A stretch of DNA of 64,000 nucleotides from Candidatus Enterousia sp. (GTDB taxonomy: Bacteria > Pseudomonadota > Alphaproteobacteria > Rs-D84). The DNA lies in the NCBI GenBank assembly GCA_045614145.1, contig JAZLCH010000006.1, positions 2,421 to 66,420 of the forward strand, read 5' to 3'. Each line of letters opens with the position of its first letter. Positions within the stretch are counted from its first letter, which is position 1. The notes beneath the pieces were generated by a model, which did not search any database, was not told the DNA's origin, and was given only the letters and a program-made list of their open reading frames with translations. This document shows, one piece after another, positions 1 to 64,000 of this stretch. Both the position numbers and the translations under genes were made by a program.

Positions 1-751
1 AAAAGCACGCAGTATCGGAATGAATCAGTCTACGTTTGGAAATGCCAGCGGACTGCCCAATCCAAATAATTTGATGACCAGTCGGGAACTGGCAATACTG
101 GCAGAACATCTGATTTCTGATTATCCAGATATCTATCCGATGTTTGCAACAAAACGCTTTGAATTTAAAGAACACAAAACAGATTGGTGTCGCGAATGGG
201 GACGCACACATACGGCAAACTATAACAAACTGCTGTTTACAATGCGCGGGGCCGATGGACTGAAAACAGGTCACACAAACCAGGGCGGTTACGGCATGGT
301 CGCCAGTGCAAAAATCGGCAACCGTCGACTGATTGGGGTTATTAACGGTTTTAATGGCAAGGGACATGATGCCCTGGCGGCGGAAATGAAAAAACTGTTG
401 GAATTCGGGTTTGCAAATACTGTGGGCAAGGTATTCTTTGTCCCGGGGGACGCGGTTGCAAAAATCCCTGTTTGGTATGGACGCGAACCAAACGTTGAGG
501 CAACAATTACCAAACCATTTGCAATTACGACCGATAAAGAGGCGGGGCTAAAAAACATTCGCGTGCTGGCACGGTTTGACGAACCAATTGCTGCACCGGT
601 ACAGGCAGGTGATACCGTTGGCGAATTAATCGCAGAACAAAACGGGCGTGTGATTTCACGCGCGCCACTGGTCGCAAAAGATGGCGTCGGCAAGGTACGT
701 TTTATGGGACGTGTAATTAAAAATATCAAGGTAATATTGGGACTGAATTAA
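1..751 (+). CDS. D-alanyl-D-alanine carboxypeptidase (PBP5/6 family), C-terminal part; 5' end lies outside the window
   Basis: The reading frame is open from position 2. The motifs around SGLPNPNNLMTSRELAIL resemble the PBP5 transpeptidase/C-terminal domain region. Confidence 0.55.
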   Translation, partial: KARSIGMNQSTFGNASGLPNPNNLMTSRELAILAEHLISDYPDIYPMFATKRFEFKEHKTDWCREWGRTHTANYNKLLFTMRGADGLKTGHTNQGGYGMVASAKIGNRRLIGVINGFNGKGHDALAAEMKKLLEFGFANTVGKVFFVPGDAVAKIPVWYGREPNVEATITKPFAITTDKEAGLKNIRVLARFDEPIAAPVQAGDTVGELIAEQNGRVISRAPLVAKDGVGKVRFMGRVIKNIKVILGLN

Positions 752-752
752 A

Positions 753-1658
753 ATGGCACCACGAAAAAAAACGACATCTGAATACAATTTCCCGCACCCA
801 ATGGATAATGAATACCTGGTTGGACACAGGGACACCTGGAACAACTTTATAACCGCATGGGAACAACGTGATGCACACCCGATTCATCCTGTATGGATGC
901 TGACCGGGCCGATGGGAATTGGCAAAGCAACGCTGGCGTACAAAATCGCGAAGATGGTATATGGAAATGTTGGAGACTTTTTCATTATTGATATAGATAG
1001 AAATATCGACCAAAATGGCAAATCAAAAACAGATGGCAAGGTTATTTCAGTACACACTGTTCGCGCAATGATTGAAAGAATGCAAATGTCGTCTATGTCG
1101 GGGGACTGGCGCGTTATTCTGATTGACCCAGTCGATCAATTAAGCACATCTGCTTCGAATGCGATATTGAAACTGTTGGAAGAACCACCTGCAAAAACAC
1201 TGTTTTTATTGGTCGTACACCAATTGGCAAATGTCTTGCCAACGGTGCGTTCGCGTGCGCGCGTTGAAAAAATGCGACCTTTGACAATATCGCAACTGCG
1301 CGAATTGTGCGCGCGTTTTATGCCAGAAGAAGATATAAGCGTGGAAACACTGCGTTTAAGCAATGGCAGTTTCGGTAAAATCGCAAACCTGAAAAAGTCT
1401 GGGGGCGATGTGATTTATGCCGAACTGATTGAATTATTGAATAATCAAACCGCTAATAATGCAGATGCCATGATGTTGGCTAAAAAGATTGCGCCGGCGC
1501 CTGAACTGCATGGAATATTATTGGATGCGATTGCGCATTTTGGTTTGGCAGAGCTGTATCCAAATGCAACACGCGCAATTGCAGATATTAAAAACATTTA
1601 CTTGGAACCTGAGATTGGCATCTTTAAAATAATTATGGAAATTAAGAAATGTTTATAG
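753..1658 (+). CDS. holB: DNA polymerase III delta-prime subunit
   Basis: An AAA+ P-loop, GPMGIGKATLAYKIA, is followed by the SRARV sensor motif. Size and position next to tatD fit the conserved holB-tatD neighbourhood. Confidence 0.7.
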   Translation: MAPRKKTTSEYNFPHPMDNEYLVGHRDTWNNFITAWEQRDAHPIHPVWMLTGPMGIGKATLAYKIAKMVYGNVGDFFIIDIDRNIDQNGKSKTDGKVISVHTVRAMIERMQMSSMSGDWRVILIDPVDQLSTSASNAILKLLEEPPAKTLFLLVVHQLANVLPTVRSRARVEKMRPLTISQLRELCARFMPEEDISVETLRLSNGSFGKIANLKKSGGDVIYAELIELLNNQTANNADAMMLAKKIAPAPELHGILLDAIAHFGLAELYPNATRAIADIKNIYLEPEIGIFKIIMEIKKCL

Positions 1659-2401
1659 ATACTCATTGCCATTTGACCGACAAATATACAGGCGGTGCAG
1701 ATGGCGCCGTTGCACGCGCAATGGATGCAAATGTCAAGATTATGATTTGCCCAACCGCAGACCCTGCAGATATTCCAGCTGCGCTAGATTTGATGAAAAA
1801 GCACGATAATATTTTCTGCACAATTGGTATCCATCCAGAATACGCGCCAATGGATGCATCAAAACACTTAACTGACAACATCTTAAATAACCCGCGCGTT
1901 CTTGGAGTTGGAGAAATCGGACTGGATTACCATTATGGTGCAGACAATCGCATGGCACAGATTGAATTATTTTTGCAACAGTTGGAAATTGCAAAAAAAT
2001 ACGCCCTGCCCGTTGCAATCCACACGCGCGAAGCAGAAAATGATACTGCAGAAATACTGAACGGCGATGTTGGTGGGGTTATGCATTGCTTTACCAGTTC
2101 GTGGAATTTGGCAAAAAAAATGCTGGACCGCGGATTCTTCTTTTCAGCAAGCGGAATTTTGACGTTCAAAAACGCAACCGAGATACGGGAAACATTTGCA
2201 AAAATACCGTTGGACAGAATTGTTGTCGAAACCGATGCGCCATACTGTGCGCCCGTTCCATATCGTGGCCAGGTGTGTGAACCAGCAATGGTCGTCCAGA
2301 CCGCACATGTATTGGCAGAATTAAAAAATATACAGATTGATGAATTGAAATCTGTGTTAATACAGAATGTACAACGCCTGTATCCAAAAATTATTATCTG
2401 A
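1649..2401 (+). CDS. tatD: TatD family metal-dependent hydrolase/DNase
   Basis: It starts MFIDTHCHL, has EIGLDYHY, and carries the conserved His/Asp/Glu metal ligands of the TatD family. Confidence 0.8.
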   Translation: MFIDTHCHLTDKYTGGADGAVARAMDANVKIMICPTADPADIPAALDLMKKHDNIFCTIGIHPEYAPMDASKHLTDNILNNPRVLGVGEIGLDYHYGADNRMAQIELFLQQLEIAKKYALPVAIHTREAENDTAEILNGDVGGVMHCFTSSWNLAKKMLDRGFFFSASGILTFKNATEIRETFAKIPLDRIVVETDAPYCAPVPYRGQVCEPAMVVQTAHVLAELKNIQIDELKSVLIQNVQRLYPKIII

Positions 2402-2402
2402 A

Positions 2403-3572
2403 TTATACTTCGAAATTATAATTTTTAACCGAGCGAACAATCGCGTTTACCAGTTTATCTTGGTGACTGCTGGATTTTAATAATTTTTCTTCGGCAGGGT
2501 TAGACAAATGCCCCAATTCCAACAACGCGCCCGGCACAGTCGAACGCAAAACTGCAAATGGCGCATGACGGACATCAGGCCCAGGCTGCTGCGTTATCGA
2601 CGCGCGTTTGAATGATTTGGCACAACCGTTGGCGTACTCTTCACTCATTTCTGCGACGGCGTGTTGCTGCAGCGATGATAACGCCATGCGAATATTCTCT
2701 TCAAAATCCGCAAAGCCTTCAACCCCAATTTTGTCGGCTGCATTTTCTGCCTCGGCCAGTTTTTTTGCTTCTTCGTCAGACGCCTTGTCAGACAAGGTAT
2801 ATATTGAAAACCCCTTCATCTTGCGCGATGGATTTGCGTTCGCATGCAAGGATATAAATAAATCAGCCCGACGCGATTCTGCGATTTCAGCACGCTGTCC
2901 CAATTTCAGATATTGGTCGTCGCTGCGTGTTAGGTATGTTTTGAAACCATTTGAATCCAGCTTGTTTTTTAACTTTTTTGCAACAGATAAAACGACGTCT
3001 TTTTCACGGGTTCCACCCTTGCCAATGCATCCGGGATCTTTGCCCCCGTGGCCCGCATCAACAACAATAACGTATTTGCGTGATGCAGTTATAGCAGTCG
3101 TAGTGGTGGCAGATGACGTTGTATATGATTCATTTTTGATGGCCGGTGCGGCGCCCGCAACAAAATCCAGAACCAAACGATAATCATTATCCCCATTCGG
3201 CGTCAGTACCATTATTCCAGACTTTGGAATCTGAGAAATAGATTTCTTTAACGTCGCAACAATTTGCAAAGTATCACCATTTTGAACCTGGGAAATCGAT
3301 TTTATCAATCCATCAGAAGCCAAAGTGGCAGACACACCATTATTCACGCCCGTGTTCGTCAGATTTACAACCAGCTGACCCGCAGGGTATGATAAAGAAT
3401 ATGTTGGACGGTTCGCAGTTTCAATCACCAGGCGGGTCTTGTTCCCAGGCTGAACCCCAGTACGCATGGATCGCAACGTGTTACGCGCAGCAAATGCCAT
3501 GCGCGGCAATAAAAACGCCCCCGCAATGCCAAAACCAGTGATTTTTAAAACGCTGCGTCTGCTGAATTTCAT
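2403..3572 (-). CDS. amiC: N-acetylmuramoyl-L-alanine amidase (AmiC-like, Amidase_3) with a Tat signal peptide
   Basis: A twin-arginine motif, SRRSVLKITG, is present. The Amidase_3 core has VIVVDAGHGGKDPG. The ORF-track start at 3632 is probably too far upstream; MKFSRR is likelier. Confidence 0.7.
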   Translation of the reverse strand: MKFSRRSVLKITGFGIAGAFLLPRMAFAARNTLRSMRTGVQPGNKTRLVIETANRPTYSLSYPAGQLVVNLTNTGVNNGVSATLASDGLIKSISQVQNGDTLQIVATLKKSISQIPKSGIMVLTPNGDNDYRLVLDFVAGAAPAIKNESYTTSSATTTTAITASRKYVIVVDAGHGGKDPGCIGKGGTREKDVVLSVAKKLKNKLDSNGFKTYLTRSDDQYLKLGQRAEIAESRRADLFISLHANANPSRKMKGFSIYTLSDKASDEEAKKLAEAENAADKIGVEGFADFEENIRMALSSLQQHAVAEMSEEYANGCAKSFKRASITQQPGPDVRHAPFAVLRSTVPGALLELGHLSNPAEEKLLKSSSHQDKLVNAIVRSVKNYNFEV

Positions 3573-3678
3573 GAACGATATTATATCAAAATTCACAATG
3601 TCATTCAAGCAACTTTCAGGAACCAAGTCCAATCGAAGAGAAATTTATTTTTATCGTGTAAGAAAATGTGTCTATTGC

Positions 3679-3710
3679 CCCTTGAAATGGTTTTATGATT
3701 AACTATATGG
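3679..3710 (+). promoter_or_regulatory. sigma32 (RpoH)-type heat-shock promoter upstream of dnaK: CTTGAAA-N15-CTATAT
   Basis: The -35 element CTTGAAA sits at 3681-3687 and the -10 element CTATAT at 3703-3708. The identical architecture recurs upstream of groES. Confidence 0.55.
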
Positions 3711-3740
3711 TGGATAAGCAAATTTTTAAGGAGTAAAAAA

Positions 3741-5636
3741 ATGGGAAAAGTTATTGGTATCGATTTAGGGACGACTAATTCCGCCATGGCATTTATGGAC
3801 GGAACAGACCCAAAAATTATTGAAAATGCCGAAGGACAACGAACAACACCGTCTGTTGTTGCGTTGACCAGTGGCGGCGAACAGTTGGTCGGTATTACCG
3901 CAAAAAACCAGGCGGTAACAAATCCTGAAAATACAATTTATGAAATTAAACGACTGATGGGGTTGCGCTTTGACAGTCCTGCAGTCAAGGAAATTGCAGC
4001 GCGCGTTCCATACAAAATTGTTGCCGGGGAAAACGGTGACGCATGGGTTGAAATGGACGGCAAAAAATACGCCCCATCACAGATTTCTGCAATGATTTTG
4101 GCAAAATTGAAAAAAGATGCAGAAAATTATCTGGGCGAAACGGTGACAGATGCGGTTATTACGGTTCCAGCGTACTTTAATGATTCACAGCGCCAGGCAA
4201 CAAAAGACGCGGGACGTATTGCAGGACTAAATGTGTTGCGCATCGTGAACGAACCAACCGCTGCGGCGTTGGCATACGGCCTGGACAAGGGAAAAGACGG
4301 TATTATCGCAGTATACGATTTGGGCGGTGGTACATTTGACGTGTCTATCTTGGAAATTGTGGACGGCGTATTTGAAGTAAAATCAACAAACGGCGATACG
4401 GCGTTGGGTGGTTCAGACTTTGATGCGCGTATCTTGGAACACTTAATCGCAGAATTCAAAGCCCAGACGGGAATCGACCTGAGCGGCGACAAATTAGCAT
4501 TGCAGCGTTTAAAAGAAGCCGCAGAAAAGGCCAAGATTGAACTGTCTTCTAAGACATCGACAGATATTAACCTGCCGTATTTGACGGCAGATGCAACAGG
4601 GCCAAAGCACTTTAACACAACGTTGACACGCGCAAAGCTGGAATCGTTGGTTGCAGATTTGATCGAACGCACGATTGAACCATGTAAAAAGGCCTTGAAA
4701 GATGCAGGTTTGGAAAAATCACAGATTAACGAAGTAATCTTGGTCGGTGGTCAGACACGCATGCCAAAGGTTGCAGAAACAGTAAAAGAATTCTTTGGTC
4801 GCGAACCACACAAGGGCGTTAACCCAGACGAAGTTGTTGGTATGGGTGCAGCCATTCAGGGTGGCGTTTTAAAAGGCGATGTAAAAGACGTTCTGTTGTT
4901 AGACGTGACACCTTTGTCATTGGGTATTGAAACACTGGGCGGTGTGTTTACACGACTGATTGACCGCAACACGACAATTCCAACCAAGAAATCACAGGTG
5001 TTTAGTACCGCAGAAGACAACCAGTCAGCTGTGACAATTCGCGTATTCCAGGGCGAACGCGATATGGCGGCAGATAACAAATTGTTGGGCCAGTTTAACC
5101 TGGAAGGGATTGCACCTGCACCACGTGGTATGCCACAGATTGAAGTGTCTTTCGACATTGACGCAAATGGTATCGTTCATGTGTCTGCAAAAGATAAAGG
5201 CACAGGTAAAGAACAGGCGATTTCTATTAAGTCTGATGGTGGGTTGAGCGAAGATGAAATCAAACGCATGGTTGATGAAGCCGCACAAAATGCCGAAGCA
5301 GATAAAAAGAAACGCGAATTGGCCGAAGCGAAAAATACTGCGGAAACAGCCGTGTTCAGTATTGAAAAATCACTGAAAGAACATGGCGACAAAATCAGCG
5401 AAGATGAAAAGAAAGCTATTGAAGACGCTAAGAAAGAACTGGCCGATGAATTGGCCAAGGCAGACGCAACAGCAGAATCGCTGAAAGAAAAGACGGATGC
5501 ATTAACAGAAAAAGCCATGAAGTTAGGCGAAGCGGTCTATAAAGCCGCCCAGGCAGAACAACAGGCAAACACTGATACCGGCGACAAGAAAAATGACGAC
5601 GGTACAGTTGATGCAGATTTTTCTGAAAAGAAATAA
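3741..5636 (+). CDS. dnaK: Molecular chaperone DnaK (Hsp70)
   Basis: Hsp70 signatures are present: [18 protein letters not shown] and the acidic C-terminus. The product is 631 aa. No dnaJ follows. Confidence 0.97.
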
Positions 5637-5655
5637 ACATAAAAATACTGTGGAA

Positions 5656-5683
5656 TAAAAACGCCCCAAACGGGGCGTTTTTA
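5656..5683 (+). terminator. Rho-independent terminator after dnaK
   Basis: Hairpin acgcccc-aaa-cggggcgt is followed by a T-tract. Confidence 0.6.
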
Positions 5684-5686
5684 AAT

Positions 5687-6067
5687 TTGACACAACAGAA
5701 TACATGCAGTATTATTCTGGGTATGAAAAAACTATTGTTCTGTTTGATGTTTTGCGCCCTGCCCACCATGGCATGTGCATATGTTGACCGAGATTTGGCC
5801 GTTCTGCGCATAATGAACAAGGATGCAGGCAAGGTTCAAGAAGTCAATATTCCAGTTGGACAGGAATTTCAATTCGAAAAGATGTTTATAAATGTGCGCT
5901 CTTGCAAACAAACTGACCCGTTTCAGGCAGCCGACTTTTTTACATTCTTGGAAATATCAGAACGCGATAAAGGCCAGATTTTTGGCGGATGGATGTCGCG
6001 AAATGAACCAGGGCAAAACCCGTTACAGCATCCAGACTATGATGTTTGGTTGGTAAAATGCGAATAA
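5687..6067 (+). CDS. Small secreted hypothetical protein (signal peptide; likely starts at MKKLLF, position 5726)
   Basis: A hydrophobic N-terminus LLFCLMFCALPTMACA precedes the mature part. No motif was recognised. Confidence 0.4.
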   Translation: MTQQNTCSIILGMKKLLFCLMFCALPTMACAYVDRDLAVLRIMNKDAGKVQEVNIPVGQEFQFEKMFINVRSCKQTDPFQAADFFTFLEISERDKGQIFGGWMSRNEPGQNPLQHPDYDVWLVKCE

Positions 6068-6082
6068 AGGTATATAAAAATT

Positions 6083-6478
6083 ATGAATAAAGATAATGTC
6101 GTTGGATATATGCTGGGGAATAAGAATCACGTCGTTGTGCGTGGCGACCAATGGTGCAACGCAGGCACCCCTGTATACATTTGTGCAAACAAGGAGGCAG
6201 CACGTGCAATATTAGAAAAATCCCAGCAAAACGCAATGGAACCCGAAAATATTATATGGACAACGATTTATCGCGTACAGGCCACGAATATACAAATATA
6301 CAAATATGAACACGATTTGATGTGGACAACCCAAGGCAACAAAATTTTTGTTGACGAACCTGTGTTCTATCGCGATGCGCCAAAGATTTCTGAACAGCGT
6401 TTGCTTTGCAACGCTGCACGGATACAGGCGCGCGTTCTGAACATGGCACAATCTGATTCCGAGGAGAAGAGAAGATGA
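6083..6478 (+). CDS. Hypothetical protein
   Basis: ORF of 131 aa, tightly packed with its neighbours. No motif was recognised. Confidence 0.35.
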   Translation: MNKDNVVGYMLGNKNHVVVRGDQWCNAGTPVYICANKEAARAILEKSQQNAMEPENIIWTTIYRVQATNIQIYKYEHDLMWTTQGNKIFVDEPVFYRDAPKISEQRLLCNAARIQARVLNMAQSDSEEKRR

Positions 6479-6780
6479 ATTTTATAAAAAAATATTTCAA
6501 GATTTTTATTGGTATTGCTGTTTTAATACTGGTTATCATTGTGTTCTTTTTTGCACAACGCAGTGACACATTGGAAACAGGCACATTGAAAAATTGGCGT
6601 GCAGCAACAATTGAACGCAGAATTTCTGCCGCACAAATTATGACGGGCGCGACAGAAAACATTGATATTTTGGTTGCCTGTATCGATAAGATGGCCAGTC
6701 TGCCCAACAGTGGCGAAATGGCGGTACGCGATGCCGCGTCTTTGTGCCATACAGGCATAAAATTAAAACCCAGTTTATAA
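6475..6780 (+). CDS. Small membrane protein (one N-terminal TM helix)
   Basis: The ATGA overlap with the upstream gene suggests translational coupling. A hydrophobic segment IFIGIAVLILVIIVFFF is present. Confidence 0.35.
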   Translation: MNFIKKYFKIFIGIAVLILVIIVFFFAQRSDTLETGTLKNWRAATIERRISAAQIMTGATENIDILVACIDKMASLPNSGEMAVRDAASLCHTGIKLKPSL

Positions 6781-7467
6781 ATGCGACGATTTCTGATTGT
6801 TTTTTTAGTGGCCGGATGCGTGAACACAACCAGCCAATTGCCCGGCGGCGAGTTTTTAGGCACGCCATACATAGAATCCCCGCTGGGGGAATCTGTGCCG
6901 CCGGATTCAGACCCGCTGATACGATTTGATGCGTTCGATTGCACAACGTTTGTAGAAACTGTCATGGCCCATGGCAACAAAGAAAAATTAAATAAAATTC
7001 GTTATAAAGACGGAAAAGTTGAATTCTTGAATCGTAATCATTTCATAGAATCTGATTGGTTGTACAATAATTCACAGCGTGTAAAAAATGTCAGTCGTGA
7101 ATATGCACCAACCGCAATTCGCCACGTTGTTATAGACAAAAAAGCATGGCTGAAAAAAGTTCATAAAATTGATTCTGAGCTTGAAGTGCTTGAAATTAAC
7201 CTGGAATATATACCATATAAGTATACAGAGCAGATTGTTATTGATAAAACAATGATTGTACTGTTTGTTGCTGACAATCCAAAAATTCGTGATAAGATAG
7301 GAACAGATTTAGCCGTTGTGCATATGGGATTTGTCCTGCCAGACGGAACATTACGACACGCATCCAGCGAACGCGGTGCAGTTGTTGATGTTCCATTAAC
7401 AGAATACTTAAATGCACGTAAACAAAATAAAAGCAATATTGGTATAGCATTGGTGGAAATAAAATGA
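6781..7467 (+). CDS. Putative lipoprotein, function unknown
   Basis: A lipobox-like FLVAGC N-terminus is present. The product is 228 aa. The stop overlaps the start of tsaD. Confidence 0.4.
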   Translation: MRRFLIVFLVAGCVNTTSQLPGGEFLGTPYIESPLGESVPPDSDPLIRFDAFDCTTFVETVMAHGNKEKLNKIRYKDGKVEFLNRNHFIESDWLYNNSQRVKNVSREYAPTAIRHVVIDKKAWLKKVHKIDSELEVLEINLEYIPYKYTEQIVIDKTMIVLFVADNPKIRDKIGTDLAVVHMGFVLPDGTLRHASSERGAVVDVPLTEYLNARKQNKSNIGIALVEIK

Positions 7468-8585
7468 ACGACGAAAAACTAATCCGTATGGATATGGGGG
7501 CAATTAAGTCCGGCACACACAGCGACCGCCCAACCCTGTGTTTGGGGATTGAATCGTCATGCGACGAAACATCGGCGGCGGTTGTAGACAGTGACAAAAA
7601 TATTTTGGCGCATATTATCTATTCACAAATTCCAGAACACCAAAAATTCGGTGGCGTCGTTCCAGAATTAGCTGCCCGCGCGCATATATTGGCAATAGAA
7701 GACGTGGTAAAACAAACCCTGGACAAGGCAGGCAAAACAATTGATGATATCAACGTCATTGCTGCAACCGCAGGCCCAGGATTAATCGGTGGCGTCTTGG
7801 TCGGATGGATGGCCGCCACAGGCATCGCCCAGGCAACAAAAAAACCACTGGTCGCAGTTAATCATCTGGAAGGACATGCGTTGGTTCCGCGCCTGTGCGC
7901 AACAATGGCGGATGGCACAAATGAAAATATATCTGTTGAATTTCCATATTTGCTGATGCTGGCATCAGGTGGCCATTGCCAAATATTGTTGGTGCGCGGT
8001 GTCGGACAATATGAAATGATTGGTCAAACATTGGACGACAGCGCAGGCGAAGCATATGACAAAGTTGCCAAGATGCTGGGGTTGGGGTATCCAGGCGGCC
8101 CAATTGTTGACAAGCGCGCACAAAGCGGCAATCCACACGCCTTGGCGTTCCCGCGACCATTATGCGACAAGCCAGGCTGTGATTTTTCATTCAGCGGAAT
8201 TAAAACAGCTGCGCGAACCTTTTTAAATCGCACCAACGAAATATTAACCGATGAATATATCAATGATTTTTGTGCTTCGTTCCAGGCGGCAGTCGTTGAC
8301 TGTGTAATAAATCGCCTGAATAACGCAATGAAAGATGAACGCGTTTGTGTGGCCAACCCTAAAACACTGGTGGTTGCAGGTGGCGTCGCAAAAAACAGCG
8401 CAATTCGTGGTGCAATGGAAAAACTAGCACAAAAAAACAAGATGATTTTTGCTGCACCACCAATGAATCTGTGCACTGACAACGGTGCAATGATTGCATG
8501 GGCAGGATTGGAAAATTTTGCCATTGGAAATGTTGTGCACGAACCAATCGCGCCACGCCCACGGTGGCCGTTGACAGAATTATAA
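7464..8585 (+). CDS. tsaD: tRNA N6-adenosine threonylcarbamoyltransferase TsaD (Kae1/Gcp family)
   Basis: Gcp-family motifs GIESSCDETSAAV and HLEGH are present. The true start may lie downstream of the annotated ATG. Confidence 0.85.
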   Translation: MNDEKLIRMDMGAIKSGTHSDRPTLCLGIESSCDETSAAVVDSDKNILAHIIYSQIPEHQKFGGVVPELAARAHILAIEDVVKQTLDKAGKTIDDINVIAATAGPGLIGGVLVGWMAATGIAQATKKPLVAVNHLEGHALVPRLCATMADGTNENISVEFPYLLMLASGGHCQILLVRGVGQYEMIGQTLDDSAGEAYDKVAKMLGLGYPGGPIVDKRAQSGNPHALAFPRPLCDKPGCDFSFSGIKTAARTFLNRTNEILTDEYINDFCASFQAAVVDCVINRLNNAMKDERVCVANPKTLVVAGGVAKNSAIRGAMEKLAQKNKMIFAAPPMNLCTDNGAMIAWAGLENFAIGNVVHEPIAPRPRWPLTEL

Positions 8586-9134
8586 TTGATAAAAACAGAT
8601 TGTTATGTTATACTTTTCGCCATGGATGCCAGGAAAGGACAACAATTTGAAGCTGCGACAAAAAAACTGATCGACCAACTGAATACGATGGGGCTGGACA
8701 ATCGTACACGTATGCAGGCTAAAAATTTTGTTTTACTATTTCGCGACAGTTTTAAGCTTGACAGGGTTAAGCGTGCAACATTTGAGCACACAATAGGCGA
8801 TGACTTAAAATTGTTTACATATGATTCGGACGGTTTTTGTAAGGCTGCCAGTTGCTCTTTTATAGGATTGATGAACAACCCAAAAGAATGGCGTTTAATG
8901 TATATAAATGATATATGGGCATATGGTCCGCATTTTTTTGTTCAACACATTCCCAGCGGTCAACCATTTGATTTGACATATGACCAATATGAACATACTG
9001 GTATTAGCATTCCGTATTATATAGGGCGCCCAATTAAAATGAATGGCGACGCAAAGGATACCGCAGCACGTTTTTTAAAATCTGTTGGGATTGACTTCTC
9101 ACCATTTGTGAACAATAGAAATATAAAAGAGTAA
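8586..9134 (+). CDS. Hypothetical protein
   Basis: ORF of 182 aa. No motif was recognised. Confidence 0.35.
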   Translation: MIKTDCYVILFAMDARKGQQFEAATKKLIDQLNTMGLDNRTRMQAKNFVLLFRDSFKLDRVKRATFEHTIGDDLKLFTYDSDGFCKAASCSFIGLMNNPKEWRLMYINDIWAYGPHFFVQHIPSGQPFDLTYDQYEHTGISIPYYIGRPIKMNGDAKDTAARFLKSVGIDFSPFVNNRNIKE

Positions 9135-9139
9135 ATATT

Positions 9140-10372
9140 ATGCAAAGAACTGAAACAGCAGTGAATAGCGATACCATATTTAGCGTAACAGATGCATCCG
9201 CCCTGCTGAAAGGCGTTGTAGAATCAGCATTCCCACGCATAAAAATCCGTGGTGAATTGTCGCAAATTACGCGCGCGACATCGGGACACATGTATATGAC
9301 GATAAAAGATGCTGGCGCTGCAATTTCTGTTATTATATGGCGCGGAACGCCGGTGGCATTCAAACTGGAAGACGGGTTGGAAGTTATTATCACAGGGCGC
9401 TTTACAACGTACCCTGCCCGCAGCAATTACCAAATTGTCGCCAGCGAAATCGAAATGGCGGGCGTTGGCGCGATTCTTAAAATGCTGGAAGAACGTAAAC
9501 AAAAATTAGCAGCCGAAGGACTGTTTGATGAAAGCAAGAAAAAACCGCTGCCACGACTGCCGCAACGGATTGGTGTCGTAACCAGCCCGACCGGCGCCGC
9601 ATTCCAAGATATTCAAAACAGATTGCGCGAACGCTTCCCGGTACACGTGCTGCTGTATCCGGCAACCGTCCAGGGGGCAGCCGCCGCTGCCGAAGTCGCA
9701 GCAGGGATTGAATATTTTAACAGAATGCGTAATGTCGATGTAATTATTGTTGCACGTGGTGGCGGGTCACTGGAAGACCTGTTGCCATTTTCAGAAGAAA
9801 TTGTTGTACGCGCGGCCGCGGCCAGCCAAATACCGCTGATTTCAGGCGTTGGTCATGAACCAGATTGGATGTTAATTGATTTTGCGGCTGACCATCGTGC
9901 GCCAACACCAACGGGCGCCGCCGAAGCGGTTGTGCCAACAAAACTGGCGTTGATTCAAGAACTGGATAATATGTGGGTTCGATTGTCTGGTAATTTTATG
10001 ACCCGATTAACAAATGCAAAACAACGGATCGAAACAATTAATATAAAAAGTCCAAAACAAGTCCTTATGGAACACACACAACGTCTGGATGATTTGGGCA
10101 GAACAATGAATGTTATAATAGCGTCCAGAATAACAAATGCGCGTCAAAGAATGGAAATCGTTTCCGCGTTCCCAAACATTCTGCAAAATCGCATGTCATC
10201 ACTGGCCCAAGCATTGAATCATATGGGACAAATGTTAAATTCGCTTAGTTATAAAAGCGTACTGTCGCGCGGTTATGCAATCGTTCGCGATGCTAGTAAC
10301 AAAATAATCAGCAGAACTGATTCAGGTCGTCCCGCCAGTATTGAATTTGCAGATGGGATATTGCAGATATAA
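9140..10372 (+). CDS. xseA: Exodeoxyribonuclease VII large subunit
   Basis: An N-terminal OB fold (RIKIRGELSQI) is followed by the conserved XseA catalytic core and a C-terminal helical region. Confidence 0.8.
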   Translation: MQRTETAVNSDTIFSVTDASALLKGVVESAFPRIKIRGELSQITRATSGHMYMTIKDAGAAISVIIWRGTPVAFKLEDGLEVIITGRFTTYPARSNYQIVASEIEMAGVGAILKMLEERKQKLAAEGLFDESKKKPLPRLPQRIGVVTSPTGAAFQDIQNRLRERFPVHVLLYPATVQGAAAAAEVAAGIEYFNRMRNVDVIIVARGGGSLEDLLPFSEEIVVRAAAASQIPLISGVGHEPDWMLIDFAADHRAPTPTGAAEAVVPTKLALIQELDNMWVRLSGNFMTRLTNAKQRIETINIKSPKQVLMEHTQRLDDLGRTMNVIIASRITNARQRMEIVSAFPNILQNRMSSLAQALNHMGQMLNSLSYKSVLSRGYAIVRDASNKIISRTDSGRPASIEFADGILQI

Positions 10373-10375
10373 AAG

Positions 10376-10401
10376 AACCGCCGTTTGGCGGTTTTTCTTT
10401 T
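10376..10401. terminator. Bidirectional intrinsic terminator (xseA and the convergent secreted-protein gene)
   Basis: Hairpin aaccgcc-gtttg-gcggtt is flanked by an A-tract and a T-tract. Confidence 0.55.
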
Positions 10402-10404
10402 TGA

Positions 10405-11655
10405 TTATTTGCTGATGCAATGCGCCAATGATTGCGCGACCAGCGACTGTTCCGTCTGGGACATTTCTGATATTGGCACAACATAGCAACGCGCACTGTC
10501 GCGAATAACAATCACCTTGGTTCCCTGAGAATATGCACGTTGCATATCGTCCATCTGGGCACTGGTTAAAAATGCATTATCAACAAATACATTCGCAGGA
10601 TTCATGCCAGCATTGACAACCTGATATGCGGTTTGATAATCATATATTTCTGAACGTGATGTAACGTTCATCCAAATTGACTGATTTGCATATGGATTTT
10701 CAGCCGCCGTGCCAGATGTCGGGAATGTCGCCCCCAATGCAACCGCAGCAACAGTCTGCAGATTTGATGGCTGGTTCAAATCTGACGAGTGCGAGACAGT
10801 GTTTAATTTCAAATTGTCACCACATGCCAGATTCATGCGATTTGTATAGCCGGCCAACACAGCATCAACAGCAGCCTGCCAATCTGCGCCCTTGTTATTC
10901 AATTCCAAAGACACAATCTTTTCAGCCCAACCAAATATATCCGCCCCAACATTACCAGCAGTGGCGAAACGTGTTACCATTTCTGCGCTGCCCCCCGGAA
11001 TACCTGCGCCACAATAATCAGTCAAGGCGTTGTTTAATTTGCTGTTGGTTTCATTACCATATGCAAGCGCAACCGAGTGGCATGCCATGGCCGCTTCTAA
11101 TTCTTGGCGACGTTTTAGGCACAAATCAGAATTTGATTTTGACAACTGATTGGCCATGGACGACATAGACAGATACGACATAACTTCCTGTTGAACATAT
11201 GATGGACACAAATGCGCCGCAGTGTTCATCCCAGATTTACCGTTAACCGTTCCAACACCATATTGCGGCAGTAAAATTTCAGTATCCTTTTGCAGACACA
11301 GCAAGGCATAATTGTATAATTCGTTTTCAGATGCATATTGGCATTTTGATTCACGCTGGCCCGGGACAATCGTTACATCACCACAATAATCAGACAAACA
11401 TGCAAAAATCTTTTGACGGCACGCGGTATCAACGTCAGGCTGTGCAACCATAAAATATGTATTACGTTGGTTCGTTTTATATGCCTGGGCAATGCCTGCA
11501 TTGCCACGCAAATTTGTGCCCGACGTAGATGGTGCACCAACAATTAAACCACGCCCCTGATTTGGCGCAGCAGTTGTACCAGCAGAAACAGCAAACCCAG
11601 CACCAGCAAACAAAAATGTGCCAATAAATCCGAAGACACCAAAGAAATGTTTCAT
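10405..11655 (-). CDS. Secreted hypothetical protein (signal peptide, Cys-containing, 416 aa)
   Basis: A signal-peptide-like N-terminus FGFIGTFLFAGAGFAVSA is present. No domain was recognised. Confidence 0.45.
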   Translation of the reverse strand: MKHFFGVFGFIGTFLFAGAGFAVSAGTTAAPNQGRGLIVGAPSTSGTNLRGNAGIAQAYKTNQRNTYFMVAQPDVDTACRQKIFACLSDYCGDVTIVPGQRESKCQYASENELYNYALLCLQKDTEILLPQYGVGTVNGKSGMNTAAHLCPSYVQQEVMSYLSMSSMANQLSKSNSDLCLKRRQELEAAMACHSVALAYGNETNSKLNNALTDYCGAGIPGGSAEMVTRFATAGNVGADIFGWAEKIVSLELNNKGADWQAAVDAVLAGYTNRMNLACGDNLKLNTVSHSSDLNQPSNLQTVAAVALGATFPTSGTAAENPYANQSIWMNVTSRSEIYDYQTAYQVVNAGMNPANVFVDNAFLTSAQMDDMQRAYSQGTKVIVIRDSARCYVVPISEMSQTEQSLVAQSLAHCISK

Positions 11656-11742
11656 GACATATCCCCTCTCGATACGCAGATTTTATCACAAAGCAAAAAA
11701 AAAGGCAAACAATCATTTGCATAAAAAAAATATACTGGTATT

Positions 11743-12823
11743 ATGTCAAACATGATTATAGCAACAGACGTTTTATCACAAATCGCCGACGACATTTCTG
11801 CCGTCAGGGGGTTTCTTTGACCCTGAAAATTTAAAATCTCAGATTGAAGAACTGAATACGATTGTTAATGCACCAGATTTATGGAACAATCCGGAAGATG
11901 CACGTGCGGTTTTGCAAAAAAAATCAGGGCTGGAAAAAAAGTTAGGCGAACTAGCCGAACTGGAATCCGAATACCAAACATTATCAGAACTGTATGAAAT
12001 CGCCCCCGATGATGCAGATGTGTTGGATGCAATTGAAAAATTAGGTGACACTGCGCATCGCGCAAAGTTTATCACCCTGTTTCGCGAGCCGGCAGATAAC
12101 AATGGCGCATTTTTATTTATTCAGGCGGGCGCAGGCGGGACCGAGGCCCAGGATTGGGCCCAAATGCTGTCACGCATGTATGCACGATGGGCTGAACGCC
12201 ACGGCTTTACAACCGAAGTTATCGAAGAACACGAAGGCGATACAGCAGGAATTAAAAATATCACATATCGTATATCGGGCGAACGTGTGTATGGGTGGCT
12301 AAAAAATGAAATTGGGGTTCACAGATTGGTTCGAATTTCGCCTTTTAATGCAAACGGCAAACGTCAAACCAGTTTTGCTTCGGTTGATGTGTGGCCTGAT
12401 GTTGATGATACGATTGAAATCGAAATTAATGAAAAAGATTTGCGCATTGATACATATCGCGCATCAGGCGCAGGTGGCCAACATGTCAACAAAACAGACA
12501 GCGCAGTCCGCATTACACATATACCAACAAATACAGTTGTAACATGCCAAAATGAACGCAGCCAAATTCAAAACCGCGAAATGGCAATGAAAATGCTGCG
12601 CAGCAAGTTATATGAATTGGAATTGCAAAAACGGGCCGAGGCCGAGGATGCCGCCAAAGCAGCCCAGAAAAAAATTGAATGGGGCAGCCAAATCAGAAAC
12701 TATGTCCTGTACCCATATCAACTGGTCAAAGATGTTCGCACAGATGTTGAAAAAACAGATTCTGGGGCGGTTCTGGATGGCGACTTGGATGACTTTATGC
12801 TGGCGTCCTTGCAACAGGGATAA
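11743..12823 (+). CDS. prfB: Peptide chain release factor 2, with programmed +1 ribosomal frameshift at CTT TGA C
   Basis: Frame 0 runs 11743-11820 (MSNMIIATDVLSQIADDISAVRGFL) and ends at an in-frame TGA. An internal SD AGGGGG lies at 11806-11811, then TTT, then CTT TGA C. The +1 frame continues DPENLK and carries GGQHVNKTDSAVRITH with the GGQ motif. Confidence 0.85.
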
Positions 12824-12867
12824 GACCACTTGCATTTTATGTGTGAATAATTATAATTGTGACGTTT

Positions 12868-12944
12868 GCACCCGTGGCTTAATTGGATAGAGCATCGCCC
12901 TCCGAAGGCGGGGATTGCGCGTTCGAATCGCGCCGGGTGCGCCA
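12868..12944 (+). tRNA. tRNA-Arg (anticodon CCG)
   Basis: Manual fold: acceptor GCACCCG/CGGGTGC, D-arm GCTT..GAGC with GG, anticodon loop CTCCGAA, T-arm GCGCG-TTCGAAT-CGCGC, 3' CCA encoded. Confidence 0.8.
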
Positions 12945-12961
12945 GTTTTTAGATATAAAAA

Positions 12962-12989
12962 GACCGCCAAATGGCGGTTTCTTATTTTT
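12962..12989. terminator. Bidirectional intrinsic terminator after tRNA-Arg and the convergent lipoprotein gene
   Basis: Hairpin gaccgcc-aaat-ggcggtt is flanked by an A-tract and a T-tract. Confidence 0.55.
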
Positions 12990-13428
12990 CTAACTTATTC
13001 ATTATTCGATTAAGCAGGCGAACAGAACTGTTTGCACAACCGCGACCGCGCCATGTCATGATTTCTGTGCCAGATTTTTGGTCCGCAATCGACATGTTGA
13101 AATTCCACCACCAAAACCCATTCAATGCACACCAAATGGGACGAAATGTTTCAGTGCGTTCGGACACCTTGATGATATATTTGGCATCAGCAGGTATTTT
13201 TGTTTTATCACGATCAATGGTTTCCGACAGCTCGTTTAATTCAACAGCCCCAACCAATACTGTATAACCACGTTCTTCAAAAACTTCTTTGACAGTACGA
13301 CGCATAGAATAACCACCACGATCTGCATAAACTGCCGCGCCTGTATCCATCGTGTTTGGTTTTATATGAATGCTGTTGCATGCGGATAGCGCGAACAAAG
13401 TACAAACAATAAATAAAAATCGATACAT
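12982..13428 (-). CDS. Putative lipoprotein, function unknown
   Basis: The N-terminus has a lipobox, LFALSAC. The product is 148 aa. Confidence 0.45.
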   Translation of the reverse strand: MYRFLFIVCTLFALSACNSIHIKPNTMDTGAAVYADRGGYSMRRTVKEVFEERGYTVLVGAVELNELSETIDRDKTKIPADAKYIIKVSERTETFRPIWCALNGFWWWNFNMSIADQKSGTEIMTWRGRGCANSSVRLLNRIMNKLEK

Positions 13429-13663
13429 AACCGCCCCTGTTTTTTGACAGATATCAGTCTAGACCACCCAAAATTATAATACAAGGGAAAATATTCCCTT
13501 TACTTTAAATGAATTGTGTCCTAGACTGGGACGTGACTGGTATGTTTGCGCATGCCGGTTTAAACAGACGGTGGGTGTTGGCACCTTTATCGGTCGCCGG
13601 TACAAGTTAAAAAACTGCACCAGTTGTTCACCCACCATTCAAACACATACAGGATTACAGATT

Positions 13664-14665
13664 ATGAAGCGTATATTTTTTAGATTAATTGCCCTGTTTT
13701 TTCCTACGCGTAAAATGCGCGCACGCGTCAGACATCTTGGCGATGATCAACACGCACTGCTAATACAATCTGGTATCGACATGGTAAAAGAAACCATGGA
13801 TTTTTCTAAACTGCCACCTGCGCATGGTTATTTGCGACTGACCCAACAGATGAATATAAAATTGTTGGCGGCGTTCACGAAATTTTGCGACCTGAACGGC
13901 ATTGAAAATTTTTTGATTGGCGGGGCAATTATTGGCAAGCTGCGTCATAATGGGCTGATTCCGTGGGATGATGATATTGATATTGCAATTCCTGATCCGC
14001 ATTGGCACAAACTGGTGGATATATTGCGCAATACAGAACTGGGGGATGATTACTGCATATATTTTGGGACACGTTGGAATATGTTAAAGATATGTCACAT
14101 GCCAACCGGATTGTTTGTTGATATTTTTAGATTTTCATTGCTAGATTCTGATATAACCTTTGATAATCATCAGGAATATACTAACCGCAAACACGCGTAT
14201 TCTGTTGCACATACCCAGATGGGATTGAACCTGTATCGTAAACACGCTGTTGATATATTCCCTGGGGATACATTTGAACAAAAAAACGCAAAGATTGACA
14301 AGATATTGGAACATGTACGCAAGGAAGAAGACCTGTTTAATAAACATGTACTTGCCGGGCAACAACCGCAGACAGGATGTGGGTTGGCACACTTTTCTGC
14401 AGACAGCAAACCAAATGAAGTGTTCCCGTACGCAGTAATTTACCCACTGAAAAAAATTGAATTCGAAGGTTATGAATTTTCATTCCCAAATAATCTGGAC
14501 GATTATGCATATATTGTATGGGGTGATATATGGTGCTTCCCAGAACAGCTGGTCATGCACCAAAGCGGAAAACCAGATATAAAAAAGTATTTGATAATGC
14601 GGCACTTCCTTGAAACACCAGATGAAACGATATTTTCAAGCATGTTCAAAACAAAGGGCAAGTAA
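13664..14665 (+). CDS. LicD-family protein (phosphocholine/phospho-alcohol transferase-like, nucleotidyltransferase fold)
   Basis: The LicD hallmark LIPWDDDIDIAIPD is present. The ORF-track start at 13514 is probably an upstream extension; MKRIFF at 13664 is likelier. Confidence 0.55.
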   Translation: MKRIFFRLIALFFPTRKMRARVRHLGDDQHALLIQSGIDMVKETMDFSKLPPAHGYLRLTQQMNIKLLAAFTKFCDLNGIENFLIGGAIIGKLRHNGLIPWDDDIDIAIPDPHWHKLVDILRNTELGDDYCIYFGTRWNMLKICHMPTGLFVDIFRFSLLDSDITFDNHQEYTNRKHAYSVAHTQMGLNLYRKHAVDIFPGDTFEQKNAKIDKILEHVRKEEDLFNKHVLAGQQPQTGCGLAHFSADSKPNEVFPYAVIYPLKKIEFEGYEFSFPNNLDDYAYIVWGDIWCFPEQLVMHQSGKPDIKKYLIMRHFLETPDETIFSSMFKTKGK

Positions 14666-14666
14666 G

Positions 14667-15092
14667 ATGACGGTCGGCGTTGTTGTTGGAACGTTTGATA
14701 TGTTCCATATCGGACATTTGAAGCTGTTGTTGAATGCAATTCAAAATTGTGATTTTTTGATTGCAGGTGTTAACACAGACGCGGTTGTTTTACGTGATAA
14801 AAATAAAAAAACAGTAATTCCTGAACAAGATAGATTAGAAATCATACGCAGTATTTTTTGCGTGTCTGAGGCACACCTGGTTACAGACAATGCAGTTCAA
14901 TTTATTTCTGATTTGTTGTCCCAAGGCAAAAAGATAGACTTCTATTTTCGTGGCAACGAACCCGAGAAACCACATATCTTGGTCGAGAATAAAAAAATCA
15001 CTGACATGGGGGTGACTGTTGTTCAGTTTCCATATACTAAATCTATTTCATCGTCAAAAATTCGCGAAAGGTTGAATAATGAAAAACGCTAA
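14667..15092 (+). CDS. Cytidylyltransferase (TagD/LicC-like HIGH-motif nucleotidyltransferase)
   Basis: The GTFDMFHIGHLKLL HxGH motif is present. The ATG at 14667 follows an RBS-like aaaggg. The stop overlaps the start of the downstream GT2. Confidence 0.6.
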   Translation: MTVGVVVGTFDMFHIGHLKLLLNAIQNCDFLIAGVNTDAVVLRDKNKKTVIPEQDRLEIIRSIFCVSEAHLVTDNAVQFISDLLSQGKKIDFYFRGNEPEKPHILVENKKITDMGVTVVQFPYTKSISSSKIRERLNNEKR

Positions 15093-15975
15093 GATTTCGA
15101 TTATTACAATTTGTTACAACGCAGACAATTTAGAACGCACATGCGAAAGTATTGTAACACAGGATCGTGATGATTTTGAATGGGTCGTTATCGATGGTGG
15201 CAGTTCAGATGAACATCAGAAAATTTTTGATAAATATAAATCGCGAATGGATTATTTTGTGTCAGAACCTGACAAGGGTATTTATGACGCAATGAACAAA
15301 GGTATTTTAGCTGCAACTGGCGAATACGTGATATTTATGAATGCCGGTGATTCATTCTATGATACAAATATTCTTAGCCACGTTATGCGCTTTATGGAGA
15401 CAGATGATTCAGATATTATTTTTGGCGCAGCAAAATGTGATAATGATACAAAAATTGAAAAGCGTGTTATTAGGGTTTTTGACAAAGAAATAAATGATAT
15501 TTTCTGGTTTGATCGCTGCCCACCGCATCAAGCCATGTTTTATAAACGATCTTTGTTTAGTAATGTTGGTATGTACAGGATGGATTATCGTATTATGAGC
15601 GATAAAGTTCAGAATATGCGATTTTATTACGCGGGCGCAAAATATAAATTTATAGACCGTATTATAGCAAATTTTGACACATCTGGTGTGTCAAATAACC
15701 CCAAACAAAAATGTCGTCAATATGTTGAAAGGGCACTGTGGCGGCATGAATTTTATCCCGATTTAATGACGCGTTTTAATGTGTATAATATGACAATATC
15801 TAACGTATGGTATCGACTATTGCGGATTATTTTTTGTTTTTGGCGCAGCAAAAGGAAACATTATGCATTCAGAAGTAAACATCTGACCAGAATCATCAAA
15901 GAAACAAAAAATATATCCAGAAAAGAGATGCATGAAACATTGCGCGAATATTCGCATATATTAAAACCACGGTAA
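15079..15975 (+). CDS. Glycosyltransferase family 2
   Basis: GT2 N-terminus ISIITICYNADN..VIDGGSSD with a DxD-type motif is present. Confidence 0.6.
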   Translation: MKNAKISIITICYNADNLERTCESIVTQDRDDFEWVVIDGGSSDEHQKIFDKYKSRMDYFVSEPDKGIYDAMNKGILAATGEYVIFMNAGDSFYDTNILSHVMRFMETDDSDIIFGAAKCDNDTKIEKRVIRVFDKEINDIFWFDRCPPHQAMFYKRSLFSNVGMYRMDYRIMSDKVQNMRFYYAGAKYKFIDRIIANFDTSGVSNNPKQKCRQYVERALWRHEFYPDLMTRFNVYNMTISNVWYRLLRIIFCFWRSKRKHYAFRSKHLTRIIKETKNISRKEMHETLREYSHILKPR

Positions 15976-15992
15976 AACCGTGGTTTTTTATT
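15967..15992. terminator. Intrinsic terminator after the GT2 gene
   Basis: Hairpin ccacggt-aaa-accgtgg is followed by a T-tract. Confidence 0.55.
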
Positions 15993-16614
15993 CAGACGGG
16001 CCGCACACTTCCCACAATACGCTAAAATCGCTGTTACATATAACACATAAAGTTGTTTGATTTGATGCGCCACCTACTTTTTGTACAATTCTGCCTGTAG
16101 ATGATTCTACAATTGCGGTCAGATTAGTCGTGTATTCTGTAAACTGCATCTTTATAGGGAACGATAAATAATTTTTCCCATTGTTACATCCAACAACTCC
16201 CCCTTGTTCAACCCAGCCTGATTTATATTTTCTATACCAAGTATAGTTATTAGCCGCGGTTGGCATTTGCCATGCAATCACATAATCTGTGCCAGACATA
16301 TCTGTAACACTGTCAGCACGTGCCATGGTGGTGCCGCCCAGGGTTGAACCATCGTGAACACGTATTGTGTTACAATCTGTATCCATTGTAATTTCTCCGC
16401 ATACGCCGGTATAGTTATCGTTTTCGGTACTGTTGCCACGTTTAATCTTTAATTTGCGATTGTTATGCGTATTGTTCAGATATTTTTCAATATTAAATCC
16501 CGTCAGGCGACGACACATTTCACATGTTATGTCGCGGCGTTCTTGCGGGCTGATTGATTCTTCTATAAAACGCGTAAGAGTGTTCAATAAAACCGTTTTA
16601 TCATGTGCAGTCAT
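15988..16614 (-). CDS. Hypothetical protein (208 aa, Cys-containing)
   Basis: The ORF lies downstream of the guanylate-kinase-like gene on the same strand. No motif was recognised. Confidence 0.35.
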   Translation of the reverse strand: MTAHDKTVLLNTLTRFIEESISPQERRDITCEMCRRLTGFNIEKYLNNTHNNRKLKIKRGNSTENDNYTGVCGEITMDTDCNTIRVHDGSTLGGTTMARADSVTDMSGTDYVIAWQMPTAANNYTWYRKYKSGWVEQGGVVGCNNGKNYLSFPIKMQFTEYTTNLTAIVESSTGRIVQKVGGASNQTTLCVICNSDFSVLWEVCGPSE

Positions 16615-16734
16615 AAAATTTTATCCTTTTTTTATTTTGTCTACACCTGTTGTTTAAATAAAAAAAATCAGACCGCCTGCGCTGTGTCTGATTTGTACGT
16701 ATTATACCAAAAAATAGCATAAAAATCAAGCATT

Positions 16735-17328
16735 TTATCGATGACGTTGCAATTCATCAATATGTGCCGCCAAATATGGGTCATACACACCATCAATTGG
16801 GCGTAATATGTAATCTATATTCAGTCCCGCACCAGTAAAATCAGCAGGATTACATGTATTACAGGTACGCACAGCGGTATCATTTGGCATGTTTGCACGC
16901 GATTTTACCGTATCCATATGATTAATTGGTGGCAAGAAATACGCCACACGAAAATCATACTGGGCATCCAACCCATTTTTTTTGAACCAATCAATTAATT
17001 GGCGGGAATATTGAGGCTCGATTACATCATAAATCAAATTTTGCCCCAGATGTTCGTAAATTTCAGTTTCTGGCACGCCATACAGCCATTTTTTATCACC
17101 CGGTTTCCATACCGCGCGGTTTACCCACAGGCGCGTTGCCAGGGGCGCAGAATCAAAATACGCTTCGTCACGGAAGAAATACGGCTTGCCTTCGCTTTCG
17201 CCGTCACGCATGGGGCGCGTAGTTGCGGAACGCAGATTATAAAACAATCCAGATGGCAGTGTTTTATGAATAAAATATGTTTTGCCACTGCCCGAGAGAC
17301 CATTACAAAATAACAATGTTTTTTTCAT
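16735..17328 (-). CDS. Guanylate-kinase-like P-loop protein
   Basis: A Walker A motif GLSGSGKT is present, and the guanylate kinase signature SATTRPMRDGE..YFF. The C-terminal third does not look like Gmk. Confidence 0.45.
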   Translation of the reverse strand: MKKTLLFCNGLSGSGKTYFIHKTLPSGLFYNLRSATTRPMRDGESEGKPYFFRDEAYFDSAPLATRLWVNRAVWKPGDKKWLYGVPETEIYEHLGQNLIYDVIEPQYSRQLIDWFKKNGLDAQYDFRVAYFLPPINHMDTVKSRANMPNDTAVRTCNTCNPADFTGAGLNIDYILRPIDGVYDPYLAAHIDELQRHR

Positions 17329-17378
17329 TTTACCACCTTTAAAAATTATACCCCGCGCATGTGGCGGGGCAGATACAA

Positions 17379-19460
17379 TCAGTCTTCCAAGAAACTGCGC
17401 AATTTACGTGCACGCGTTGGATGTTTCAGCTTGTTCAATGCCTTTTGTTCAATCTGACGGATACGTTCACGGGTAACGCCGATGTATTCACCAACCTCTT
17501 CCAATGTGCTGGTCTTGTTTGTTGACATACCAAAACGCTGGCGCAGGACGGTTTCTTCCTTGGGGTCTAATTCCGACAAGATTTGAGTAACGATTTTACG
17601 CAGATTCTTTTGTGCAGCAGACGTAAATGGATTCTTTGCCGTCTCGTCCGCGATAATTTCAATACGCGAACTATCATCTTCGGTGCCAACTGGTGCTTCT
17701 AATGAAATTGGTTTCAGATTAACTTTCATCGCCTTGTGAATCTTGTCAACCGGCAGATAGATAATCTTTGACAATTCTTCGGCGGTCGGCTGGCGTCCAT
17801 ATTTATGCATGAATTGACGTGATGCGCGCTGAATCTTGTGTATATTATCAATCATGTGCACAGGAATACGTATTGTACGTGCTTGATCGGCAATACTGCG
17901 TGAAATACCCTGTTGAATCCAGTTTGTCGCATAGGTCGAGAATTTGTTCCCTAAGCGATAATCAAATTTATCAACGGCTTTCATCAAACCAATATTTCCG
18001 TCCTGAACCAAGTCCGAAAAATCAAGTCCCAGACCACGATTGCTGGATTTTTTTGCAAATTTGATAACCAATCGCAAGTTTGCCTCAATCATTTCGCGTT
18101 TGGCACGGGCTGCTTCGGCCTGGCCACGACGAACCAGTTCAACAACCTTTTTATATTCAGCTGTTGGTTGACCGGTTTCAGTAGCAATCGCGGTAATGTC
18201 TTCCTGAATTTTCAGAATATCTGCTTCGTGTTTTTTTGCAAATGCACCCCAGGCGGCATTTTTATGCTTGACTAATTTCTTGACCCAGTTGCGGTTCAAT
18301 TCATTGCCAGTGTATTCAGACAAGAAATCTTCGCGCTTAATCTTGTTCGCCATCGCCAAACGTAACAGTTTGCCTTCCAGCCCCATTAACAACTGATCAC
18401 GCTTGGTCAACTGTTCCAAAATTTCTGCAACACGGTCATCGTTCAGACGAATTTTACTGACATGTTCAAATAATTCCAGACGCTGTTTGGTGTACTTCTT
18501 TTCCAATGCCTCATCCGGCGTATCAGATGTTAACAGATTTTCCAAACGCTTGGCCTGAAGTTTCTGCATGCTATTAAAAATACGTTTTATTTTTGCAAAT
18601 AAATCCATGACCATTGGCATCAAAGATTCTTCCATAACTGGAATCGGAACACCAGATGTGCCACGGGGCGTATCTTCCTTTTTGATTCCGTCTTCATCGT
18701 CATCTAAATCTTCGTCTTCGCTATCATCTGCAACAGATGCATCGGCCAGATCATCTAAATCATCGTCATCCAGGTCGTCAACGTGTTCAACCCCCTTGGA
18801 TTTTAAAGTTTCAGACAATGCCGCCAGTGATTTTTGTTCGGCATCACTGGAATACATAACTTCCAGATTGACGATATAGCGCAGGCGAATGTCTTCGTTT
18901 AACAACTGCTGATACCAATCTAGCATGGCCTGGATTGTCATTGGACTTTCGCACAGACCATAGACCATTAAACGGGATGCTGCCTCGATACGTTGGGCAA
19001 TTGCAACCTCGCCTGCGGCGGTCAACAGCTGGACAGTGCCAATTTGCTTTAAATACGATTGAACAGAATCTTGGACACCCAGAACCAACGAACCAGTCTG
19101 ACTGCGTTCTAGCTGTTTTGCATAGTGTTCATAATCATCGTCATTGACATCAACCTGTTCCGCGTCTGCATTTAACAAATTGCGCGTTTTATCACGTGGT
19201 TCTTCATCTTCGGTGTCATAGTAACGACTTAAATCCTGGGGATAATTATCTATATCTAATACTTCCAGTCCCAAATCCTGCTGAAAAAAATCTAACACTT
19301 CTTCGTGTTCGTCAGATGGAACTTCATCCGCTTCGGTTGCAGCATCAAAATCCATGCGTGACATGTACCCAATTTCCATCGCATTGGATGCTAATTTTTG
19401 TAAGTTTTCTGGCAAAGACTCTATCAAAAGTCTTGTTGCTTCGTCCAGTTTTTTCGCCAT
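17379..19460 (-). CDS. rpoD: RNA polymerase sigma factor RpoD (sigma70)
   Basis: The product is 693 aa with an acidic non-conserved region, region 2 (DLVQDGNIGLMKAVDKFDYRLGNKFSTYATNWIQQGISRSIADQARTIRIPVHM) and region 4 (HTH). Confidence 0.95.
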   Translation of the reverse strand: MAKKLDEATRLLIESLPENLQKLASNAMEIGYMSRMDFDAATEADEVPSDEHEEVLDFFQQDLGLEVLDIDNYPQDLSRYYDTEDEEPRDKTRNLLNADAEQVDVNDDDYEHYAKQLERSQTGSLVLGVQDSVQSYLKQIGTVQLLTAAGEVAIAQRIEAASRLMVYGLCESPMTIQAMLDWYQQLLNEDIRLRYIVNLEVMYSSDAEQKSLAALSETLKSKGVEHVDDLDDDDLDDLADASVADDSEDEDLDDDEDGIKKEDTPRGTSGVPIPVMEESLMPMVMDLFAKIKRIFNSMQKLQAKRLENLLTSDTPDEALEKKYTKQRLELFEHVSKIRLNDDRVAEILEQLTKRDQLLMGLEGKLLRLAMANKIKREDFLSEYTGNELNRNWVKKLVKHKNAAWGAFAKKHEADILKIQEDITAIATETGQPTAEYKKVVELVRRGQAEAARAKREMIEANLRLVIKFAKKSSNRGLGLDFSDLVQDGNIGLMKAVDKFDYRLGNKFSTYATNWIQQGISRSIADQARTIRIPVHMIDNIHKIQRASRQFMHKYGRQPTAEELSKIIYLPVDKIHKAMKVNLKPISLEAPVGTEDDSSRIEIIADETAKNPFTSAAQKNLRKIVTQILSELDPKEETVLRQRFGMSTNKTSTLEEVGEYIGVTRERIRQIEQKALNKLKHPTRARKLRSFLED

Positions 19461-19501
19461 TTATCAACCCTGCTTTGTGTTTAACAGTTAATAAAAAGTT
19501 A

Positions 19502-20083
19502 TTATTTTTTCTTCTTTTTCTTTGGTGCAGCTGCCATTTTCTGGGCCTTGGCCACCGCATCATGGATTGCAGATTCAGACACCAACCCCAGTACAATCGG
19601 GCTTTGAATCTGGATAACCGAATAAGACGCATGTGTCTTGTTACGAACAGAAGCAACAGTTGGATTTGTACTGCGCATCAGACGTGCAATCTGGCCGTCA
19701 GACAATTCTGGATAATTTCTTACAATCCACAAAATACCACCCAGACGATTTTGACGATGTAATTTTGGCGTATAGCCGACGCCACGCTTGTTCTGTTTCT
19801 GTTGCGCATCAACAATTTCTTTGCGCAATGTCAGGCGTGCTGTCGTGTCCGCTTCGCAGCGTTCGATATCTTCGCGCGTAACCTGACCACTTAAAATAGG
19901 GTTTAATGGTTGAATTTTATATGTTTCTGCATCAGCAATGCTTTTCACTTCCAGTTCGTGCAAACCGCAGAATTCCGAGATTTGTTCAAATGTTAATGCT
20001 GTATTTTCAATTAACCACAAAGCGGTCGATTTTGGCATATATGGATAGTTCATGGAAAATTCCTCTATTGTTAATGGGGGCAA
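19502..20083 (-). CDS. Conserved alphaproteobacterial hypothetical protein (DUF1013-like), lysine-rich C-terminus
   Basis: The N-terminus MPKSTALWLIENTALTFEQISEFCGLHELEV resembles the DUF1013 family. This assignment rests on recall only. Confidence 0.4.
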   Translation of the reverse strand: MPPLTIEEFSMNYPYMPKSTALWLIENTALTFEQISEFCGLHELEVKSIADAETYKIQPLNPILSGQVTREDIERCEADTTARLTLRKEIVDAQQKQNKRGVGYTPKLHRQNRLGGILWIVRNYPELSDGQIARLMRSTNPTVASVRNKTHASYSVIQIQSPIVLGLVSESAIHDAVAKAQKMAAAPKKKKKK

Positions 20084-20120
20084 TATACACTAATATTGCC
20101 CCAATTTCAACAGTTTTTTG

Positions 20121-21581
20121 TTATTTTTTAGAAAAAACATGCGCCCCCATGTAATTAAACATCGCATTAACCGCATTACATTCTTCTAGATAGTTACTTT
20201 GCGCCAGCATAGTCGCCATCGCATCCGTTTCTTGATCCGTCAATGAATATACGTCTTTATCAAGCGCATCTTCGCCTGCAGATTGTTTTGACAATTGATT
20301 TGCAGGCACACCCCATGTCTCTTTACTTGGTTTCTGCTTAGCAAATGCGTCTGTCAATTTCATAAAAGATATAATAAATCGGTACTGTTTTGCCCCCATG
20401 ACAAAAGAATCCAGACTGTCCGACCTTAGATACAGTTCTGAAAATCCGTTATTATCAACAAATTGTAATGTACCACAGGGATTAGTTTTGCCAAAGTGCC
20501 TTAACAAGGCAGGTACATATTGATTTATACCCGTCTTATGTTCTATATCTGCAGCGTTCAACAAATCACTGTCGCGCCTTTTTTTATCTATGATTTTAAT
20601 CAACGAATATGGTGCACCGGAAAACTCGCGCAATTTTATATTGTAAAACGATGCAAAATCTATACAATAGTCTATGACCTGAGTAATATCATTCTTGCGG
20701 TGTCCTGGGCACATACGTTCAAATACAGCAACATTTTCTGGGCTGAGTGTTGTTGGGTCCGCGAAAAATGTTTTCAACACTGAATTTTTTAACATTGCAT
20801 TATTATCTCTTTGGACCCACCCCAGCAAATCATCAAGATTGCCAACAGGCAGATACACATAAACATTATTATTACGAATAAAATTGATTGATTTCTTTGT
20901 GCCAGACGCCCAGTATTGCTTTAATAACCCGTCCCCCAATCCTGGCACCTTGATATATCTTTCTATGTCGGCACCATTTAACAACCTACCTTCGCCGTGC
21001 GATTTTTCCAGATATTTTATAAAATCTGCGGATTCTTGTCGGTCATAAACCGTTAGTCCATTTGAAATACAATAATCCATCATATATCGCATACAATCAT
21101 TCGCGGTTCGAAGTATTATATTTGCATCATTTTTCCACGGTCGAACATTTGTTATCTTATATATTTTTGTGTTTAACCGGTCACGTAAAAGCGCCTGATA
21201 AAAAAGCGGTTTATATTTTGTTTGTAATAACATTGAAGAATCTGGACACGTGATAACACCGCGCCCAACGTGTGCTAATAAATCACGAGCGTTAAGAATA
21301 CCGTACTCTTTATCTAAATCATGCTCACTTAATAAAGCACCTTCGGTATATTTTTTGCGTATGTATTTCGTCATTCCGATATCATCCAAGGGGGCCTTTC
21401 TGTCATTTGGCAAACGTAAATTATAATACCCTGCAAAATTTAAAATATAATCCAACAAATCTTCTTTGTTTTTTATTTCAGGACGCCCTTTTGTAAAATA
21501 CATGCGGTCAAAATCAGCAATGTTATGCTCTGCTCGCAGTCTTTTTCCAAAAAGTATTTTTAGCATTTCTTTGTGTAACAT
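20121..21581 (-). CDS. Hypothetical protein with an internal ~250-aa duplication
   Basis: Two related modules were found: LLDYILNFAGYYNLRLPNDRKAPLDDIG...HDLDKEYGI and VIDYCIDFASFYNIKLREFSGAPYSLIK...ADIEHKTGI. Confidence 0.45.
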   Translation of the reverse strand: MLHKEMLKILFGKRLRAEHNIADFDRMYFTKGRPEIKNKEDLLDYILNFAGYYNLRLPNDRKAPLDDIGMTKYIRKKYTEGALLSEHDLDKEYGILNARDLLAHVGRGVITCPDSSMLLQTKYKPLFYQALLRDRLNTKIYKITNVRPWKNDANIILRTANDCMRYMMDYCISNGLTVYDRQESADFIKYLEKSHGEGRLLNGADIERYIKVPGLGDGLLKQYWASGTKKSINFIRNNNVYVYLPVGNLDDLLGWVQRDNNAMLKNSVLKTFFADPTTLSPENVAVFERMCPGHRKNDITQVIDYCIDFASFYNIKLREFSGAPYSLIKIIDKKRRDSDLLNAADIEHKTGINQYVPALLRHFGKTNPCGTLQFVDNNGFSELYLRSDSLDSFVMGAKQYRFIISFMKLTDAFAKQKPSKETWGVPANQLSKQSAGEDALDKDVYSLTDQETDAMATMLAQSNYLEECNAVNAMFNYMGAHVFSKK

Positions 21582-21642
21582 GTTTGATAAACCTCTGCTT
21601 TACACAAAAATATAGCACATAATAATATTTTGTCAACAAAAA

Positions 21643-21675
21643 TCCCCCCCCATCTTCTTGATGCGGGGGGAGAGA
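21643..21675 (-). terminator. cysS terminator hairpin built from C7 and G6 homopolymer tracts
   Basis: The sequence tccccccc-atcttcttgat-gcgggggga has a palindromic loop and a T-tract on the minus strand. Confidence 0.5.
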
Positions 21676-21692
21676 TTAGCATTTTTGTTGTT

Positions 21693-23117
21693 TTATGCCT
21701 TTTTAACGATTTTATAACCGTCTTTGCCGTCCAAAACAGTCCAACCAGCGGCATCGATTTCGGTGCGCAGCCGGTCAGCCGTCCCCCAGTCTTTGTTCGC
21801 CTTGGCGACCTGTCTTTGTTCCGCTAATTCGACAATTTCTGATGGAGCGCTTTCGCTTTCCAACGCAATCAATTTTTTTGCACGATCGATGAATTGCAGC
21901 CCCAATAAATCATCAACGAAATGCACCAATGCGATCTTGGTTGGATTGTCAACGTCATTTGATTTAATAAAATCTTGTAACAACACCAATACAGATGCAG
22001 TTTTCAAGTTATCAGACATAGCAGCAACCATATCATCATGCCATTTGTTATATATTTCCTGATTTATTATCTGACCGTCTGCCCCCATCAAATCTGCAAC
22101 ACGACGCACCAGGTTCGCATAGCTTTTTGCTGTTGCATCCATTGTTTCCCATGAAAACGCCAACTGAGACTGATAATGCCCCATTGCAACAAAATAACGA
22201 TATACCATTGGATCATATCCACGGCTGCGCACAGCGTCCATCCCTAAAAATTCACCTTTGGATTTAGCCATTTTTTCGCCAGATTTATCCAGCAAGAAAC
22301 TGTAATGCAGCCATATGTTCACCCATGGCGCGCCCGTAATTGGTTCGCTTTGCGCAATTTCGTTCGCATGATGCACACGCGACAAATCTTCGCCACCAGT
22401 ATGAATATCAAAATGCTGGCCCAGTAATTTCATGCTCATCGCACTGCATTCTGCATGCCAACCAGGGAATCCAACACCCCACGGGCTGTCCCATTCCATT
22501 TGACGTTTTACATCTGTTGGTGAAAATTTCCATAAGGCAAAATCCGTTGGATTGCGCTTAGCATCATTATAGTCAACGCGTGCGCCTGCGCGATTGCCAG
22601 ACAAAGAACCACCAGTTAACGCACCGTACGCAGCAAATTTAGATGTGTCATAATAAATGCCATCTCCTGGTATTTCATATGTAAAACCCAGTTCTTCCAG
22701 TTTTTTTACTAGCTCAATCTGTTCGGCAATATAATCCGTGGCATGCGGCATCACCGTTGGCGCAATCATGTTCAAATCGTTGAAGTCGCGTAAAAATTCA
22801 TCTTTATAGAATTTTGCGATATCCCAAACAGACTTATTTTCACGGGCCGCCCCTTTTTCCATCTTATCTTCGCCAGAATCATCTTCGTCATTGGTTAAAT
22901 GCCCGACATCTGTGATGTTCATTACATGACGAACATCATATCCATTTGCCAAAAACATGCGTTTTAAAAAATCATTGTGCATAAATGTGCGCAAATTTCC
23001 CAGGTGTGTATAATGATAAACCGTTGGCCCACATGAATAAAAGCCAACCTTGCCTTCTGTGAGTGGTTTAAATTCTTCAAGGTGGCGGGTCAAAGTATTA
23101 TATAATTTTATCGTCAT
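21693..23117 (-). CDS. cysS: Cysteinyl-tRNA synthetase
   Basis: A HIGH-type motif YHYTHLGN and a KMAKSKG KMSKS-type motif are present. The likely start is MTIKLYNTL at 23117; the ORF track begins at 23180. Confidence 0.9.
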   Translation of the reverse strand: MTIKLYNTLTRHLEEFKPLTEGKVGFYSCGPTVYHYTHLGNLRTFMHNDFLKRMFLANGYDVRHVMNITDVGHLTNDEDDSGEDKMEKGAARENKSVWDIAKFYKDEFLRDFNDLNMIAPTVMPHATDYIAEQIELVKKLEELGFTYEIPGDGIYYDTSKFAAYGALTGGSLSGNRAGARVDYNDAKRNPTDFALWKFSPTDVKRQMEWDSPWGVGFPGWHAECSAMSMKLLGQHFDIHTGGEDLSRVHHANEIAQSEPITGAPWVNIWLHYSFLLDKSGEKMAKSKGEFLGMDAVRSRGYDPMVYRYFVAMGHYQSQLAFSWETMDATAKSYANLVRRVADLMGADGQIINQEIYNKWHDDMVAAMSDNLKTASVLVLLQDFIKSNDVDNPTKIALVHFVDDLLGLQFIDRAKKLIALESESAPSEIVELAEQRQVAKANKDWGTADRLRTEIDAAGWTVLDGKDGYKIVKKA

Positions 23118-23310
23118 GGTATGTTTCTTCCTTATCCAGTTTATGTTGTATGATTTTATAGAGTCTTTGAGAAAAAGCAAACAAATCTGTTTGCAAAATA
23201 CAGCCTAGCGACAACAGTAAAAATTGATAAAGCGTATTGTCATGTCTGTATTATGACACAGATTCCCAGTCAAGCGCAATAAAAAATCGCCCTAAAAGGC
23301 GATTTTTATA

Positions 23311-24420
23311 TTACATCCCCAACAGGTCTTCGTATAATTTAATCGTATCACGCGCCATTTTCTTTGCAGTATAACGTTCTTTGTAACGCGCATATGCCAG
23401 GATACCTAATTTAGTACGCAGTGTCGGTGTTTCCATAACACGTATCATCTGACGCGCGTATTCGTCTGTATCTAATTCACCTTTTTCATTACTGCGAACA
23501 ATTATTGCAGCTTTGCCAAACATTTCAACCAGACCTGCGGCATCACTGCTGATAATTGGCATGTCGTATGCCATTGCCTCAATCCCGGCGAAAGAACATG
23601 CCTCAGAATACGACGCAAATAATGCACAATCGCACATTTCATAATATTTTTTGATATCTTCTGGGTTTTCCAACAACCCAATCTTGGTAATTGGCAGACC
23701 TTCGATTTTTTCAAAAATTTTATCGTCTGGCGCAAAACCACCAACAACAATAACTTCTATTTTATGTGTTTCTGCGACCTTTTTAATTGCCGGAATGATA
23801 CGCTCCATCCCCTTGTGACCGCCCCAACCGTGCGCAAACAAGAAACGAAATACACCGTCTTTTGGTTTCGCCTTTAGGTTAACCTTTGGGATATCGATAC
23901 CATTATATATAACCGTATGCGGCTGTTTATTCTTGACCCCGTCCAAGAATTCGCGACCGTGTTCACAGACCAATATTACATGATCCATGTTGAAAAACGC
24001 GTTGTTTGGCGGAAATTTCCCGTCACTGCCACGTGAACGATGCGGCAGACAATGCAAAACACCAACCGTTTTTGCATAAAAACGCGAACGCAAAGAATAC
24101 GCCAAACCTTCAAACCCCAGACAATTACTTTTGATAATTAAATTTTCCATCTGTGCAACCTTGGGGCCGATATAGGCAATCACCGCCTCGAACAAGACAG
24201 AACCAGGAAATCCCGTTGGATGATAGACAGAAATTTCATCGCCATTTTGTTTAATGGTCAATTCTTTAAATTCTGGCGACCAATAGAATATGATACGCAT
24301 CGTCTTGATGTGCTCGGGCATTTGCGCCGACAAAATACTTAAATAACGTTCAATACCAGACTGAAACCGCGCATCGCGTCCGTCAATTTCAATAATATTA
24401 ATTATTTTTTTCTTTTTCAT
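23311..24420 (-). CDS. Glycosyltransferase family 1 (GT4-like)
   Basis: The C-terminal GT-B motif EACSFAGIEAMAYDMPIISS is present. Confidence 0.6.
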   Translation of the reverse strand: MKKKKIINIIEIDGRDARFQSGIERYLSILSAQMPEHIKTMRIIFYWSPEFKELTIKQNGDEISVYHPTGFPGSVLFEAVIAYIGPKVAQMENLIIKSNCLGFEGLAYSLRSRFYAKTVGVLHCLPHRSRGSDGKFPPNNAFFNMDHVILVCEHGREFLDGVKNKQPHTVIYNGIDIPKVNLKAKPKDGVFRFLFAHGWGGHKGMERIIPAIKKVAETHKIEVIVVGGFAPDDKIFEKIEGLPITKIGLLENPEDIKKYYEMCDCALFASYSEACSFAGIEAMAYDMPIISSDAAGLVEMFGKAAIIVRSNEKGELDTDEYARQMIRVMETPTLRTKLGILAYARYKERYTAKKMARDTIKLYEDLLGM

Positions 24421-24488
24421 GATACCCTTCCGTATATTTCTGTCAGGCTGTCATTATAGGAATGTGTTTTTTCTTTTGCAAGCATATT

Positions 24489-24510
24489 TTAATATCAAAA
24501 ACCGCCGTTT
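24489..24510 (-). terminator. Intrinsic terminator downstream of the EF-hand protein gene
   Basis: Hairpin aaccgcc-gtttt-ggcggtt is present. Confidence 0.5.
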
Positions 24511-24524
24511 TGGCGGTTTTCATA

Positions 24525-25037
24525 TTATTCTGTTACCACAGGCATGGGCTGAGGCATTTCTGGCGCCGCAGGCTGGGGCATGTTTGATTTATTTTTACGA
24601 AACATTTTACGTGCCGCACGAAATTCTTTACGATTCACACAACCATCTTTATCAATGTCCATAACAGGTAACATTTCTGCCATCTTTGGGCATTTTACAA
24701 CCAAGCAGCCATTTTCAAATTCTGGACGTGGTGCCATTTTGCCACGTTTGTTCATCGGACAAAATTTGGCAGCAGCAAACCCCATGGCAAATATAATCAA
24801 AAACACAATTAATTTTTTTACAAAACGACCAAAAGTACATTTTTTGTGTCCGCAATGTCCATGACATGCACAACCGTGCGAACAGGCGCATTCATGCGAA
24901 CAGGCACATTCATGCGTCTCAACAACAGCAACCGGCGCAACTTTCTTTACAGCAGCTTTTTTAACAACGGGTTTAGAAATTGTTTTTTTTGCAACAGTTT
25001 TTTTTGTTGCAGGTTTTTTATTCGATTTTTCTGCCAT
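24525..25037 (-). CDS. Membrane protein with a Lys/Ala-rich histone-H1-like N-terminus, a Cys/His-rich cluster and a canonical EF-hand loop
   Basis: The N-terminus KKPATKKTVAKKTISKPVVKKAAVKK is followed by HECACSHECACSHGCACHGHCGH, then a TM helix IVFLIIFAMGFAAA, then DIDKDGCVNRKE, which matches DxDxDGxVxxxE. Confidence 0.45.
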   Translation of the reverse strand: MAEKSNKKPATKKTVAKKTISKPVVKKAAVKKVAPVAVVETHECACSHECACSHGCACHGHCGHKKCTFGRFVKKLIVFLIIFAMGFAAAKFCPMNKRGKMAPRPEFENGCLVVKCPKMAEMLPVMDIDKDGCVNRKEFRAARKMFRKNKSNMPQPAAPEMPQPMPVVTE

Positions 25038-25103
25038 TTGTCCTTCCTTTTTTGTTTGACGGTTTCATTTTATAAAAAAGATAAAAATATGTAAAGAAAA
25101 AAT

Positions 25104-25131
25104 TCAAAAAAAATCCCCCAAATTTGGGGGA
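25104..25131 (-). terminator. hupB terminator
   Basis: Hairpin tccccca-aattt-ggggga is followed by a T-tract on the minus strand. Confidence 0.55.
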
Positions 25132-25150
25132 ACAAATCAAAACCAAAGGT

Positions 25151-25423
25151 TTAGTTCAATGCATCTTTCAATGCTTTACCTGGTTTGAATTTAGGCTGAG
25201 TAGAAGCAGCGATTTTGATTGCTTCGCCTGTCTGTGGGTTGCGACCTGTTGTTGCCTTGCGTTTTGCAGTTGCAAATGTGCCAAAACCAACCAAGCGAAC
25301 TTCGCCTTTTTTCTTTAAAACTTTTGTGACTGTGTTGATAAATGCATCCAAGCAGCCTGCTGCTGTTGCCTTGGTAACATCTACTTCGTTTGCAATTGCT
25401 TCTATCAATTGTTGTTTGTTCAT
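25151..25423 (-). CDS. hupB: DNA-binding protein HU
   Basis: The product is 90 aa. MNKQQLIEAIA, GFGTF and an RNPQTGE arm are present. Confidence 0.85.
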   Translation of the reverse strand: MNKQQLIEAIANEVDVTKATAAGCLDAFINTVTKVLKKKGEVRLVGFGTFATAKRKATTGRNPQTGEAIKIAASTQPKFKPGKALKDALN

Positions 25424-25601
25424 GTGTTTCTCCTTTCATAGAATTTTTAAAGGTGTCCCGCAGTTCCAATGGACTTTTCCTGTACTGCTTGTTCGAATCG
25501 TAAAGAAATCTGCGCTTTAAGTCAAGACAATAATTAAAAATCCCCAGATTTTTGCATTTTTTACGTCATACAATATAAAAAAAACGCGAAATCAGCGCTC
25601 T

Positions 25602-26078
25602 TTATCGATAAACTGCACTGGCACGTACTGCCTGTCTGCCGGGCGTATTGTTATCGCAAAGCACCCAATTTCCAGGCGCACCCACCAAATGTACCGTACG
25701 GTAATAATTCGGCGTTGCCATCAACATTGAAATAATCACAACAGCCCAAAACAGTAACTTGGTAAATGCCCATGGGGTCTTGAACGCATCACGAACAAAT
25801 TTATCTTTTAACAAATTTTGATACAGCGCCCAGCCCCATGTAAACAGCAAAATAATTAATGAAAAAAAGAACCCGATTATCAGCGGACGTTTAAACATTG
25901 CAAAACCAACCGACAACCCGTCCCACAGACCACTGGCCGCGGGACAAACATATAACGCGTTCGGGGCATTTACAGCCGATACAGCAACCGTTTCATTCGG
26001 CCCAAGATTTATATTAAAGGCCGTCATTAATATGATTGATGTCAATAAAATAATGGCAAACATCATTGTTGGTTTCAT
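25602..26078 (-). CDS. Integral membrane protein (about 4 TM helices), function unknown
   Basis: Hydrophobic segments span the protein. No motif was recognised. Confidence 0.4.
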   Translation of the reverse strand: MKPTMMFAIILLTSIILMTAFNINLGPNETVAVSAVNAPNALYVCPAASGLWDGLSVGFAMFKRPLIIGFFFSLIILLFTWGWALYQNLLKDKFVRDAFKTPWAFTKLLFWAVVIISMLMATPNYYRTVHLVGAPGNWVLCDNNTPGRQAVRASAVYR

Positions 26079-26163
26079 GATTAATTATCCCCCCGTGCCT
26101 TTGCATTATATCATAAAAAACTATGTGATTGCAATTTATGAAATTTTTATATAACATTCAACT

Positions 26164-27015
26164 ATGTTTGCATGCAAATCGCGTATTATTGTCGGACTGA
26201 CCACATTTTATAGTGAAAACCTGATGATATCTTTATCGGGATTGGCACGGTTGGGCAAACGCGCAATATTAATTATTCATAATGATAATCCGCAGACCAA
26301 GGTTACAAAACGCGACGTGCGTCGTATGGGGTATGACGGCGATGTACATATCATAAATTCAGGGTATAATGTTGGTTTGCTGCGCGCACGTCTGGCAATT
26401 ATAGACTATGTAAAGAAACACAGAATCAACTCAGATTGGTTTGTGTTTGTGAATGACGATGATGTTTTATTAAATCTGGACATTCCGAATGTTGGGCAAA
26501 ATCATTTTGCAATTATACAAAACATGGCGGTTGTGCGGACGCGCTTGATTGACGTTTTGCGAATTATAAAGAATCCGGATAATTTTACAATTGATGACGA
26601 AAACATATATATGGTGCGCCCACATATTGGAATTATTGGCACACTGGTGCGTATGGATTATATTTTTAAGCTGGCTGATATATTACAGTCTGCATCGGTG
26701 GCGATATCAGACATTGATGAATCCCTGGGGTTCCGTCCACCTGTTGATATGATGATGTGGTCTGCACTAAATATTATTGCACGGAACGACAATGATACAA
26801 TCAGTCCCATATATATGGACACTGTCAATTATATTGCAATAGATATCGATAACGTTACCACGAAATATGGCATGTTGCTTCAGCCAGAAAAAAATCCACA
26901 CCAGCAAATTATGTCCGCAATTGCAAAGTACGATACGGCGATACATGCCGCATTGACAAATAATGAATCTGCAGCCAAGGCCGCCCCGGCGGGGCAAGAA
27001 TTAGACGCAGAATAA
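26164..27015 (+). CDS. Hypothetical protein (283 aa)
   Basis: The ORF has a DDD segment, VFVNDDDVL, that might be a DxD motif of a nucleotide-sugar transferase. This is weak. Confidence 0.3.
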   Translation: MFACKSRIIVGLTTFYSENLMISLSGLARLGKRAILIIHNDNPQTKVTKRDVRRMGYDGDVHIINSGYNVGLLRARLAIIDYVKKHRINSDWFVFVNDDDVLLNLDIPNVGQNHFAIIQNMAVVRTRLIDVLRIIKNPDNFTIDDENIYMVRPHIGIIGTLVRMDYIFKLADILQSASVAISDIDESLGFRPPVDMMMWSALNIIARNDNDTISPIYMDTVNYIAIDIDNVTTKYGMLLQPEKNPHQQIMSAIAKYDTAIHAALTNNESAAKAAPAGQELDAE

Positions 27016-27101
27016 ATTTTCAAAAAACGTAAATATATGATTGAAACATACGCGGAATATTTATACAATGACCGCAAAAATTAACCTAAGGGACAAAGAA
27101 T

Positions 27102-29180
27102 ATGACATACAACGAAATCAGAAAGGCTTTCCTGGAATACTTTGAATCCAAAGGGCACAAGATTGTGCCATCTGCATCACTAATTCCAAACGATCCAACG
27201 TTACTGTTTACGGTCGCAGGTATGGTTCCATGGAAGGGAATATTACAAGGTACGGAACCTGCGTTTGCACCACGTGTCGCAGATGTGCAAAAATGTATCC
27301 GCGCAGGTGGCAAACATAACGACCTGGAAGACGTCGGTTTCGATGGACGCCATCATACTTTTTTTGAAATGATGGGGAACTGGTCTTTTGGTGACTATTT
27401 TAAAGAGGGCGCAATTGAAATGTCTTGGGAATTATTGACCAAGGTATTTAAACTGGACCCAAATCGTATTGTCGTCACAACACACTTCAGCGATGACGAA
27501 GCGGCAAAAATATGGAAAAAGGTTGCAGGCAAGGATGCAATTCTGCTGGGAGACAAAGATAATTGGTGGTCAGCAGGCGAAACCGGTCCATGCGGTCCGT
27601 GTACAGAAATGCACTATGACATGGGGGAAAATTTACCGGGCGGCATGCCAGGCAGCGCAGATGAAGACGGCGGTCGTTGGGTTGAAATATGGAACGATGT
27701 GTTTATGCAATATGACCGTGACGCAAACGGTAATTTAACGCCACTGCCAAAGCAGAACGTTGATACCGGTGCAGGTCTGGAACGTGTTGCCGCAATTTTA
27801 CAAGGAAAAACAGATAACTATGACACAGATTTGTTTGTAAATTTGAAACACGCGGTCAGTGATATTACCGGCGTTGCAGAAACACCAGAAAATATCGCCA
27901 GCTTTAAGGTTATAACAGACCATTTGCGCAGCGTAGGCTTTGCAATTGCAGATGGTGTTTTGCCATCTAATTCAGACCGCGGGTATGTTATCCGTCGTAT
28001 TCTGCGCCGTGCAATGCGTCATGGGCAAATATTGGGACATCGTGGGGCGTTGCTGTCAAAATTATACCCTGCCCTGATTACAGAAATGGGCGATGCGTAC
28101 CCGGAATTAGCACGCGAGCAAGGACGTGTTATCGAAATCATTCAAAATGAAGAAAACGCGTTTGCGGATATGTTACAAAATGGCATGAAGTTATTGGAAA
28201 ATGAAATCCCAAAACTGAATAACAATATGTTGCCAGGCGACGTCGCATTTAAGCTGTTTGATACATACGGATTTCCATTGGATTTAACCCAAATGATTTT
28301 GCGCGACAAAAATATTGATGTTGATGTGGCGGGATTTGAACGCGCAATGACCGAACAAAAAGAACGCAGCCGTGCCAACACCAAGGGAACGCGTATATTC
28401 TGGGAATCACAAACAGAATTGACCGATACAGACGACACAGCAAAGTACGCACCAACCGACATGGAATCGCGCGTATTATCAATTCTGCGAAATGGTGAAT
28501 TTGTAGAAAACGCAACCGCAGGGGACGAGGTTGAAATCGCGCTGGACAAAACTACGTTCTATGGCACCCAAGGTGGCCAGGTTGGCGACAGTGGCGAATT
28601 AAAGCGCGGCAATGAATCCATTATGAATGTGTCTGAGGCAGCACGCGCAAACAACATCGTTATACACAAAGGAACATTGGTGGCAGATGTTAAAGTCGGG
28701 GACAATGTTCGTCCTGTGATTAATGAAAATATCCGCCAACAAACGGCACGCGCACACACCGCAACGCACCTGTTACAGGCCGCGCTGCGCAGCGTGTTAA
28801 ATGAAGATGTGGAACAACGCGGTTCTAAGGTCAGTCCGGATTCTGTTCGTTTTGACTTTTCATTCGGGCGCGCAATGACAGCCGAAGAAAAACAGGCGGT
28901 TGAAGACCTGGTAAACAAATGGATTGAAATGGACATGACCGTTCTGCATGAAGAAATGTCGATGGATGATGCTGTAAAACGTGGCGCAATGGCGCTGTTT
29001 GGCGAAAAGTATGGCGATACGGTTAAGGTTATCACCGCCGGCGACGTTTCATGCGAACTGTGTGGTGGAACACATATCAATCATACAGGCGAAATATTAA
29101 AGGCGCGGATAAACAAAGAAAAATCTATCAGCAGCGGCATCCGACGCATCACAATGTCGGTCGGAACACTGGCTGAATAA
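27102..29180 (+). CDS. alaS: Alanyl-tRNA synthetase (short form, 692 aa)
   Basis: Class II AlaS N-terminus FLEYFESKGHKIVPSASLIP, the editing-domain metal ligands HTATHLL, and CGGTHINHTGE are present. The protein ends soon after these, so the C-Ala/DHHA1 domain appears absent. Confidence 0.88.
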   Translation: MTYNEIRKAFLEYFESKGHKIVPSASLIPNDPTLLFTVAGMVPWKGILQGTEPAFAPRVADVQKCIRAGGKHNDLEDVGFDGRHHTFFEMMGNWSFGDYFKEGAIEMSWELLTKVFKLDPNRIVVTTHFSDDEAAKIWKKVAGKDAILLGDKDNWWSAGETGPCGPCTEMHYDMGENLPGGMPGSADEDGGRWVEIWNDVFMQYDRDANGNLTPLPKQNVDTGAGLERVAAILQGKTDNYDTDLFVNLKHAVSDITGVAETPENIASFKVITDHLRSVGFAIADGVLPSNSDRGYVIRRILRRAMRHGQILGHRGALLSKLYPALITEMGDAYPELAREQGRVIEIIQNEENAFADMLQNGMKLLENEIPKLNNNMLPGDVAFKLFDTYGFPLDLTQMILRDKNIDVDVAGFERAMTEQKERSRANTKGTRIFWESQTELTDTDDTAKYAPTDMESRVLSILRNGEFVENATAGDEVEIALDKTTFYGTQGGQVGDSGELKRGNESIMNVSEAARANNIVIHKGTLVADVKVGDNVRPVINENIRQQTARAHTATHLLQAALRSVLNEDVEQRGSKVSPDSVRFDFSFGRAMTAEEKQAVEDLVNKWIEMDMTVLHEEMSMDDAVKRGAMALFGEKYGDTVKVITAGDVSCELCGGTHINHTGEILKARINKEKSISSGIRRITMSVGTLAE

Positions 29181-29183
29181 ACA

Positions 29184-29208
29184 ATCTCCCCCTGTTTGGG
29201 GGATTTTT
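29184..29208 (+). terminator. alaS terminator
   Basis: Hairpin atctccccc-tgttt-gggggat is followed by a T-tract. Confidence 0.55.
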
Positions 29209-29269
29209 GTTTGGCAAATTGAAATTTTTATCTTGCATGATTTCCGAAATAGTATATAATGGGCGCCGT

Positions 29270-29346
29270 GGGTTAGTAGCTCAGTTGGTTAGAGCGGAGC
29301 GCTCATAACGCTTTGGTCGTGGGTTCAAGTCCTACCTAACCCACCA
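29270..29346 (+). tRNA. tRNA-Met, anticodon CAT (elongator type, or tRNA-Ile2 if lysidinylated)
   Basis: Manual fold: acceptor GGGTTAG/CTAACCC, D-arm GCTC-AGTTGGTT-AGAGC, anticodon loop CTCATAA, T-loop TTCAAGT, CCA encoded. Confidence 0.8.
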
Positions 29347-29356
29347 AAATTTAAAA

Positions 29357-29385
29357 ATCCGTCCGTTTGGATGGATTTTTTTATT
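29357..29385 (+). terminator. Terminator after tRNA-Met
   Basis: Hairpin atccgtcc-gtttgg-atggat with one G-U pair is followed by a T-tract. Confidence 0.5.
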
Positions 29386-29406
29386 TCATGTGATAAAATT
29401 TACATC

Positions 29407-30552
29407 ATGACGAAATTTGATGTTATCATTATTGGTGCAGGTGCAGCAGGACTGGTGGCGGCGGGGGCGGCCGTCCGGCGTGGTCGCAGCGTTGCAGTAT
29501 TAGATATGGGACCACAACCTGGACGCAAAATTATGGTATCAGGCGGTGGGAAATGTAATATTACAAATACCGCTGCATCACGTGATAGATATTTTGGAAA
29601 AAATCCCGACTTTGTTCGTGGCGCGTTAAGTCGCAGGTCCGCACAAGACATTCTGGACTGGGCCAGATTACACAATATAAAACTGTACGAAAAAACACCC
29701 GGACGATATTTTTGTAGTGATGGCGCAGCCGTTGTACTGGATGCGCTAATGCACGATGCAACGGGCGCAAAATTCTTTTATAACACAGAAATTTCATCCA
29801 TCCAGAAAAAGAACGGTGTTTTCATTGTAAATGAAATGCAATCTGAATCCGTCATTCTGGCAACAGGTGGGGTTTCTTTTGCGGCGCTGGGGGTGTCAGA
29901 TACGGGATACAAAATCGCAAAATCTTTTGGACACAAAATTATATCGCCCCGCCCAGGGCTGTGCGCGTTATCGATTACAGACTGGAATTCAAATTTAGCA
30001 GGCGTATCCATACCAGCACAAATAACAATTGGTAAAAAAAACATTTCTGATTCATTGTTGTTTACGCATTTTGGCATTGGCGGCCCGTTGGCATATCGCA
30101 TTAGTCTGCACAACATTCAAAATGGAATAAAATTAAATCTGTGCCCGAATGTCGACCTAATCGCGTTACTTAAAACAGCCAAGCAGCAAATGGGGCGACG
30201 TACGTTAACGAATGTACTGGCCACATGCATGCCAGCCAGAATCGCAAAGTGGATTGCACATGACGACGCACGAAACATTGCAGATATTCGTGATTCAGAA
30301 CTGATTACAGTTGCACAAAACGCCACAGAATTGTTTATCCCTGGCGACAGGATAGGATATCATTCTATGGCCAGCGCCGAGGTAACATATGGCGGCGTTG
30401 ATACGTGCGATATCTCGTCCAAGACGATGGAATCAAAACTGTGCCCAGGTTTATTTTTTGCCGGAGAAGTTATTGATATAACCGGCGATTTGGGCGGATT
30501 TAATCTGCAATGGGCATGGGCCAGCGGATTTGTCGCAGGCGAAAACGCCTAG
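29407..30552 (+). CDS. HI0933/BaiN-family NAD(P)/FAD-dependent flavoprotein
   Basis: An FAD-binding fold VIIIGAGAAGL...GGGKCNITN is present, and the family C-terminus GGFNLQWAWASG. Confidence 0.7.
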   Translation: MTKFDVIIIGAGAAGLVAAGAAVRRGRSVAVLDMGPQPGRKIMVSGGGKCNITNTAASRDRYFGKNPDFVRGALSRRSAQDILDWARLHNIKLYEKTPGRYFCSDGAAVVLDALMHDATGAKFFYNTEISSIQKKNGVFIVNEMQSESVILATGGVSFAALGVSDTGYKIAKSFGHKIISPRPGLCALSITDWNSNLAGVSIPAQITIGKKNISDSLLFTHFGIGGPLAYRISLHNIQNGIKLNLCPNVDLIALLKTAKQQMGRRTLTNVLATCMPARIAKWIAHDDARNIADIRDSELITVAQNATELFIPGDRIGYHSMASAEVTYGGVDTCDISSKTMESKLCPGLFFAGEVIDITGDLGGFNLQWAWASGFVAGENA

Positions 30553-30624
30553 AGAATTCATACCTATGACAAAATAACAGAAAAATATATATCCTGGGTT
30601 CCAGTTATACCAGGAGTTTATATC

Positions 30625-31158
30625 ATGCAATATTCAATATGGAACGAAACAAAAAAACCTGTCGGGATTGTTCAATTTATACACGATTCTGATTGGCCCC
30701 AGGCACGTTACCATGACTTTATAAGATATCTGAACGCGAACAGATATATTGTGTGTGATTCTGATATAAAAAACGCACAAGATTTAACAAGTATGCCTTA
30801 CGACCTGCCGGTTTTTCTGATTGGGGTGGGACGCGGCGGTAAAATCGTACAGAAAATATCGTGCAAAAATAAAAAATATACAGGTGCAATATCTGTAATG
30901 GCACACAGGCCAATGCTAAATTTTTTTGCCGGAATTTTACACCGCCGGGACACGGCACCGCAAATACCACTGATGATTATCGGCGGATGGTCGGCATTGC
31001 GACAAATAAATGCATATTCTGCAATTAATACAAATGAAGAGTGCGATTTTAACAATATAAACTTACTAATCTATCCTGAAATTCGCCCAAACACAGCGTT
31101 CAGCATTGCAAAAAATGATATAATCGTCTTTTTAAACAAGACCCTGGGCAGATTCTGA
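30625..31158 (+). CDS. Hypothetical protein (177 aa), possibly an alpha/beta-fold hydrolase lacking a clear GxSxG
   Basis: The ORF has an RBS, ccaggag. No motif was recognised. Confidence 0.35.
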   Translation: MQYSIWNETKKPVGIVQFIHDSDWPQARYHDFIRYLNANRYIVCDSDIKNAQDLTSMPYDLPVFLIGVGRGGKIVQKISCKNKKYTGAISVMAHRPMLNFFAGILHRRDTAPQIPLMIIGGWSALRQINAYSAINTNEECDFNNINLLIYPEIRPNTAFSIAKNDIIVFLNKTLGRF

Positions 31159-31193
31159 TGTAACAATTAATTTTACACTTAATACATTTTTAT

Positions 31194-31222
31194 TTGCATT
31201 CATTTCAACTGTTTGTTAGAAT
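31194..31222 (+). promoter_or_regulatory. sigma70-like promoter TTGCAT-N17-TAGAAT driving the structured RNA/leader
   Basis: The -35 element TTGCAT is at 31194-31199 and the -10 element TAGAAT at 31217-31222 with a 17-nt spacer. The predicted TSS is about 31229. Confidence 0.5.
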
Positions 31223-31228
31223 AGCATT

Positions 31229-31407
31229 GTCGTGATAGATTATCACGGTGGGGTGTCGAAACCCGTACGAAGGCGTCCGAAGTTTGGACGAAAAACATCT
31301 CCAACCATCAGGTTGGAGGGTTGGTGGAATATATCGAATACACCACACTATTCTTTCGTATAGTTTCGAACCTCCAACCGCTGTTGATTTATCAATGCGG
31401 TTTTTTT
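31229..31407 (+). ncRNA. About 180-nt structured RNA, or attenuator leader, upstream of the secreted repeat-protein gene
   Basis: The region contains hairpins at 31231-31247, 31274-31290 and 31323-31346. Three elements form mutually exclusive pairings: ctccaacc (31299-31306), ggttggagg (31311-31319) and cctccaacc (31371-31379). The last overlaps the 5' arm of a strong terminator, aaccgc...gcggtt plus T7, at 31376-31407. Confidence 0.45.
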
Positions 31408-31514
31408 GTTATGGTGATGTGGCCAAATGACAGTCCACCGATGATTGTCGTGCGCTCTTATTCTTACACATGGTCGCATCACCACCAATATAGAAAGACG
31501 GGAGAGATTATAAA

Positions 31515-32507
31515 ATGCAGGCTGATGCGAAAAAGTTTATGATAACCATATCACTGTGCGCCATGTTGGCGGTAAATCCAGTATTGGCAACCGCACCAGA
31601 GAATGACGAAGATTTGGGCAATGTACATGAAGTGTACGTTGAGTCAAGCCTGAACAAGGCAACAAATGGTATTGCGAGTGTTGGCTATGTAAACCGTATG
31701 GTTGATGCGGCAGGTGGTGCTGCGACACGCGCCGAAGAGCATGCAGCGGCGGCGGGCGAATATGCGATTGCGGCGGGCGAGTCAGCAGACGCAGCCCAGA
31801 CAGCAGCAGGCGAGGCCAAGGAAGCATTGAGCGGTAAAGTTAATGTCGCACAGGGTGCTGGTAATAAGAACAAGGCCATGGTGACGAACGCAGATGGCAC
31901 GGTCTATCCGGGGTATATTTCTAATGATATGATATCCACTAGTACTATAAATGCCGACAGGCTGAACATTTCAGGAACTTTGAATGGCAATCCTGGTGTA
32001 CTGATGGGCGCTATTGTTACAGATACCTTTGTTGATGGTTCTGGGAACACTCATACCTCAACGGGGGTTGCGTTGAAATGGCTGGGAAGTCAGGGGCTGG
32101 GTGTGTTGGTCTCTTCTACTGGTGATTTGAAATGGCAGTCTTTGTCTGGTAATTCATTGGTGGTTACCGATGGTTCAGGAAATCTGACCACTTTATCTGG
32201 TGATGGCTATTTTCGAAGTGTACGAGATACAAGTGGAAATTTGTCGTTTGGGTTTGACGAATTGTCTTTTTATGATATTGCAGTAGAAGATAGTTTAACA
32301 GGAGATGCGGTTTTGATGCTGAAAAATGGTAAGTTCAACTATGATGTCTATAGTTATGGTGCGTATCCGAATACGGTGTTAACACGAATGCCTGATGGTA
32401 CAATTGGTTGGCAAAAGGTTAAAACGCAAAATACAGACGCCGTTATTGGTGCAGTTCCGGTTGGCAGCAAAGATTCAACAACATACGGCGCATTTTGGAT
32501 AGAGTAA
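31515..32507 (+). CDS. Secreted Gly/Ser/Thr-rich repeat protein (adhesin or tail-fibre-like)
   Basis: A signal peptide, an alanine-rich stretch and repeated SGN/TGD motifs (DGSGNLTTLSGDG, DTSGNLSFG) are present. Confidence 0.45.
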   Translation: MQADAKKFMITISLCAMLAVNPVLATAPENDEDLGNVHEVYVESSLNKATNGIASVGYVNRMVDAAGGAATRAEEHAAAAGEYAIAAGESADAAQTAAGEAKEALSGKVNVAQGAGNKNKAMVTNADGTVYPGYISNDMISTSTINADRLNISGTLNGNPGVLMGAIVTDTFVDGSGNTHTSTGVALKWLGSQGLGVLVSSTGDLKWQSLSGNSLVVTDGSGNLTTLSGDGYFRSVRDTSGNLSFGFDELSFYDIAVEDSLTGDAVLMLKNGKFNYDVYSYGAYPNTVLTRMPDGTIGWQKVKTQNTDAVIGAVPVGSKDSTTYGAFWIE

Positions 32508-32523
32508 TACTTGCCACTTTAAA

Positions 32524-32548
32524 AATCCCCCGGATGGGGGATTTTTAT
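32524..32548. terminator. Bidirectional terminator shared by the repeat-protein gene and groEL
   Basis: Hairpin aatccccc-ggat-gggggatt is flanked by an A-tract and a T-tract. Confidence 0.55.
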
Positions 32549-32554
32549 TGGGAA

Positions 32555-34174
32555 CTACATCATTCCCGGCATGGCGCCCGGCATCTGTGGGGCGGATGGC
32601 TTATCTTCGGGGATTTCGGTCATTACCGCGCCGGTTGTCAACATAACACCTGCCGTGGATGCCGCCGCAGATATGGCCGTCTTTACAACCTTGGCTGGGT
32701 CAATAATGCCCGCTGCCATCATATCAACATATTCACCGGTCTGGGCATTATAACCAAAGTTATATTCAGTTGATTCCATAACCTTGCCTACGACGATTTC
32801 GCCAGATACGCCCGCATTTTCGGCAATTTGGGCGCATGGCGCAACAATTGCACGGCGAACAATATCAATGCCGACGTTTTGATCATTATTTGCACCATGC
32901 AGTTTTTCCAGCGCACGCACCGCACGAACCAGTGCAACACCACCACCGGCAACAATGCCTTCGGCGACAGCGGCGCGGGTTGCGGCCAACGCGTCGTCAA
33001 CACGGTCTTTCTTTTCTTTTACTTCAACCTCGGTCATGCCGCCAACCTTGATAACGGCAACGCCGCCAACCAATTTTGCCAATCTTTCTGACAGCTTTTC
33101 ACGGTCATAATCACTGGTTGTTGTTGCGATTGCATTTCGAATTTCATCTGCGCGTGCGGCAATTGCATTTTTGTCCCCTGCCCCATGTGCCAGCAGTGTC
33201 GAATCCTTAGAAACAACAACTTTTTTCGCAGTTCCCAGCACCGCAGGTGTGATATTTTCAAACGTCATGCCCATATCATCGCTGATTACTGTTGCACCGG
33301 TTACGATTGCAATATCTTTTAACATTTCTTTGCGACGATCGCCAAAGCCGGGGGCCTTGACCGCGCAAACCTTTAGACCGCCACGCAGACGGTTCAAGAC
33401 CAATGTCGCCAACGCTTCGGATTCGACATCTTCGGCAATGATTAATAACGGTTTGCCAGATTGTGCAATCGGTTCCAAAATTGGCAACAGCGCCTGCAGC
33501 CCTGTGATTTTCTTTTCAGAAACCAGGATTTGTGCGCCATCCAGTTCAGCTAACATTTTTTCACTGTTGGTGACGAAATATGGTGACATAAAGCCCTGGT
33601 CAAATTGCATACCTTCGACCACATCAATTTCTGTGTCCAGACCTTTGGCCTCTTCGACGGTAATAACACCTTCTTGGCCGACGCGCGCCATCGCATTTGC
33701 AATTTTTTCGCCAATGTCAGAATCAGAATTTGCAGAAATGGTTGCAACCTGGGCGATTTCAGACGAATCTTTGACCGGACGGGCATGCGCATCAATGTCT
33801 GCGACAACCGCATTTACCGCCATGTCAATGCCACGCTTGACATCCATTGGGTTCATGCCAGCCGCGATTACACGACGACCTTCGCGAATTAACTTTTGCG
33901 CCAATACGGTTGCAGTGGTTGTGCCGTCACCAGCATCGTCGCCGGCTTTTTTCGCAACCTCTTGCACCATGCGGGCGCCAATGTTTTCGCCCGGGTCTTT
34001 TAACGATACCGCGCGGGCAACGGTCACACCGTCTTTGGTCGCGACCGGCGCACCATACGATTTTTCAATTACGACCGTGCGCCCCTTAGGCCCCATGGTG
34101 ATTTTTACAGCGTTTGCCAATTTATCAACACCCGCTGCCAATTTATCTGTATCAAAAACAATTTCTTTTGCCAT
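32555..34174 (-). CDS. groEL: Chaperonin GroEL
   Basis: The product is 539 aa. [16 protein letters not shown] and the C-terminal PGAMPGMM repeat are present. Confidence 0.97.
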
Positions 34175-34185
34175 TTTATAATCCC

Positions 34186-34473
34186 TTATTCAATAATTCC
34201 TAGAATATCTGTTTCTTTGATTAAAACATAGTCACGACCTTCTAACTTAATCTCGTTCGCAGATGACGCCCATTTCGCAAATAAAACAACATCGTTTTCT
34301 TTGACTGCAACTGGGATTAATTTGTCGCCGCTATATATACCAGCACCAGCGGCAATCACACGGCCGCGAACCGGTTTTTCACGCGCATTATCCGGGATAA
34401 TAATTCCGCCAGCGGTAATATTTTCTTCTTCCAGCCTTTCCAGCAGAACATAATTATGCAGTGGTTTAAACAT
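34186..34473 (-). CDS. groES: Co-chaperonin GroES
   Basis: The product is 95 aa, begins [17 protein letters not shown], and sits immediately upstream of groEL. Confidence 0.95.
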
Positions 34474-34475
34474 TC

Positions 34476-34512
34476 ATATACTCCTTTGATAAACCTGTAC
34501 AGGTGATATAGT
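34476..34512 (-). promoter_or_regulatory. sigma32-type promoter upstream of groES (CTTGAAA-N15-CTATAT on the minus strand), followed by a cctgtacagg palindrome
   Basis: The minus-strand sequence reads CTTGAAAtcaataattttcagaCTATATcacctgtacaggtttatcaaaggagtatATG. The architecture is identical to the dnaK promoter. Confidence 0.55.
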
Positions 34513-34579
34513 CTGAAAATTATTGATTTCAAGTCTGTATTTTAATATGCTGGGACAGAAACACAAGGGGAATAAAAAG

Positions 34580-34960
34580 ATGTACGATTCAAATAATGTC
34601 TTTGCAAAAATGATACGCGGAGAAATTCCAACAAACAAGATTTTTGAAAATGATTACGCAATGAGTTTCCATGATATTAATCCTATGTTTGAAACACATG
34701 CGTTGGTTATACCCAAGGGACCATATCAGAACATACTGGATTTCGCAAAAAATGCCACCCTAGATGAACAGACAGGATTCTGGGAATGCTTTGCAAAAAC
34801 GGCAGACAGACTGGGCATTGAGTGCGAATTTAACTGTCTGGCAAATGCAGGGGCGGACGCACCGTTTGTAAAGCAATCTGTATTTCATTTTCATCTGCAC
34901 CTGGTTGCGGGCACAAAAACCGCAGCGTTCAAAAACTTAATTGCCGAGATTGAGCAATAA
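34580..34960 (+). CDS. HIT-family (histidine triad) hydrolase
   Basis: The histidine triad HFHLHLV is present. The ATG at 34580 follows an RBS, aagggg. Confidence 0.75.
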   Translation: MYDSNNVFAKMIRGEIPTNKIFENDYAMSFHDINPMFETHALVIPKGPYQNILDFAKNATLDEQTGFWECFAKTADRLGIECEFNCLANAGADAPFVKQSVFHFHLHLVAGTKTAAFKNLIAEIEQ

Positions 34961-34962
34961 TC

Positions 34963-35178
34963 ATGCGCATAAATGTTCGTGTTATTCCGCGTGCCAAACT
35001 TAATCGGGTTGAGGTTCAGCCCGATGGCACGGTGCGCGTGCATACAACAACCGCCCCCACAGATGGCAAAGCAACAAATGACGTGATAAAAATGCTGGCC
35101 GAACATTATGGCGTTCCAAAGACCAGCATTAAATTGGTTCGTGGCGCGACTTCGCGCGATAAAGTATTTGAGATTTAA
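34963..35178 (+). CDS. DUF167/YggU-family small protein
   Basis: The product is 71 aa, MRINVRVIPRAKLNRVEVQPDGTVRVHTTTAPTDGKATND, typical of YggU. Confidence 0.55.
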   Translation: MRINVRVIPRAKLNRVEVQPDGTVRVHTTTAPTDGKATNDVIKMLAEHYGVPKTSIKLVRGATSRDKVFEI

Positions 35179-35726
35179 TATTTCAAAATTTGTTTCTTTA
35201 ATTCTGCAACTGTATCTGCGTGGAATATGTTATAGTTATCGGTTTTGACAATAAAACCATTCTTTTTCATATGCTTAATCAAACGTGTCAACTGATTCCA
35301 AAAACCATTTGTATTTAAAAAGAACAACGGTTTGTCTGTTTCGCCAATCTGTTGCATTGTTAGAATATCTGTTAATTCATTCAATGTGCCAATGCCACCC
35401 GGCAGAATAATAAACGCATCAGATTCGTCAAACATGATTTGCTTGCGTTCGTTTACGCCGTCTACAACCTGGACATCGATTTCTTCGTGGGCGGGTTCTT
35501 GCATCGCGATTACATCATCGGTTGAAACACCGATAACCGTCCCGCCGTTTTTCAGCGCTGCCGTCGCCACCGTCCCCATCAACCCAACATCACCACCACC
35601 AAAAACCATGCGAATCCCATTCTTGGCCAGCATACGACCAACCGCCACCGCGTCACGCCGAAACTGGGGGTCGGTTCCCATTTGATGACCACAATAGACC
35701 GCAATAGACTTTAAATTAGCAGACAT
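35175..35726 (-). CDS. LOG-family protein (cytokinin riboside 5'-monophosphate phosphoribohydrolase-like / TIGR00730)
   Basis: The family motifs VFGGGDVGLMG and PGGIGTLNE are present. Confidence 0.75.
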   Translation of the reverse strand: MSANLKSIAVYCGHQMGTDPQFRRDAVAVGRMLAKNGIRMVFGGGDVGLMGTVATAALKNGGTVIGVSTDDVIAMQEPAHEEIDVQVVDGVNERKQIMFDESDAFIILPGGIGTLNELTDILTMQQIGETDKPLFFLNTNGFWNQLTRLIKHMKKNGFIVKTDNYNIFHADTVAELKKQILKY

Positions 35727-35773
35727 TCTTTTTCCCTTTATTTTTGTGAATTATAACATAAAATAGCATCATA

Positions 35774-36769
35774 ATGAATGAAAAGTTTTTGAATTTTATT
35801 TGCGCGTATTCCGACAAACCTGTTGCTGTTGCGGTCAGTGGTGGCGTCGATTCGATTTGCCTGTTACACTGGTTGGTGGCGCAGAAGATGAATATCACTG
35901 CGTTGCATGTACATCATCATCTGCGCGATGCCGCCGATACTGAGGCACAGTATGTCGCAGACACATGCAAACAGCTGGGTATTCCGTATCAGATATTTCA
36001 TTGGGAACATAACAATCACCCCACTGGTATCGAAGCCGCTGCACGCACCGCACGATATAAGTTTATGACCGATTTTTGCCGTGATAACGAAATCGGTATT
36101 CTGATGGTGGCACACCAGGCAGATGACCAAATTGAAACATTCTTGATGAATCTGGGGCGTGGCAGTGGGGTGAGCGGACTGGCCGCAATGCGCGACATTT
36201 CATATCGCGACGGAATTAAAATTGTGCGGCCTTTGTTGCGGGTATTTCGACGCGAATTAGTTGAATACTGTGATGCGAATAATATCAAATATTTTTCAGA
36301 CGAAATGAATTTTGACGATAAATACACACGTGTAAAAATTCGTCAGAACCGGCATTTGTTATCAGACAAACTGGGCATAAGCGATGAACGCATTCTGTTG
36401 GCGATTGAAAACCTGGGGCGGGCGCGCGATGCGTTGGATGGCGATGTTGGGGCGCGTGTAAAATCTGTGATGTATGATGGATATGCTTTGTTTGGGGATT
36501 CTTTTCTATTTGACGTGCCACGTGACATTGGGCTAAAGTGTTTGGGCATGTTGATTCAAATTATCGGGGGGGATGATTATCAGCCACGCTTGAATTCGTT
36601 AATATTTGCACTAAGTAAACTGCAGTCTGATTGCAAATTTACATTGGGGCATTGCACAATTCGGCGACATAAAAATCAGATATTAATCGTTCCCGAAGGC
36701 GCAAAAACAAGTATCAGGAAGAAAAATGAAAAACTTAAAAGACTTCAAAAAATCAAACAAAAACAATAA
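35774..36769 (+). CDS. tilS: tRNA(Ile)-lysidine synthetase
   Basis: A PP-loop VAVSGGVDS is present. The gene lies upstream of ftsH in the conserved tilS-ftsH arrangement. Confidence 0.75.
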   Translation: MNEKFLNFICAYSDKPVAVAVSGGVDSICLLHWLVAQKMNITALHVHHHLRDAADTEAQYVADTCKQLGIPYQIFHWEHNNHPTGIEAAARTARYKFMTDFCRDNEIGILMVAHQADDQIETFLMNLGRGSGVSGLAAMRDISYRDGIKIVRPLLRVFRRELVEYCDANNIKYFSDEMNFDDKYTRVKIRQNRHLLSDKLGISDERILLAIENLGRARDALDGDVGARVKSVMYDGYALFGDSFLFDVPRDIGLKCLGMLIQIIGGDDYQPRLNSLIFALSKLQSDCKFTLGHCTIRRHKNQILIVPEGAKTSIRKKNEKLKRLQKIKQKQ

Positions 36770-38657
36770 TCAAAATGTGAAAAAACGTGATGTTGCGTCG
36801 TGGGCATTAACAATATTTGCCGCGCTGTTTATCGCAATGATTGGACGCGTGTTTATATATGGTGGCACAACGCCTGTTATGCCGGGCGCGCAAAGTGCGA
36901 ATATTTCACGGCCGATTGAACTGTCTTTTTCAGACGTTCTGCGTCGTGCAGACGAAATCAAGACAATGACCGTCAACGGAAATAATGCGACCGGAACATT
37001 GGCAGATGGCACAAAATACAAAGCTACAATTACATACGACCCAGAAATGCTGGCGAAACTGGCCGATACGGGTACTGCCATTACAATTGACACGTCACGT
37101 GGTTGGTTTGATACCATTGCAACGTTTGCGCCATTGGCGTTGACGTTGTTATTTATATTCTGGATTTTGCGTGGCTTTCGTCGTGGGGGCGCAGCCGGCG
37201 GAATCAGTCGCAGTCTGATTGGCCAAAACCCAACAAAAATCGCAACAGGCAAACCCAAAACCACGTTCAAAGATGTCGCAGGCATCGATTCTGAAAAACA
37301 AGAACTGGCTGAAATTGTGGATTTCTTGAAAAACAAAGATAAATACAAATCACTGGGGGCGCGCGTGCCACGCGGGGTGCTGCTGTCGGGTCAGCCGGGT
37401 ACAGGTAAAACATTGTTGGCACGTGCAATCGCAGGCGAAGCAAATGTTCCGTTCTTTGCGGCATCAGGGTCTGACTTTTCAGGCATTATCGTTGGATTGG
37501 GGGTCGCAAAAATCAAAGAAATATTTGAAATGGCAAAACGTAATGCACCATGCATCTTGTTCATTGATGAAATTGACGCAATTGGGCAAAAGCGTTCAAC
37601 ACATTCATATAATGACCAAGACCGTGAACAAACCTTGAATCAGTTGCTGATTGAAATGGACGGTTTTGCAAATGACACAGGCATTATCGTTATTGGCGCA
37701 ACAAACCGCGCAGATATGCTGGACGCGGCATTGCTGCGCCCAGGACGCTTTGACCGCCAGGTTTATATTGAATTACCTGACATGGCGGGACGTCGCGAAA
37801 TCTTGGATTTATATGCTAAAAAGGTTAAAATTGGCGACGATGTAAATCTGATGGATTTGGCCCGTGGCACAACCGGATTTTCAGGCGCAGATTTAGAAAA
37901 CCTGTTGAATGAAGCGGCACTGCACGCGGTGCGAAACGGGCGCGACAAGATATCGCCAGATGATATAGAAGAAGCACGCGACAAAATCATTATGGGGCCG
38001 CGCAAGATTCGCAAAATGCGCCCAGAAGATATAAAACTGACCGCCTATCACGAGGCAGGACACGCGTTCGTCAGTCTGATGTACGATGGTGTCGCAGATC
38101 CAATTCACAAGGCGACAATTATTCCACGTGGACGCGCACTGGGGATGGTACAGCACCTGCCGATTGATGACAAGGTTTCAATGACCCTGGCCGAGGTGCG
38201 TGCAAATCTGTCTATTGCACTGGCCGGCAGATGCGCAGAAGAAATATTCTTTGGCGCAGACAAAATCACCACCGGCGCAGAAAGCGATATTGCGTCGGCA
38301 ACGCGACTGGCCCGTTATTCAATTACAACCGCCGGGCTGTCCAAGAAAGTTGGATTGCCGGCAATTAATCAGGTCGGCACATTTGGTGTGCGTGGTGCGT
38401 TGGAAAATGCGTCTGAAAAGACCGCAGAAATTGTTGATGCAGAAATACGCGCATGGCTGGATGCAGCGCATGCAGACGCGACCAAGCATTTGGTTAAAAA
38501 TAAAGCCAAGGTTGAGAAATTGGCAAACGCATTGCTGGAACACGAAACACTGACCGGCGAAGAAATTCGCGAAATTGTGTTTGGTAAAACAAAAAAGACC
38601 GCAGCCAAAAGAACAACCAAGAAACGTGCAAATGCAACAAAAACTGGCGAACAATAA
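36726..38657 (+). CDS. ftsH: ATP-dependent zinc metalloprotease FtsH
   Basis: TM helices, an AAA Walker A GQPGTGKT, an SRH segment and an HEAGHA zinc motif are present. Confidence 0.95.
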   Translation: MKNLKDFKKSNKNNNQNVKKRDVASWALTIFAALFIAMIGRVFIYGGTTPVMPGAQSANISRPIELSFSDVLRRADEIKTMTVNGNNATGTLADGTKYKATITYDPEMLAKLADTGTAITIDTSRGWFDTIATFAPLALTLLFIFWILRGFRRGGAAGGISRSLIGQNPTKIATGKPKTTFKDVAGIDSEKQELAEIVDFLKNKDKYKSLGARVPRGVLLSGQPGTGKTLLARAIAGEANVPFFAASGSDFSGIIVGLGVAKIKEIFEMAKRNAPCILFIDEIDAIGQKRSTHSYNDQDREQTLNQLLIEMDGFANDTGIIVIGATNRADMLDAALLRPGRFDRQVYIELPDMAGRREILDLYAKKVKIGDDVNLMDLARGTTGFSGADLENLLNEAALHAVRNGRDKISPDDIEEARDKIIMGPRKIRKMRPEDIKLTAYHEAGHAFVSLMYDGVADPIHKATIIPRGRALGMVQHLPIDDKVSMTLAEVRANLSIALAGRCAEEIFFGADKITTGAESDIASATRLARYSITTAGLSKKVGLPAINQVGTFGVRGALENASEKTAEIVDAEIRAWLDAAHADATKHLVKNKAKVEKLANALLEHETLTGEEIREIVFGKTKKTAAKRTTKKRANATKTGEQ

Positions 38658-38673
38658 ATTTGAACTAATACAA

Positions 38674-39279
38674 ATGCCACCACAGAATACACAATCGGTG
38701 ATTGTGTCTGTGGGGGATGCGTGCGTTATCTTTGACCCGTGGGGACATGTGGACGATTGGATGCGCGCATTGGACATGCGCGGTTTAAAATTGCGTGCAA
38801 TTTATGTGACACACGGGCACCCCGATCATATCGCATGTGCGCCAATGCTGGCCCAGAAATACGGTGTACAGTGGTTCCTGCATACGGGGGATTTTCGCCT
38901 GGTTGGATGGGGTAATGATTTATTGGAATACTTTGGTTTACCAAAAATCAACATTAATAATGCGCGCCCAACACCGCTGGAAATACAATCCGTTGAAATT
39001 TTACCTGGGATTAGTATGGATATAATTGAAACACCGGGACACACACCAGGGGGCGTTGCGTATCATTTCCCAGATGAAAAGGTAATTATTATTGGCGATA
39101 CACTGTTCCAGGAATCTGTTGGCCGATACGATTTGCCGGGCGGGGGAAAAAAAATGCTGATGCAATCAGTTGCAAGTATATATAATTTAAATTTATCTGA
39201 TGACACAGAAATAATTCATGGACACGGCATGGCAACAACCGTTGGATGGTTAAAACGAAACAATCCGTATTTTCATTAA
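38674..39279 (+). CDS. MBL-fold metallo-hydrolase (glyoxalase II-like)
   Basis: The MBL zinc motif THGHPDH is present, and downstream conserved His/Asp ligands. Confidence 0.7.
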   Translation: MPPQNTQSVIVSVGDACVIFDPWGHVDDWMRALDMRGLKLRAIYVTHGHPDHIACAPMLAQKYGVQWFLHTGDFRLVGWGNDLLEYFGLPKININNARPTPLEIQSVEILPGISMDIIETPGHTPGGVAYHFPDEKVIIIGDTLFQESVGRYDLPGGGKKMLMQSVASIYNLNLSDDTEIIHGHGMATTVGWLKRNNPYFH

Positions 39280-39285
39280 TACCAG

Positions 39286-40158
39286 TTAATAATCGTATTC
39301 GTCAACACCTGTGCCCTTGTAGGTTGAGCCCTTGTCGTTAATTGGTGTTCCGAGATAGGTACAACCAATTGTGCCCTTTAGATCCTGGGGGTTCGAAAAA
39401 GTAAAATATCCGAATTCATCTTCTACCCCTTTGGACAATGGGAATACAGTGCATGTTTGTATGCCGATCTCTCCTGTTTTAATGTCAACATAAAGACCAT
39501 TTGAAACCTGTTCAAATGCCCGGTGCGAATACGAGCCGGTATACATTCCACGTGGACACGGCCGACAAATGGGAATGATGTCTTTTTTATCAGCGCTGAG
39601 GCAACCGGCATTTGGATTGTTGGGGTATTCCCCCGTCTCGGCAGCGAGATAGTATCCACCCGAACACTGCAAATAACCAGTTGGATCGTTCTTTGCTGTT
39701 TCTAGCTGGTAACCACCATTAAGGCAGTTGCCAGCGGAAGTGGTACCAGAACCGGTGCAGCTCCAAGTACACTGTCCTGTTGATTGCTCATTGTAACCAG
39801 TTGTTCTGTGATACGTACAACTTTGGCAGTTATCCGGATCTACACCAGCGATATCAGGCATATTACAGGTATAGTTTGCAGGAGTCAACGCGTCATACCC
39901 AGAGCAAACCTCATCAGAATTAGAACAGCCCACCGATGCCGCCCAACCTGTATAACAAAGGGGGTGAAAACCTTGTTCGCCTGATTCATGCTTCACTTTT
40001 ACCATAATATTGTTTTGATTTTTTTCATTTCGGTAAAATTCTTTTCCTGCTAGATTTGTGTTTTCTGAGTCTGTTTCTGCATAAACCGTAGTATTTTTTG
40101 TAAAACATGCCAGTGTACAATAAAAACAATACAGAAAAAATCTTTGGATTGGTTTCAT
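39286..40158 (-). CDS. Secreted cysteine-rich protein with furin/TNFR-like Cys repeats
   Basis: A signal peptide is followed by more than 25 Cys in CxxC / CRPCPRGMYTG-type patterns that resemble eukaryotic cysteine-rich repeats. Confidence 0.4.
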   Translation of the reverse strand: MKPIQRFFLYCFYCTLACFTKNTTVYAETDSENTNLAGKEFYRNEKNQNNIMVKVKHESGEQGFHPLCYTGWAASVGCSNSDEVCSGYDALTPANYTCNMPDIAGVDPDNCQSCTYHRTTGYNEQSTGQCTWSCTGSGTTSAGNCLNGGYQLETAKNDPTGYLQCSGGYYLAAETGEYPNNPNAGCLSADKKDIIPICRPCPRGMYTGSYSHRAFEQVSNGLYVDIKTGEIGIQTCTVFPLSKGVEDEFGYFTFSNPQDLKGTIGCTYLGTPINDKGSTYKGTGVDEYDY

Positions 40159-40264
40159 TTGGGAACTCTCTTTCTGGGGGATATTTTAGTTTAATGCACG
40201 CTGAAATTCAAGTATAATTTATGGGTTGAATATTTATGCAAAATCCACTAAATTCTGTACTGTT

Positions 40265-42322
40265 ATGAAACGCGATTTAATTGATTTTTTAAATTCTGAT
40301 TTGCAATTTATACGCGGGGTTGGCCCCGTGGTGGCAACACGACTAATTGACGTGCTGGGTGGGCGAAGGGTGTTAGATTTCTTGCTGCATCGACCGTCTT
40401 ATGTGCGCGCACGCGGCATAACAGAAAATGTTATGGATGCAAATCCAGGCGATGTAATCACAATCCAGGTGCAAATAAAATCTCATAAACGGGGCGGCGG
40501 GCTTGGACGTGGACGACGCAGACCAACCCAGGTTATCTGTAATGATAAAATGAATAATACCATTGTTCTGCAATTCTTTAATTCAAATTATCTGGATTAC
40601 TGGTTAAAAAAACTGCCCGTGGGAACGTGGCGAATGATTTCAGGTAAACTGGAAAAATCATCACGACCAACAATTAATCACCCAGACTTTATCGAAGAAT
40701 TACAAAACGCAGCAAAAATCCCATCAGCCCAGGTTATCTATCCTGCCGGCGAAGGTTTAACACAAAAAATATTTACAAATATTCGGGATGGGATATTTAG
40801 CGCCCTGCCCGATAAACTGCGCGGCGTGACAGATGGGCGCATAACAGAATTCTTTGATGCATTGGAACATGTACATTATGCGAAGTCTGATGCCGATTTA
40901 GCACCAAATGCAACATACATGGCAAAATTAGCATATTGCGAATTACTGTCGCACCAGGCCGCAATTGTTATCAGCAGAAAAAATCGAACAGATGTACGCA
41001 ACCGACGAATACCGCGACCCACAAAATATAATTTGATGGACAAATTTTGGGAAAATATTCCGTTCGAAATGACCGGGGCGCAAAAACGTACCTGTAATGA
41101 AATCTTTGATGATTTGAAACAAAATATTCCTATGATGCGACTGGTCCAGGGGGATGTCGGCAGTGGCAAAACAATCGTCGCGTTGGCCGCCGCAATAAAA
41201 ATGGCAGAATCTGGGGCGCAGACCGCCCTGTTGGCGCCAACAGATACCCTGGCCCAGCAACACTGGGTAAAAATCAAGCCAATGTGTGATAAAATGGGGA
41301 TTGTTTGCGAAATCCTGACCGGGCGCGACAAGGGCGCATGCAGACGCGAAAAATTAATATCACTGCGTTCTGGACGTACGCGGATTGTCGTGGGAACGCA
41401 TGCACTGTTTTCGAATGATGTGGAATATCGCGACCTGGGGCTGGTTATCATAGATGAACAACATAGATTTGGCGTATCCCAACGCGAAGCGTTACGACAA
41501 AAAGGTAATAACCCAGATATGTTGGCACTGTCTGCAACACCAATTCCGCGAACGCTGTCTATGACCGTGTATGGCGATATGAATGTTTCAATCATTAATG
41601 AAAAACCTGCCGGACGAAAACCTATTAAAACAATCAAAATTTCATGCGGACGTATAATCGAACTGATTGAACGAATAAAACCACAAATTGATAATGGCGC
41701 CAAGGTATTCTGGGTGTGCCCGTTGGTCGAAGAATCTGAAAACGAAAACACAATGGGCGCCGCCGAAGAACGATATAAAATGTTGGCGGAATATTTCCCA
41801 AATGCAGGTCTGGTTCATGGAAAAATGGACAAGAAAGAACGCGACCGCGTTATGACAGAATTTGCCGATGATAATTCAGGTATGCAAATCTTGGTTGCGA
41901 CAACAGTAATCGAGGTCGGTATCGATGTCCCGCGCGCGTCTATTATAGTAATTGAAAACGCAGAACGGTTTGGATTGGCCGCCCTGCACCAATTGCGCGG
42001 ACGCGTGGGGCGCGGCAACACGCAATCGTTTTGCGTTCTGGTATTTGGACGAAACATCAGCGAAGATGGATTAAAACGACTGGACGTGCTGTGCGAAACA
42101 GATGACGGATTTGCCATTGCAGAACAAGACCTGATTATGCGGGGGGTCGGTGAACTGTTGGGAACACGACAAAGCGGATGGATGCGATATCATTTTGTAG
42201 ACTGGCGTGAACACAGGGATTTATTCAAGTTGGCCGCTGCGGCAGCGCGCGACAATGATATTGATTCATGGGAACAGGATTTAATGTTTATCTTTGACCG
42301 TGGGGTGGTGCTGGGTGCGTAA
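40265..42322 (+). CDS. recG: ATP-dependent DNA helicase RecG
   Basis: A wedge/OB N-terminus, a helicase Walker A GDVGSGKT, DEQHRFG and a helicase C-terminus are present. Confidence 0.9.
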   Translation: MKRDLIDFLNSDLQFIRGVGPVVATRLIDVLGGRRVLDFLLHRPSYVRARGITENVMDANPGDVITIQVQIKSHKRGGGLGRGRRRPTQVICNDKMNNTIVLQFFNSNYLDYWLKKLPVGTWRMISGKLEKSSRPTINHPDFIEELQNAAKIPSAQVIYPAGEGLTQKIFTNIRDGIFSALPDKLRGVTDGRITEFFDALEHVHYAKSDADLAPNATYMAKLAYCELLSHQAAIVISRKNRTDVRNRRIPRPTKYNLMDKFWENIPFEMTGAQKRTCNEIFDDLKQNIPMMRLVQGDVGSGKTIVALAAAIKMAESGAQTALLAPTDTLAQQHWVKIKPMCDKMGIVCEILTGRDKGACRREKLISLRSGRTRIVVGTHALFSNDVEYRDLGLVIIDEQHRFGVSQREALRQKGNNPDMLALSATPIPRTLSMTVYGDMNVSIINEKPAGRKPIKTIKISCGRIIELIERIKPQIDNGAKVFWVCPLVEESENENTMGAAEERYKMLAEYFPNAGLVHGKMDKKERDRVMTEFADDNSGMQILVATTVIEVGIDVPRASIIVIENAERFGLAALHQLRGRVGRGNTQSFCVLVFGRNISEDGLKRLDVLCETDDGFAIAEQDLIMRGVGELLGTRQSGWMRYHFVDWREHRDLFKLAAAAARDNDIDSWEQDLMFIFDRGVVLGA

Positions 42323-43622
42323 AGTATTTGCATTTTTAATGGCGATGAGTGTTTGCACATCTGGGTGGACGGCATCACAAATCAGTGACACGGAAACAGA
42401 ACGTGTGATTGGTGAACTGATTGCGCCCCTGGGGGACGCAGCTGGGATTCCAAAGGGACGCTTGAAAATTCACATCATCGATGATGATGATTTTAACGCG
42501 TTCGTTATGGGTGGAGAAAGTGTCTATGTTTACACAGGCCTGTTAAAGCAAATCAAAACACCTGATGCCCTGCAGGCTGTGGTGGCGCACGAGCTGGGGC
42601 ATATGATTGGCGGACATATGGCACAAATGCGCGACCGTATGGCGGCTGAAATGAAACGAACAATGCTGATTCAAGCATTGGGGGTGGGATTGATGGTCGC
42701 AGGCGGCAACCCGTCCCTGGGGGCCGGCGTGCTGGGCGGCGCCAGCGGTGTGGCACAGCAATCTATGTTGGCGTTTTCACGCGACGAAGAAAGAATTGCA
42801 GACAGCATGGGGGTCGATTTGATGATACGGGCCAGGCAAAACCCGAATGGATTTATTGACGTCTTGAAACAAATGCACGAAATGACCGGTGCACTGGAAG
42901 AAAAAATAAACCCAAACAGAATTAACCACCCGCTGACAACAGAACGGCTGAATAGTGTGCGCGAATATCTGGATAAACTAGATTACGATTATATTCCTGA
43001 CAAAAAATTGACAACACGGCGCACAGATGATTATGAAATGGTGCGGGCAAAATTGGTTGGATATCTGGATTCGCCGGCCCAGGTACGCGAAAAATACCCC
43101 TATTATGACAAGTCTGATGCAGCATTGTACGCACGCGCGATTGCAAATATGCAGGGTGGCAATCTGGATGGGGCGCGCATGGGGACGCAAACGTTGATTT
43201 CACGAAATCCTGATAACCCTTATTTTTGGGAACTGATGGGCGATATTCAGTATCAATTTGGTCACTATGACAACAGTGTTGATGCATATGAAAAATCATT
43301 AGAGATGGCAGGAAATGCACCACAAATTCAAACTGCTTTGGCACTGGTGCTGGTAGAACGAAACAAACCAGGCGACAATATCCGCGCAATTGAATTATGT
43401 AAACGTGCATTATTGACAGAACAAATGCCGTTAACATACTGGACTTTATCGCGTGCATACGGCAATACAAACCCGGGACGCAGCGATTGGGCAATGGCAG
43501 AATACTATGAAATGATTAATAAGCATGCAGATGCAAAAAAATATGCAAAACGCGCACAGAAAAATCTAAAGAAAACAGAGCCAGAATATATCAAGGCCGA
43601 TGATATATTAAATATAAAATAA
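42294..43622 (+). CDS. M48-family zinc metallopeptidase with C-terminal TPR repeats
   Basis: The HEXXH motif HELGHMIGGH and a signal peptide are present. The C-terminal half is TPR-like. Confidence 0.7.
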   Translation: MTVGWCWVRKVFAFLMAMSVCTSGWTASQISDTETERVIGELIAPLGDAAGIPKGRLKIHIIDDDDFNAFVMGGESVYVYTGLLKQIKTPDALQAVVAHELGHMIGGHMAQMRDRMAAEMKRTMLIQALGVGLMVAGGNPSLGAGVLGGASGVAQQSMLAFSRDEERIADSMGVDLMIRARQNPNGFIDVLKQMHEMTGALEEKINPNRINHPLTTERLNSVREYLDKLDYDYIPDKKLTTRRTDDYEMVRAKLVGYLDSPAQVREKYPYYDKSDAALYARAIANMQGGNLDGARMGTQTLISRNPDNPYFWELMGDIQYQFGHYDNSVDAYEKSLEMAGNAPQIQTALALVLVERNKPGDNIRAIELCKRALLTEQMPLTYWTLSRAYGNTNPGRSDWAMAEYYEMINKHADAKKYAKRAQKNLKKTEPEYIKADDILNIK

Positions 43623-43628
43623 AAAAAT

Positions 43629-43650
43629 CCCACCCAGAAATGGTGGGAGA
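43629..43650. terminator. Bidirectional terminator between the convergent M48 peptidase and RSH-like genes
   Basis: Hairpin tcccacc-cagaaa-tggtggga is flanked by an A-tract and a T-tract. Confidence 0.55.
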
Positions 43651-43658
43651 TGGATGGA

Positions 43659-45059
43659 TTATTTTTTGTAATAACGCTGAATTTCAGTCATCACAAAGTT
43701 AAACAGTTTGCCCGCCTGGGTCGTTTGTGGCATTGCCCAATCATGCTGCATATATGGCATTGCCGCGACCAACACAAAACGCGCCATAAAATGGAATATG
43801 TTTGCCTGTTGCACACGCGACAGTTTAATCGGCGCATTATCAATGGAAAACAATTCGTTTTCAATCGCATCGTCCAGTTTTTCGTTTATATTATCCAGAA
43901 TTTTTTGTGGATAATATAATTTGCATTCTTTTGGAAAACCTTCGAACATTGCGGTTGAGTCACCCTGGGAATACAACAGATTCCAACCGACGCGGTCAAA
44001 CAAATCTTCCAGACAGTTGCAAATCATACTGTTATATGATTTTACCCCATTTTCCATAAAGGTCGCCAGGCGCGCTTCTATATCATCTGATTTTGCACAC
44101 TTTTTCTTGCGCGCATCTTCATAAGCCAGGTGCGTTTGGCGTTCAAATTCAAAGAATGCACGAACCTGACATATAATCTCCATAGGAATAACAGTTTCAG
44201 GGTTGGGGCCAATGTTAATAACCAGTTTTGCATCACGATAATTGCGTGGATTTTGCATATTATAAAAACTGTCGCGGACTGATATGATACGATCTGGCAT
44301 CATTGCCTGAATCCGTTCAATAAATGTGCGCGCCTGGGGGATTAAATCAAACAGACACTTTACCCGCCAGACATCCTGCAGACGCATGCGCGGTTTTTCA
44401 ACCCGATCCAAGGCACGAACCAAATCAACCGCAATGTTTTCATGCCCAGAACCAATGATGGACAGCACTGTTTCCGATGGCGTTGAAATATATTTTTCAT
44501 TCAGTTTATCGCGGATCTTGGTCGCAATGGCGCGCGCGGACGCTTCGCGTTCGTGCGATGCGATTACGCGGTATACGGTTGACGCAACCTCGTCCACATA
44601 AGAGGCATAGTATTTACCAGTCATTTTATCCAGTGCGCGCCCAATTTTCTTCTGGGCCGCCACAATAACCGTGACAATGGACGATACCGCCAAGTCAATC
44701 TTGTGACCGGCAGTGCTGGTGAAAAATTGATTGCGCATCGGATCCGCATCCAAACGATGCTGCACAATATATGGCGACAGCGGATTAATATCAGAAATGC
44801 GCATAGGTTCGTCAATGGCACTGTCCGAGTCGTAATCATACTTCATAACCGCTGCCTTGGGCGCACCAAAGCATTTGCCCAGAACATAAAACACTTCACG
44901 AAACCAGTGCATACTATCCGAATACAGCAGGCGCAAATGATCAGCCGCAACTTCGTTTATACGCCCAGATTCCAAGGCCCGGTCTATGGCAATCAGATTC
45001 TTTTTGTCATTTTCTGCGGCGATGTCTTGGGCGACTGTTTCAGCACCGATATAAGACAT
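43659..45059 (-). CDS. RelA/SpoT-like (RSH) nucleotidyltransferase-domain protein, 466 aa, no HD hydrolase domain
   Basis: Central motifs are WRVKCLFDLI (compare GRVKSxxSI), DSFYNMQNPRNYRDAKLVI (compare DYIANPKPNGYRSLHLVV) and EIICQVRAFFEFERQTH (compare EVQIRTxxxHxWAExxH). Confidence 0.45.
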   Translation of the reverse strand: MSYIGAETVAQDIAAENDKKNLIAIDRALESGRINEVAADHLRLLYSDSMHWFREVFYVLGKCFGAPKAAVMKYDYDSDSAIDEPMRISDINPLSPYIVQHRLDADPMRNQFFTSTAGHKIDLAVSSIVTVIVAAQKKIGRALDKMTGKYYASYVDEVASTVYRVIASHEREASARAIATKIRDKLNEKYISTPSETVLSIIGSGHENIAVDLVRALDRVEKPRMRLQDVWRVKCLFDLIPQARTFIERIQAMMPDRIISVRDSFYNMQNPRNYRDAKLVINIGPNPETVIPMEIICQVRAFFEFERQTHLAYEDARKKKCAKSDDIEARLATFMENGVKSYNSMICNCLEDLFDRVGWNLLYSQGDSTAMFEGFPKECKLYYPQKILDNINEKLDDAIENELFSIDNAPIKLSRVQQANIFHFMARFVLVAAMPYMQHDWAMPQTTQAGKLFNFVMTEIQRYYKK

Positions 45060-45078
45060 TATTACCCCCTTTGGCTGG

Positions 45079-46554
45079 TCACTTCATTATAGGAAACAAT
45101 ATTATGTCGCGCAGTGTTGGCTGGTCAAAAACAATACTGGCCAGTCTGTCAACACCAACACCAACACCGGAAATCGGTGGGAAACCGTGTTCCATCGCAC
45201 GAACAAAGTCATTATCCGGGTTAAATGCTTCTTCGTCACCGTCGGCAATATTGCGCGCCTGTTCTTCAAACGCCGCCAATTGCTGAATTGGGTTTACAAG
45301 TTCTGAATACCCTTTGCATATTTCGGCGCCACATACCAACAACTGATACATGTCAATGCGTCGGTTGTCGGCATCGTTACGACGGGCCAATGGAACCATG
45401 TACGCTGGATAGTTGTACAAGAAAGTCGGATTGACGATATTGCCTCGAATCTTGCGCTTGTAGACATAGTCAACCAAAGTTGGAATTGATTTCAAATCTT
45501 CCAGTTCAGAATATGGGAACATGCCGTTATCAACCAGTTTTTGACGCAGGGCATCAACATCGTCAAAATCCAGAATATCACAACCAAAGAATTCGTTCAT
45601 CTTGGCCGTGTAATCAATCATTTCATAAGACGAGAAATCTAGTTTTGTACCCTGGTATTCAATCTGTAATGTACCACGACATTTCATCAATAAATCTTGG
45701 ATTAAATCCCACGTAAATTTTATATTATCATTGAAATCCCAATATGCTGCATACCATTCAACCATTGAAAATTCCTGCAGATGCATAGCATCCATGCCTT
45801 CGTTACGAAAATCCTTGGCAACTTCGTATACGCGGTCAAAACCGGCACCAATTGCCTGCTTTAAGAACAATTCTGGTGAAATACGCAACTGAAAATCTGC
45901 ATCTAGGGCATTGTGATGCGTTGTAAATGGGCGTGCCGCCGCACCAGACGCAATGTTCTGCATAATTGGTGTTTCAATTTCTAAAAATCCATGCGCATTC
46001 ATAAAATCACGCCAATATTGCATCATCTTGAAACGCCCCAGCAGCGCATTGCGTGATTCAGGATTGGAAATAATATCCAGATAACGCTGGCGATAGCGGG
46101 TTTCCATATCGGTCAGGCCGTGGTATTTTTCAGGCAGTGGACGCAAAGCCTTGGACAGGATTTCATATGCAGACACCCGAACCGTCAGTTCACCGGCGGT
46201 CGTGTGGTATAAATCACCTGTGATACCAATAAAATCCCCCAAATCAACGTTTGCCTTCATAAATTTATAGTTTTCTTCGCCCAGTTCTTCGCGTGACATA
46301 GAAAACTGGATTTCACCATTAATATCATAAATGCGACCGAACATCAGTTTGCCCAACCAACGCAACGCTGTCACACGCCCCGCCAGACGCACAGGCGTTC
46401 CATCTGACAATTCGCGAGCAGTTTCAATCGTATGCGTGCGGTCAAATTTGTCTTTCCATACAACACCATCACGGTTACGAATGTTTTCAGCCTTTTGCAG
46501 ACGTGCCGTTAATTCGTTTGTTGAAATTGTATTATTTGTTGTATTTTCTGACAT
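45079..46554 (-). CDS. lysS: Lysyl-tRNA synthetase (class II)
   Basis: An N-terminal OB fold and class II motifs FRNEG and GAGFDRVYE are present. ELTVRVSAYEILSKALRPLPEKYHGLTDMETRYRQRYLD is typical of LysS. Confidence 0.9.
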   Translation of the reverse strand: MSENTTNNTISTNELTARLQKAENIRNRDGVVWKDKFDRTHTIETARELSDGTPVRLAGRVTALRWLGKLMFGRIYDINGEIQFSMSREELGEENYKFMKANVDLGDFIGITGDLYHTTAGELTVRVSAYEILSKALRPLPEKYHGLTDMETRYRQRYLDIISNPESRNALLGRFKMMQYWRDFMNAHGFLEIETPIMQNIASGAAARPFTTHHNALDADFQLRISPELFLKQAIGAGFDRVYEVAKDFRNEGMDAMHLQEFSMVEWYAAYWDFNDNIKFTWDLIQDLLMKCRGTLQIEYQGTKLDFSSYEMIDYTAKMNEFFGCDILDFDDVDALRQKLVDNGMFPYSELEDLKSIPTLVDYVYKRKIRGNIVNPTFLYNYPAYMVPLARRNDADNRRIDMYQLLVCGAEICKGYSELVNPIQQLAAFEEQARNIADGDEEAFNPDNDFVRAMEHGFPPISGVGVGVDRLASIVFDQPTLRDIILFPIMK

Positions 46555-46771
46555 TTTTTGCCCTTTTGGTTTATATAAAAAAACAGACGCAGAAATGTGC
46601 GCCCGCAGCTGTTATTCTGTTGGTCGCACCGTACTAGTTAAAACGTTTAAATAAAATCCTCATCTGTTTTGCGCCATATATCTTTTGCATGAATTATATA
46701 TACCTTTTGCGAAAAGTAAAGTAGAAAATATAACTGTTGACAAAACACACATTACGTACTACGCTCTCCGC

Positions 46772-47851
46772 ATGCAAAGACCAGATTTATCTGTTATTAT
46801 CCCCGCATACAATGCAGAAAAAACAATTTCTGCATGCTTGGATAGCATCTTTTATCAAAAGAATGCAGATAAATACGAGATTATTATTGTAAATGATGGC
46901 TCGACAGATAAAACAGGCCTTATCGCCAGACAATATCAGACCAGGTATAAAAACATTACTTTGATTAATCAAAAAAACCTGCATGTATCCGCAGCCAGAA
47001 ATACAGGTATGGATTTCGCAACAGGCCGATATATAACATTTGTTGATGCAGACGACCGGGTCGGAATATCTTATTCGTGTGTTCGCGATTATTTAAGTGG
47101 GAAAAATAACTATGTATATCGGTCAGAATATAATGGATTAAATTTTGAATGTACAAGTTTCAAGACGATGCCAGATTTTCAACCTGTATTCGAACGCTGT
47201 TATTTTACGCGCATGATAAAAATAGCGGACGAGTTCAATGCAGACCTGCTGCTGGCAAATAAAATCACATTGAATAAAGATGAAAAGTATATTAGTTGGA
47301 TGGGTTATAAAGAACTTATGTATTCTGGCGCATACGACAAGACATCGTTACTGATTGATGCTGCAAAACGAGAAAGCGCAAACTTTGCCCTGTATAGTCG
47401 CGATTTTCTGAATGATAACGGCTTGCGTTTTGAACCGGCAATGTCATTGGATGAAGATATATTATTCTGCATGTTGACAGCACTGCATGCAAAAAGGGCA
47501 ACAATGGCACCTAAATCAAACTATCTGTATAACAGATGTTATGGAACGGCGTCTAATATACAAAATGAAATCGTGGCAGATTATAAATATACTATTGCGA
47601 ACATACAACGATTTTCGATTTTATTGTCAAATTTGGGGCAAAATCCAGATTGGGAAAAATTATATACGATGCAATTAAGAGAATTTGCATGTGCAGGTCG
47701 TAAAGCCCGGGATAAATATCGAAAAAACTTTGCAGACTGGTCATGTACATGGTGTGCACGCGAAACGTGCACAAATTGTAAGAAAAGGAAAATATTGGAT
47801 GAAAAAATCAAGATAAATATTGAACAATTCATCTTGCAAAAACAAAAATAA
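46772..47851 (+). CDS. Glycosyltransferase family 2
   Basis: The GT2 N-terminus LSVIIPAYNAEKTISACLDSIFYQ...IIIVNDGSTDKT is present. The ATG at 46772 is preferred over the ORF-track start. Confidence 0.65.
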   Translation: MQRPDLSVIIPAYNAEKTISACLDSIFYQKNADKYEIIIVNDGSTDKTGLIARQYQTRYKNITLINQKNLHVSAARNTGMDFATGRYITFVDADDRVGISYSCVRDYLSGKNNYVYRSEYNGLNFECTSFKTMPDFQPVFERCYFTRMIKIADEFNADLLLANKITLNKDEKYISWMGYKELMYSGAYDKTSLLIDAAKRESANFALYSRDFLNDNGLRFEPAMSLDEDILFCMLTALHAKRATMAPKSNYLYNRCYGTASNIQNEIVADYKYTIANIQRFSILLSNLGQNPDWEKLYTMQLREFACAGRKARDKYRKNFADWSCTWCARETCTNCKKRKILDEKIKINIEQFILQKQK

Positions 47852-47870
47852 GATATTCGCTGGCCTGCAT

Positions 47871-48052
47871 GCAACTCGCCCCTTTGCCGACAAAATCAAA
47901 AAACCGCCCTGACGGACGGTTTTTAAAATTTTGGTGCGAGCAAAGTACTTCGCCGGTATTTTTTACCGGCTCGCCTCGCAACTCGCCCCTTTGCCGACAA
48001 AATCAAAAAACCGCCCTGACGGACGGTTTTTAAAATTTTGGTGCGAGCAAAG
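47871..48052. repeat. Two tandem ~75-bp copies (107-bp period) comprising the tRNA-Gly 3' end plus a terminator hairpin
   Basis: Copy 1 spans 47871-47945 and copy 2 spans 47978-48052; the two are near-identical. Copy 2 contains the 3'-terminal 14 nt of tRNA-Gly. A 32-bp spacer carries the palindrome gccggtattttttaccggc. Confidence 0.7.
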
Positions 48053-48115
48053 GGGCTCGAACCCTCGACCTCAACCTTGGCAAGGTTGCGCTCTAGCCAA
48101 CTGAGCTACGCTCGC
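48039..48115 (-). tRNA. tRNA-Gly (anticodon GCC)
   Basis: Manual fold on the minus strand: acceptor GCGAGCG/TGCTCGC, D-arm GCTC-AGTTGGCT-AGAGC, anticodon loop TTGCCAA, T-arm GAGGG-TTCGAGC-CCCTT, CCA encoded. Confidence 0.8.
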
Positions 48116-48209
48116 ATTGCGTGGTGTATAATGACATATATTTTATTTAATTGCAAGTGTTTTTTATAAAAATTTAAAAGTCCCGAATTTTACAGGACTT
48201 TTTTTACTT

Positions 48210-49199
48210 TTAAAACCATGTCCATGGCTGAAAAACCTTTAACAGCCCCAGCGCAGTGCGCTTGTCCGCATAGGTATGACCACAACGCGGACAGACATTA
48301 AATGGCTTTAATATTGATTTTGCCCGCTTGAACATCATAAACCATATGTACAGGCCGATTGCCCACGCCGCAACAACCAGTCCCCATGCAACATAACCGA
48401 AATATTTATCAACTGTGTTTGTGATAACTGTTATTGTGGTTACATCTGATTTTGATAAATCGTTATAGATTTTTGTTGCAACAGGCCAACTGGACGGACG
48501 CCACGGATAAACATGTTCAATACCATAATTCGTCAGCAATGTTGTCCCCAGACCACCAGATTGTTTATCCAGCGCAGTTTTTATCGCACTGTCCAGTGCG
48601 TTATCAATTTCCGTCTGGGCAACGCGTGTCAGATTTGATTTTACGGAATCTAATTTTTCATTCACCAGTTTGGCGGTGTTATCAACTTTTTCAATGGTAG
48701 AATTTGCCTGGGCAACACCTTGGTCAACAGATGCGACCGCCTTGTCTACACCGTCTGTTTTAACACCAAATTTGTTTGCCAGGCCTGTTAATTTTTTAAT
48801 ACCAGTTGTCTTTTCTGATACCTGGGCGTTTTTTTCACGGGCCGCAGCGGTTTTGTCAGTGACCCGGTCAACCGCGTCTTCGGCAATTTTTACACCGTCT
48901 ATGGCAACTGCAATCGGTTTTTCCAGATTGATAGAATCAGCAACACCGTCCAACAATGCCTCGTATTGCTTTACTATACCCTTTTGCAGGTCAAAGAACA
49001 TAGACACAACAATCGATTTCTTAATCGGGGACGAATATCTGTTTTTTACATGTAACGGGCCCCATACAACCAATGCCAACCATATGACCGTTATTATTGC
49101 AAATATGCGCTTTGTCCATGTTATGACAGACTGTTTCTTTTTAACGGTTTTTGCGCCGCCCATGTCGATTACTTCGACCTCTTTCTTTTTACGTGGCAT
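48210..49199 (-). CDS. Membrane protein with two TM segments, a coiled-coil middle and a C-terminal zinc ribbon (CPRCGHTY)
   Basis: The N-terminal TM segment is IFAIITVIWLALVVWG and the C-terminal one YVAWGLVVAAWAIGLYIWFMMF, followed by CxxC-like CPRCG. Confidence 0.4.
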   Translation of the reverse strand: MPRKKKEVEVIDMGGAKTVKKKQSVITWTKRIFAIITVIWLALVVWGPLHVKNRYSSPIKKSIVVSMFFDLQKGIVKQYEALLDGVADSINLEKPIAVAIDGVKIAEDAVDRVTDKTAAAREKNAQVSEKTTGIKKLTGLANKFGVKTDGVDKAVASVDQGVAQANSTIEKVDNTAKLVNEKLDSVKSNLTRVAQTEIDNALDSAIKTALDKQSGGLGTTLLTNYGIEHVYPWRPSSWPVATKIYNDLSKSDVTTITVITNTVDKYFGYVAWGLVVAAWAIGLYIWFMMFKRAKSILKPFNVCPRCGHTYADKRTALGLLKVFQPWTWF

Positions 49200-49262
49200 A
49201 AGAAAAACTCCTTTACATTATGTAAAAGAGTTTAGACGATTATTATTAGCGTTTGCAACAGT

Positions 49263-49586
49263 TTATTTGGACTTTGTTTGCTTGCCGAAATACACGTTGT
49301 CAATTGTCTGGTTGAACCTGTCCACTTCTGACCGCATTGTTTTTTCTAGTTCGGGCATCTGGGGATACTTTATTCTTTGAAATGCCTGCACCCGCTGAAT
49401 TGCGCTAATATAGTCTTGAAATTCCAGGGCCTGCCTTTCGCTAAAGACAAGCATATCCGTATTCGGTACCGCATTCCATCTGTCAGGTCTGTTTATATCG
49501 GCACGCAGAACCAAAGTGTAAACATGATTATTTATCTGCTTGTAAGCCAAAATCAAATCATCAGTGTTTATTTTTATAACACTCAT
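49263..49586 (-). CDS. Small hypothetical protein, paralog of the adjacent 117-aa protein
   Basis: Shared motifs YTLxL..A..N..D....N.D...VF....Y...IQ align with the product of 49599-49952. Confidence 0.4.
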   Translation of the reverse strand: MSVIKINTDDLILAYKQINNHVYTLVLRADINRPDRWNAVPNTDMLVFSERQALEFQDYISAIQRVQAFQRIKYPQMPELEKTMRSEVDRFNQTIDNVYFGKQTKSK

Positions 49587-49598
49587 TATTTTATTACC

Positions 49599-51069
<1,471 letters not shown>

Positions 51070-51088
51070 TTATTTCCCTGTTGATACC

Positions 51089-51673
51089 TTATGCTGCCTG
51101 TCGTTCATAGGCAGCGGACATAATGGCCTGATTTTGCGCGGTCTTAGCACCTTCAAGTTGTTCCAGGATTGCGCGCATTTCAGCAATTGATTGCTTCATA
51201 TTGCGTGCTATTTCTTGAACCTGTTCTGGGGTTAAATCCCGGGAAGAAATAGCCTCTTTGCTGTTGCGAACATTGTTTTTAGCGCTTGTATATTTTTCTT
51301 CCTGCGATTTACTCATTTTGCGCATGTTATTGTTAACAAACTTTTCTATTGCACGCATGGCTTCTCTGCTGTTCAAAAAATCTATTCCAAAATTGAACAT
51401 AGCTTTCTTGCCCGCTTTGGTCCCCAGGAATCGCCCAGCGACGCGCGGATTTTTCGCCAAACGCGTTATCGTAGGCATTGCTTCGGAGACAATTTTTCCT
51501 GCGCTTTTTGATGCGACAGCCTTGCTCCCCTGTTTTGCGGCAGCCTTGGCCCCTTGTTTCGCGGCAGCCTTGGCCCCTTGTTTCGCGGCGGTTTTTGCTG
51601 CCTGTTTTGCTACGATTTTTGCGCCCTGGGTGACGGCAACTCTGCCGGTGGCGACGACGACTGGTGCAACCAT
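51089..51673 (-). CDS. Lys/Ala-repeat protein (AAKQGAKA repeats) with a coiled-coil C-terminus, lying between queA and tgt
   Basis: The protein carries tandem AKQGAKAAAKQGAKAAAKQG encoded by perfect 24-bp DNA repeats. It is coupled to the queA stop. Confidence 0.45.
   Translation of the reverse strand: MVAPVVVATGRVAVTQGAKIVAKQAAKTAAKQGAKAAAKQGAKAAAKQGSKAVASKSAGKIVSEAMPTITRLAKNPRVAGRFLGTKAGKKAMFNFGIDFLNSREAMRAIEKFVNNNMRKMSKSQEEKYTSAKNNVRNSKEAISSRDLTPEQVQEIARNMKQSIAEMRAILEQLEGAKTAQNQAIMSAAYERQAA
51517..51610 (-). repeat. 24-bp in-frame tandem repeat array (cagccttggccccttgtttcgcgg, about 4 copies, 2 perfect)
   Basis: The perfect copies are at 51541-51564 and 51565-51588, with degenerate flanking copies. 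Confidence 0.75.
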
Positions 51674-51675
51674 AA

Positions 51676-52701
51676 TTATTCTCCTTTCCTAAATAGTAAA
51701 CAACAATCACCATAACTGAAAAAACGATATTTTTCAGCAATGGCGTGCGAATATGCCGCCTGCATTTCTGACAGACCGGCAAAGGCCGATACCAACATAA
51801 ACAGCGTTGATTTTGGCAAATGAAAATTTGTTAACAAAACATCTACTGCACGGAATTTATATCCTGGTGTGATAAAAATGTTTGTTGTTGTGCAAAATGG
51901 TGCAACACGGCGATATTTTTCGGGTTCACTGTTGGCCATTGCCGCACTTTCCAGCAATCGCAGTGATGTTGTCCCTACCGAAATAACACGCGTAGCGCCG
52001 TTGATTACATCTGCCTGTTCTGCGGTAATACACCCCCATTCGCTGTGCATTTTATGTTCGGACAGATTTTCGGTCTTGACTGGCATCCATGTACCTGCGC
52101 CAACATGCAGGGTAATGTTTACGATTTTTGCACCGCGCGCACGAATTTCATCCAACAATTCAGGTGTAAAGTGCAAACCGGCCGTCGGCGCAGCCATTGA
52201 ACCAATCGGATCGGCATAGACCGTCTGATAGCGTTCACGGTCTGATATTTCTGCGTCACGCTTCATATATGGAGGCAATGGCATTTTGCCCACACGGTCC
52301 AGTGTGGCAAACACATCTTCGGTCATGAATTTGATTTTCAGACCACTGTCCGAATCAATATCACAGATTTTGATTTGCGTGCCGTCGTCCAGCGACATTG
52401 TTTCGCCAACCCGTATTTTTGTAAATTTTCGGCACAATCCCCACCAGCACCCGTCATCGGTTGCAGTATGCAATGTTATTTCATGTTTGCCATCTGCCAT
52501 AAAACGCGCAGGAATAACACGTGAATTATTAAAGACAACAACATCGCCCGGGCGCAGATAATCCAAAAAATCACGGATATGTTTATCCGTCACCCCAGAA
52601 TTATTCACAACCAACATGCGTGATGCGTCGCGCACATCCAGCGGGCGCGATGCGATTAATTCGGTTGGCAATTCAAAATCAAAATCGGACAGTGTTAACA
52701 T
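51676..52701 (-). CDS. queA: S-adenosylmethionine:tRNA ribosyltransferase-isomerase
   Basis: The product is 341 aa and has the QueA N-terminus MLTLSDFDFELPTELIASRPL and a conserved core. Confidence 0.9.
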   Translation of the reverse strand: MLTLSDFDFELPTELIASRPLDVRDASRMLVVNNSGVTDKHIRDFLDYLRPGDVVVFNNSRVIPARFMADGKHEITLHTATDDGCWWGLCRKFTKIRVGETMSLDDGTQIKICDIDSDSGLKIKFMTEDVFATLDRVGKMPLPPYMKRDAEISDRERYQTVYADPIGSMAAPTAGLHFTPELLDEIRARGAKIVNITLHVGAGTWMPVKTENLSEHKMHSEWGCITAEQADVINGATRVISVGTTSLRLLESAAMANSEPEKYRRVAPFCTTTNIFITPGYKFRAVDVLLTNFHLPKSTLFMLVSAFAGLSEMQAAYSHAIAEKYRFFSYGDCCLLFRKGE

Positions 52702-52704
52702 GTT

Positions 52705-53601
52705 CTATTTCTTAAATTCCAGACCCTGGTCAATGTAATTTTCTGCCTTTTCTTCCCAATCAGGTTCAACACGAACAAACAGGTGCAGACGCGCGTTAAC
52801 ACCCCACTGGTCCTGGATATCATGGCGGGCGGCGGTGCCAATTCTTTTTAACTGTTCGCCCCCCTTGCCCACAACAATCTTTTTATGTCCATCGTTGCGC
52901 ACAGCAATTTTTTGATAGATGTCCAGAACGCCATCTTCGGCGACATCAACACGTTCGGTGACAACATTGATATGATATGGTAATTCCTGGTGAATGTATT
53001 TGTATATCTTTTCACGCGTTAATTCAGATAAATACAATTCATCAGGCACATCCGGCGCATCAACAGTGTCAAACAAGTATGGCGATTGTGGCATAACAGA
53101 TGCCAATGCATCCAACATCGGCGCAATACCGTCATTCTTTAATGCAGAAATCATAAAGATTTCGCCCCACGGTGCCATTTGTGATATTTCCGCAACCATT
53201 GGCAGCAGTTCCAGTTTTGGGATCGCGTCAACCTTGTTCAATGCGACAAATATATTTGGACGGTCGGCAATCTTGGTTGCCAGGGCGCGAATTGTTTCGG
53301 TTATACCCTTTTGCGCATCAATCAACAGCAACACCGCATCGGCGTCACTAACCGCATCCATTGCAGCGGCGACCATCGCGCGGTCCAGACGGCGCGAAGG
53401 CTTGAACACGCCGGGCGTATCAACAAATATTAACTGTTTGTCCCCAACCATTTTGACGGCACGCAGACGAGTGCGCGTGGTCTGCACTTTGTGCGAAACA
53501 ATCGAGACCTTGCGCCCCATAATTTGGTTTAACAATGTACTTTTGCCCGCGTTTGTCGGGCCAATGATGGCAACAAAGCCGGAATATGTTTTTTCTGTCA
53601 T
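52705..53601 (-). CDS. era: GTPase Era
   Basis: G1 GPTNAGKSTLLN, G3 DTPG and a C-terminal KH domain are present. The start is placed at MTEKTYSG, 53599-53601; the ORF track has a long N-terminal extension. Confidence 0.88.
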   Translation of the reverse strand: MTEKTYSGFVAIIGPTNAGKSTLLNQIMGRKVSIVSHKVQTTRTRLRAVKMVGDKQLIFVDTPGVFKPSRRLDRAMVAAAMDAVSDADAVLLLIDAQKGITETIRALATKIADRPNIFVALNKVDAIPKLELLPMVAEISQMAPWGEIFMISALKNDGIAPMLDALASVMPQSPYLFDTVDAPDVPDELYLSELTREKIYKYIHQELPYHINVVTERVDVAEDGVLDIYQKIAVRNDGHKKIVVGKGGEQLKRIGTAARHDIQDQWGVNARLHLFVRVEPDWEEKAENYIDQGLEFKK

Positions 53602-53702
53602 GCTGAAAACCATAGCACAACAATTTGAAAAGTAAACAAAAACCTTGCAAATATGCATATTTGTGCTAAATCTGGGTATACCATAAAACAAAGGATTTTT
53701 AT

Positions 53703-54407
53703 ATGCAGTTAACTGGGCCAGAAATTTTACGCAGAATGCAGACAAAAGGCAAACCTGATATTGTTATTGAACCGTTTGATTTAAGATGTTTGGGGTCTAA
53801 CAGTTATGACCTGCATCTGGCAGATACACTGCGTATTTACAAGCACACATTGCCGTATGGAATGAAACCAGCAATTGAATACAAAGGCGACAGAAAACAA
53901 CATCATATGGAAGACTGGTTCGAAACAACAAGCTATTTTCTGGCATTTCAAAAAGCACCGTGGGCGTTCACCAGTGACAACCCGTTCTATTTAATAGACC
54001 CAACAAATCCTGAACATCACGAAACCATGGATATAAAAATACCAAAAACGGGGCTAATTTTATCCCCGGCGATTGGCTATCTGGGGTCAACGGTTGAATA
54101 TACAGAAACACGCAACCTGTTCCCGTATATTGATGGGAAATCCAGCGTTGGACGCAATTTTATACTGAATCACCATACCGCAGGCCGTGGCGACGATGGT
54201 TTCTGTGGGGAATGGACGTTGGAAATACGTGTTTTGTATCCAACAGTTGTTTATCCAAATATGCGAATTGGCCAGATTTACTATGAAAAGTTTTCAGGCA
54301 ATCGCTTGTCATATGATAAAAACCCAACCAGCCACTATAACGGGCAACGCGGACCAACAGCGGCGGCAATCATACCAATTGATGACTTTATACAAAAACA
54401 AAGATAA
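53703..54407 (+). CDS. dcd: dCTP deaminase
   Basis: The product is 234 aa with Dcd-like N- and C-terminal regions and a dUTPase-fold size. Confidence 0.75.
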   Translation: MQLTGPEILRRMQTKGKPDIVIEPFDLRCLGSNSYDLHLADTLRIYKHTLPYGMKPAIEYKGDRKQHHMEDWFETTSYFLAFQKAPWAFTSDNPFYLIDPTNPEHHETMDIKIPKTGLILSPAIGYLGSTVEYTETRNLFPYIDGKSSVGRNFILNHHTAGRGDDGFCGEWTLEIRVLYPTVVYPNMRIGQIYYEKFSGNRLSYDKNPTSHYNGQRGPTAAAIIPIDDFIQKQR

Positions 54408-54419
54408 AAAGGTTTTAGC

Positions 54420-54917
54420 ATGAGCGAGTTTATGCAAGATTCTGAACAATATTATTTTACCGTACGTGACACTTTTGAAGCTGCGCAACGCATCATAGAA
54501 CTGTCAAAAGAAATGCCTGAAAACAAGCCCTTTGTCAAGGATTTAAATGATATGTGTGAACTGTTTCATGCAATGGAAAACGCGATTATTTCTAATCCAG
54601 ATTCCACAGGAAATATAACATATGACATCGCATATCAGATACTGGCGCTGTGCAAAAATGAAAAATATGCATGCATGATGATGAAACGCAAATTCTATAT
54701 GAACATGGTGACGATATTAAAGCGCGCAAACCGCGGTGTGCCAGTTGACCCGGCGTTGCGCCATGCACTGTCGGGGATGCAACAGAAATTTGCACCCTTG
54801 ATGCTACAAAATCTGAAAGATATCATTGCGCCCGAACAGACCGTCAGAACATTTGATGAAACACGGCACAAAATTATCCATCAGAAAATTCAGGTTAAAC
54901 AACCGCGAAAGAGATAA
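54420..54917 (+). CDS. Hypothetical protein (165 aa)
   Basis: The stop is followed by a terminator. No motif was recognised. Confidence 0.35.
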   Translation: MSEFMQDSEQYYFTVRDTFEAAQRIIELSKEMPENKPFVKDLNDMCELFHAMENAIISNPDSTGNITYDIAYQILALCKNEKYACMMMKRKFYMNMVTILKRANRGVPVDPALRHALSGMQQKFAPLMLQNLKDIIAPEQTVRTFDETRHKIIHQKIQVKQPRKR

Positions 54918-54920
54918 AAA

Positions 54921-54945
54921 CGCCGCCGTTTGGCGGTTTTTTATT
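54921..54945 (+). terminator. Intrinsic terminator
   Basis: Hairpin ccgcc-gttt-ggcgg is followed by a T-tract. Confidence 0.55.
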
Positions 54946-55137
54946 GATTTTTTTCGTGCTTTGTCTATAATATGCGTATGTTAAGAGAAAATTTTATCTT
55001 CTTTGATTCTAAATGCTGGCGCGTTGTCGCCGACTAAATTTTTGCGCCCCGGGGCCCGGGCAAAGTAAATTTGGGCTTTCATTTCATGAATAAAATTACT
55101 AAAATAAAAACGATAAGAATAATAAAAGGTATTTACT

Positions 55138-56130
55138 ATGTCTGAAAAGGTAGTATTAACAGGTATTAAGCCAACCGGCATGCCGCATTTGGGGAACTAT
55201 GTTGGCGCACTGAAACCATTAATTGAACAGTCAAAAACACAGAAAACATTTATGTTTATCGCAGATTTGCACGCGTTGAACACTATTCATGATGCCGCGC
55301 AGATAAAACAGCACACTTATGAAATTGCGGCGCTGATGGTTGCGTTGGGACTGGATTTGAATAACGCAATATTATTCCGCCAGTCTGATATTAGTGAAAT
55401 CTATCATTTGAACACATTGCTGACGAATGTCACGCCCAAGGGGTTAATGAATCGCGCACATTCGTACAAGGCCGCAATGGATAAAAACATCGCAATTGGT
55501 GCAGACGTTGATGCAGGGATTAATATGGGGCTGTATACATATCCAATTTTAATGACCGCGGATATTTTGCTGTACAATTCTGACATTGTGCCGGTGGGCG
55601 CAGATCAAAAACAGCATGTTGAATTCGCGCGTGATATCGCAGGGTACTTTAATAAAATATATGGCGATACTTTTAAAATGCCAGAACCTGTTATCGGTGC
55701 AGAAACAGGCCTGATACCTGGGCTGGACGGGCGCAAGATGAGCAAATCCTATGACAATATCATCCCGCTGTTTGCACCAGAAAAGGAACTGAAAAAGAAA
55801 ATTATGCGCATTATTACGGATTCTAAACTGCCCGAGGATAAAAAAGATCCGGATGAATCCACGATATATCAATTGTATAAACATTTCGCAACAGATGCCG
55901 AGGTTGCAGAATTTGCAGAAATGTTCCGTCGTGGTGGCATGGGATATGGCACTGCAAAAACAATACTGTTTGAAAAAATCAATTCAGTATTGGCAGAACC
56001 ACGGGCAAAATACGAATACCTGATGTCAAACACTGCGGAAATTGATGCGATTTTGGCAGATGGCGCAAAACGCGCAGGTGCGGTCGCACGCGAAACACTG
56101 GGGCGCGTTAAAAAGGCAATGTTGGGCTAA
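55138..56130 (+). CDS. trpS: Tryptophanyl-tRNA synthetase
   Basis: A class I HIGH-type motif TGIKPTGMPHLGNY and KMSKS are present. The product is 330 aa. Confidence 0.92.
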   Translation: MSEKVVLTGIKPTGMPHLGNYVGALKPLIEQSKTQKTFMFIADLHALNTIHDAAQIKQHTYEIAALMVALGLDLNNAILFRQSDISEIYHLNTLLTNVTPKGLMNRAHSYKAAMDKNIAIGADVDAGINMGLYTYPILMTADILLYNSDIVPVGADQKQHVEFARDIAGYFNKIYGDTFKMPEPVIGAETGLIPGLDGRKMSKSYDNIIPLFAPEKELKKKIMRIITDSKLPEDKKDPDESTIYQLYKHFATDAEVAEFAEMFRRGGMGYGTAKTILFEKINSVLAEPRAKYEYLMSNTAEIDAILADGAKRAGAVARETLGRVKKAMLG

Positions 56131-56156
56131 AAGATAAAATAAAGGAGAGAGAACAG

Positions 56157-56891
56157 ATGAAAAAAACACTGATTTGGATTGGAACAGTTGTTGGGGCGGG
56201 CGCGGTAATGGCGCTGGCCTTTAATTTACTGGAACAAAATGCCGTGGTTCGAACCGTGTCTGTTAATGGCGAATGCATCACCACGTTTAAAAAAGACAAG
56301 ACTGCAATTACTCTGCGTGTGACAACATTGGCACCAACAGCGGCGGAATCTATGAAACGCGCCACAGAAAAAGTGACCCAGATAACAAAACAACTGGAAA
56401 CGTTGCCGGTGGAAATGCAGACAACGCAATTTAATTCATACGAAAAAACCGAATGGAATCGCGATGAACAAAAATCTGTTACACTGGGGATTGAAACAAC
56501 TATCGCAATCGAGGTTTCAGCAAACGGCATGACCACAATCGAAACCGTGTTGGCACAATTTGCGGGACAGAATGATATATATACCGAAAACCTGCGCATG
56601 TATGCCAGTCCGGCTGTTACCAAGGCGGCACTGGAAAAATGCCTGAGTGGCGCGACCGAAAACGCACGCGTGCGTGCAGATGCACTGGCCGCTGGCGATG
56701 GACGCAAGGCCGGTAAAATGTTAAGCGTTTCGTACGGTACACAGATGACAAATGTCGCAGTGCCAGCATATGGATTGATGCGCACAAAAATGAACATAGC
56801 CGAAGCTGCTGCCATGGATACCAGCGGAACAATCGTCGGCAAAGATGCAGAATTGTCTGTTTCTGTGTCCGCAATATTTGAAATTAAATAG
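56157..56891 (+). CDS. SIMPL/DUF541-family periplasmic protein
   Basis: A signal peptide, a strong RBS aaaggagag and DUF541-like sequence character are present. The equal-length antisense ORF is a shadow. Confidence 0.55.
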   Translation: MKKTLIWIGTVVGAGAVMALAFNLLEQNAVVRTVSVNGECITTFKKDKTAITLRVTTLAPTAAESMKRATEKVTQITKQLETLPVEMQTTQFNSYEKTEWNRDEQKSVTLGIETTIAIEVSANGMTTIETVLAQFAGQNDIYTENLRMYASPAVTKAALEKCLSGATENARVRADALAAGDGRKAGKMLSVSYGTQMTNVAVPAYGLMRTKMNIAEAAAMDTSGTIVGKDAELSVSVSAIFEIK

Positions 56892-56898
56892 GCACAGC

Positions 56899-57810
56899 AT
56901 GAATGCGAATGTCATCGATTTTATTGAATATCTGATTCAAACAAAACACTATTCTGCGCACACGGCAACGGCGTATGAAAATGACATTCGCGATTTTATA
57001 AATTTTTTGGACGATTATCAGGGTGGCGCGCCCAGCCTGTCAGATTTTGCGCGCGCAGACACAATCTGCTTTCGCGCATATCTGGCAAATCGCCAACGGC
57101 GCGGTATGTCTGCAAACGCTACGGCGCGGGCGCTGTCTTCGCTGCGGGGTTTTTACAGGTTTCTGGGGAAATATTGCGGAATAAATAATGAGGCAATCGG
57201 TCTGATATCTGCGCCCAAGATTCCACGAAAATTGTCCAAGGCAATCGCACCAGTTGATGTTGAAAATATGCATGGCGCAATATCTGAAATCAATGCGCGC
57301 GAACCATGGATTGCGGCGCGCGATTGGGCGTTGGTCGTGTTGCTGTTTGGGTGCGGCCTGCGCATATCCGAGGCATTAGCCCTGAAGAACAAAGACATCG
57401 CAGGATTCCCAGCGGTATTAAGAATTACTGGCAAAGGCAAAAAGGAAAGATTGGTACCGGTTCTGCCGGCGGTTTGGGGCGCGATTGAAAAATATATGCG
57501 ATTGCGTCCATTTGGGAACGGTGCAGACGATGCGCTGTTTCGCAGTGTGCGCGGTCTGCCGATGTCGGCCCGCATGGCGGAAAAGGTTATCGAGGCACTG
57601 CGACACCATCTGCAATTGCCAGATTATGTGACACCGCACGCGTTGCGACACACTTTTGCGACCGCCCTGTTGGCGGACGGGGCAGATTTACGCAGTTTGC
57701 AAGAGCTGCTGGGGCATTCGTCGTTATCAACCACACAATTATATACGCGCGTGAACATGGCAGAAATCACGGATATTTACGCAAATGCACATCCGCGCGC
57801 CAAGGATTAA
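56899..57810 (+). CDS. xerC: Tyrosine recombinase XerC/XerD family
   Basis: An N-terminal SAM-like domain precedes a catalytic domain with R...HALRHTFAT...LLGH...Y. The catalytic residues R, H-x-x-R, H and Y are present. Confidence 0.8.
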   Translation: MNANVIDFIEYLIQTKHYSAHTATAYENDIRDFINFLDDYQGGAPSLSDFARADTICFRAYLANRQRRGMSANATARALSSLRGFYRFLGKYCGINNEAIGLISAPKIPRKLSKAIAPVDVENMHGAISEINAREPWIAARDWALVVLLFGCGLRISEALALKNKDIAGFPAVLRITGKGKKERLVPVLPAVWGAIEKYMRLRPFGNGADDALFRSVRGLPMSARMAEKVIEALRHHLQLPDYVTPHALRHTFATALLADGADLRSLQELLGHSSLSTTQLYTRVNMAEITDIYANAHPRAKD

Positions 57811-57884
57811 TTTATTTTTTTACAACAATCGCAAAAAAGTACTTGCATTTATTCCAAGAACATTATATTATAAGCAACGCTTTA

Positions 57885-57961
57885 GGGGTTGTAGCTCAGC
57901 TGGTTAGAGCGTCTGCCTGTCACGCAGAAGGTCGCGGGTTCGAGCCCCGTCAATCCCGCCA
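57885..57961 (+). tRNA. tRNA-Asp (anticodon GTC)
   Basis: Manual fold: acceptor GGGGTTG/CAATCCC, D-arm GCTC-AGCTGGTT-AGAGC, anticodon loop CTGTCAC, T-arm GCGGG-TTCGAGC-CCCGT, CCA encoded. Confidence 0.8.
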
Positions 57962-58138
57962 GTATTTACACCGTCGTTCGACGGTGTTTTTTATTTGACG
58001 GGGCGAAGAACCCACAGGGTTCGGAACGCCAGTTGACAAGAACAAGCACGCGCTGTTCGAGTCTTATGTAGTGAAAGGCCCCATCGTGGCGACGCGCCAC
58101 AGATGGGAATTTACAACCCCGTCATCCCGCCAGTATTT
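57945..58138 (+). repeat. Direct repeat of the tRNA-Asp 3' end (ccccgtca(a)tcccgccagtattt): copy 1 at 57945-57967 inside or adjoining the tRNA, copy 2 at 58117-58138
   Basis: The match is 22 of 23 nt with a single 1-nt indel. The copies are about 172 bp apart. Confidence 0.65.
57969..57992 (+). terminator. Terminator after tRNA-Asp
   Basis: Hairpin caccgtcg-tt-cgacggtg is followed by a T-tract. Confidence 0.6.
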
Positions 58139-58229
58139 GCTGCAGTTTCCTGCGGTTTTTCTTTTGTTTGTTTTCCACATAAAAAACGCATACACAGTTG
58201 GTATGCGTTTTTATCCAGCGATTCAAAAA

Positions 58230-58946
58230 TTAAAATCTGTAGCCTATCCCCATGGCAACAGAAAAAGAACTGGCGCTTATCGAAATGTCTGTATCATCTA
58301 TTTCTGTCTCGGGGATAAAGGCATAGCTGGCAACGCCATATAAAAAGAAATTATAATTTACATAATAATTTACACCAAATCCAAATTTTATCATCAGGGA
58401 AGAAAAATCTATATCACTGGTTTCTGCAAAAATACCGGCCAGCCCCAGACGAAAAAATGGCGATGTATTTTCTGTTCCGTTTATAAAGCCATCAACAGTT
58501 ATTCCATATACGCCGGCATCCGTTTCTGTATTGTCGTCACCATCTATTGATGTTTCAATGTTCTGGTGCGCAATATCAAATGACAAGCGGACCCTGTTAT
58601 CTATATCAAAGCCAAACTTTAATGATATATCATCAAAAATCCCTTGGTTAATGGTAAATTCTGATGTGTCCTGATTAATTTCTTCTCCAAGTAAAACACT
58701 GCTCAGGTTTGTCGTATTATAAGACAACAAGGGTGCTTCTACGCTTATGAAAAATCGTGTATCAGATAATCTTTTTGGAACATAAACCGTGTCATTGTAT
58801 ATGATTTCGTCTGTAACATCTTGAAAGATGATTTCTTCTGTCTCTTGCGTATCAATATCAGGTTCTGCAACATTATCTTCGGCAAAACATGCGGCAGAAA
58901 CCGATAAAGACATTACCAAAGATAGTAACAATAATTTTGTTTTCAT
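58230..58946 (-). CDS. Outer-membrane beta-barrel protein (OmpA-like transmembrane / OMP_b-brl family)
   Basis: A signal peptide MKTKLLLLSLVMSLSVSAA, alternating amphipathic strands and a C-terminal GIGYRF aromatic terminus are present. Confidence 0.55.
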   Translation of the reverse strand: MKTKLLLLSLVMSLSVSAACFAEDNVAEPDIDTQETEEIIFQDVTDEIIYNDTVYVPKRLSDTRFFISVEAPLLSYNTTNLSSVLLGEEINQDTSEFTINQGIFDDISLKFGFDIDNRVRLSFDIAHQNIETSIDGDDNTETDAGVYGITVDGFINGTENTSPFFRLGLAGIFAETSDIDFSSLMIKFGFGVNYYVNYNFFLYGVASYAFIPETEIDDTDISISASSFSVAMGIGYRF

Positions 58947-59128
58947 TTTTTCCTCTTTTTGTAATAACCAGGCAGTCTTTCTGTGTGATGATTATATGCT
59001 AGGAAAAAATATTACATATTGCAAATTTTATTTCTGACTATCGTCATATTGACGGTGTTTTTTCTTGTTTATTATTTTAAATTAATAATCTATAATCTGA
59101 ATATACAAAACAAACAAAGGAGAATATT

Positions 59129-59590
59129 ATGAACCTGAAATCTTTTATCGCAGGCGCATGTGTGTTGGCGTTGGTCGCATGTGGTGACAATGCACAAAAC
59201 CCAGAATTATTAAAGGGCGCAAACTTTGTTTCTGCACAGCCGGGCGCAGATATCACACTGACGTTTGATCCAAATGAAATGCGCGTTTATGGGCGCGTGG
59301 TAAACCTGTATAATGGTGGATATACCGCAGATGGTAATAACATTAAATTTGAAGGCTTTGCATCAACAATGATGATGGGAGACCCCCAGGCGATGGAGGC
59401 AGAACAAGAATACTTTCAGTTTATGCCGACGGTTGAAAAATATGAACTGGGCGATGGGAAATTGACATTGATTTCTGGCGACGGCAAAGAGATTGTCTTT
59501 ACCCAGGTTGAAGAATTGCCAGGCGAAAAGGCACCGGCCAACACCGAAGCGCCAGCCGCTGAAGTGCCAGCCGCAGCGGACGCAAAATAA
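59129..59590 (+). CDS. META/HslJ-like domain lipoprotein
   Basis: A lipobox LALVAC and a META-domain-like core (ITLTFDPNEMRVYGRVVNLYNGGYT...KLTLISGDGKEIVF) are present. Confidence 0.5.
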   Translation: MNLKSFIAGACVLALVACGDNAQNPELLKGANFVSAQPGADITLTFDPNEMRVYGRVVNLYNGGYTADGNNIKFEGFASTMMMGDPQAMEAEQEYFQFMPTVEKYELGDGKLTLISGDGKEIVFTQVEELPGEKAPANTEAPAAEVPAAADAK

Positions 59591-59677
59591 ATCGGAATAA
59601 AATCATTGTTATTTACTTGACAATTGATTTGAATACCGTTATAATTTGCCAGCGTTTGATTAAGAACAGGCAGTTTT

Positions 59678-59753
59678 GGCCCCATCGTCTAGAGGCCTAG
59701 GACACCGCCCTTTCAAGGCGAGAACACCGGTTCGAATCCGGTTGGGGCTGCCA
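59678..59753 (+). tRNA. tRNA-Glu (anticodon TTC)
   Basis: Manual fold: acceptor GGCCCCA/TGGGGCT, D-region GTCTAGAGGCCTAGGAC typical of tRNA-Glu, anticodon loop CTTTCAA, T-arm ACCGG-TTCGAAT-CCGGT, CCA encoded. Confidence 0.8.
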
Positions 59754-61290
59754 AATCTGATTTTCCGTCCATTTGGGCGGATTTTTTATTGAAAATCCAA
59801 GGGGTTGCGGCGGTTCGAAATCCACTCTCTATACAAAAAACAGGTTTTTGCTCAAAAAGTATATGAACAAGTCGCTTGCGCTGGTTTAAACTTCCATTTT
59901 TCCACAGAATTGCGGGATTTTTGAAGAAACTATGCCCACGTTCCATGGCGGTTCGAAATTTCTGGGTGGCCGACATTGGCAACGCATCATTCAGTTGTTG
60001 TTCCAACTTTCGCTTCTTTGCTGATGCATGGCGTAACTGTTCAGAATATACCGCAACCATATCTTGGTCATCATTTCTATTTGCATCTGCCACCAAACGA
60101 CCAAACTGAACTATATCTTGTTCCAATGTTTCTATTTCCCTTTTCCATTTTTTTCGCTGCGCCAACACTTCATCGTCCTTGGCTCTGCAAACACGCTGCA
60201 ACACCACGTCGAATAAAAGAATCACATCATCTGGGGTCTGCATGCCATTCAAACATTCCACAAAAGCATCTTCAACCAGCGCACGTTTAATTGATTTATT
60301 ACGATGAACGCACCCCTTGTTATAGCATCGGTAATATGGATGTTTATTTTTACGCCCCCTGGCAAAATATCCACTTAATGGATTACCGCAATATTCACAA
60401 CAAATTTCATTACGCAAGGGAAATTCATATGCTAAATCTGAACGATGCGGCTGTCGCTTGTGTTTGTTTAGTTTGTTTTGAACTGCCAGAAACAAGTCCT
60501 GTGGGATAATTTTATCCATTTGCCATTCCCGACGTTCGATTCCCCAACGCCCGTATGCAAATACACCAGTATAAACCTCGTTCTGTAACATATTAGAAAC
60601 CTTGGTGTCATTTAACTTATCGTTATTAAACGCCCCTGATGCACGTAAAAATTCTGTAACATCATGCTTGGTTTCTAATTCCCCAGATGCGTATTTAGCA
60701 AATGCTTGGTAAATAACACTGGCTTTCGGCTCATCACGCACCAAAATAGTGCGTTTATGTTCATTTTTTATGCGTTTAAGCCCCGATGGCGGATTTAACG
60801 GATAAAATCCCAGTGTGCATAATGCACGCATTCTGTTAGTTGTTTTTTCAGACAATTCATCACTATACATTTGTGCGCGCAACACATCAAGACCACGCAT
60901 AAATCGCCCCATGGCATTATTTTCCAATTTGCCACCGACCACCGTTTGTAATTCCAAGTCATATTTCATAATAACATTTTCAATTGCCGTGTAATAAACA
61001 CCCATATTGCGCGCCAAGCGCGACATGTCATAACACAGAATGCGAATATGTTTATGTTTGTGATTTTTTTCGATATATTCAACCATGGCGTCCAGTCCAG
61101 GGCGGTTTGTTTTCCACCCCGACACCCCGTCTTCATAAAAGAATTTATCTATTTTGAAACCATTGTTGTTTGCATAGTTTAAACACGCCTGTTTTTGTGA
61201 TGTTATTGTTTCGTTTTTCGCTTGTTTATCCGATGAAACACGACAAAGGCACAATGTTTCTATTGGCAGGTTTTTAGTTGTTTGGGACAT
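59713..61290 (-). CDS. Large serine recombinase (resolvase/integrase family); ORF C-terminus overlaps the tRNA-Glu 3' end
   Basis: The N-terminal resolvase domain has a catalytic-Ser region LCRVSSDKQ. A recombinase domain and a Cys-rich zinc-ribbon-like CEYCGNPL...YYRCYNKGCVHRNK follow. The product is 525 aa. Confidence 0.8.
   Translation of the reverse strand: MSQTTKNLPIETLCLCRVSSDKQAKNETITSQKQACLNYANNNGFKIDKFFYEDGVSGWKTNRPGLDAMVEYIEKNHKHKHIRILCYDMSRLARNMGVYYTAIENVIMKYDLELQTVVGGKLENNAMGRFMRGLDVLRAQMYSDELSEKTTNRMRALCTLGFYPLNPPSGLKRIKNEHKRTILVRDEPKASVIYQAFAKYASGELETKHDVTEFLRASGAFNNDKLNDTKVSNMLQNEVYTGVFAYGRWGIERREWQMDKIIPQDLFLAVQNKLNKHKRQPHRSDLAYEFPLRNEICCEYCGNPLSGYFARGRKNKHPYYRCYNKGCVHRNKSIKRALVEDAFVECLNGMQTPDDVILLFDVVLQRVCRAKDDEVLAQRKKWKREIETLEQDIVQFGRLVADANRNDDQDMVAVYSEQLRHASAKKRKLEQQLNDALPMSATQKFRTAMERGHSFFKNPAILWKNGSLNQRKRLVHILFEQKPVFCIESGFRTAATPWIFNKKSAQMDGKSDLAAPTGFEPVFSP
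59765..59790 (+). terminator. Terminator after tRNA-Glu
   Basis: Hairpin ccgtcc-attt-gggcgg with one G-U pair is followed by a T-tract. Confidence 0.5.
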
Positions 61291-61315
61291 ATCATCACCC
61301 CTTTAATTACAATTT

Positions 61316-61450
61316 TTATTTTGTTAATAAAGTCCAGGCAAGTTCCTCCATAATCTCCACAAGTTTTGCCAACTGCTCATCTGTTAATTTGGTATGTTTC
61401 AAATACTTTCTTGCATCAGACACCGACATAATCGCCATCGCATATACCAT
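61316..61450 (-). CDS. Possible small ORF (44 aa) immediately upstream of the serine recombinase; candidate small regulatory or directionality factor
   Basis: The product is MVYAMAIMSVSDARKYLKHTKLTDEQLAKLVEIMEELAWTLLTK. It is not in the ORF track because it is under 60 aa. No clear SD is present. Confidence 0.2.
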   Translation of the reverse strand: MVYAMAIMSVSDARKYLKHTKLTDEQLAKLVEIMEELAWTLLTK

Positions 61451-61511
61451 TTAGGTTGCGTTTTGGCTTCGGTGCTTCCGATAATCAAAACAAGATTTCC
61501 ATTGGACTTTT

Positions 61512-62375
61512 TCATTTTGTCACCTTTCTTTTCTTTACTTGTTTGATGTGTATAATATTACCGTTACGTATCGATACTTCGACACTACCAAACCCTATTC
61601 CGTTTATGATTTTATGCAATTCGTCTTCTGGCGACTTGTTATGCGAATATTCTATTTCTAAACAATCTATTTGACCATCGTGTTTTTTTGCGCTGACAGT
61701 ACTGTTTTTTGGTGCTTCATTTACTGCATCAATTAAATCTTTTTCGCCATTATTTAACCACGTTGTGTTTTCAACATGCTTTGCTATTTCCCGATTTATA
61801 AATGTTTCATCAAAAACATCATTCAAATTCATTGTAATGTATGTACTTGGCATACACCCGCTTTGTTGATTTTTTAATATATCGCGTTGAGTCATAATCG
61901 CCGCACCGCCATCATCAAAAACCAGTAAATAAATATTACCGTCACCAGACATGCAAATAGAACGCCACAGCGCGAATTCTAACGACGTTAATGATTCTTG
62001 GCGTTTCTCATAATAATCTTCTGTATTCGGTTCTATATCCGTATCTAACACCAAACAAAATAACGCCCGATATGTTCTTTTTAGCGCCCCATTGGATAAA
62101 CCAATTTTACGCAACCTTGTTGCAATACCAACGAACAAAATGTCCATAAGTGTAAATTTATGCCATCCACGGTCATCAGAACGAATATCTGTTAATACCC
62201 CTGTTTGCAACCAGTAATTTATTACCCGCGAAGAAATCCCCGTGTTATTCGCGGTATATTGTTTTTTTCGCCACGTATTTATTGTTTCCCAGTTATCTTC
62301 TGTTGCAGCCGCATGTCCAAGCCCCATTTCATGCAGCGTTTCATCAGTATATTCCAGCATTATGGTCATTATCAT
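61512..62375 (-). CDS. Hypothetical island protein (287 aa), possible HTH-like segment
   Basis: The segment GISSRVINYWLQTGVLTD is HTH-like. The gene sits between the recombinase and the ankyrin protein. Confidence 0.35.
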   Translation of the reverse strand: MIMTIMLEYTDETLHEMGLGHAAATEDNWETINTWRKKQYTANNTGISSRVINYWLQTGVLTDIRSDDRGWHKFTLMDILFVGIATRLRKIGLSNGALKRTYRALFCLVLDTDIEPNTEDYYEKRQESLTSLEFALWRSICMSGDGNIYLLVFDDGGAAIMTQRDILKNQQSGCMPSTYITMNLNDVFDETFINREIAKHVENTTWLNNGEKDLIDAVNEAPKNSTVSAKKHDGQIDCLEIEYSHNKSPEDELHKIINGIGFGSVEVSIRNGNIIHIKQVKKRKVTK

Positions 62376-62451
62376 TCCCCTTATGAACTCATGACCATAA
62401 TAGGAACGAATAAACGCAAAAGCAAGAAAAACATTACATTATTGTAATATT

Positions 62452-63642
62452 TTACTTCGTGCCGAATTTCTTTTGTTGCATTTTGCGATATTCTGCCTTG
62501 GCGGTGATATTCGGGGTAATTTTGATTAATTCATCCCAATCATCATAACTGAAAAACCTGTTTCTGAAATCGTGTGCGGCAGCGATGAAACGCTTTTCTC
62601 TGGCGTTGTCATTATTGTATGCATATACACTCCACAAATATTCATAATACAGGAATTGGGCAACATTTTGCGAAACCATGTCACACTCGTCATAGAAACG
62701 TCTTGCGAAACTTTCTCCCAGTTCGTTATACAACATTTCTACGCCGTTGCCGCAAAAGGCATAAGAAGCGGGTTTGTCATAAATATCCCACGGTTCTTCA
62801 CCATTGGCCCAGCGATATTGCCCATGGCATTCCAAAATATAACGTGGTTCAATAAATTCAACAGGTTGCGCTGGCACAGGTTCATACACTTTATATTCTT
62901 GCCAAAAACCAATAAAACGGATTTCGCGAAACGATTGCGCTTTAACGCTAGTATCTTTACCCAACCAGTCCCACACATCATCCAGCGCACCCGCGCGCAA
63001 TAAAATCAGTTCTTTTTGTGCGTTTTCATGGGACGCTGGCTGCGAACGCACAATTGCCAACGGTGTTTTTTGTGTCCCATCTATCATCGTAGCAGCATTT
63101 ACATTTGCACCGTTAGCAACCAGCATTTCAATGATTTCAACTGATGAATTCTGTCGCAGTGCGTTGGTTAACGGACTATCCCCAACGTCATACCCATCAA
63201 CCCAATCTACGATTTCGCCACGCTGTATATGTTTGTTTAATTCGTCTGGCGTTATTTTAGACCAATCTTCAATATTCAATAAATCATGACCTGGCCTGTC
63301 TGGATTGATATTTTTACGTCTGGCCGAATAAATTTCAGGTTTTATGATATTCTCAATGTTATCAACATCAGGTTCGTTCAATTCATATTCTATCACCATT
63401 TCCACCATATAATCTATACTTGACTGGCGGTTTTCAAATACAGCAATATCCATCCCGCCATCAAATATACACGCGGCTTTCTTGGCAATATCAAAGTCAG
63501 TTTTTACCCACTTTCCACCGACAAACGCCTCTGTTTTACCAGAACCATCCACACGGTGAACAATGCCATCACCATAATAATCATACTTGGAAAAGTCCAA
63601 ATCTAATGCTTTTAAGATTTCATCTTTGTTCATTTTGTTCAC
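62452..63642 (-). CDS. Ankyrin-repeat-containing protein
   Basis: The ANK consensus SPLTNALRQNSSVEIIEMLVANGANVNAAT...TPLAIV is present. The product is 396 aa. Confidence 0.55.
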   Translation of the reverse strand: MNKMNKDEILKALDLDFSKYDYYGDGIVHRVDGSGKTEAFVGGKWVKTDFDIAKKAACIFDGGMDIAVFENRQSSIDYMVEMVIEYELNEPDVDNIENIIKPEIYSARRKNINPDRPGHDLLNIEDWSKITPDELNKHIQRGEIVDWVDGYDVGDSPLTNALRQNSSVEIIEMLVANGANVNAATMIDGTQKTPLAIVRSQPASHENAQKELILLRAGALDDVWDWLGKDTSVKAQSFREIRFIGFWQEYKVYEPVPAQPVEFIEPRYILECHGQYRWANGEEPWDIYDKPASYAFCGNGVEMLYNELGESFARRFYDECDMVSQNVAQFLYYEYLWSVYAYNNDNAREKRFIAAAHDFRNRFFSYDDWDELIKITPNITAKAEYRKMQQKKFGTK

Positions 63643-63687
63643 CTTTTCTCATTTTTTTAATACACGACCAAGCAGCGTGTTATTATG

Positions 63688-63906
63688 TTATTCATCGTAT
63701 TTTGCCAGCGCATTCTTGAATTTAAATGCCGCATCCATGTACCAATCGAAAATCGCCTGTTCGGATGTGGCCAAATCTTTCGGCATTTCCCAGCGGATGG
63801 TGCATGTGTTTTCTGATTCTTTCCATTTTAATTTTGTACCAAGTTCATTTTCAATATTACCCGCATTGGCCTTTAAATGGTCGTACAGTGGCTTTTGATT
63901 AATCAT
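63688..63906 (-). CDS. Small hypothetical protein (72 aa)
   Basis: The ORF is taken from the track only. No motif was recognised. Confidence 0.25.
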   Translation of the reverse strand: MINQKPLYDHLKANAGNIENELGTKLKWKESENTCTIRWEMPKDLATSEQAIFDWYMDAAFKFKNALAKYDE

Positions 63907-64000
63907 ATACGCGGTTATACTGCAACCCTTTTTGCTGGGCTGTGCGATGTTTGCTACATAGAAATGATAGCGTTTGTCACCAAAGGTTAAATCCAGGTAT

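Follow-up and report, generated by a model that had tools for sequence, protein, structure and literature searches.

A predicted RelA/SpoT-fold protein encoded downstream of lysS in Candidatus Enterousia

In the 64,000-nt window of a Candidatus Enterousia contig that we analysed, the lysine–tRNA ligase gene lysS is followed on the same strand by a 466-codon open reading frame, orf466, whose product an initial annotation took for a stand-alone RelA/SpoT-like (RSH) synthetase. This raises the question of whether orf466 encodes an RSH enzyme at all and, if it does, whether its position behind an aminoacyl-tRNA synthetase gene says anything about its substrate.

The lysS–orf466 locus and its distribution

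Both reading frames of the initial annotation proved to be real, adjacent and on the minus strand, and the short distance reported between them was borne out. The lysS product was identified by NF001756 (518 bits, against a cut-off of 468 bits) and TIGR00499 (464 bits), together with PF00152 and PF01336. The features of the locus are as follows:

46693 to 46720, minus strand: promoter-like site TTTACT-16-TATAAT upstream of lysS, a candidate operon promoter from a consensus scan only
45079 to 46554, minus strand: lysS, class II lysine–tRNA ligase of 491 aa, first gene of a two-gene unit
45060 to 45078, minus strand: lysS–orf466 spacer of 19 nt, CCAGCCAAAGGGGGTAATA, with Shine-Dalgarno AAGGGGG, read directly from the sequence
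43659 to 45059, minus strand: orf466, divergent protein of predicted RSH fold, 466 aa plus stop codon, directly downstream of lysS
43628 to 43648, minus strand: intrinsic terminator-like hairpin TCCCACC-loop-GGTGGGA with T7 behind it, 10 nt past the orf466 stop

The spacer is likewise 19 nt long in two further loci (L001 and L002), and the genes beyond the terminator vary, with an M48 peptidase gene in the window versus CSD, LemA and PHP genes in L001. The 19-nt spacer and the single terminator after orf466 suggest a joint lysS–orf466 transcript in Enterousia, although a putative internal promoter is also placed at 45101 to 45128. Such an operon would tie orf466 expression to a translation gene; it would not define the substrate.

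Members of the Enterousia group are widespread uncultured gut bacteria with genomes below 1 Mb, inferred to be obligate symbionts or parasites (PMC12306168). We found relatives of orf466, which is chromosomal, in at least 291 species-representative genomes, and a dN/dS of about 0.03 (range 0.03–0.07) indicates strong purifying selection. In the Enterousia clade lysS lies directly upstream of the ortholog at 82 of 83 loci, but relatives at 36–44% identity follow ruvB instead, and the distant clade has other neighbours again. The lysS linkage is thus lineage synteny specific to the Enterousia clade and not a trait of the family, and therefore says little about tRNA; the tRNA-directed activity that the initial annotation had read from it is weakly founded.

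Profile scans of 2.9 million viral contigs, run for both clades, returned no relative, and tblastn with a distant-clade member (P0152) found no match among phage or plasmid records. No partner gene or mobile context was seen at the orf466 loci, and in no clade is a small gene conserved beside it. A search of 1.08 Mb (the window plus the loci) with an RSH HMM and with phmmer using full-length SpoT and RelA found no canonical RSH or HD hydrolase; one weak SpoT-HD match in this search was DnaK. Altogether, orf466 is a vertically inherited core gene shared by Candidatus Enterousia and its uncultured alphaproteobacterial relatives of the order Rs-D84, and its product has the look of a housekeeping enzyme rather than of a toxin.

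Predicted fold and active-site residues

RSH enzymes have been catalogued through HMM searches, with 30 SAS subfamilies described (PMC7229694). The initial annotation had named PF04607 as the profile that should recognise the orf466 product; the protein matched no Pfam family at E≤10, PF04607 included. Scans with NCBIfam, PADLOC and PHROGs likewise gave nothing at E≤10, and a sequence search of the PDB gave no match. HD hydrolase, TGS and ACT domains are absent by the Pfam scan, and the phmmer searches with SpoT and RelA agree with Pfam that there is no HD hydrolase domain, as originally proposed. In relatives, PF04607 matches fell below the 27-bit cut-off (E = 0.031 for P0126 and 0.61 for P0158) and lay in the homologous region in both, and an HMM built from 14 RSH domains scored orf466 homologs at 4–7 bits.

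Structure and profile–profile comparisons gave a different picture. When the orf466 structure model was compared with the PDB using Foldseek, every one of the top 43 matches was an RSH protein, at modest values (best E 2.8e-3, target-normalised TM about 0.45), and two independent predicted models returned an identical, exclusively RSH set of neighbours. Alignment of the orf466 family with 14 genuine RSH domains by hhalign scored 44.5 (E 4e-5, probability 70%), compared with 12.8 ± 2.3 for 100 column-shuffled controls (maximum 22.8) and 15.3 for the reversed profile; deleting a helical insert (described below) raised the probability to 89% (E 2.3e-6, score 46.5), and the distant clade alone scored 37.7 against RSH versus 14.9 ± 2.4 for its shuffles. 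These data indicate that the orf466 product has a RelA/SpoT synthetase fold, as judged from models and profiles, though standard domain searches miss it. Of the original proposal of an RSH synthetase-type domain standing alone, with no hydrolase, the homology is upheld by calibrated profile–profile scores and invariant mapped residues, and the expected PF04607 match is what failed.

The same alignments and models divide the protein into the following regions:

44679 to 45059, minus strand: N-terminal extension, aa 1–127, with a three-helix bundle at aa 6–64, then beta-strands and the loop HRLDADPMRNQFF (secondary structure from the model)
44100 to 44678, minus strand: RSH synthetase-like catalytic core, aa 128–320, pI 9.5
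44397 to 44612, minus strand: helical insert, aa 150–221, 72 aa, separating motif 1 from the Mg-site strand (alignment-based)
43662 to 44099, minus strand: C-terminal acidic helical region, aa 321–466, pI 5.15 (secondary structure from the model)

About 60% of the protein lies outside the canonical RSH domain, and the N-terminal and C-terminal parts are both acidic. The N-terminal extension is the best-conserved region between clades, with N21, I25, I34 and Y46 invariant and with a loop (aa 101–113) that is invariant but modelled at low confidence; neither structure nor profile searches gave the extension a specific match. The helical insert is shorter in the distant clade, and the C-terminal region terminates in an invariant QRYYKK. 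No hydrophobic segment is present, the N-terminus included (maximum hydropathy 1.47), and among the best 120 matches length is fixed at 463–476 aa.

Five segments of the core, all placed by hhalign, correspond to RSH synthetase motifs:

44625 to 44651, minus strand: motif 1 equivalent, K137-K-I-G-R141-A-L-D-K145 (canonical GRxK-x3-SI-x2-K, the donor-triphosphate binding motif)
44358 to 44375, minus strand: motif 2 equivalent, D229-V-W-R232-V-K234 (canonical D-x-x-G-x-R, with the Mg2+-binding Asp)
44226 to 44273, minus strand: motif 3 equivalent, DSFYNMQNPRNY274RDAK278 (canonical kDYIxxPKxNGYxSlH, with the G-loop Tyr)
44160 to 44180, minus strand: motif 4 equivalent, E294-I-I-C-Q-V-R300 (canonical E-v-Q-i-R-T)
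44109 to 44132, minus strand: motif 5 equivalent, H310-L-A-Y313-E-D-A-R317 (canonical eH..yYK)

Across 87 sequences from three clades that are only about 19% identical, K137, R141, K145, D229, R232, Y274, K278, E294, H310, Y313 and R317 are invariant. The triphosphate helix, Mg Asp, G-loop Tyr and catalytic Glu have been defined in FaRel2 (PMC11782079), and the orf466 invariants align with them, D229 with the Mg2+-coordinating D90 of strand beta2. In motif 3, N270 and R/K272 are conserved and Y274 aligns with the Tyr of NGYxS, the residue that stacks on the acceptor base (Y128 in FaRel2, Y155 in CapRel; PMC11782079; bioRxiv 10.64898/2026.04.06.716658). The profile–profile alignment thereby upheld two of the motifs originally proposed, namely DSFYNMQNPRNYRDAK compared with DYIxNPKxNGYxSlH and EIICQVR...TH compared with EvQiRT...eH. 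The third, WRVKCLFD read as GRVK, was out of register: it is the D-x-x-G-x-R strand carrying D229, and the equivalent of GRxK..SIxxK is K137-x3-R141-x3-K145. Because motif 1 shifts to this register, the N-terminal extension is about 127 aa followed by the separate 72-aa insert, and not about 200 aa as first described. Placing motif 1 at G205-H-E-K208 instead scored slightly lower (43.1–43.9 versus 46.5), and that segment is missing in the distant clade; we therefore rejected this placement in favour of K137–K145, and the WRVK register on the same grounds.

Several donor-site positions are off the RSH canon. K137 and K145 align with the two canonical lysines of motif 1 and R141 replaces the Ser, with low per-column confidence for the orf466 product itself; the canonical Arg of GRxK is A135, a position that is K or R in 34 of 42 distant-clade sequences. 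In DxxGxR, the Gly has become R232 and the Arg K234, the latter being T in the distant clade. The Gln of ExQ (E145 and Q147 on beta5 of FaRel2) is I296 in the Enterousia clade and Q in 42 of 42 distant-clade sequences, where motif 4 reads E-[IV]-Q-L-K. Because of these departures, donor or chemistry may differ from those of known RSH enzymes, as far as aligned residues can tell.

Candidate activity and rival readings

The reading we favour, to which we give an even chance, is that orf466 encodes a deeply divergent stand-alone RSH-fold, Mg2+-dependent nucleotide pyrophosphokinase without a hydrolase domain, probably an alarmone synthetase. By analogy with RSH enzymes of known structure, an NTP donor, which is most likely ATP, would be held at its triphosphate by the basic strand–helix bearing K137, R141 and K145 together with R232 and K234, while D229 and E294 would position the donor and Mg2+. 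Y274 would stack against the acceptor purine, whose ribose 3'-OH would receive the beta,gamma-pyrophosphate; the product would most likely be (p)ppGpp or (p)ppApp, nucleotides of the alarmone type. Regulation is probably the task of three modules, namely the N-terminal bundle, the 72-aa insert and the acidic C-terminal domain.

That the RSH resemblance is a chance likeness on an unrelated fold would fit the lack of sequence matches in Pfam, NCBIfam and the PDB and the fact that the structures are predictions; we regard it as very improbable, since two independent models share the same exclusive RSH neighbours, the profile–profile score lies far beyond the shuffled controls and the invariant residues fall on catalytic positions. 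Even less credible, and rejected here, is the suggestion, made in the initial annotation, of a lineage-typical fragment of a split SpoT/Rel like the RickRel/RickSpo proteins of Rickettsiales. The reduced genome of the alphaproteobacterial host would fit, as would the absence of HD, TGS and ACT domains. However, neither BLASTP nor phmmer detected any resemblance to RelA and SpoT of E. coli, the long RSHs of Azospirillum, Listeria and Parabacteroides or a Rickettsia plasmid RSH, although the long RSHs compared detect one another easily by these methods, and the RSH HMM gives the homologs the few bits noted above. The orf466 product also has conserved N- and C-terminal domains of its own, and its fixed length and low dN/dS argue that it is not a decaying fragment.

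Two further readings concern what the fold does. It could serve another chemistry or a non-catalytic role, for instance as a nucleotidyl- or phosphotransferase on another substrate, a nucleotide-binding regulator or a scaffold. The remodelled donor site (A135, R232, K234/T, I296), the failure of any HMM to recognise the protein and the large share of it beyond the canonical domain point that way, but the residues invariant across clades are those of RSH catalysis (Mg Asp, catalytic Glu, G-loop Tyr, triphosphate lysines), which a pseudoenzyme would be expected to lose, and the RSH-specific NP[KR]xxY and E-x-Q are present whereas the GS...DxD nucleotidyltransferase signature is absent; we consider this reading unlikely. 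Somewhat less likely again, in our estimate, is a CapRel/FaRel2-like pyrophosphokinase of the tRNA 3'-CCA end, either self-inhibited by its own extensions as a fused toxin–antitoxin or acting as a regulated, non-lethal brake on translation, with the lysS operon marking a tRNA-directed role. In favour of this, the catalytic core is basic, the large extensions could autoinhibit as in CapRel (PMC11782079), and aminoacyl-tRNA-related genes are neighbours in two clades (lysS, and a divergent YbaK-type tRNA_edit gene). Against this, the lysS linkage is clade-specific, intermediate relatives following ruvB, and such adjacency is expected by chance because reduced genomes are dense in translation genes. 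Moreover, orf466 is a core gene, retained universally and strongly constrained by purifying selection, and not a patchy defence gene, it has no PADLOC match and no viral or mobile context, the flanking parts of its product are acidic, and structural scores place CapRel no higher than RelP or RelQ. The preference for an alarmone over a tRNA substrate is indirect: orf466 is a core gene, no antitoxin gene accompanies it, and both ends of the protein are acidic.

A bolder possibility, which we hold to be doubtful, is that the Rs-D84 lineage has no RSH-type enzyme besides this family, and that the family does housekeeping work on a substrate, or towards a product, new for RSH, whether by regulated, non-lethal pyrophosphorylation of the 3' ends of tRNA (perhaps of tRNA-Lys, in view of the lysS operon) or by making a different nucleotide messenger through the remodelled donor site. 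If so, an obligate gut symbiont would have a substitute for the stringent response that no current RSH classifier sees. More generally, a family that evades RSH HMM searches yet retains the predicted fold and catalytic residues suggests that the RSH superfamily reaches past sequence classifiers. If active, the orf466 product would offer a first entry point to second-messenger nucleotides or to translation control in the Enterousia group. New ways in which RSH chemistry is regulated or re-targeted could be learned from the remodelled donor site and the large added domains. A practical lesson is that lysS adjacency is not to be taken as a sign of tRNA-directed function.

Comparison with known systems

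The initial annotation also offered a toxin reading (toxSAS or Tas1-like), which the absence of a partner gene, mobile context and viral relatives and the purifying selection on a core gene speak against. [quoted passage not shown] It also lies outside any prophage or defence context, and in place of a patchy, mobile- or defence-linked distribution it shows lineage-wide retention in 291 genomes with conserved synteny. Tas1 and the exported SAS (PDB 6OX6 and 8VX3; secreted (p)ppApp synthetases) differ in that orf466 has no secretion-associated domain, hydrophobic segment or adjacent immunity gene. The GRel toxSAS Pag1B of PANGU type I resembles the orf466 product in combining a toxSYNTH-type domain with an acidic C-terminal domain; PANGU, however, is a defence operon of two genes, one of them for a nucleoid-associated protein, a neighbour that orf466 lacks, and the domain order is different (bioRxiv 10.64898/2026.04.06.716658).

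With RickRel/RickSpo and the long RSHs (Rel/SpoT/RelA), the likeness consists of a synthetase-type core and a reduced-genome alphaproteobacterial host. The small alarmone synthetases RelQ and RelP (PDB 5DEC, 6FGK and 6EWZ) are 9–17% identical to the orf466 product, a relationship undetected by PF04607 or BLAST. Relative to them, the orf466 product is more than twice as long, adding the 127-aa N-terminal extension, the 72-aa insert and an acidic C-terminal domain of about 145 aa, and it carries AQK for GRxK, DxxRxK for DxxGxR and ExIxQ for ExQxR.

Locus layout, conservation and neighbourhood

The 466-aa reading frame orf466 (product ORF466), read from the sequence, lies directly downstream of lysS:

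43628..43648: hairpin TCCCACC-loop-GGTGGGA followed by T7, 10 nt past the ORF466 stop
43659..45059, minus: orf466, 466-aa ORF
45079..46554, minus: lysS, 491-aa ORF, lysine--tRNA ligase by NF001756 (518 bits, cut-off 468), TIGR00499 (464 bits), PF00152 and PF01336
46693..46720: promoter-like site upstream of lysS

A 19-nt spacer (CCAGCCAAAGGGGGTAATA) with a Shine-Dalgarno sequence 7 nt ahead of the ATG separates the genes, no convincing terminator lies between them, the hairpin and T7 follow orf466, and the promoter-like site precedes lysS; the locus is therefore laid out as a lysS-orf466 bicistron. A second promoter-like site, TTGACC-16-CATAAT (45101..45128, minus; 10/12 matches), lies inside the lysS 3' end, some 40-70 nt before orf466 begins, and, judged by its consensus match, may be an internal orf466 promoter. 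In the lysS leader, between the 46693..46720 site and the lysS ATG (46554), a GC-rich hairpin with a T-run (46583..46606, minus) could be a transcription attenuator; it matched no Rfam family. The flanks hold unrelated housekeeping genes: those for RecG and an M48/TPR peptidase converge on orf466, and a GT2 glycosyltransferase gene diverges from lysS, with tRNA-Gly and Tgt further out. Three other window ORFs, all on the minus strand, have no Pfam family (48210..49199, 329 aa; 39286..40158, 290 aa; 51089..51673, 194 aa), and the 329-aa ORF keeps its position beside tRNA-Gly and Tgt in related genomes.

A word-indexed search returned 607 ORF466 homologs, the best 120 of which are 71-97% identical, nearly all 463-476 aa long, drawn from Alphaproteobacteria MAGs and all unnamed ('hypothetical protein'), none with a Pfam domain on record. 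Scanning one genome per species placed relatives in at least 291 genomes, labelled as Candidatus Enterousia or as uncultured gut Alphaproteobacteria; one is a closed 958,618-bp chromosome. Enterousia, of order Rs-D84, has genomes of <1 Mb and an inferred lifestyle as obligate symbiont or parasite (PMC12306168). Against orthologs, dN/dS is 0.03 at dS 0.4-0.7 and 0.03-0.07 overall, and orf466 is a real, conserved gene. The family is narrow: an exhaustive HMMER search over 1.84 billion representative proteins gave only 48 matches, mostly fragments. Besides the Enterousia clade it includes a handful of intermediates (36-58% identity) and a distant clade (~19-21%), likewise from Alphaproteobacteria MAGs and clearly homologous to the Enterousia clade by hhalign (probability 99.3%, E 1e-20, 271 columns). 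One MAG, JAZSNY01, carries two lysS-orf466 loci (L009 and L082; ORF466 copies 86% and 72% identical to the window's), which reflects either mixed binning or a true duplication.

When orthologs were checked for constant adjacency to lysS, lysS stood directly upstream in 82 of 83 Enterousia-clade loci but not beyond them: relatives at 36-44% identity have ruvB in that position, and distant-clade copies of the gene stand divergently beside a YbaK-type tRNA_edit gene on two contigs and elsewhere follow alr. Since the upstream gene changes in this way outside the Enterousia clade, the lysS link is lineage synteny, and in a ~0.9-Mb genome crowded with translation genes it says little about function; as a sign of tRNA-directed activity, which the initial annotation took it for, it does not serve. 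Genes downstream of orf466 are variable. Every context examined is chromosomal and housekeeping; none includes a conserved small partner gene, an integrase or a defence neighbourhood, and neither clade has a member in 2.9 million viral contigs, all of which speaks against the suggested toxin (toxSAS) option; tblastn with the distant-clade relative P0152 found no match in phage and plasmid records.

At the sole exception, L005 (JAZSDC010000034.1, 5798-5977), lysS retains no more than its first 26 codons and its last 27 beside an intact, 97% identical orf466; the remnant retains the 45101..45128 stretch, and beyond it comes a GT2-like 414-aa gene. Either the deletion is genuine, in which case a second lysS would be expected elsewhere in the genome, or the assembly is at fault. 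A 156-157-aa PF04073 (YbaK/ProX-type aminoacyl-tRNA editing) gene divergently adjoins the family gene at L100:6370-6843, L102:6096-6566 and L103:3028-3498, where the remaining neighbours differ between contigs, and a 117-aa ORF matching PF18451 (CdiA_C) lies between ruvB and the gene for P0126, a relative at 36% identity (L098:7379-7732). Compared with the window's LysS, the LysS proteins of L001-L083 have a bimodal identity (74-77% or 85-98%), uncorrelated with that of the adjacent ORF466 (89% for ORF466 and 77% for LysS at L008; 75% and 97% at L025), which suggests lysS allelic replacement or recombination among Enterousia species.

Evidence for an RSH fold

The initial annotation proposed a RelA/SpoT homolog (RSH) synthetase domain. 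By HMM the proposal fails: ORF466 matched neither PF04607 (RelA_SpoT) nor any other Pfam, NCBIfam, PADLOC or PHROGs model even at E<=10, and sequence searches of the PDB gave noise only. PF04607 had sub-threshold matches in two relatives, within the segment homologous to RSH. Our reference set comprised 14 RSH synthetase domains taken from annotated records, namely those of E. coli RelA and SpoT, of small alarmone synthetases (SAS) from Bacillus, Rhodococcus, Listeria and phage, and of long RSHs from Rickettsia, Azospirillum, Listeria and Parabacteroides. An HMM made from these scored the ORF466 family at 4-7 bits.

Predicted structure and profile comparison favour the proposal. Foldseek with the ORF466 model listed RSH proteins as all of its first 43 chains, though the statistics are modest (best E 2.8e-3, target-normalised TM ~0.45), and the P0152 model, built from its own 42-sequence alignment (pLDDT 91.2, pTM 0.88), replicated the result. 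An 18-sequence family alignment scored 44.5 against the 14 domains (E 4e-5, probability 70%), compared with 12.8 +/- 2.3 for 100 column shuffles (maximum 22.8) and 15.3 for a reversed profile; the distant clade alone scored 37.7 versus 14.9 +/- 2.4, and removing an insert at aa 150-221 from the family profile raised the probability to 89% (E 2.3e-6). Structure, replicate model and profile-profile comparison are three independent lines by which ORF466 very probably has an RSH fold. Chance resemblance is effectively excluded, as both models have the same RSH neighbours and the profile score lies far above shuffled controls, and so is the alternative of a lineage SpoT fragment, as BLASTP and phmmer found no match to any of the 14 domains, E. 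coli SpoT and Rickettsia RSH included.

The protein divides into:

N-terminal extension, 127 aa: three-helix bundle, then beta-strands and loop HRLDADPMRNQFF
RSH-like core, ~aa 128-320: basic, pI 9.5
Helical insert in the core, aa 150-221 (72 aa): lineage-specific
C-terminal region: acidic, helical, pI 5.15, ending in invariant QRYYKK

The three-helix bundle is the best-conserved part between clades, and the extension, insert and C-terminal region had no specific structural or profile match. The HD hydrolase domain is missing, as initially annotated, and so are TGS and ACT domains. The invariant HRLDADPMRNQFF loop (aa 101-113; 44721..44759) has pLDDT <50; the invariant QRYYKK spans aa 461-466 (43662..43679).

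Putative active site and candidate functions

The profile alignment sets D229-V-W-R232-V-K234 in register with the canonical D-x-x-G-x-R strand bearing the Mg2+ Asp, E294-IICQVR with E-v-Q-i-R-T, and H310..Y313 with eH..yYK; D263-SFYNMQ-N270-P-R272-N-Y274-R-D-A-K278 aligns to kDYIxxPKxNGYxSlH, and Y274 is therefore the G-loop tyrosine. Motifs 2 and 3 of the initial annotation were thus correctly placed. Its motif 1 is ruled out by this register, WRVK being the D229 strand: with the insert removed, VAAQK137-KIG-R141-ALD-K145 pairs with GRvK-s..SI..K, at low per-column confidence for ORF466 itself, and the unedited distant clade gives the same placement (P-[KR]-M-K-S-x-x-R-A-I-E-K). K137, R141, K145, D229, R232, Y274, K278, E294, H310, Y313 and R317 are invariant in 87 sequences from three clades.

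In the toxSAS FaRel2 the corresponding residues have defined roles: the triphosphate is bound by R64, K66, S70, K74 and R77, Mg2+ is held by D90, G-loop Y128 accommodates the acceptor, and E145 and Q147 recognise the donor adenine (PMC11782079). At the positions of the beta1 Arg and the Gln the Enterousia clade carries A135 and I296, but its K234 stays basic; the distant clade preserves K/R and Gln there but carries T at 234. In both clades an invariant R232 takes the place of the Gly. The donor pocket reads as remodelled, not degraded.

We propose that ORF466 is a stand-alone RSH-fold pyrophosphokinase, diverged beyond HMM detection, and judge from its residues that it is likely to be catalytically competent. 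Its role in the lineage would be a housekeeping one, most probably making an alarmone-type nucleotide under regulation by the extra domains, and we give this role roughly an even chance. Changed chemistry or a non-catalytic role would fit the remodelled donor site, but the catalytic set is retained exactly, and we consider this unlikely. The evidence does not favour a tRNA-directed activity either: ORF466 lacks any toxin-module hallmark, its non-catalytic parts are acidic, and structural scores do not prefer the toxSAS CapRel, which leaves that activity unlikely.

ORF466 is not categorically new, being a member of a known superfamily; its branch is hitherto unannotated and deeply divergent, its architecture is new and its donor site is altered. 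The gene is fixed throughout an order-level lineage whose members are uncultured gut bacteria, and an HMM-based RSH census (PMC7229694) would miss the family.

Immediately past the triphosphate helix lies an invariant G-K-Y-Y-x-x-Y (aa 148-154; 44598..44618). It contains a YxxY like the pattern with which toxSAS antitoxins block the toxSAS donor site (PMC11782079).

Follow-up and report, generated by a model that had tools for sequence, protein, structure and literature searches.

A small serine recombinase island at tRNA-Glu in Candidatus Enterousia with a recombinase reading frame predicted to cross its own attachment site

A large serine recombinase (LSR) gene in Candidatus Enterousia runs toward a tRNA-Glu gene and ends inside it. 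Why a recombinase reading frame should terminate within the neighboring tRNA is the question raised by this locus. It was addressed in a 64,000-nucleotide stretch of DNA (GCA_045614145.1 JAZLCH010000006.1:2421-66420; the window, with positions counted from its first letter) by comparison with related elements in other genomes. The features at the tRNA end of the locus are as follows.

59617-59645, plus strand: promoter-like site for tRNA-Glu, TTGACA-17-TATAAT (12/12, consensus scan)
59678-59753, plus strand: tRNA-Glu(UUC), the integration target (ARAGORN; Rfam RF00005, 56 bits)
59713-61290, minus strand: LSR open reading frame (ORF), 525 aa, convergent with tRNA-Glu
59713-59749, minus strand: LSR tail of the integrated state, codons 515-525 (APTGFEPVFSP) plus stop, antisense to the 3' half of tRNA-Glu
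59748-59754, unstranded: common att core of 6-7 nt, CTGCCAA on the plus strand and TTGGCAG in the LSR sense
59750-61290, minus strand: element-encoded LSR body, aa 1-514 (Pfam, PHROG, homolog alignment)
59764-59791, plus strand: intrinsic terminator that the element provides for tRNA-Glu, TCCGTCC-ATTT-GGGCGGA plus a T run (terminator scan)

An earlier reading made from the sequence alone had placed the LSR antiparallel to, adjoining and overlapping tRNA-Glu(TTC). This layout is confirmed by a 41-nt overlap and by tRNA calls from ARAGORN and Rfam. On the opposite strand, the TGA that ends the LSR reads as T36-C37-A38 of the tRNA-Glu anticodon loop. The promoter-like site is located 33 nt upstream of the tRNA in host DNA, outside the element, and homology between the window and the related hosts L095 and L097 stops exactly at 59753. 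The tail variants TRFELVFSP and LGFEPGFSP in relatives follow the T-arm of the respective host's tRNA-Glu. Termination of the LSR ORF within a convergent tRNA or tmRNA gene is a family trait, found at 51 of 80 genome loci with related LSRs; tmRNA genes are the site at 21 of the 80, and the close relatives of the window LSR are all at the same tRNA-Glu.

Pfam detects Resolvase (PF00239, 1e-23), Recombinase (PF07508, 4.6e-8) and Zn_ribbon_recom (PF13408, 6.4e-6) domains in the protein, and the PHROG integrase family phrog_95 matches at 1.2e-68. An alignment of 30 LSR homologs shows R17, V18, S19, S20, Q23, R63, R91, and R94 to be invariant, with R17, S19, R91, and R94 as the catalytic domain residues of the window LSR, and the Cys4 zinc ribbon (C298, C301, C322, C327) is also invariant in the homolog alignment. 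Matches to NCBIfam CcrB (4e-14) and CcrA (2e-13) are weak and far under both cut-offs. The LSR body is ordered as catalytic domain, recombinase domain, Cys4 zinc ribbon, coiled coil, and helical C-terminal domain. The coiled coil corresponds to helices 350-402 and 405-431 in an AF2 model (pLDDT 87.5) of the homolog P0009, which is 59% identical to the window LSR and was modeled in its place. The top Foldseek matches of P0009 are full-length serine integrase-att complexes, Bxb1 and PhiC31 (E 1e-18 to 1e-13). The Pfam matches and invariant residues bear out the catalytic-serine resolvase, recombinase, and Cys-rich ribbon domains first proposed, and identify the protein as a large serine recombinase (serine integrase) with predicted recombination activity.

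The rest of the island within the window consists of four genes.

61316-61450, minus strand: 44-aa ORF of cluster c1, immediately upstream of the LSR; 39-46 aa in relatives
61512-62375, minus strand: 287-aa protein with an N-terminal MerR-type HTH (Pfam MerR_1, 5.6e-6)
62452-63642, minus strand: 396-aa cargo protein with about two ankyrin repeats at aa 133-230 (PDB phmmer against DARPins)
63688-64000, minus strand: 3' portion of a DUF4268/PDC-S11 gene for a 308-aa protein, truncated where the window stops (Pfam DUF4268)

A MerR-like HTH protein, tiny ORFs, and the LSR form a conserved module. The 44-aa ORF is real, being present in 11/11 related elements examined with a mean column identity of 60% in the alignment; it has no Pfam, NCBIfam or PHROG match and may be a recombination directionality factor or a regulator. 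The 287-aa protein, described earlier as HTH-like, is of the MerR type, and its equivalents of 249-273 aa in other elements match MerR_1 at the same position. The ankyrin assignment of the 396-aa protein stands for the two repeats and is weak: DARPin matches reach E 6e-15, all Pfam Ank models fall under their cut-offs, and PADLOC, PHROG, and NCBIfam give no match. Its proposed role as host-interaction cargo of an intracellular bacterium is not supported. The relatives come from MAGs of gut Alphaproteobacteria, Candidatus Enterousia among them, and the recognizable cargo of the element family (PDC-S11, OLD, and Mrr-like nucleases) looks defense-related. What had been taken for a small unknown protein of 72 aa is the C-terminal part of the 308-aa DUF4268/PDC-S11 protein, which runs off the window. 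Window positions 63688-64000 are 93.9% identical in DNA to 7290-7602 of the related locus L008, and the full-length L008 copy matches PADLOC PDC-S11 at 3.2e-97, which makes the gene a candidate for anti-phage defense.

The same 6-7-nt core occurs at every attL, attR, attP, and cassette junction in relatives, where the common core ranges from 6 to 11 bp. The B arm of attL in the window is the 3' part of tRNA-Glu(UUC). The crossover dinucleotide is probably CT at 59748-59749 (AG in the LSR sense; tRNA nucleotides 71-72), because the dyad symmetry of attP and attL centers there. Read by eye, this dyad is imperfect, with a reconstructed attP of ATTTGG-C-AG-C-CCAAAT and 10/14 pairs in the window attL. 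Base 59749 is both part of codon 514 and one of the two putative crossover bases. The terminator lies antisense within the LSR coding sequence, where it encodes ...SAQMDGKS..., and the alignment of 13 attL sequences shows 13 terminator pairs, 4 of them with compensatory double changes. Twelve relatives have a distal boundary with a direct repeat of the target 3' end, TTTGGCAGCCC or TTGGCAG; the window stops short of its own boundary.

Twelve related elements of 5.3-8.0 kb each end with a terminator hairpin, TTGGCAG, and a tail of 35-65 codons that is open and in the LSR frame in 12/12 elements examined. The conserved core of the tail is LAAQ(I/V)xxNANxIIxEIINIAExLTDADIALY, and the tail varies in length and sequence past its first ∼31 residues. 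Pairwise differences by codon position sum to 411/305/740, and pairwise dN/dS values (NG86) are 0.03-0.64, mostly <0.5. This pattern points to purifying selection on the first ∼31 tail codons among elements whose LSRs are only 55-65% identical. The tail is joined to the LSR in fused ORFs of 563 aa (P0009, at a tandem junction), 564 aa (P0301), and 558 aa (P0314). The 4,499-bp contig L103 forms a 4,481-bp circle, its closure based on an exact 18-bp terminal overlap and colinearity with L098. L103 contains element DNA and the attP junction, nothing else, and encodes a fused LSR of 558 aa. Its integrated counterpart at tRNA-Glu in L098, with an LSR of 524 aa, matches it at 99.6-99.8% identity. 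The relatives with circular and fused forms have LSRs 63-65% identical to the window LSR; none of the 15 listed members of its 90% cluster is fused, and a search of JGI metagenomes did not find the attP junction. Two other contigs, L102 with a 6,524-bp cycle and L101 with a head-to-tail repeat, may be chromosomal tandem copies instead of circles.

These comparisons indicate that the LSR ORF spans the attachment site and that its C-terminus differs between integrated and excised states, a feature that the sequence-only reading overlooked. Because the gene crosses the joining site, insertion or excision would swap the tail of the enzyme. The tail and attR of the window element were taken from L008 because the window ends before the distal end. 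Its predicted attP junction contains GGACGGAAAATCAGATTTGGCAGCCCACATAGAAAAAAATGC, and its tailed LSR would be ∼547 aa versus 525 aa for the tRNA-tailed form.

The best explanation, which we consider very likely, is a small LSR island at tRNA-Glu with an ORF across attP and a tail swapped on integration. The steps are seen in relatives and are extended to the window element by homology. In the circular form, the LSR ORF would run through attP into the tail of 33-63 codons supplied by the other end of the element. Recombination would take place at the CTGCCA(A) core of 6-7 bp at the very 3' terminus of tRNA-Glu(UUC). The element would provide the last bases of the tRNA (discriminator and CCA) together with a new intrinsic terminator, and the final ∼25 LSR codons would contain both in antisense orientation. 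Integration would cut the tail off the LSR and replace it with the 11 antisense tRNA codons, ending at the anticodon-loop stop. With terminator hairpin, core, and tRNA, the junction so formed would again resemble the target, and because of this resemblance further elements and integrase-less cassettes pile up in tandem at the same tRNA. The 44-aa protein, the MerR-like protein or both would act as directionality or regulatory factors.

An ORF that spans attP could be real and still be functionally neutral, with att having evolved in the 3' end of the gene, the tail dispensable, and both protein forms alike. McMurdie et al. (PMC3146451) gave this trivial reading for the divergent C-termini of Dehalococcoides DsiB, and it would accommodate the variable region of the tail. 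AF2 leaves the tail undocked on the protein, with pLDDT <50 and a lone predicted helix at 517-532, and therefore offers no structural clue to its role. Among distant relatives, the sole distal repeat that looks non-random, in L045, would yield a tail of just 11 aa. However, neutrality does not readily account for purifying selection on the first ∼31 codons across such divergent LSRs or for a tail that is open and in frame in every one of the 12 elements. In the integrated state the tail sits behind a bidirectional terminator, and no ribosome-binding sequence was seen at the junctions, so selection on the tail is hard to picture except through the fused protein. We regard a neutral tail as possible and on balance unlikely.

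The window contains the tRNA-proximal 4.25 kb of the island. The L008 copy, 96.6% identical, gives a length of ∼5.65 kb by homology and puts the end ∼1.4 kb past 64000, in agreement with the earlier statement that the element continues beyond the window; islands in relatives are 4.5-8 kb. The window copy might be a fixed, immobile remnant of a domesticated or decaying island passed on by vertical descent. Consistent with this, the close LSR relatives share one tRNA-Glu, scars of LSR 3' ends are present in L096, L095, and L007 (4827-4875), and no circle was found for the element type of the window. Against it, the LSR ORF is undisrupted and retains every catalytic and zinc-binding residue, and the element is 94-99% identical in DNA to the copy in L008, a host with different synteny in which the adjacent META gene is 76.7% and the spacer 79% identical. 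Site content also differs from host to host where the META protein is 96% identical (flank ∼88% identical in DNA); these hosts have other DNA or no LSR at the same tRNA. After tRNA-Glu, L095 has a DnaJ/MORN cassette, L096 a 68-nt LSR remnant and then an ABC-F gene, and L098 a different LSR element. We judge descent as an immobile remnant improbable.

Exchange at the core is also evident between L004 and L001, which differ by a 1.06-kb cassette inserted exactly at the core with TTTTGGCAG at each end. No pristine empty attB was seen; each related site had a cassette or a scar. The distal repeats, circular form, and variable site content of relatives support the original proposal of an LSR-driven integrated element at tRNA-Glu, and the repeats and circle contradict a fixed gene order with no distal repeat or excision product. 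Searches of IMG/VR and of phage and plasmid collections turned up no close relatives. There are no phage structural genes, the only PHROGs matches of L008 being the integrase and two families of unknown function, and the island is too small to encode conjugation. The full L008 copy, at 5.65 kb, does not qualify as a prophage or integrative conjugative element.

The distal tail might lie outside the LSR, either as an independent small gene starting at the core TTG, a possible start codon, or as a noncoding attP arm kept for binding. The P arm near the core must stay conserved for binding, and in the junctions of relatives the CGAAC motif of the P arm is 5 bp farther away from the core than that of the tRNA arm. 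Serine integrases have a similar offset between their attP and attB half-sites. But conservation extends over ∼90 bp with a codon-position pattern, compared to ∼25 bp for a half-site, and neither a promoter nor a ribosome-binding sequence occurs between the terminator hairpin and the TTG. The fused ORFs of 558-564 aa also come from three independent contig sets. A tail separate from the LSR is thus quite improbable, and the preferred reading remains a tail that belongs to the LSR.

Two 13-mers had been interpreted as degenerate tRNA fragments left by repeated integrations.

59809-59821, minus strand: first 13-mer, encoding G-F-R-T-A, aa 490-494, LSR C-terminal domain
59947-59959, minus strand: second 13-mer, encoding K-F-R-T-A, aa 444-448, LSR C-terminal domain

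The copies of GGCGGTTCGAAAT at 59809 and 59947 are exact and exceed chance (2 versus ∼0.17 expected; at least 2 in 2/100 shuffles), and GGTTCGAAATCC is one inserted A apart from the T-loop GGTTCGAATCC. A tRNA origin, coupled with the proposal that the last ∼80 LSR codons are noncoding read-through, is scarcely credible: both copies share a codon phase (GGA/AAA TTT CGA ACC GCC) and encode F-R-T-A in motifs whose residues F445/T447/A448 and G490/F491/T493/A494 show little or no variation even in homologs as distant as 29% identity, the motifs also occur in LSRs targeting other tRNAs and tmRNA, the 13-mers are 56 and 194 nt from the tRNA end and beyond any att half-site, and real tandem-integration scars in relatives consist of a hairpin and TTGGCAG, unlike the 13-mers. 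Codon phase and conservation in homologs already contradict tRNA relics, and repeated integration is not needed to explain what are conserved protein codons. Antisense tRNA accounts for codons 515-525 alone. The ∼70 codons before 515 are conserved coding sequence, since homologs 44-67% identical to the LSR keep the length and sequence of its final ∼80 codons in the alignment.

Reports of LSRs that target tRNA genes are uncommon, in line with what had been noted for this locus. According to PMC4383910, no such serine integrase was known, and TIGER assigned 14 of 297 serine integrases to t(m)RNA genes and called for experimental proof (PMC7192596). The closest precedents are DsiB and Mx8 IntP/IntX. 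The likeness to DsiB is drawn from layout and published description: in the Dehalococcoides ssrA-specific islands a ∼540-aa CcrB-like LSR is convergent with the 3' end of the tmRNA gene, its ORF overlaps attL, a direct repeat of the target 3' end bounds the island, and elements accumulate in tandem. DsiB C-termini diverge in length and sequence, and the idea that they span attP was left as speculation (McMurdie et al. 2011, PMC3146451). The present elements differ in their tRNA-Glu target, a core of 6-11 bp versus ∼20 bp, a size of 4.5-8 kb, a conserved split-off tail under purifying selection, and a fused form on a circular contig. The six-gene DsiB module, which includes a second small serine recombinase (DsiA), RecF-like, ParB, and Mom proteins, is absent. 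No second Resolvase-domain protein or ParB was found by Pfam among the scanned cargo proteins of this element and its relatives, and no DsiA/RecF/ParB/Mom-type module among the conserved cross-element clusters.

SCCmec also has LSR-driven (CcrA/CcrB) islands and integrase-less cassettes in tandem at one site; there, insertion takes place at the 3' end of a protein gene (orfX/rlmH), usually with two recombinases. We know of no report of an ORF across the att site in SCCmec. In tyrosine-integrase tRNA islands (Islander/TIGER; Williams 2002), the integrase gene likewise adjoins the tRNA, the tRNA 3' end is restored, a displaced fragment marks the far end, and tandem arrays form; the recombinase family is different, and here ∼4 tRNA bases are replaced instead of a block of 15-45 bp, and identity extends over a very short segment. 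Prochlorococcus tycheposons, compared by description, are small elements that carry cargo and occupy tRNA and tmRNA genes of marine cyanobacterial hosts, with an LSR in place of the tyrosine integrase in 27/937; the available text of that report does not describe an ORF across att (10.1101/2020.12.28.424599).

In Mx8 and SSV elements attP lies within the integrase ORF, which parallels the fused 558-564-aa LSRs versus 524 aa at tRNA-Glu. Mx8 is a 49-kb phage that integrates at tRNA-Asp by means of a tyrosine recombinase, and its chemistry and att architecture are unrelated to those of a serine LSR; the likeness is one of design and does not make the LSR a member of that family. According to the accounts of Mx8 as available in PMC6070905 and PMC4383910 (Tojo et al. 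1996, Magrini et al. 1999), attP is inside the integrase coding sequence, and integration at the sites named attB1 and attB2 gives rise to a recombinant gene whose 3' end is new; its product is not inactivated and has changed properties.

Reports of serine integrases at tRNA genes are few, and here the LSR gene would run across the island's own joining site. We infer that the circular-form enzyme needs the tail for integration, stability or direction control, and the tail swap may therefore mark the integration state, as in Mx8 IntP/IntX.

The large serine recombinase (LSR) converges on tRNA-Glu(UUC) and its ORF runs into the tRNA gene. The features of this end of the window are as follows.

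Features around tRNA-Glu in the window
59617-59645: perfect TTGACA-17-TATAAT site (sequence scan)
59678-59753, plus strand: tRNA-Glu(UUC) (ARAGORN and Rfam)
59764-59791: intrinsic-terminator-like hairpin and T run (terminator scan)
59713-61290, minus strand: 525-aa LSR ORF with Resolvase, Recombinase and Zn_ribbon_recom domains
61316-61450, minus strand: 44-aa ORF, upstream of the LSR
61512-62375, minus strand: 287-aa protein with a MerR-type HTH, upstream of the LSR
62452-63642, minus strand: 396-aa protein with about two ankyrin repeats, upstream of the LSR
63688-64000, minus strand: 3' part of a DUF4268 gene, upstream of the LSR and continuing past the window end

The LSR matches the PHROG integrase family phrog_95 at 1.2e-68, and its ORF overlaps tRNA-Glu by 41 nt. 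Read in reverse complement from its CCA end to its anticodon loop, the tRNA gives the last 13 LSR residues (LAAPTGFEPVFSP); the LSR stop codon TGA is the complement of tRNA nucleotides T36-C37-A38. A Xer-type tyrosine recombinase gene (Phage_integrase and SAM-like N-terminal domains) lies at 56845-57810, directly upstream of tRNA-Asp; it was ruled out as an island gene because it belongs to syntenic host DNA in the related loci L095 and L096.

The 13-mer GGCGGTTCGAAAT is found at 59809 and 59947 and at no other site in the window. The sequence-only reading took the two copies for degenerate tRNA fragments that suggested repeated integration, and it held that the last ~80 LSR codons may be non-coding read-through. 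Both copies share one LSR codon phase and encode F-R-T-A, within KFRTA (aa 444-448) and GFRTA (aa 490-494), and an alignment of 30 homologs, the most distant of them 29% identical, shows no or almost no variation at residues F445, T447, A448, G490, F491, T493 and A494. LSR homologs of 44-67% identity are of equal length and have the same C-terminal sequence. This retention of length and sequence identifies the ~70 codons before the tRNA as conserved coding sequence and the 13-mers as in-frame codons of conserved F-R-T-A motifs instead of scars; only codons 515-525 are tRNA-derived. A phmmer search with the 73-aa C-terminal domain against 1.84 billion representatives returned 17 matches and was uninformative on family size.

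A genome scan identified L008, from a goat-colon Alphaproteobacteria MAG, which aligns with window positions 64000-59593 at 96.6% identity. The other relatives are gut MAGs, several of them named Candidatus Enterousia. The distal anatomy is alike in L008 and 11 other related elements (5.3-8.0 kb) and consists of a GC-rich hairpin flanked by T runs, followed by TTGGCAG (often TTTGGCAGCCC) and a 35-65-codon ORF, the tail, whose phase is exactly that in which the LSR reads TTG-GCA-G at the tRNA. The first ~31 tail residues are conserved (LAAQ(I/V)xxNANxIIxEIINIAExLTDADIALY). Tail differences at codon positions 1/2/3 number 411/305/740 (summed pairwise over 11 distinct sequences), and dN/dS, where computable, is 0.03-0.64 and mostly <0.5. 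Junction sequences read by eye contained no tail promoter or ribosome-binding sequence and had a bidirectional terminator directly before the tail. For a tail arranged in this way, the simplest way to come under selection would be as the LSR C-terminus once the element ends are joined. An AF2 model placed the tail without confidence. By homology to L008, the window element is expected to end in the hairpin, TTGGCAG and an in-frame tail close to AHIEKNANQIIDQIIKIAELLTDADVSLYRGNN, ~5.65 kb from 59748. Distal repeats were also sought at distant loci through exact matches of at least 11 nt, and this search was unproductive because the cores are too short or the elements exceed 10 kb.

Joined ends are seen in three tailed LSRs. 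At L007, two different elements stand in tandem at tRNA-Glu, and the distal LSR (P0009, 563 aa) reads through the junction into the neighbour's tail. Fused LSRs were also located among 90% cluster members: P0301 (564 aa) and P0314 (558 aa) are length variants in the clusters of two other relatives and correspond to 524-aa proteins with the tRNA-derived end swapped for a conserved-type tail. The P0301 tail is identical to the far-end tail of a related element in L011. P0314 is carried by L103, a contig of 4,499 bp whose two ends overlap exactly over 18 bp. L103 consists of element DNA plus the junction ...GGACGGAAAATCAGAT-TTGGCAG-CCCACATAGAAAAAAATTC... and nothing else. L103 is 99.6-99.8% identical to, and circularly colinear with, the element beside META (the host gene adjoining tRNA-Glu) and tRNA-Glu in L098, where the LSR is 524 aa long. 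Evidence at the assembly level points to L103 being a 4.48-kb circle. P0301 is carried by L102, in which a 77-bp repeat closes a 6,524-bp cycle, and by L101, which has a terminator-type flank followed by a full copy, the junction and a second identical copy; these two contigs may be circles or tandem dimers. There was no fused form among the 15 listed members of the window LSR's own 90% cluster, and a degenerate attP-junction pattern was not found in JGI metagenomes, where such gut organisms are sparse. A profile of the C-terminus plus tail gave nine matches, none fused, because its candidates were preselected by a word index. The attP junction predicted for the window element is tggacggaaaatcagatTTGGCAGcccacatagaaaaaaatgc, and its tailed LSR would comprise aa 1-514 and a 33-residue tail after LA, ~547 aa in total. 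We consider it likely that the LSR ORF spans attP and that its tail is swapped on integration. A regulatory or directional function of the swap is a tentative idea, possible rather than probable.

The only sequence common to all junction types (tRNA side, tail side and integrase-less cassettes) is TGGCAG/TTGGCAG, and the neighbouring bases are arm-specific. The reconstructed attP (ATTTGG-C-AG-C-CCAAAT) and the window attL (AATCCGGTTGGGGC followed by TGCCAAATCTGATT, 10/14 positions paired) have dyad symmetry about the same central dinucleotide. Having seen these data, we infer that the crossover dinucleotide is CT at 59748-59749, tRNA nucleotides 71-72, where a 2-nt stagger is predicted. A crossover at this position would have the element supply the discriminator base, the CCA and the terminator. 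Compensatory changes in 4 of 13 pairs preserve the hairpin across 13 elements, and the L007A element has a different hairpin that turns the protein sequence SAQTDGES into TALASGES, so the constraint on this stretch is that of a terminator and att arm, not of protein. LSR 3'-end remnants of 47-68 nt, mainly the terminator hairpin, stand beside cores without an LSR gene (L007 4827-4875; L095 12537-12583; L096 10627-10695), and the element-derived terminator appears to be kept as a working tRNA terminator after the element decays. Counted from the centre, the motif CGAAC occupies positions +20 to +24 of the tail arm; its positions in the tRNA arm are +15 to +19, and there it corresponds to the T-loop. 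In serine integrases, the motif bound by the zinc ribbon is shifted by ~5 bp between attP and attB half-sites. The CGAAC offset agrees with this shift, an agreement that is suggestive only, and the LSR may recognize the T-loop.

DNA identity between the window and L008 shifts sharply at tRNA-Glu, and there is no synteny between the two past tRNA-Asp.

DNA identity between the window and L008
META gene (host): 76.7%
META-tRNA spacer (host): 79%
tRNA-Glu: 100%
LSR: 98.3%
44-aa ORF and MerR-like gene: 99.0%
Ankyrin-repeat gene: 94.2%
DUF4268 part: 93.9%

The hosts compared have a META protein 96% identical to that of the window and like upstream synteny, and they differ 3' of tRNA-Glu. L095 has a 1.9-kb DnaJ/MORN cassette between two CTGCCA cores and then a 47-nt LSR 3'-end remnant, its homology with the window ending at 59753; L096 has a 68-nt LSR remnant and then an ABC-F gene; L098 has a different LSR element (77% DNA identity). 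Among contigs with the identical P0004 LSR, a 1.06-kb integrase-less cassette is inserted precisely at the distal core of the element and is flanked by two copies of TTTTGGCAG, and homology in a second P0004-type contig breaks at the core. Differing content at the same tRNA and cassettes at the core mark the tRNA-Glu end as a site of frequent, precise gain and loss. The integrated element proposed from the sequence alone had a gene order fixed in all relatives as its contrary case, and the differences among related hosts downstream of tRNA-Glu contradict such an order. The window very probably contains an integrated serine-integrase island at tRNA-Glu. The window (58230-58946), L095 and L097 have an OMP beta-barrel gene between tRNA-Asp and META that L096 and L008 lack, so the short stretch between tRNA-Asp and tRNA-Glu is also variable.

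The LSR, an adjoining upstream 39-46-aa protein and a 250-300-aa protein with an N-terminal MerR-type HTH are conserved in 11 elements; roles assigned to the 44-aa and MerR-like proteins are putative. One cluster member, P0319 (656 aa, from a 24,344-bp Logan contig), joins the N-terminal part of the MerR-like protein and the LSR in a single ORF; a genuine fusion is possible, as is a frameshift or an assembly error. The remaining cargo is variable: DUF4268 in the window type, which is PADLOC PDC-S11 (3.2e-97), an OLD-family nuclease in L007A, an Mrr-like nuclease in L015 and a PEGA-domain protein in other elements. A PHROG search of the element found no virion or transfer genes. A prophage is ruled out by the absence of structural genes, an ICE by the small size of the element, and an 'intracellular bacterium effector island' by the gut MAG context and the weak ankyrin signal. 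Searches of IMG/VR and of plasmid and phage collections turned up no close relatives: the IMG/VR matches were distant LSRs (25-26% identity), and those in the plasmid and phage collections showed generic LSR similarity, 21-30% across the first two thirds of the protein. Judged by gene content, the elements are small integrative islands. Human faecal viromes include 'Bacteriophage sp.' records of 4-8.6 kb, among them L094 (MT838319.1, 5,411 bp), that encode distant LSRs (24-30% identity); these records might represent similar small integrative elements that have been packaged.

Tandem integrase-less cassettes of 1-2.4 kb lie behind tRNA-Glu (L008 1197-5888; L004 4064-5123; L002 3873-4942; L095 10621-12544) and carry a DnaJ/MORN protein, a GNAT with an APH-type kinase and a Tlde1-like protein, or a 256-aa unknown protein. 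Every such cassette is bounded by a terminator hairpin plus TTGGCAG, and most (not L008 5647) start with a distinct arm, GGCCAxCTGTGCAATTTACGAAC, with CGAAC at the offset seen in the tail arm of LSR elements. The cassettes resemble non-autonomous units that the serine integrase mobilizes in trans. A ~182-bp unit (L001 4942-5124; L002 3687-3872 and 4942-5124; L012 156-337; L011 614-785) begins with the 3'-terminal 19 nt of tRNA-Glu, copied without a mismatch, includes a strong hairpin (cccgccgcgctggcgcgtgcggcggg) and the T-arm-like ccagttcaaatctgg, and ends in a terminator plus TTGGCAG. A miniature element, a scar and a small tRNA-like RNA are all candidate explanations for this unit.

The arrangement at the tRNA extends to distant relatives. 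The LSR ORF ends within a convergent tRNA or tmRNA gene in 51 of 80 genome loci of relatives with 25-97% identity and abuts such a gene in ~11 more. The target is tmRNA at 21 of the 51 loci and a tRNA gene at the rest (Glu at 11, Leu at 5, Arg and Ala at 4 each, Tyr at 2, and Asn, Met, Thr and Val at one each), and hosts include Alphaproteobacteria and many candidate-phyla bacteria. The family consensus end, ...SxLxxxxGFEP, is the antisense translation of the CCA end and T-loop, and the frame of this reading is conserved. A relative 44% identical in a Rickettsiales MAG (L021 1219-2816) is at tRNA-Asn, and relatives of 25-30% identity from many phyla (L023-L087) are at tmRNA and eight further tRNA species; every one of these LSR genes converges on its target, and most stop within the RNA gene.

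TIGER placed serine integrases at t(m)RNA genes in 14/297 cases, 'not reported previously', and its authors wanted experimental proof (PMC7192596). Tycheposons have an LSR in 27/937 elements (10.1101/2020.12.28.424599). The nearest precedent is in Dehalococcoides, where the integrase C-termini are divergent and the authors speculated that the integrase is perhaps fully functional only on the circle (PMC3146451); the window element differs in its target and gene module. Mx8 has the same design, attP inside the integrase gene, but its integrase is a tyrosine recombinase, and the properties of that enzyme are changed in the integrated form (PMC6070905, PMC4383910). What is new over the Dehalococcoides precedent is a conserved, selected split-off tail and a sequenced circle with a fused gene.

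A broader proposal, which we hold to be doubtful as a whole, is that these LSRs form a widespread, largely undescribed clade specialized for tRNA/tmRNA 3' ends in gut and marine Alphaproteobacteria, many candidate-phyla bacteria and others. The integrase gene would be deliberately built across attP, and its two products, the tailed enzyme made from the circle and the tRNA-tailed enzyme made from the chromosome, would not be alike in activity or direction; the element would thereby carry its own record of whether it is integrated. The rebuilt target-like junction (terminator, core, tRNA) would let the same enzyme assemble integron-like arrays of integrase-less cassettes, many with defence genes, behind one tRNA.

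Serine integrases are preferred tools to insert large DNA, and their choice of direction is an active structural question. An enzyme C-terminus rewritten by its own reaction is directly testable with two proteins and four short att sites, and one DNA stretch is used three ways, as protein tail, att arm and tRNA terminator. The TIGER authors' point on t(m)RNA use by serine integrases is answered by a whole clade that uses such genes. The core used by the clade, CTGCCA, is very short and is the universal discriminator-CCA end; the reading frame over the T-arm is conserved, and at least nine tRNA species plus tmRNA serve as targets. Enzymes of this kind would find ready-made landing sites in almost any bacterium. 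The tRNA-Glu locus shows the build-up of small defence-gene cassettes in reduced-genome gut Alphaproteobacteria.
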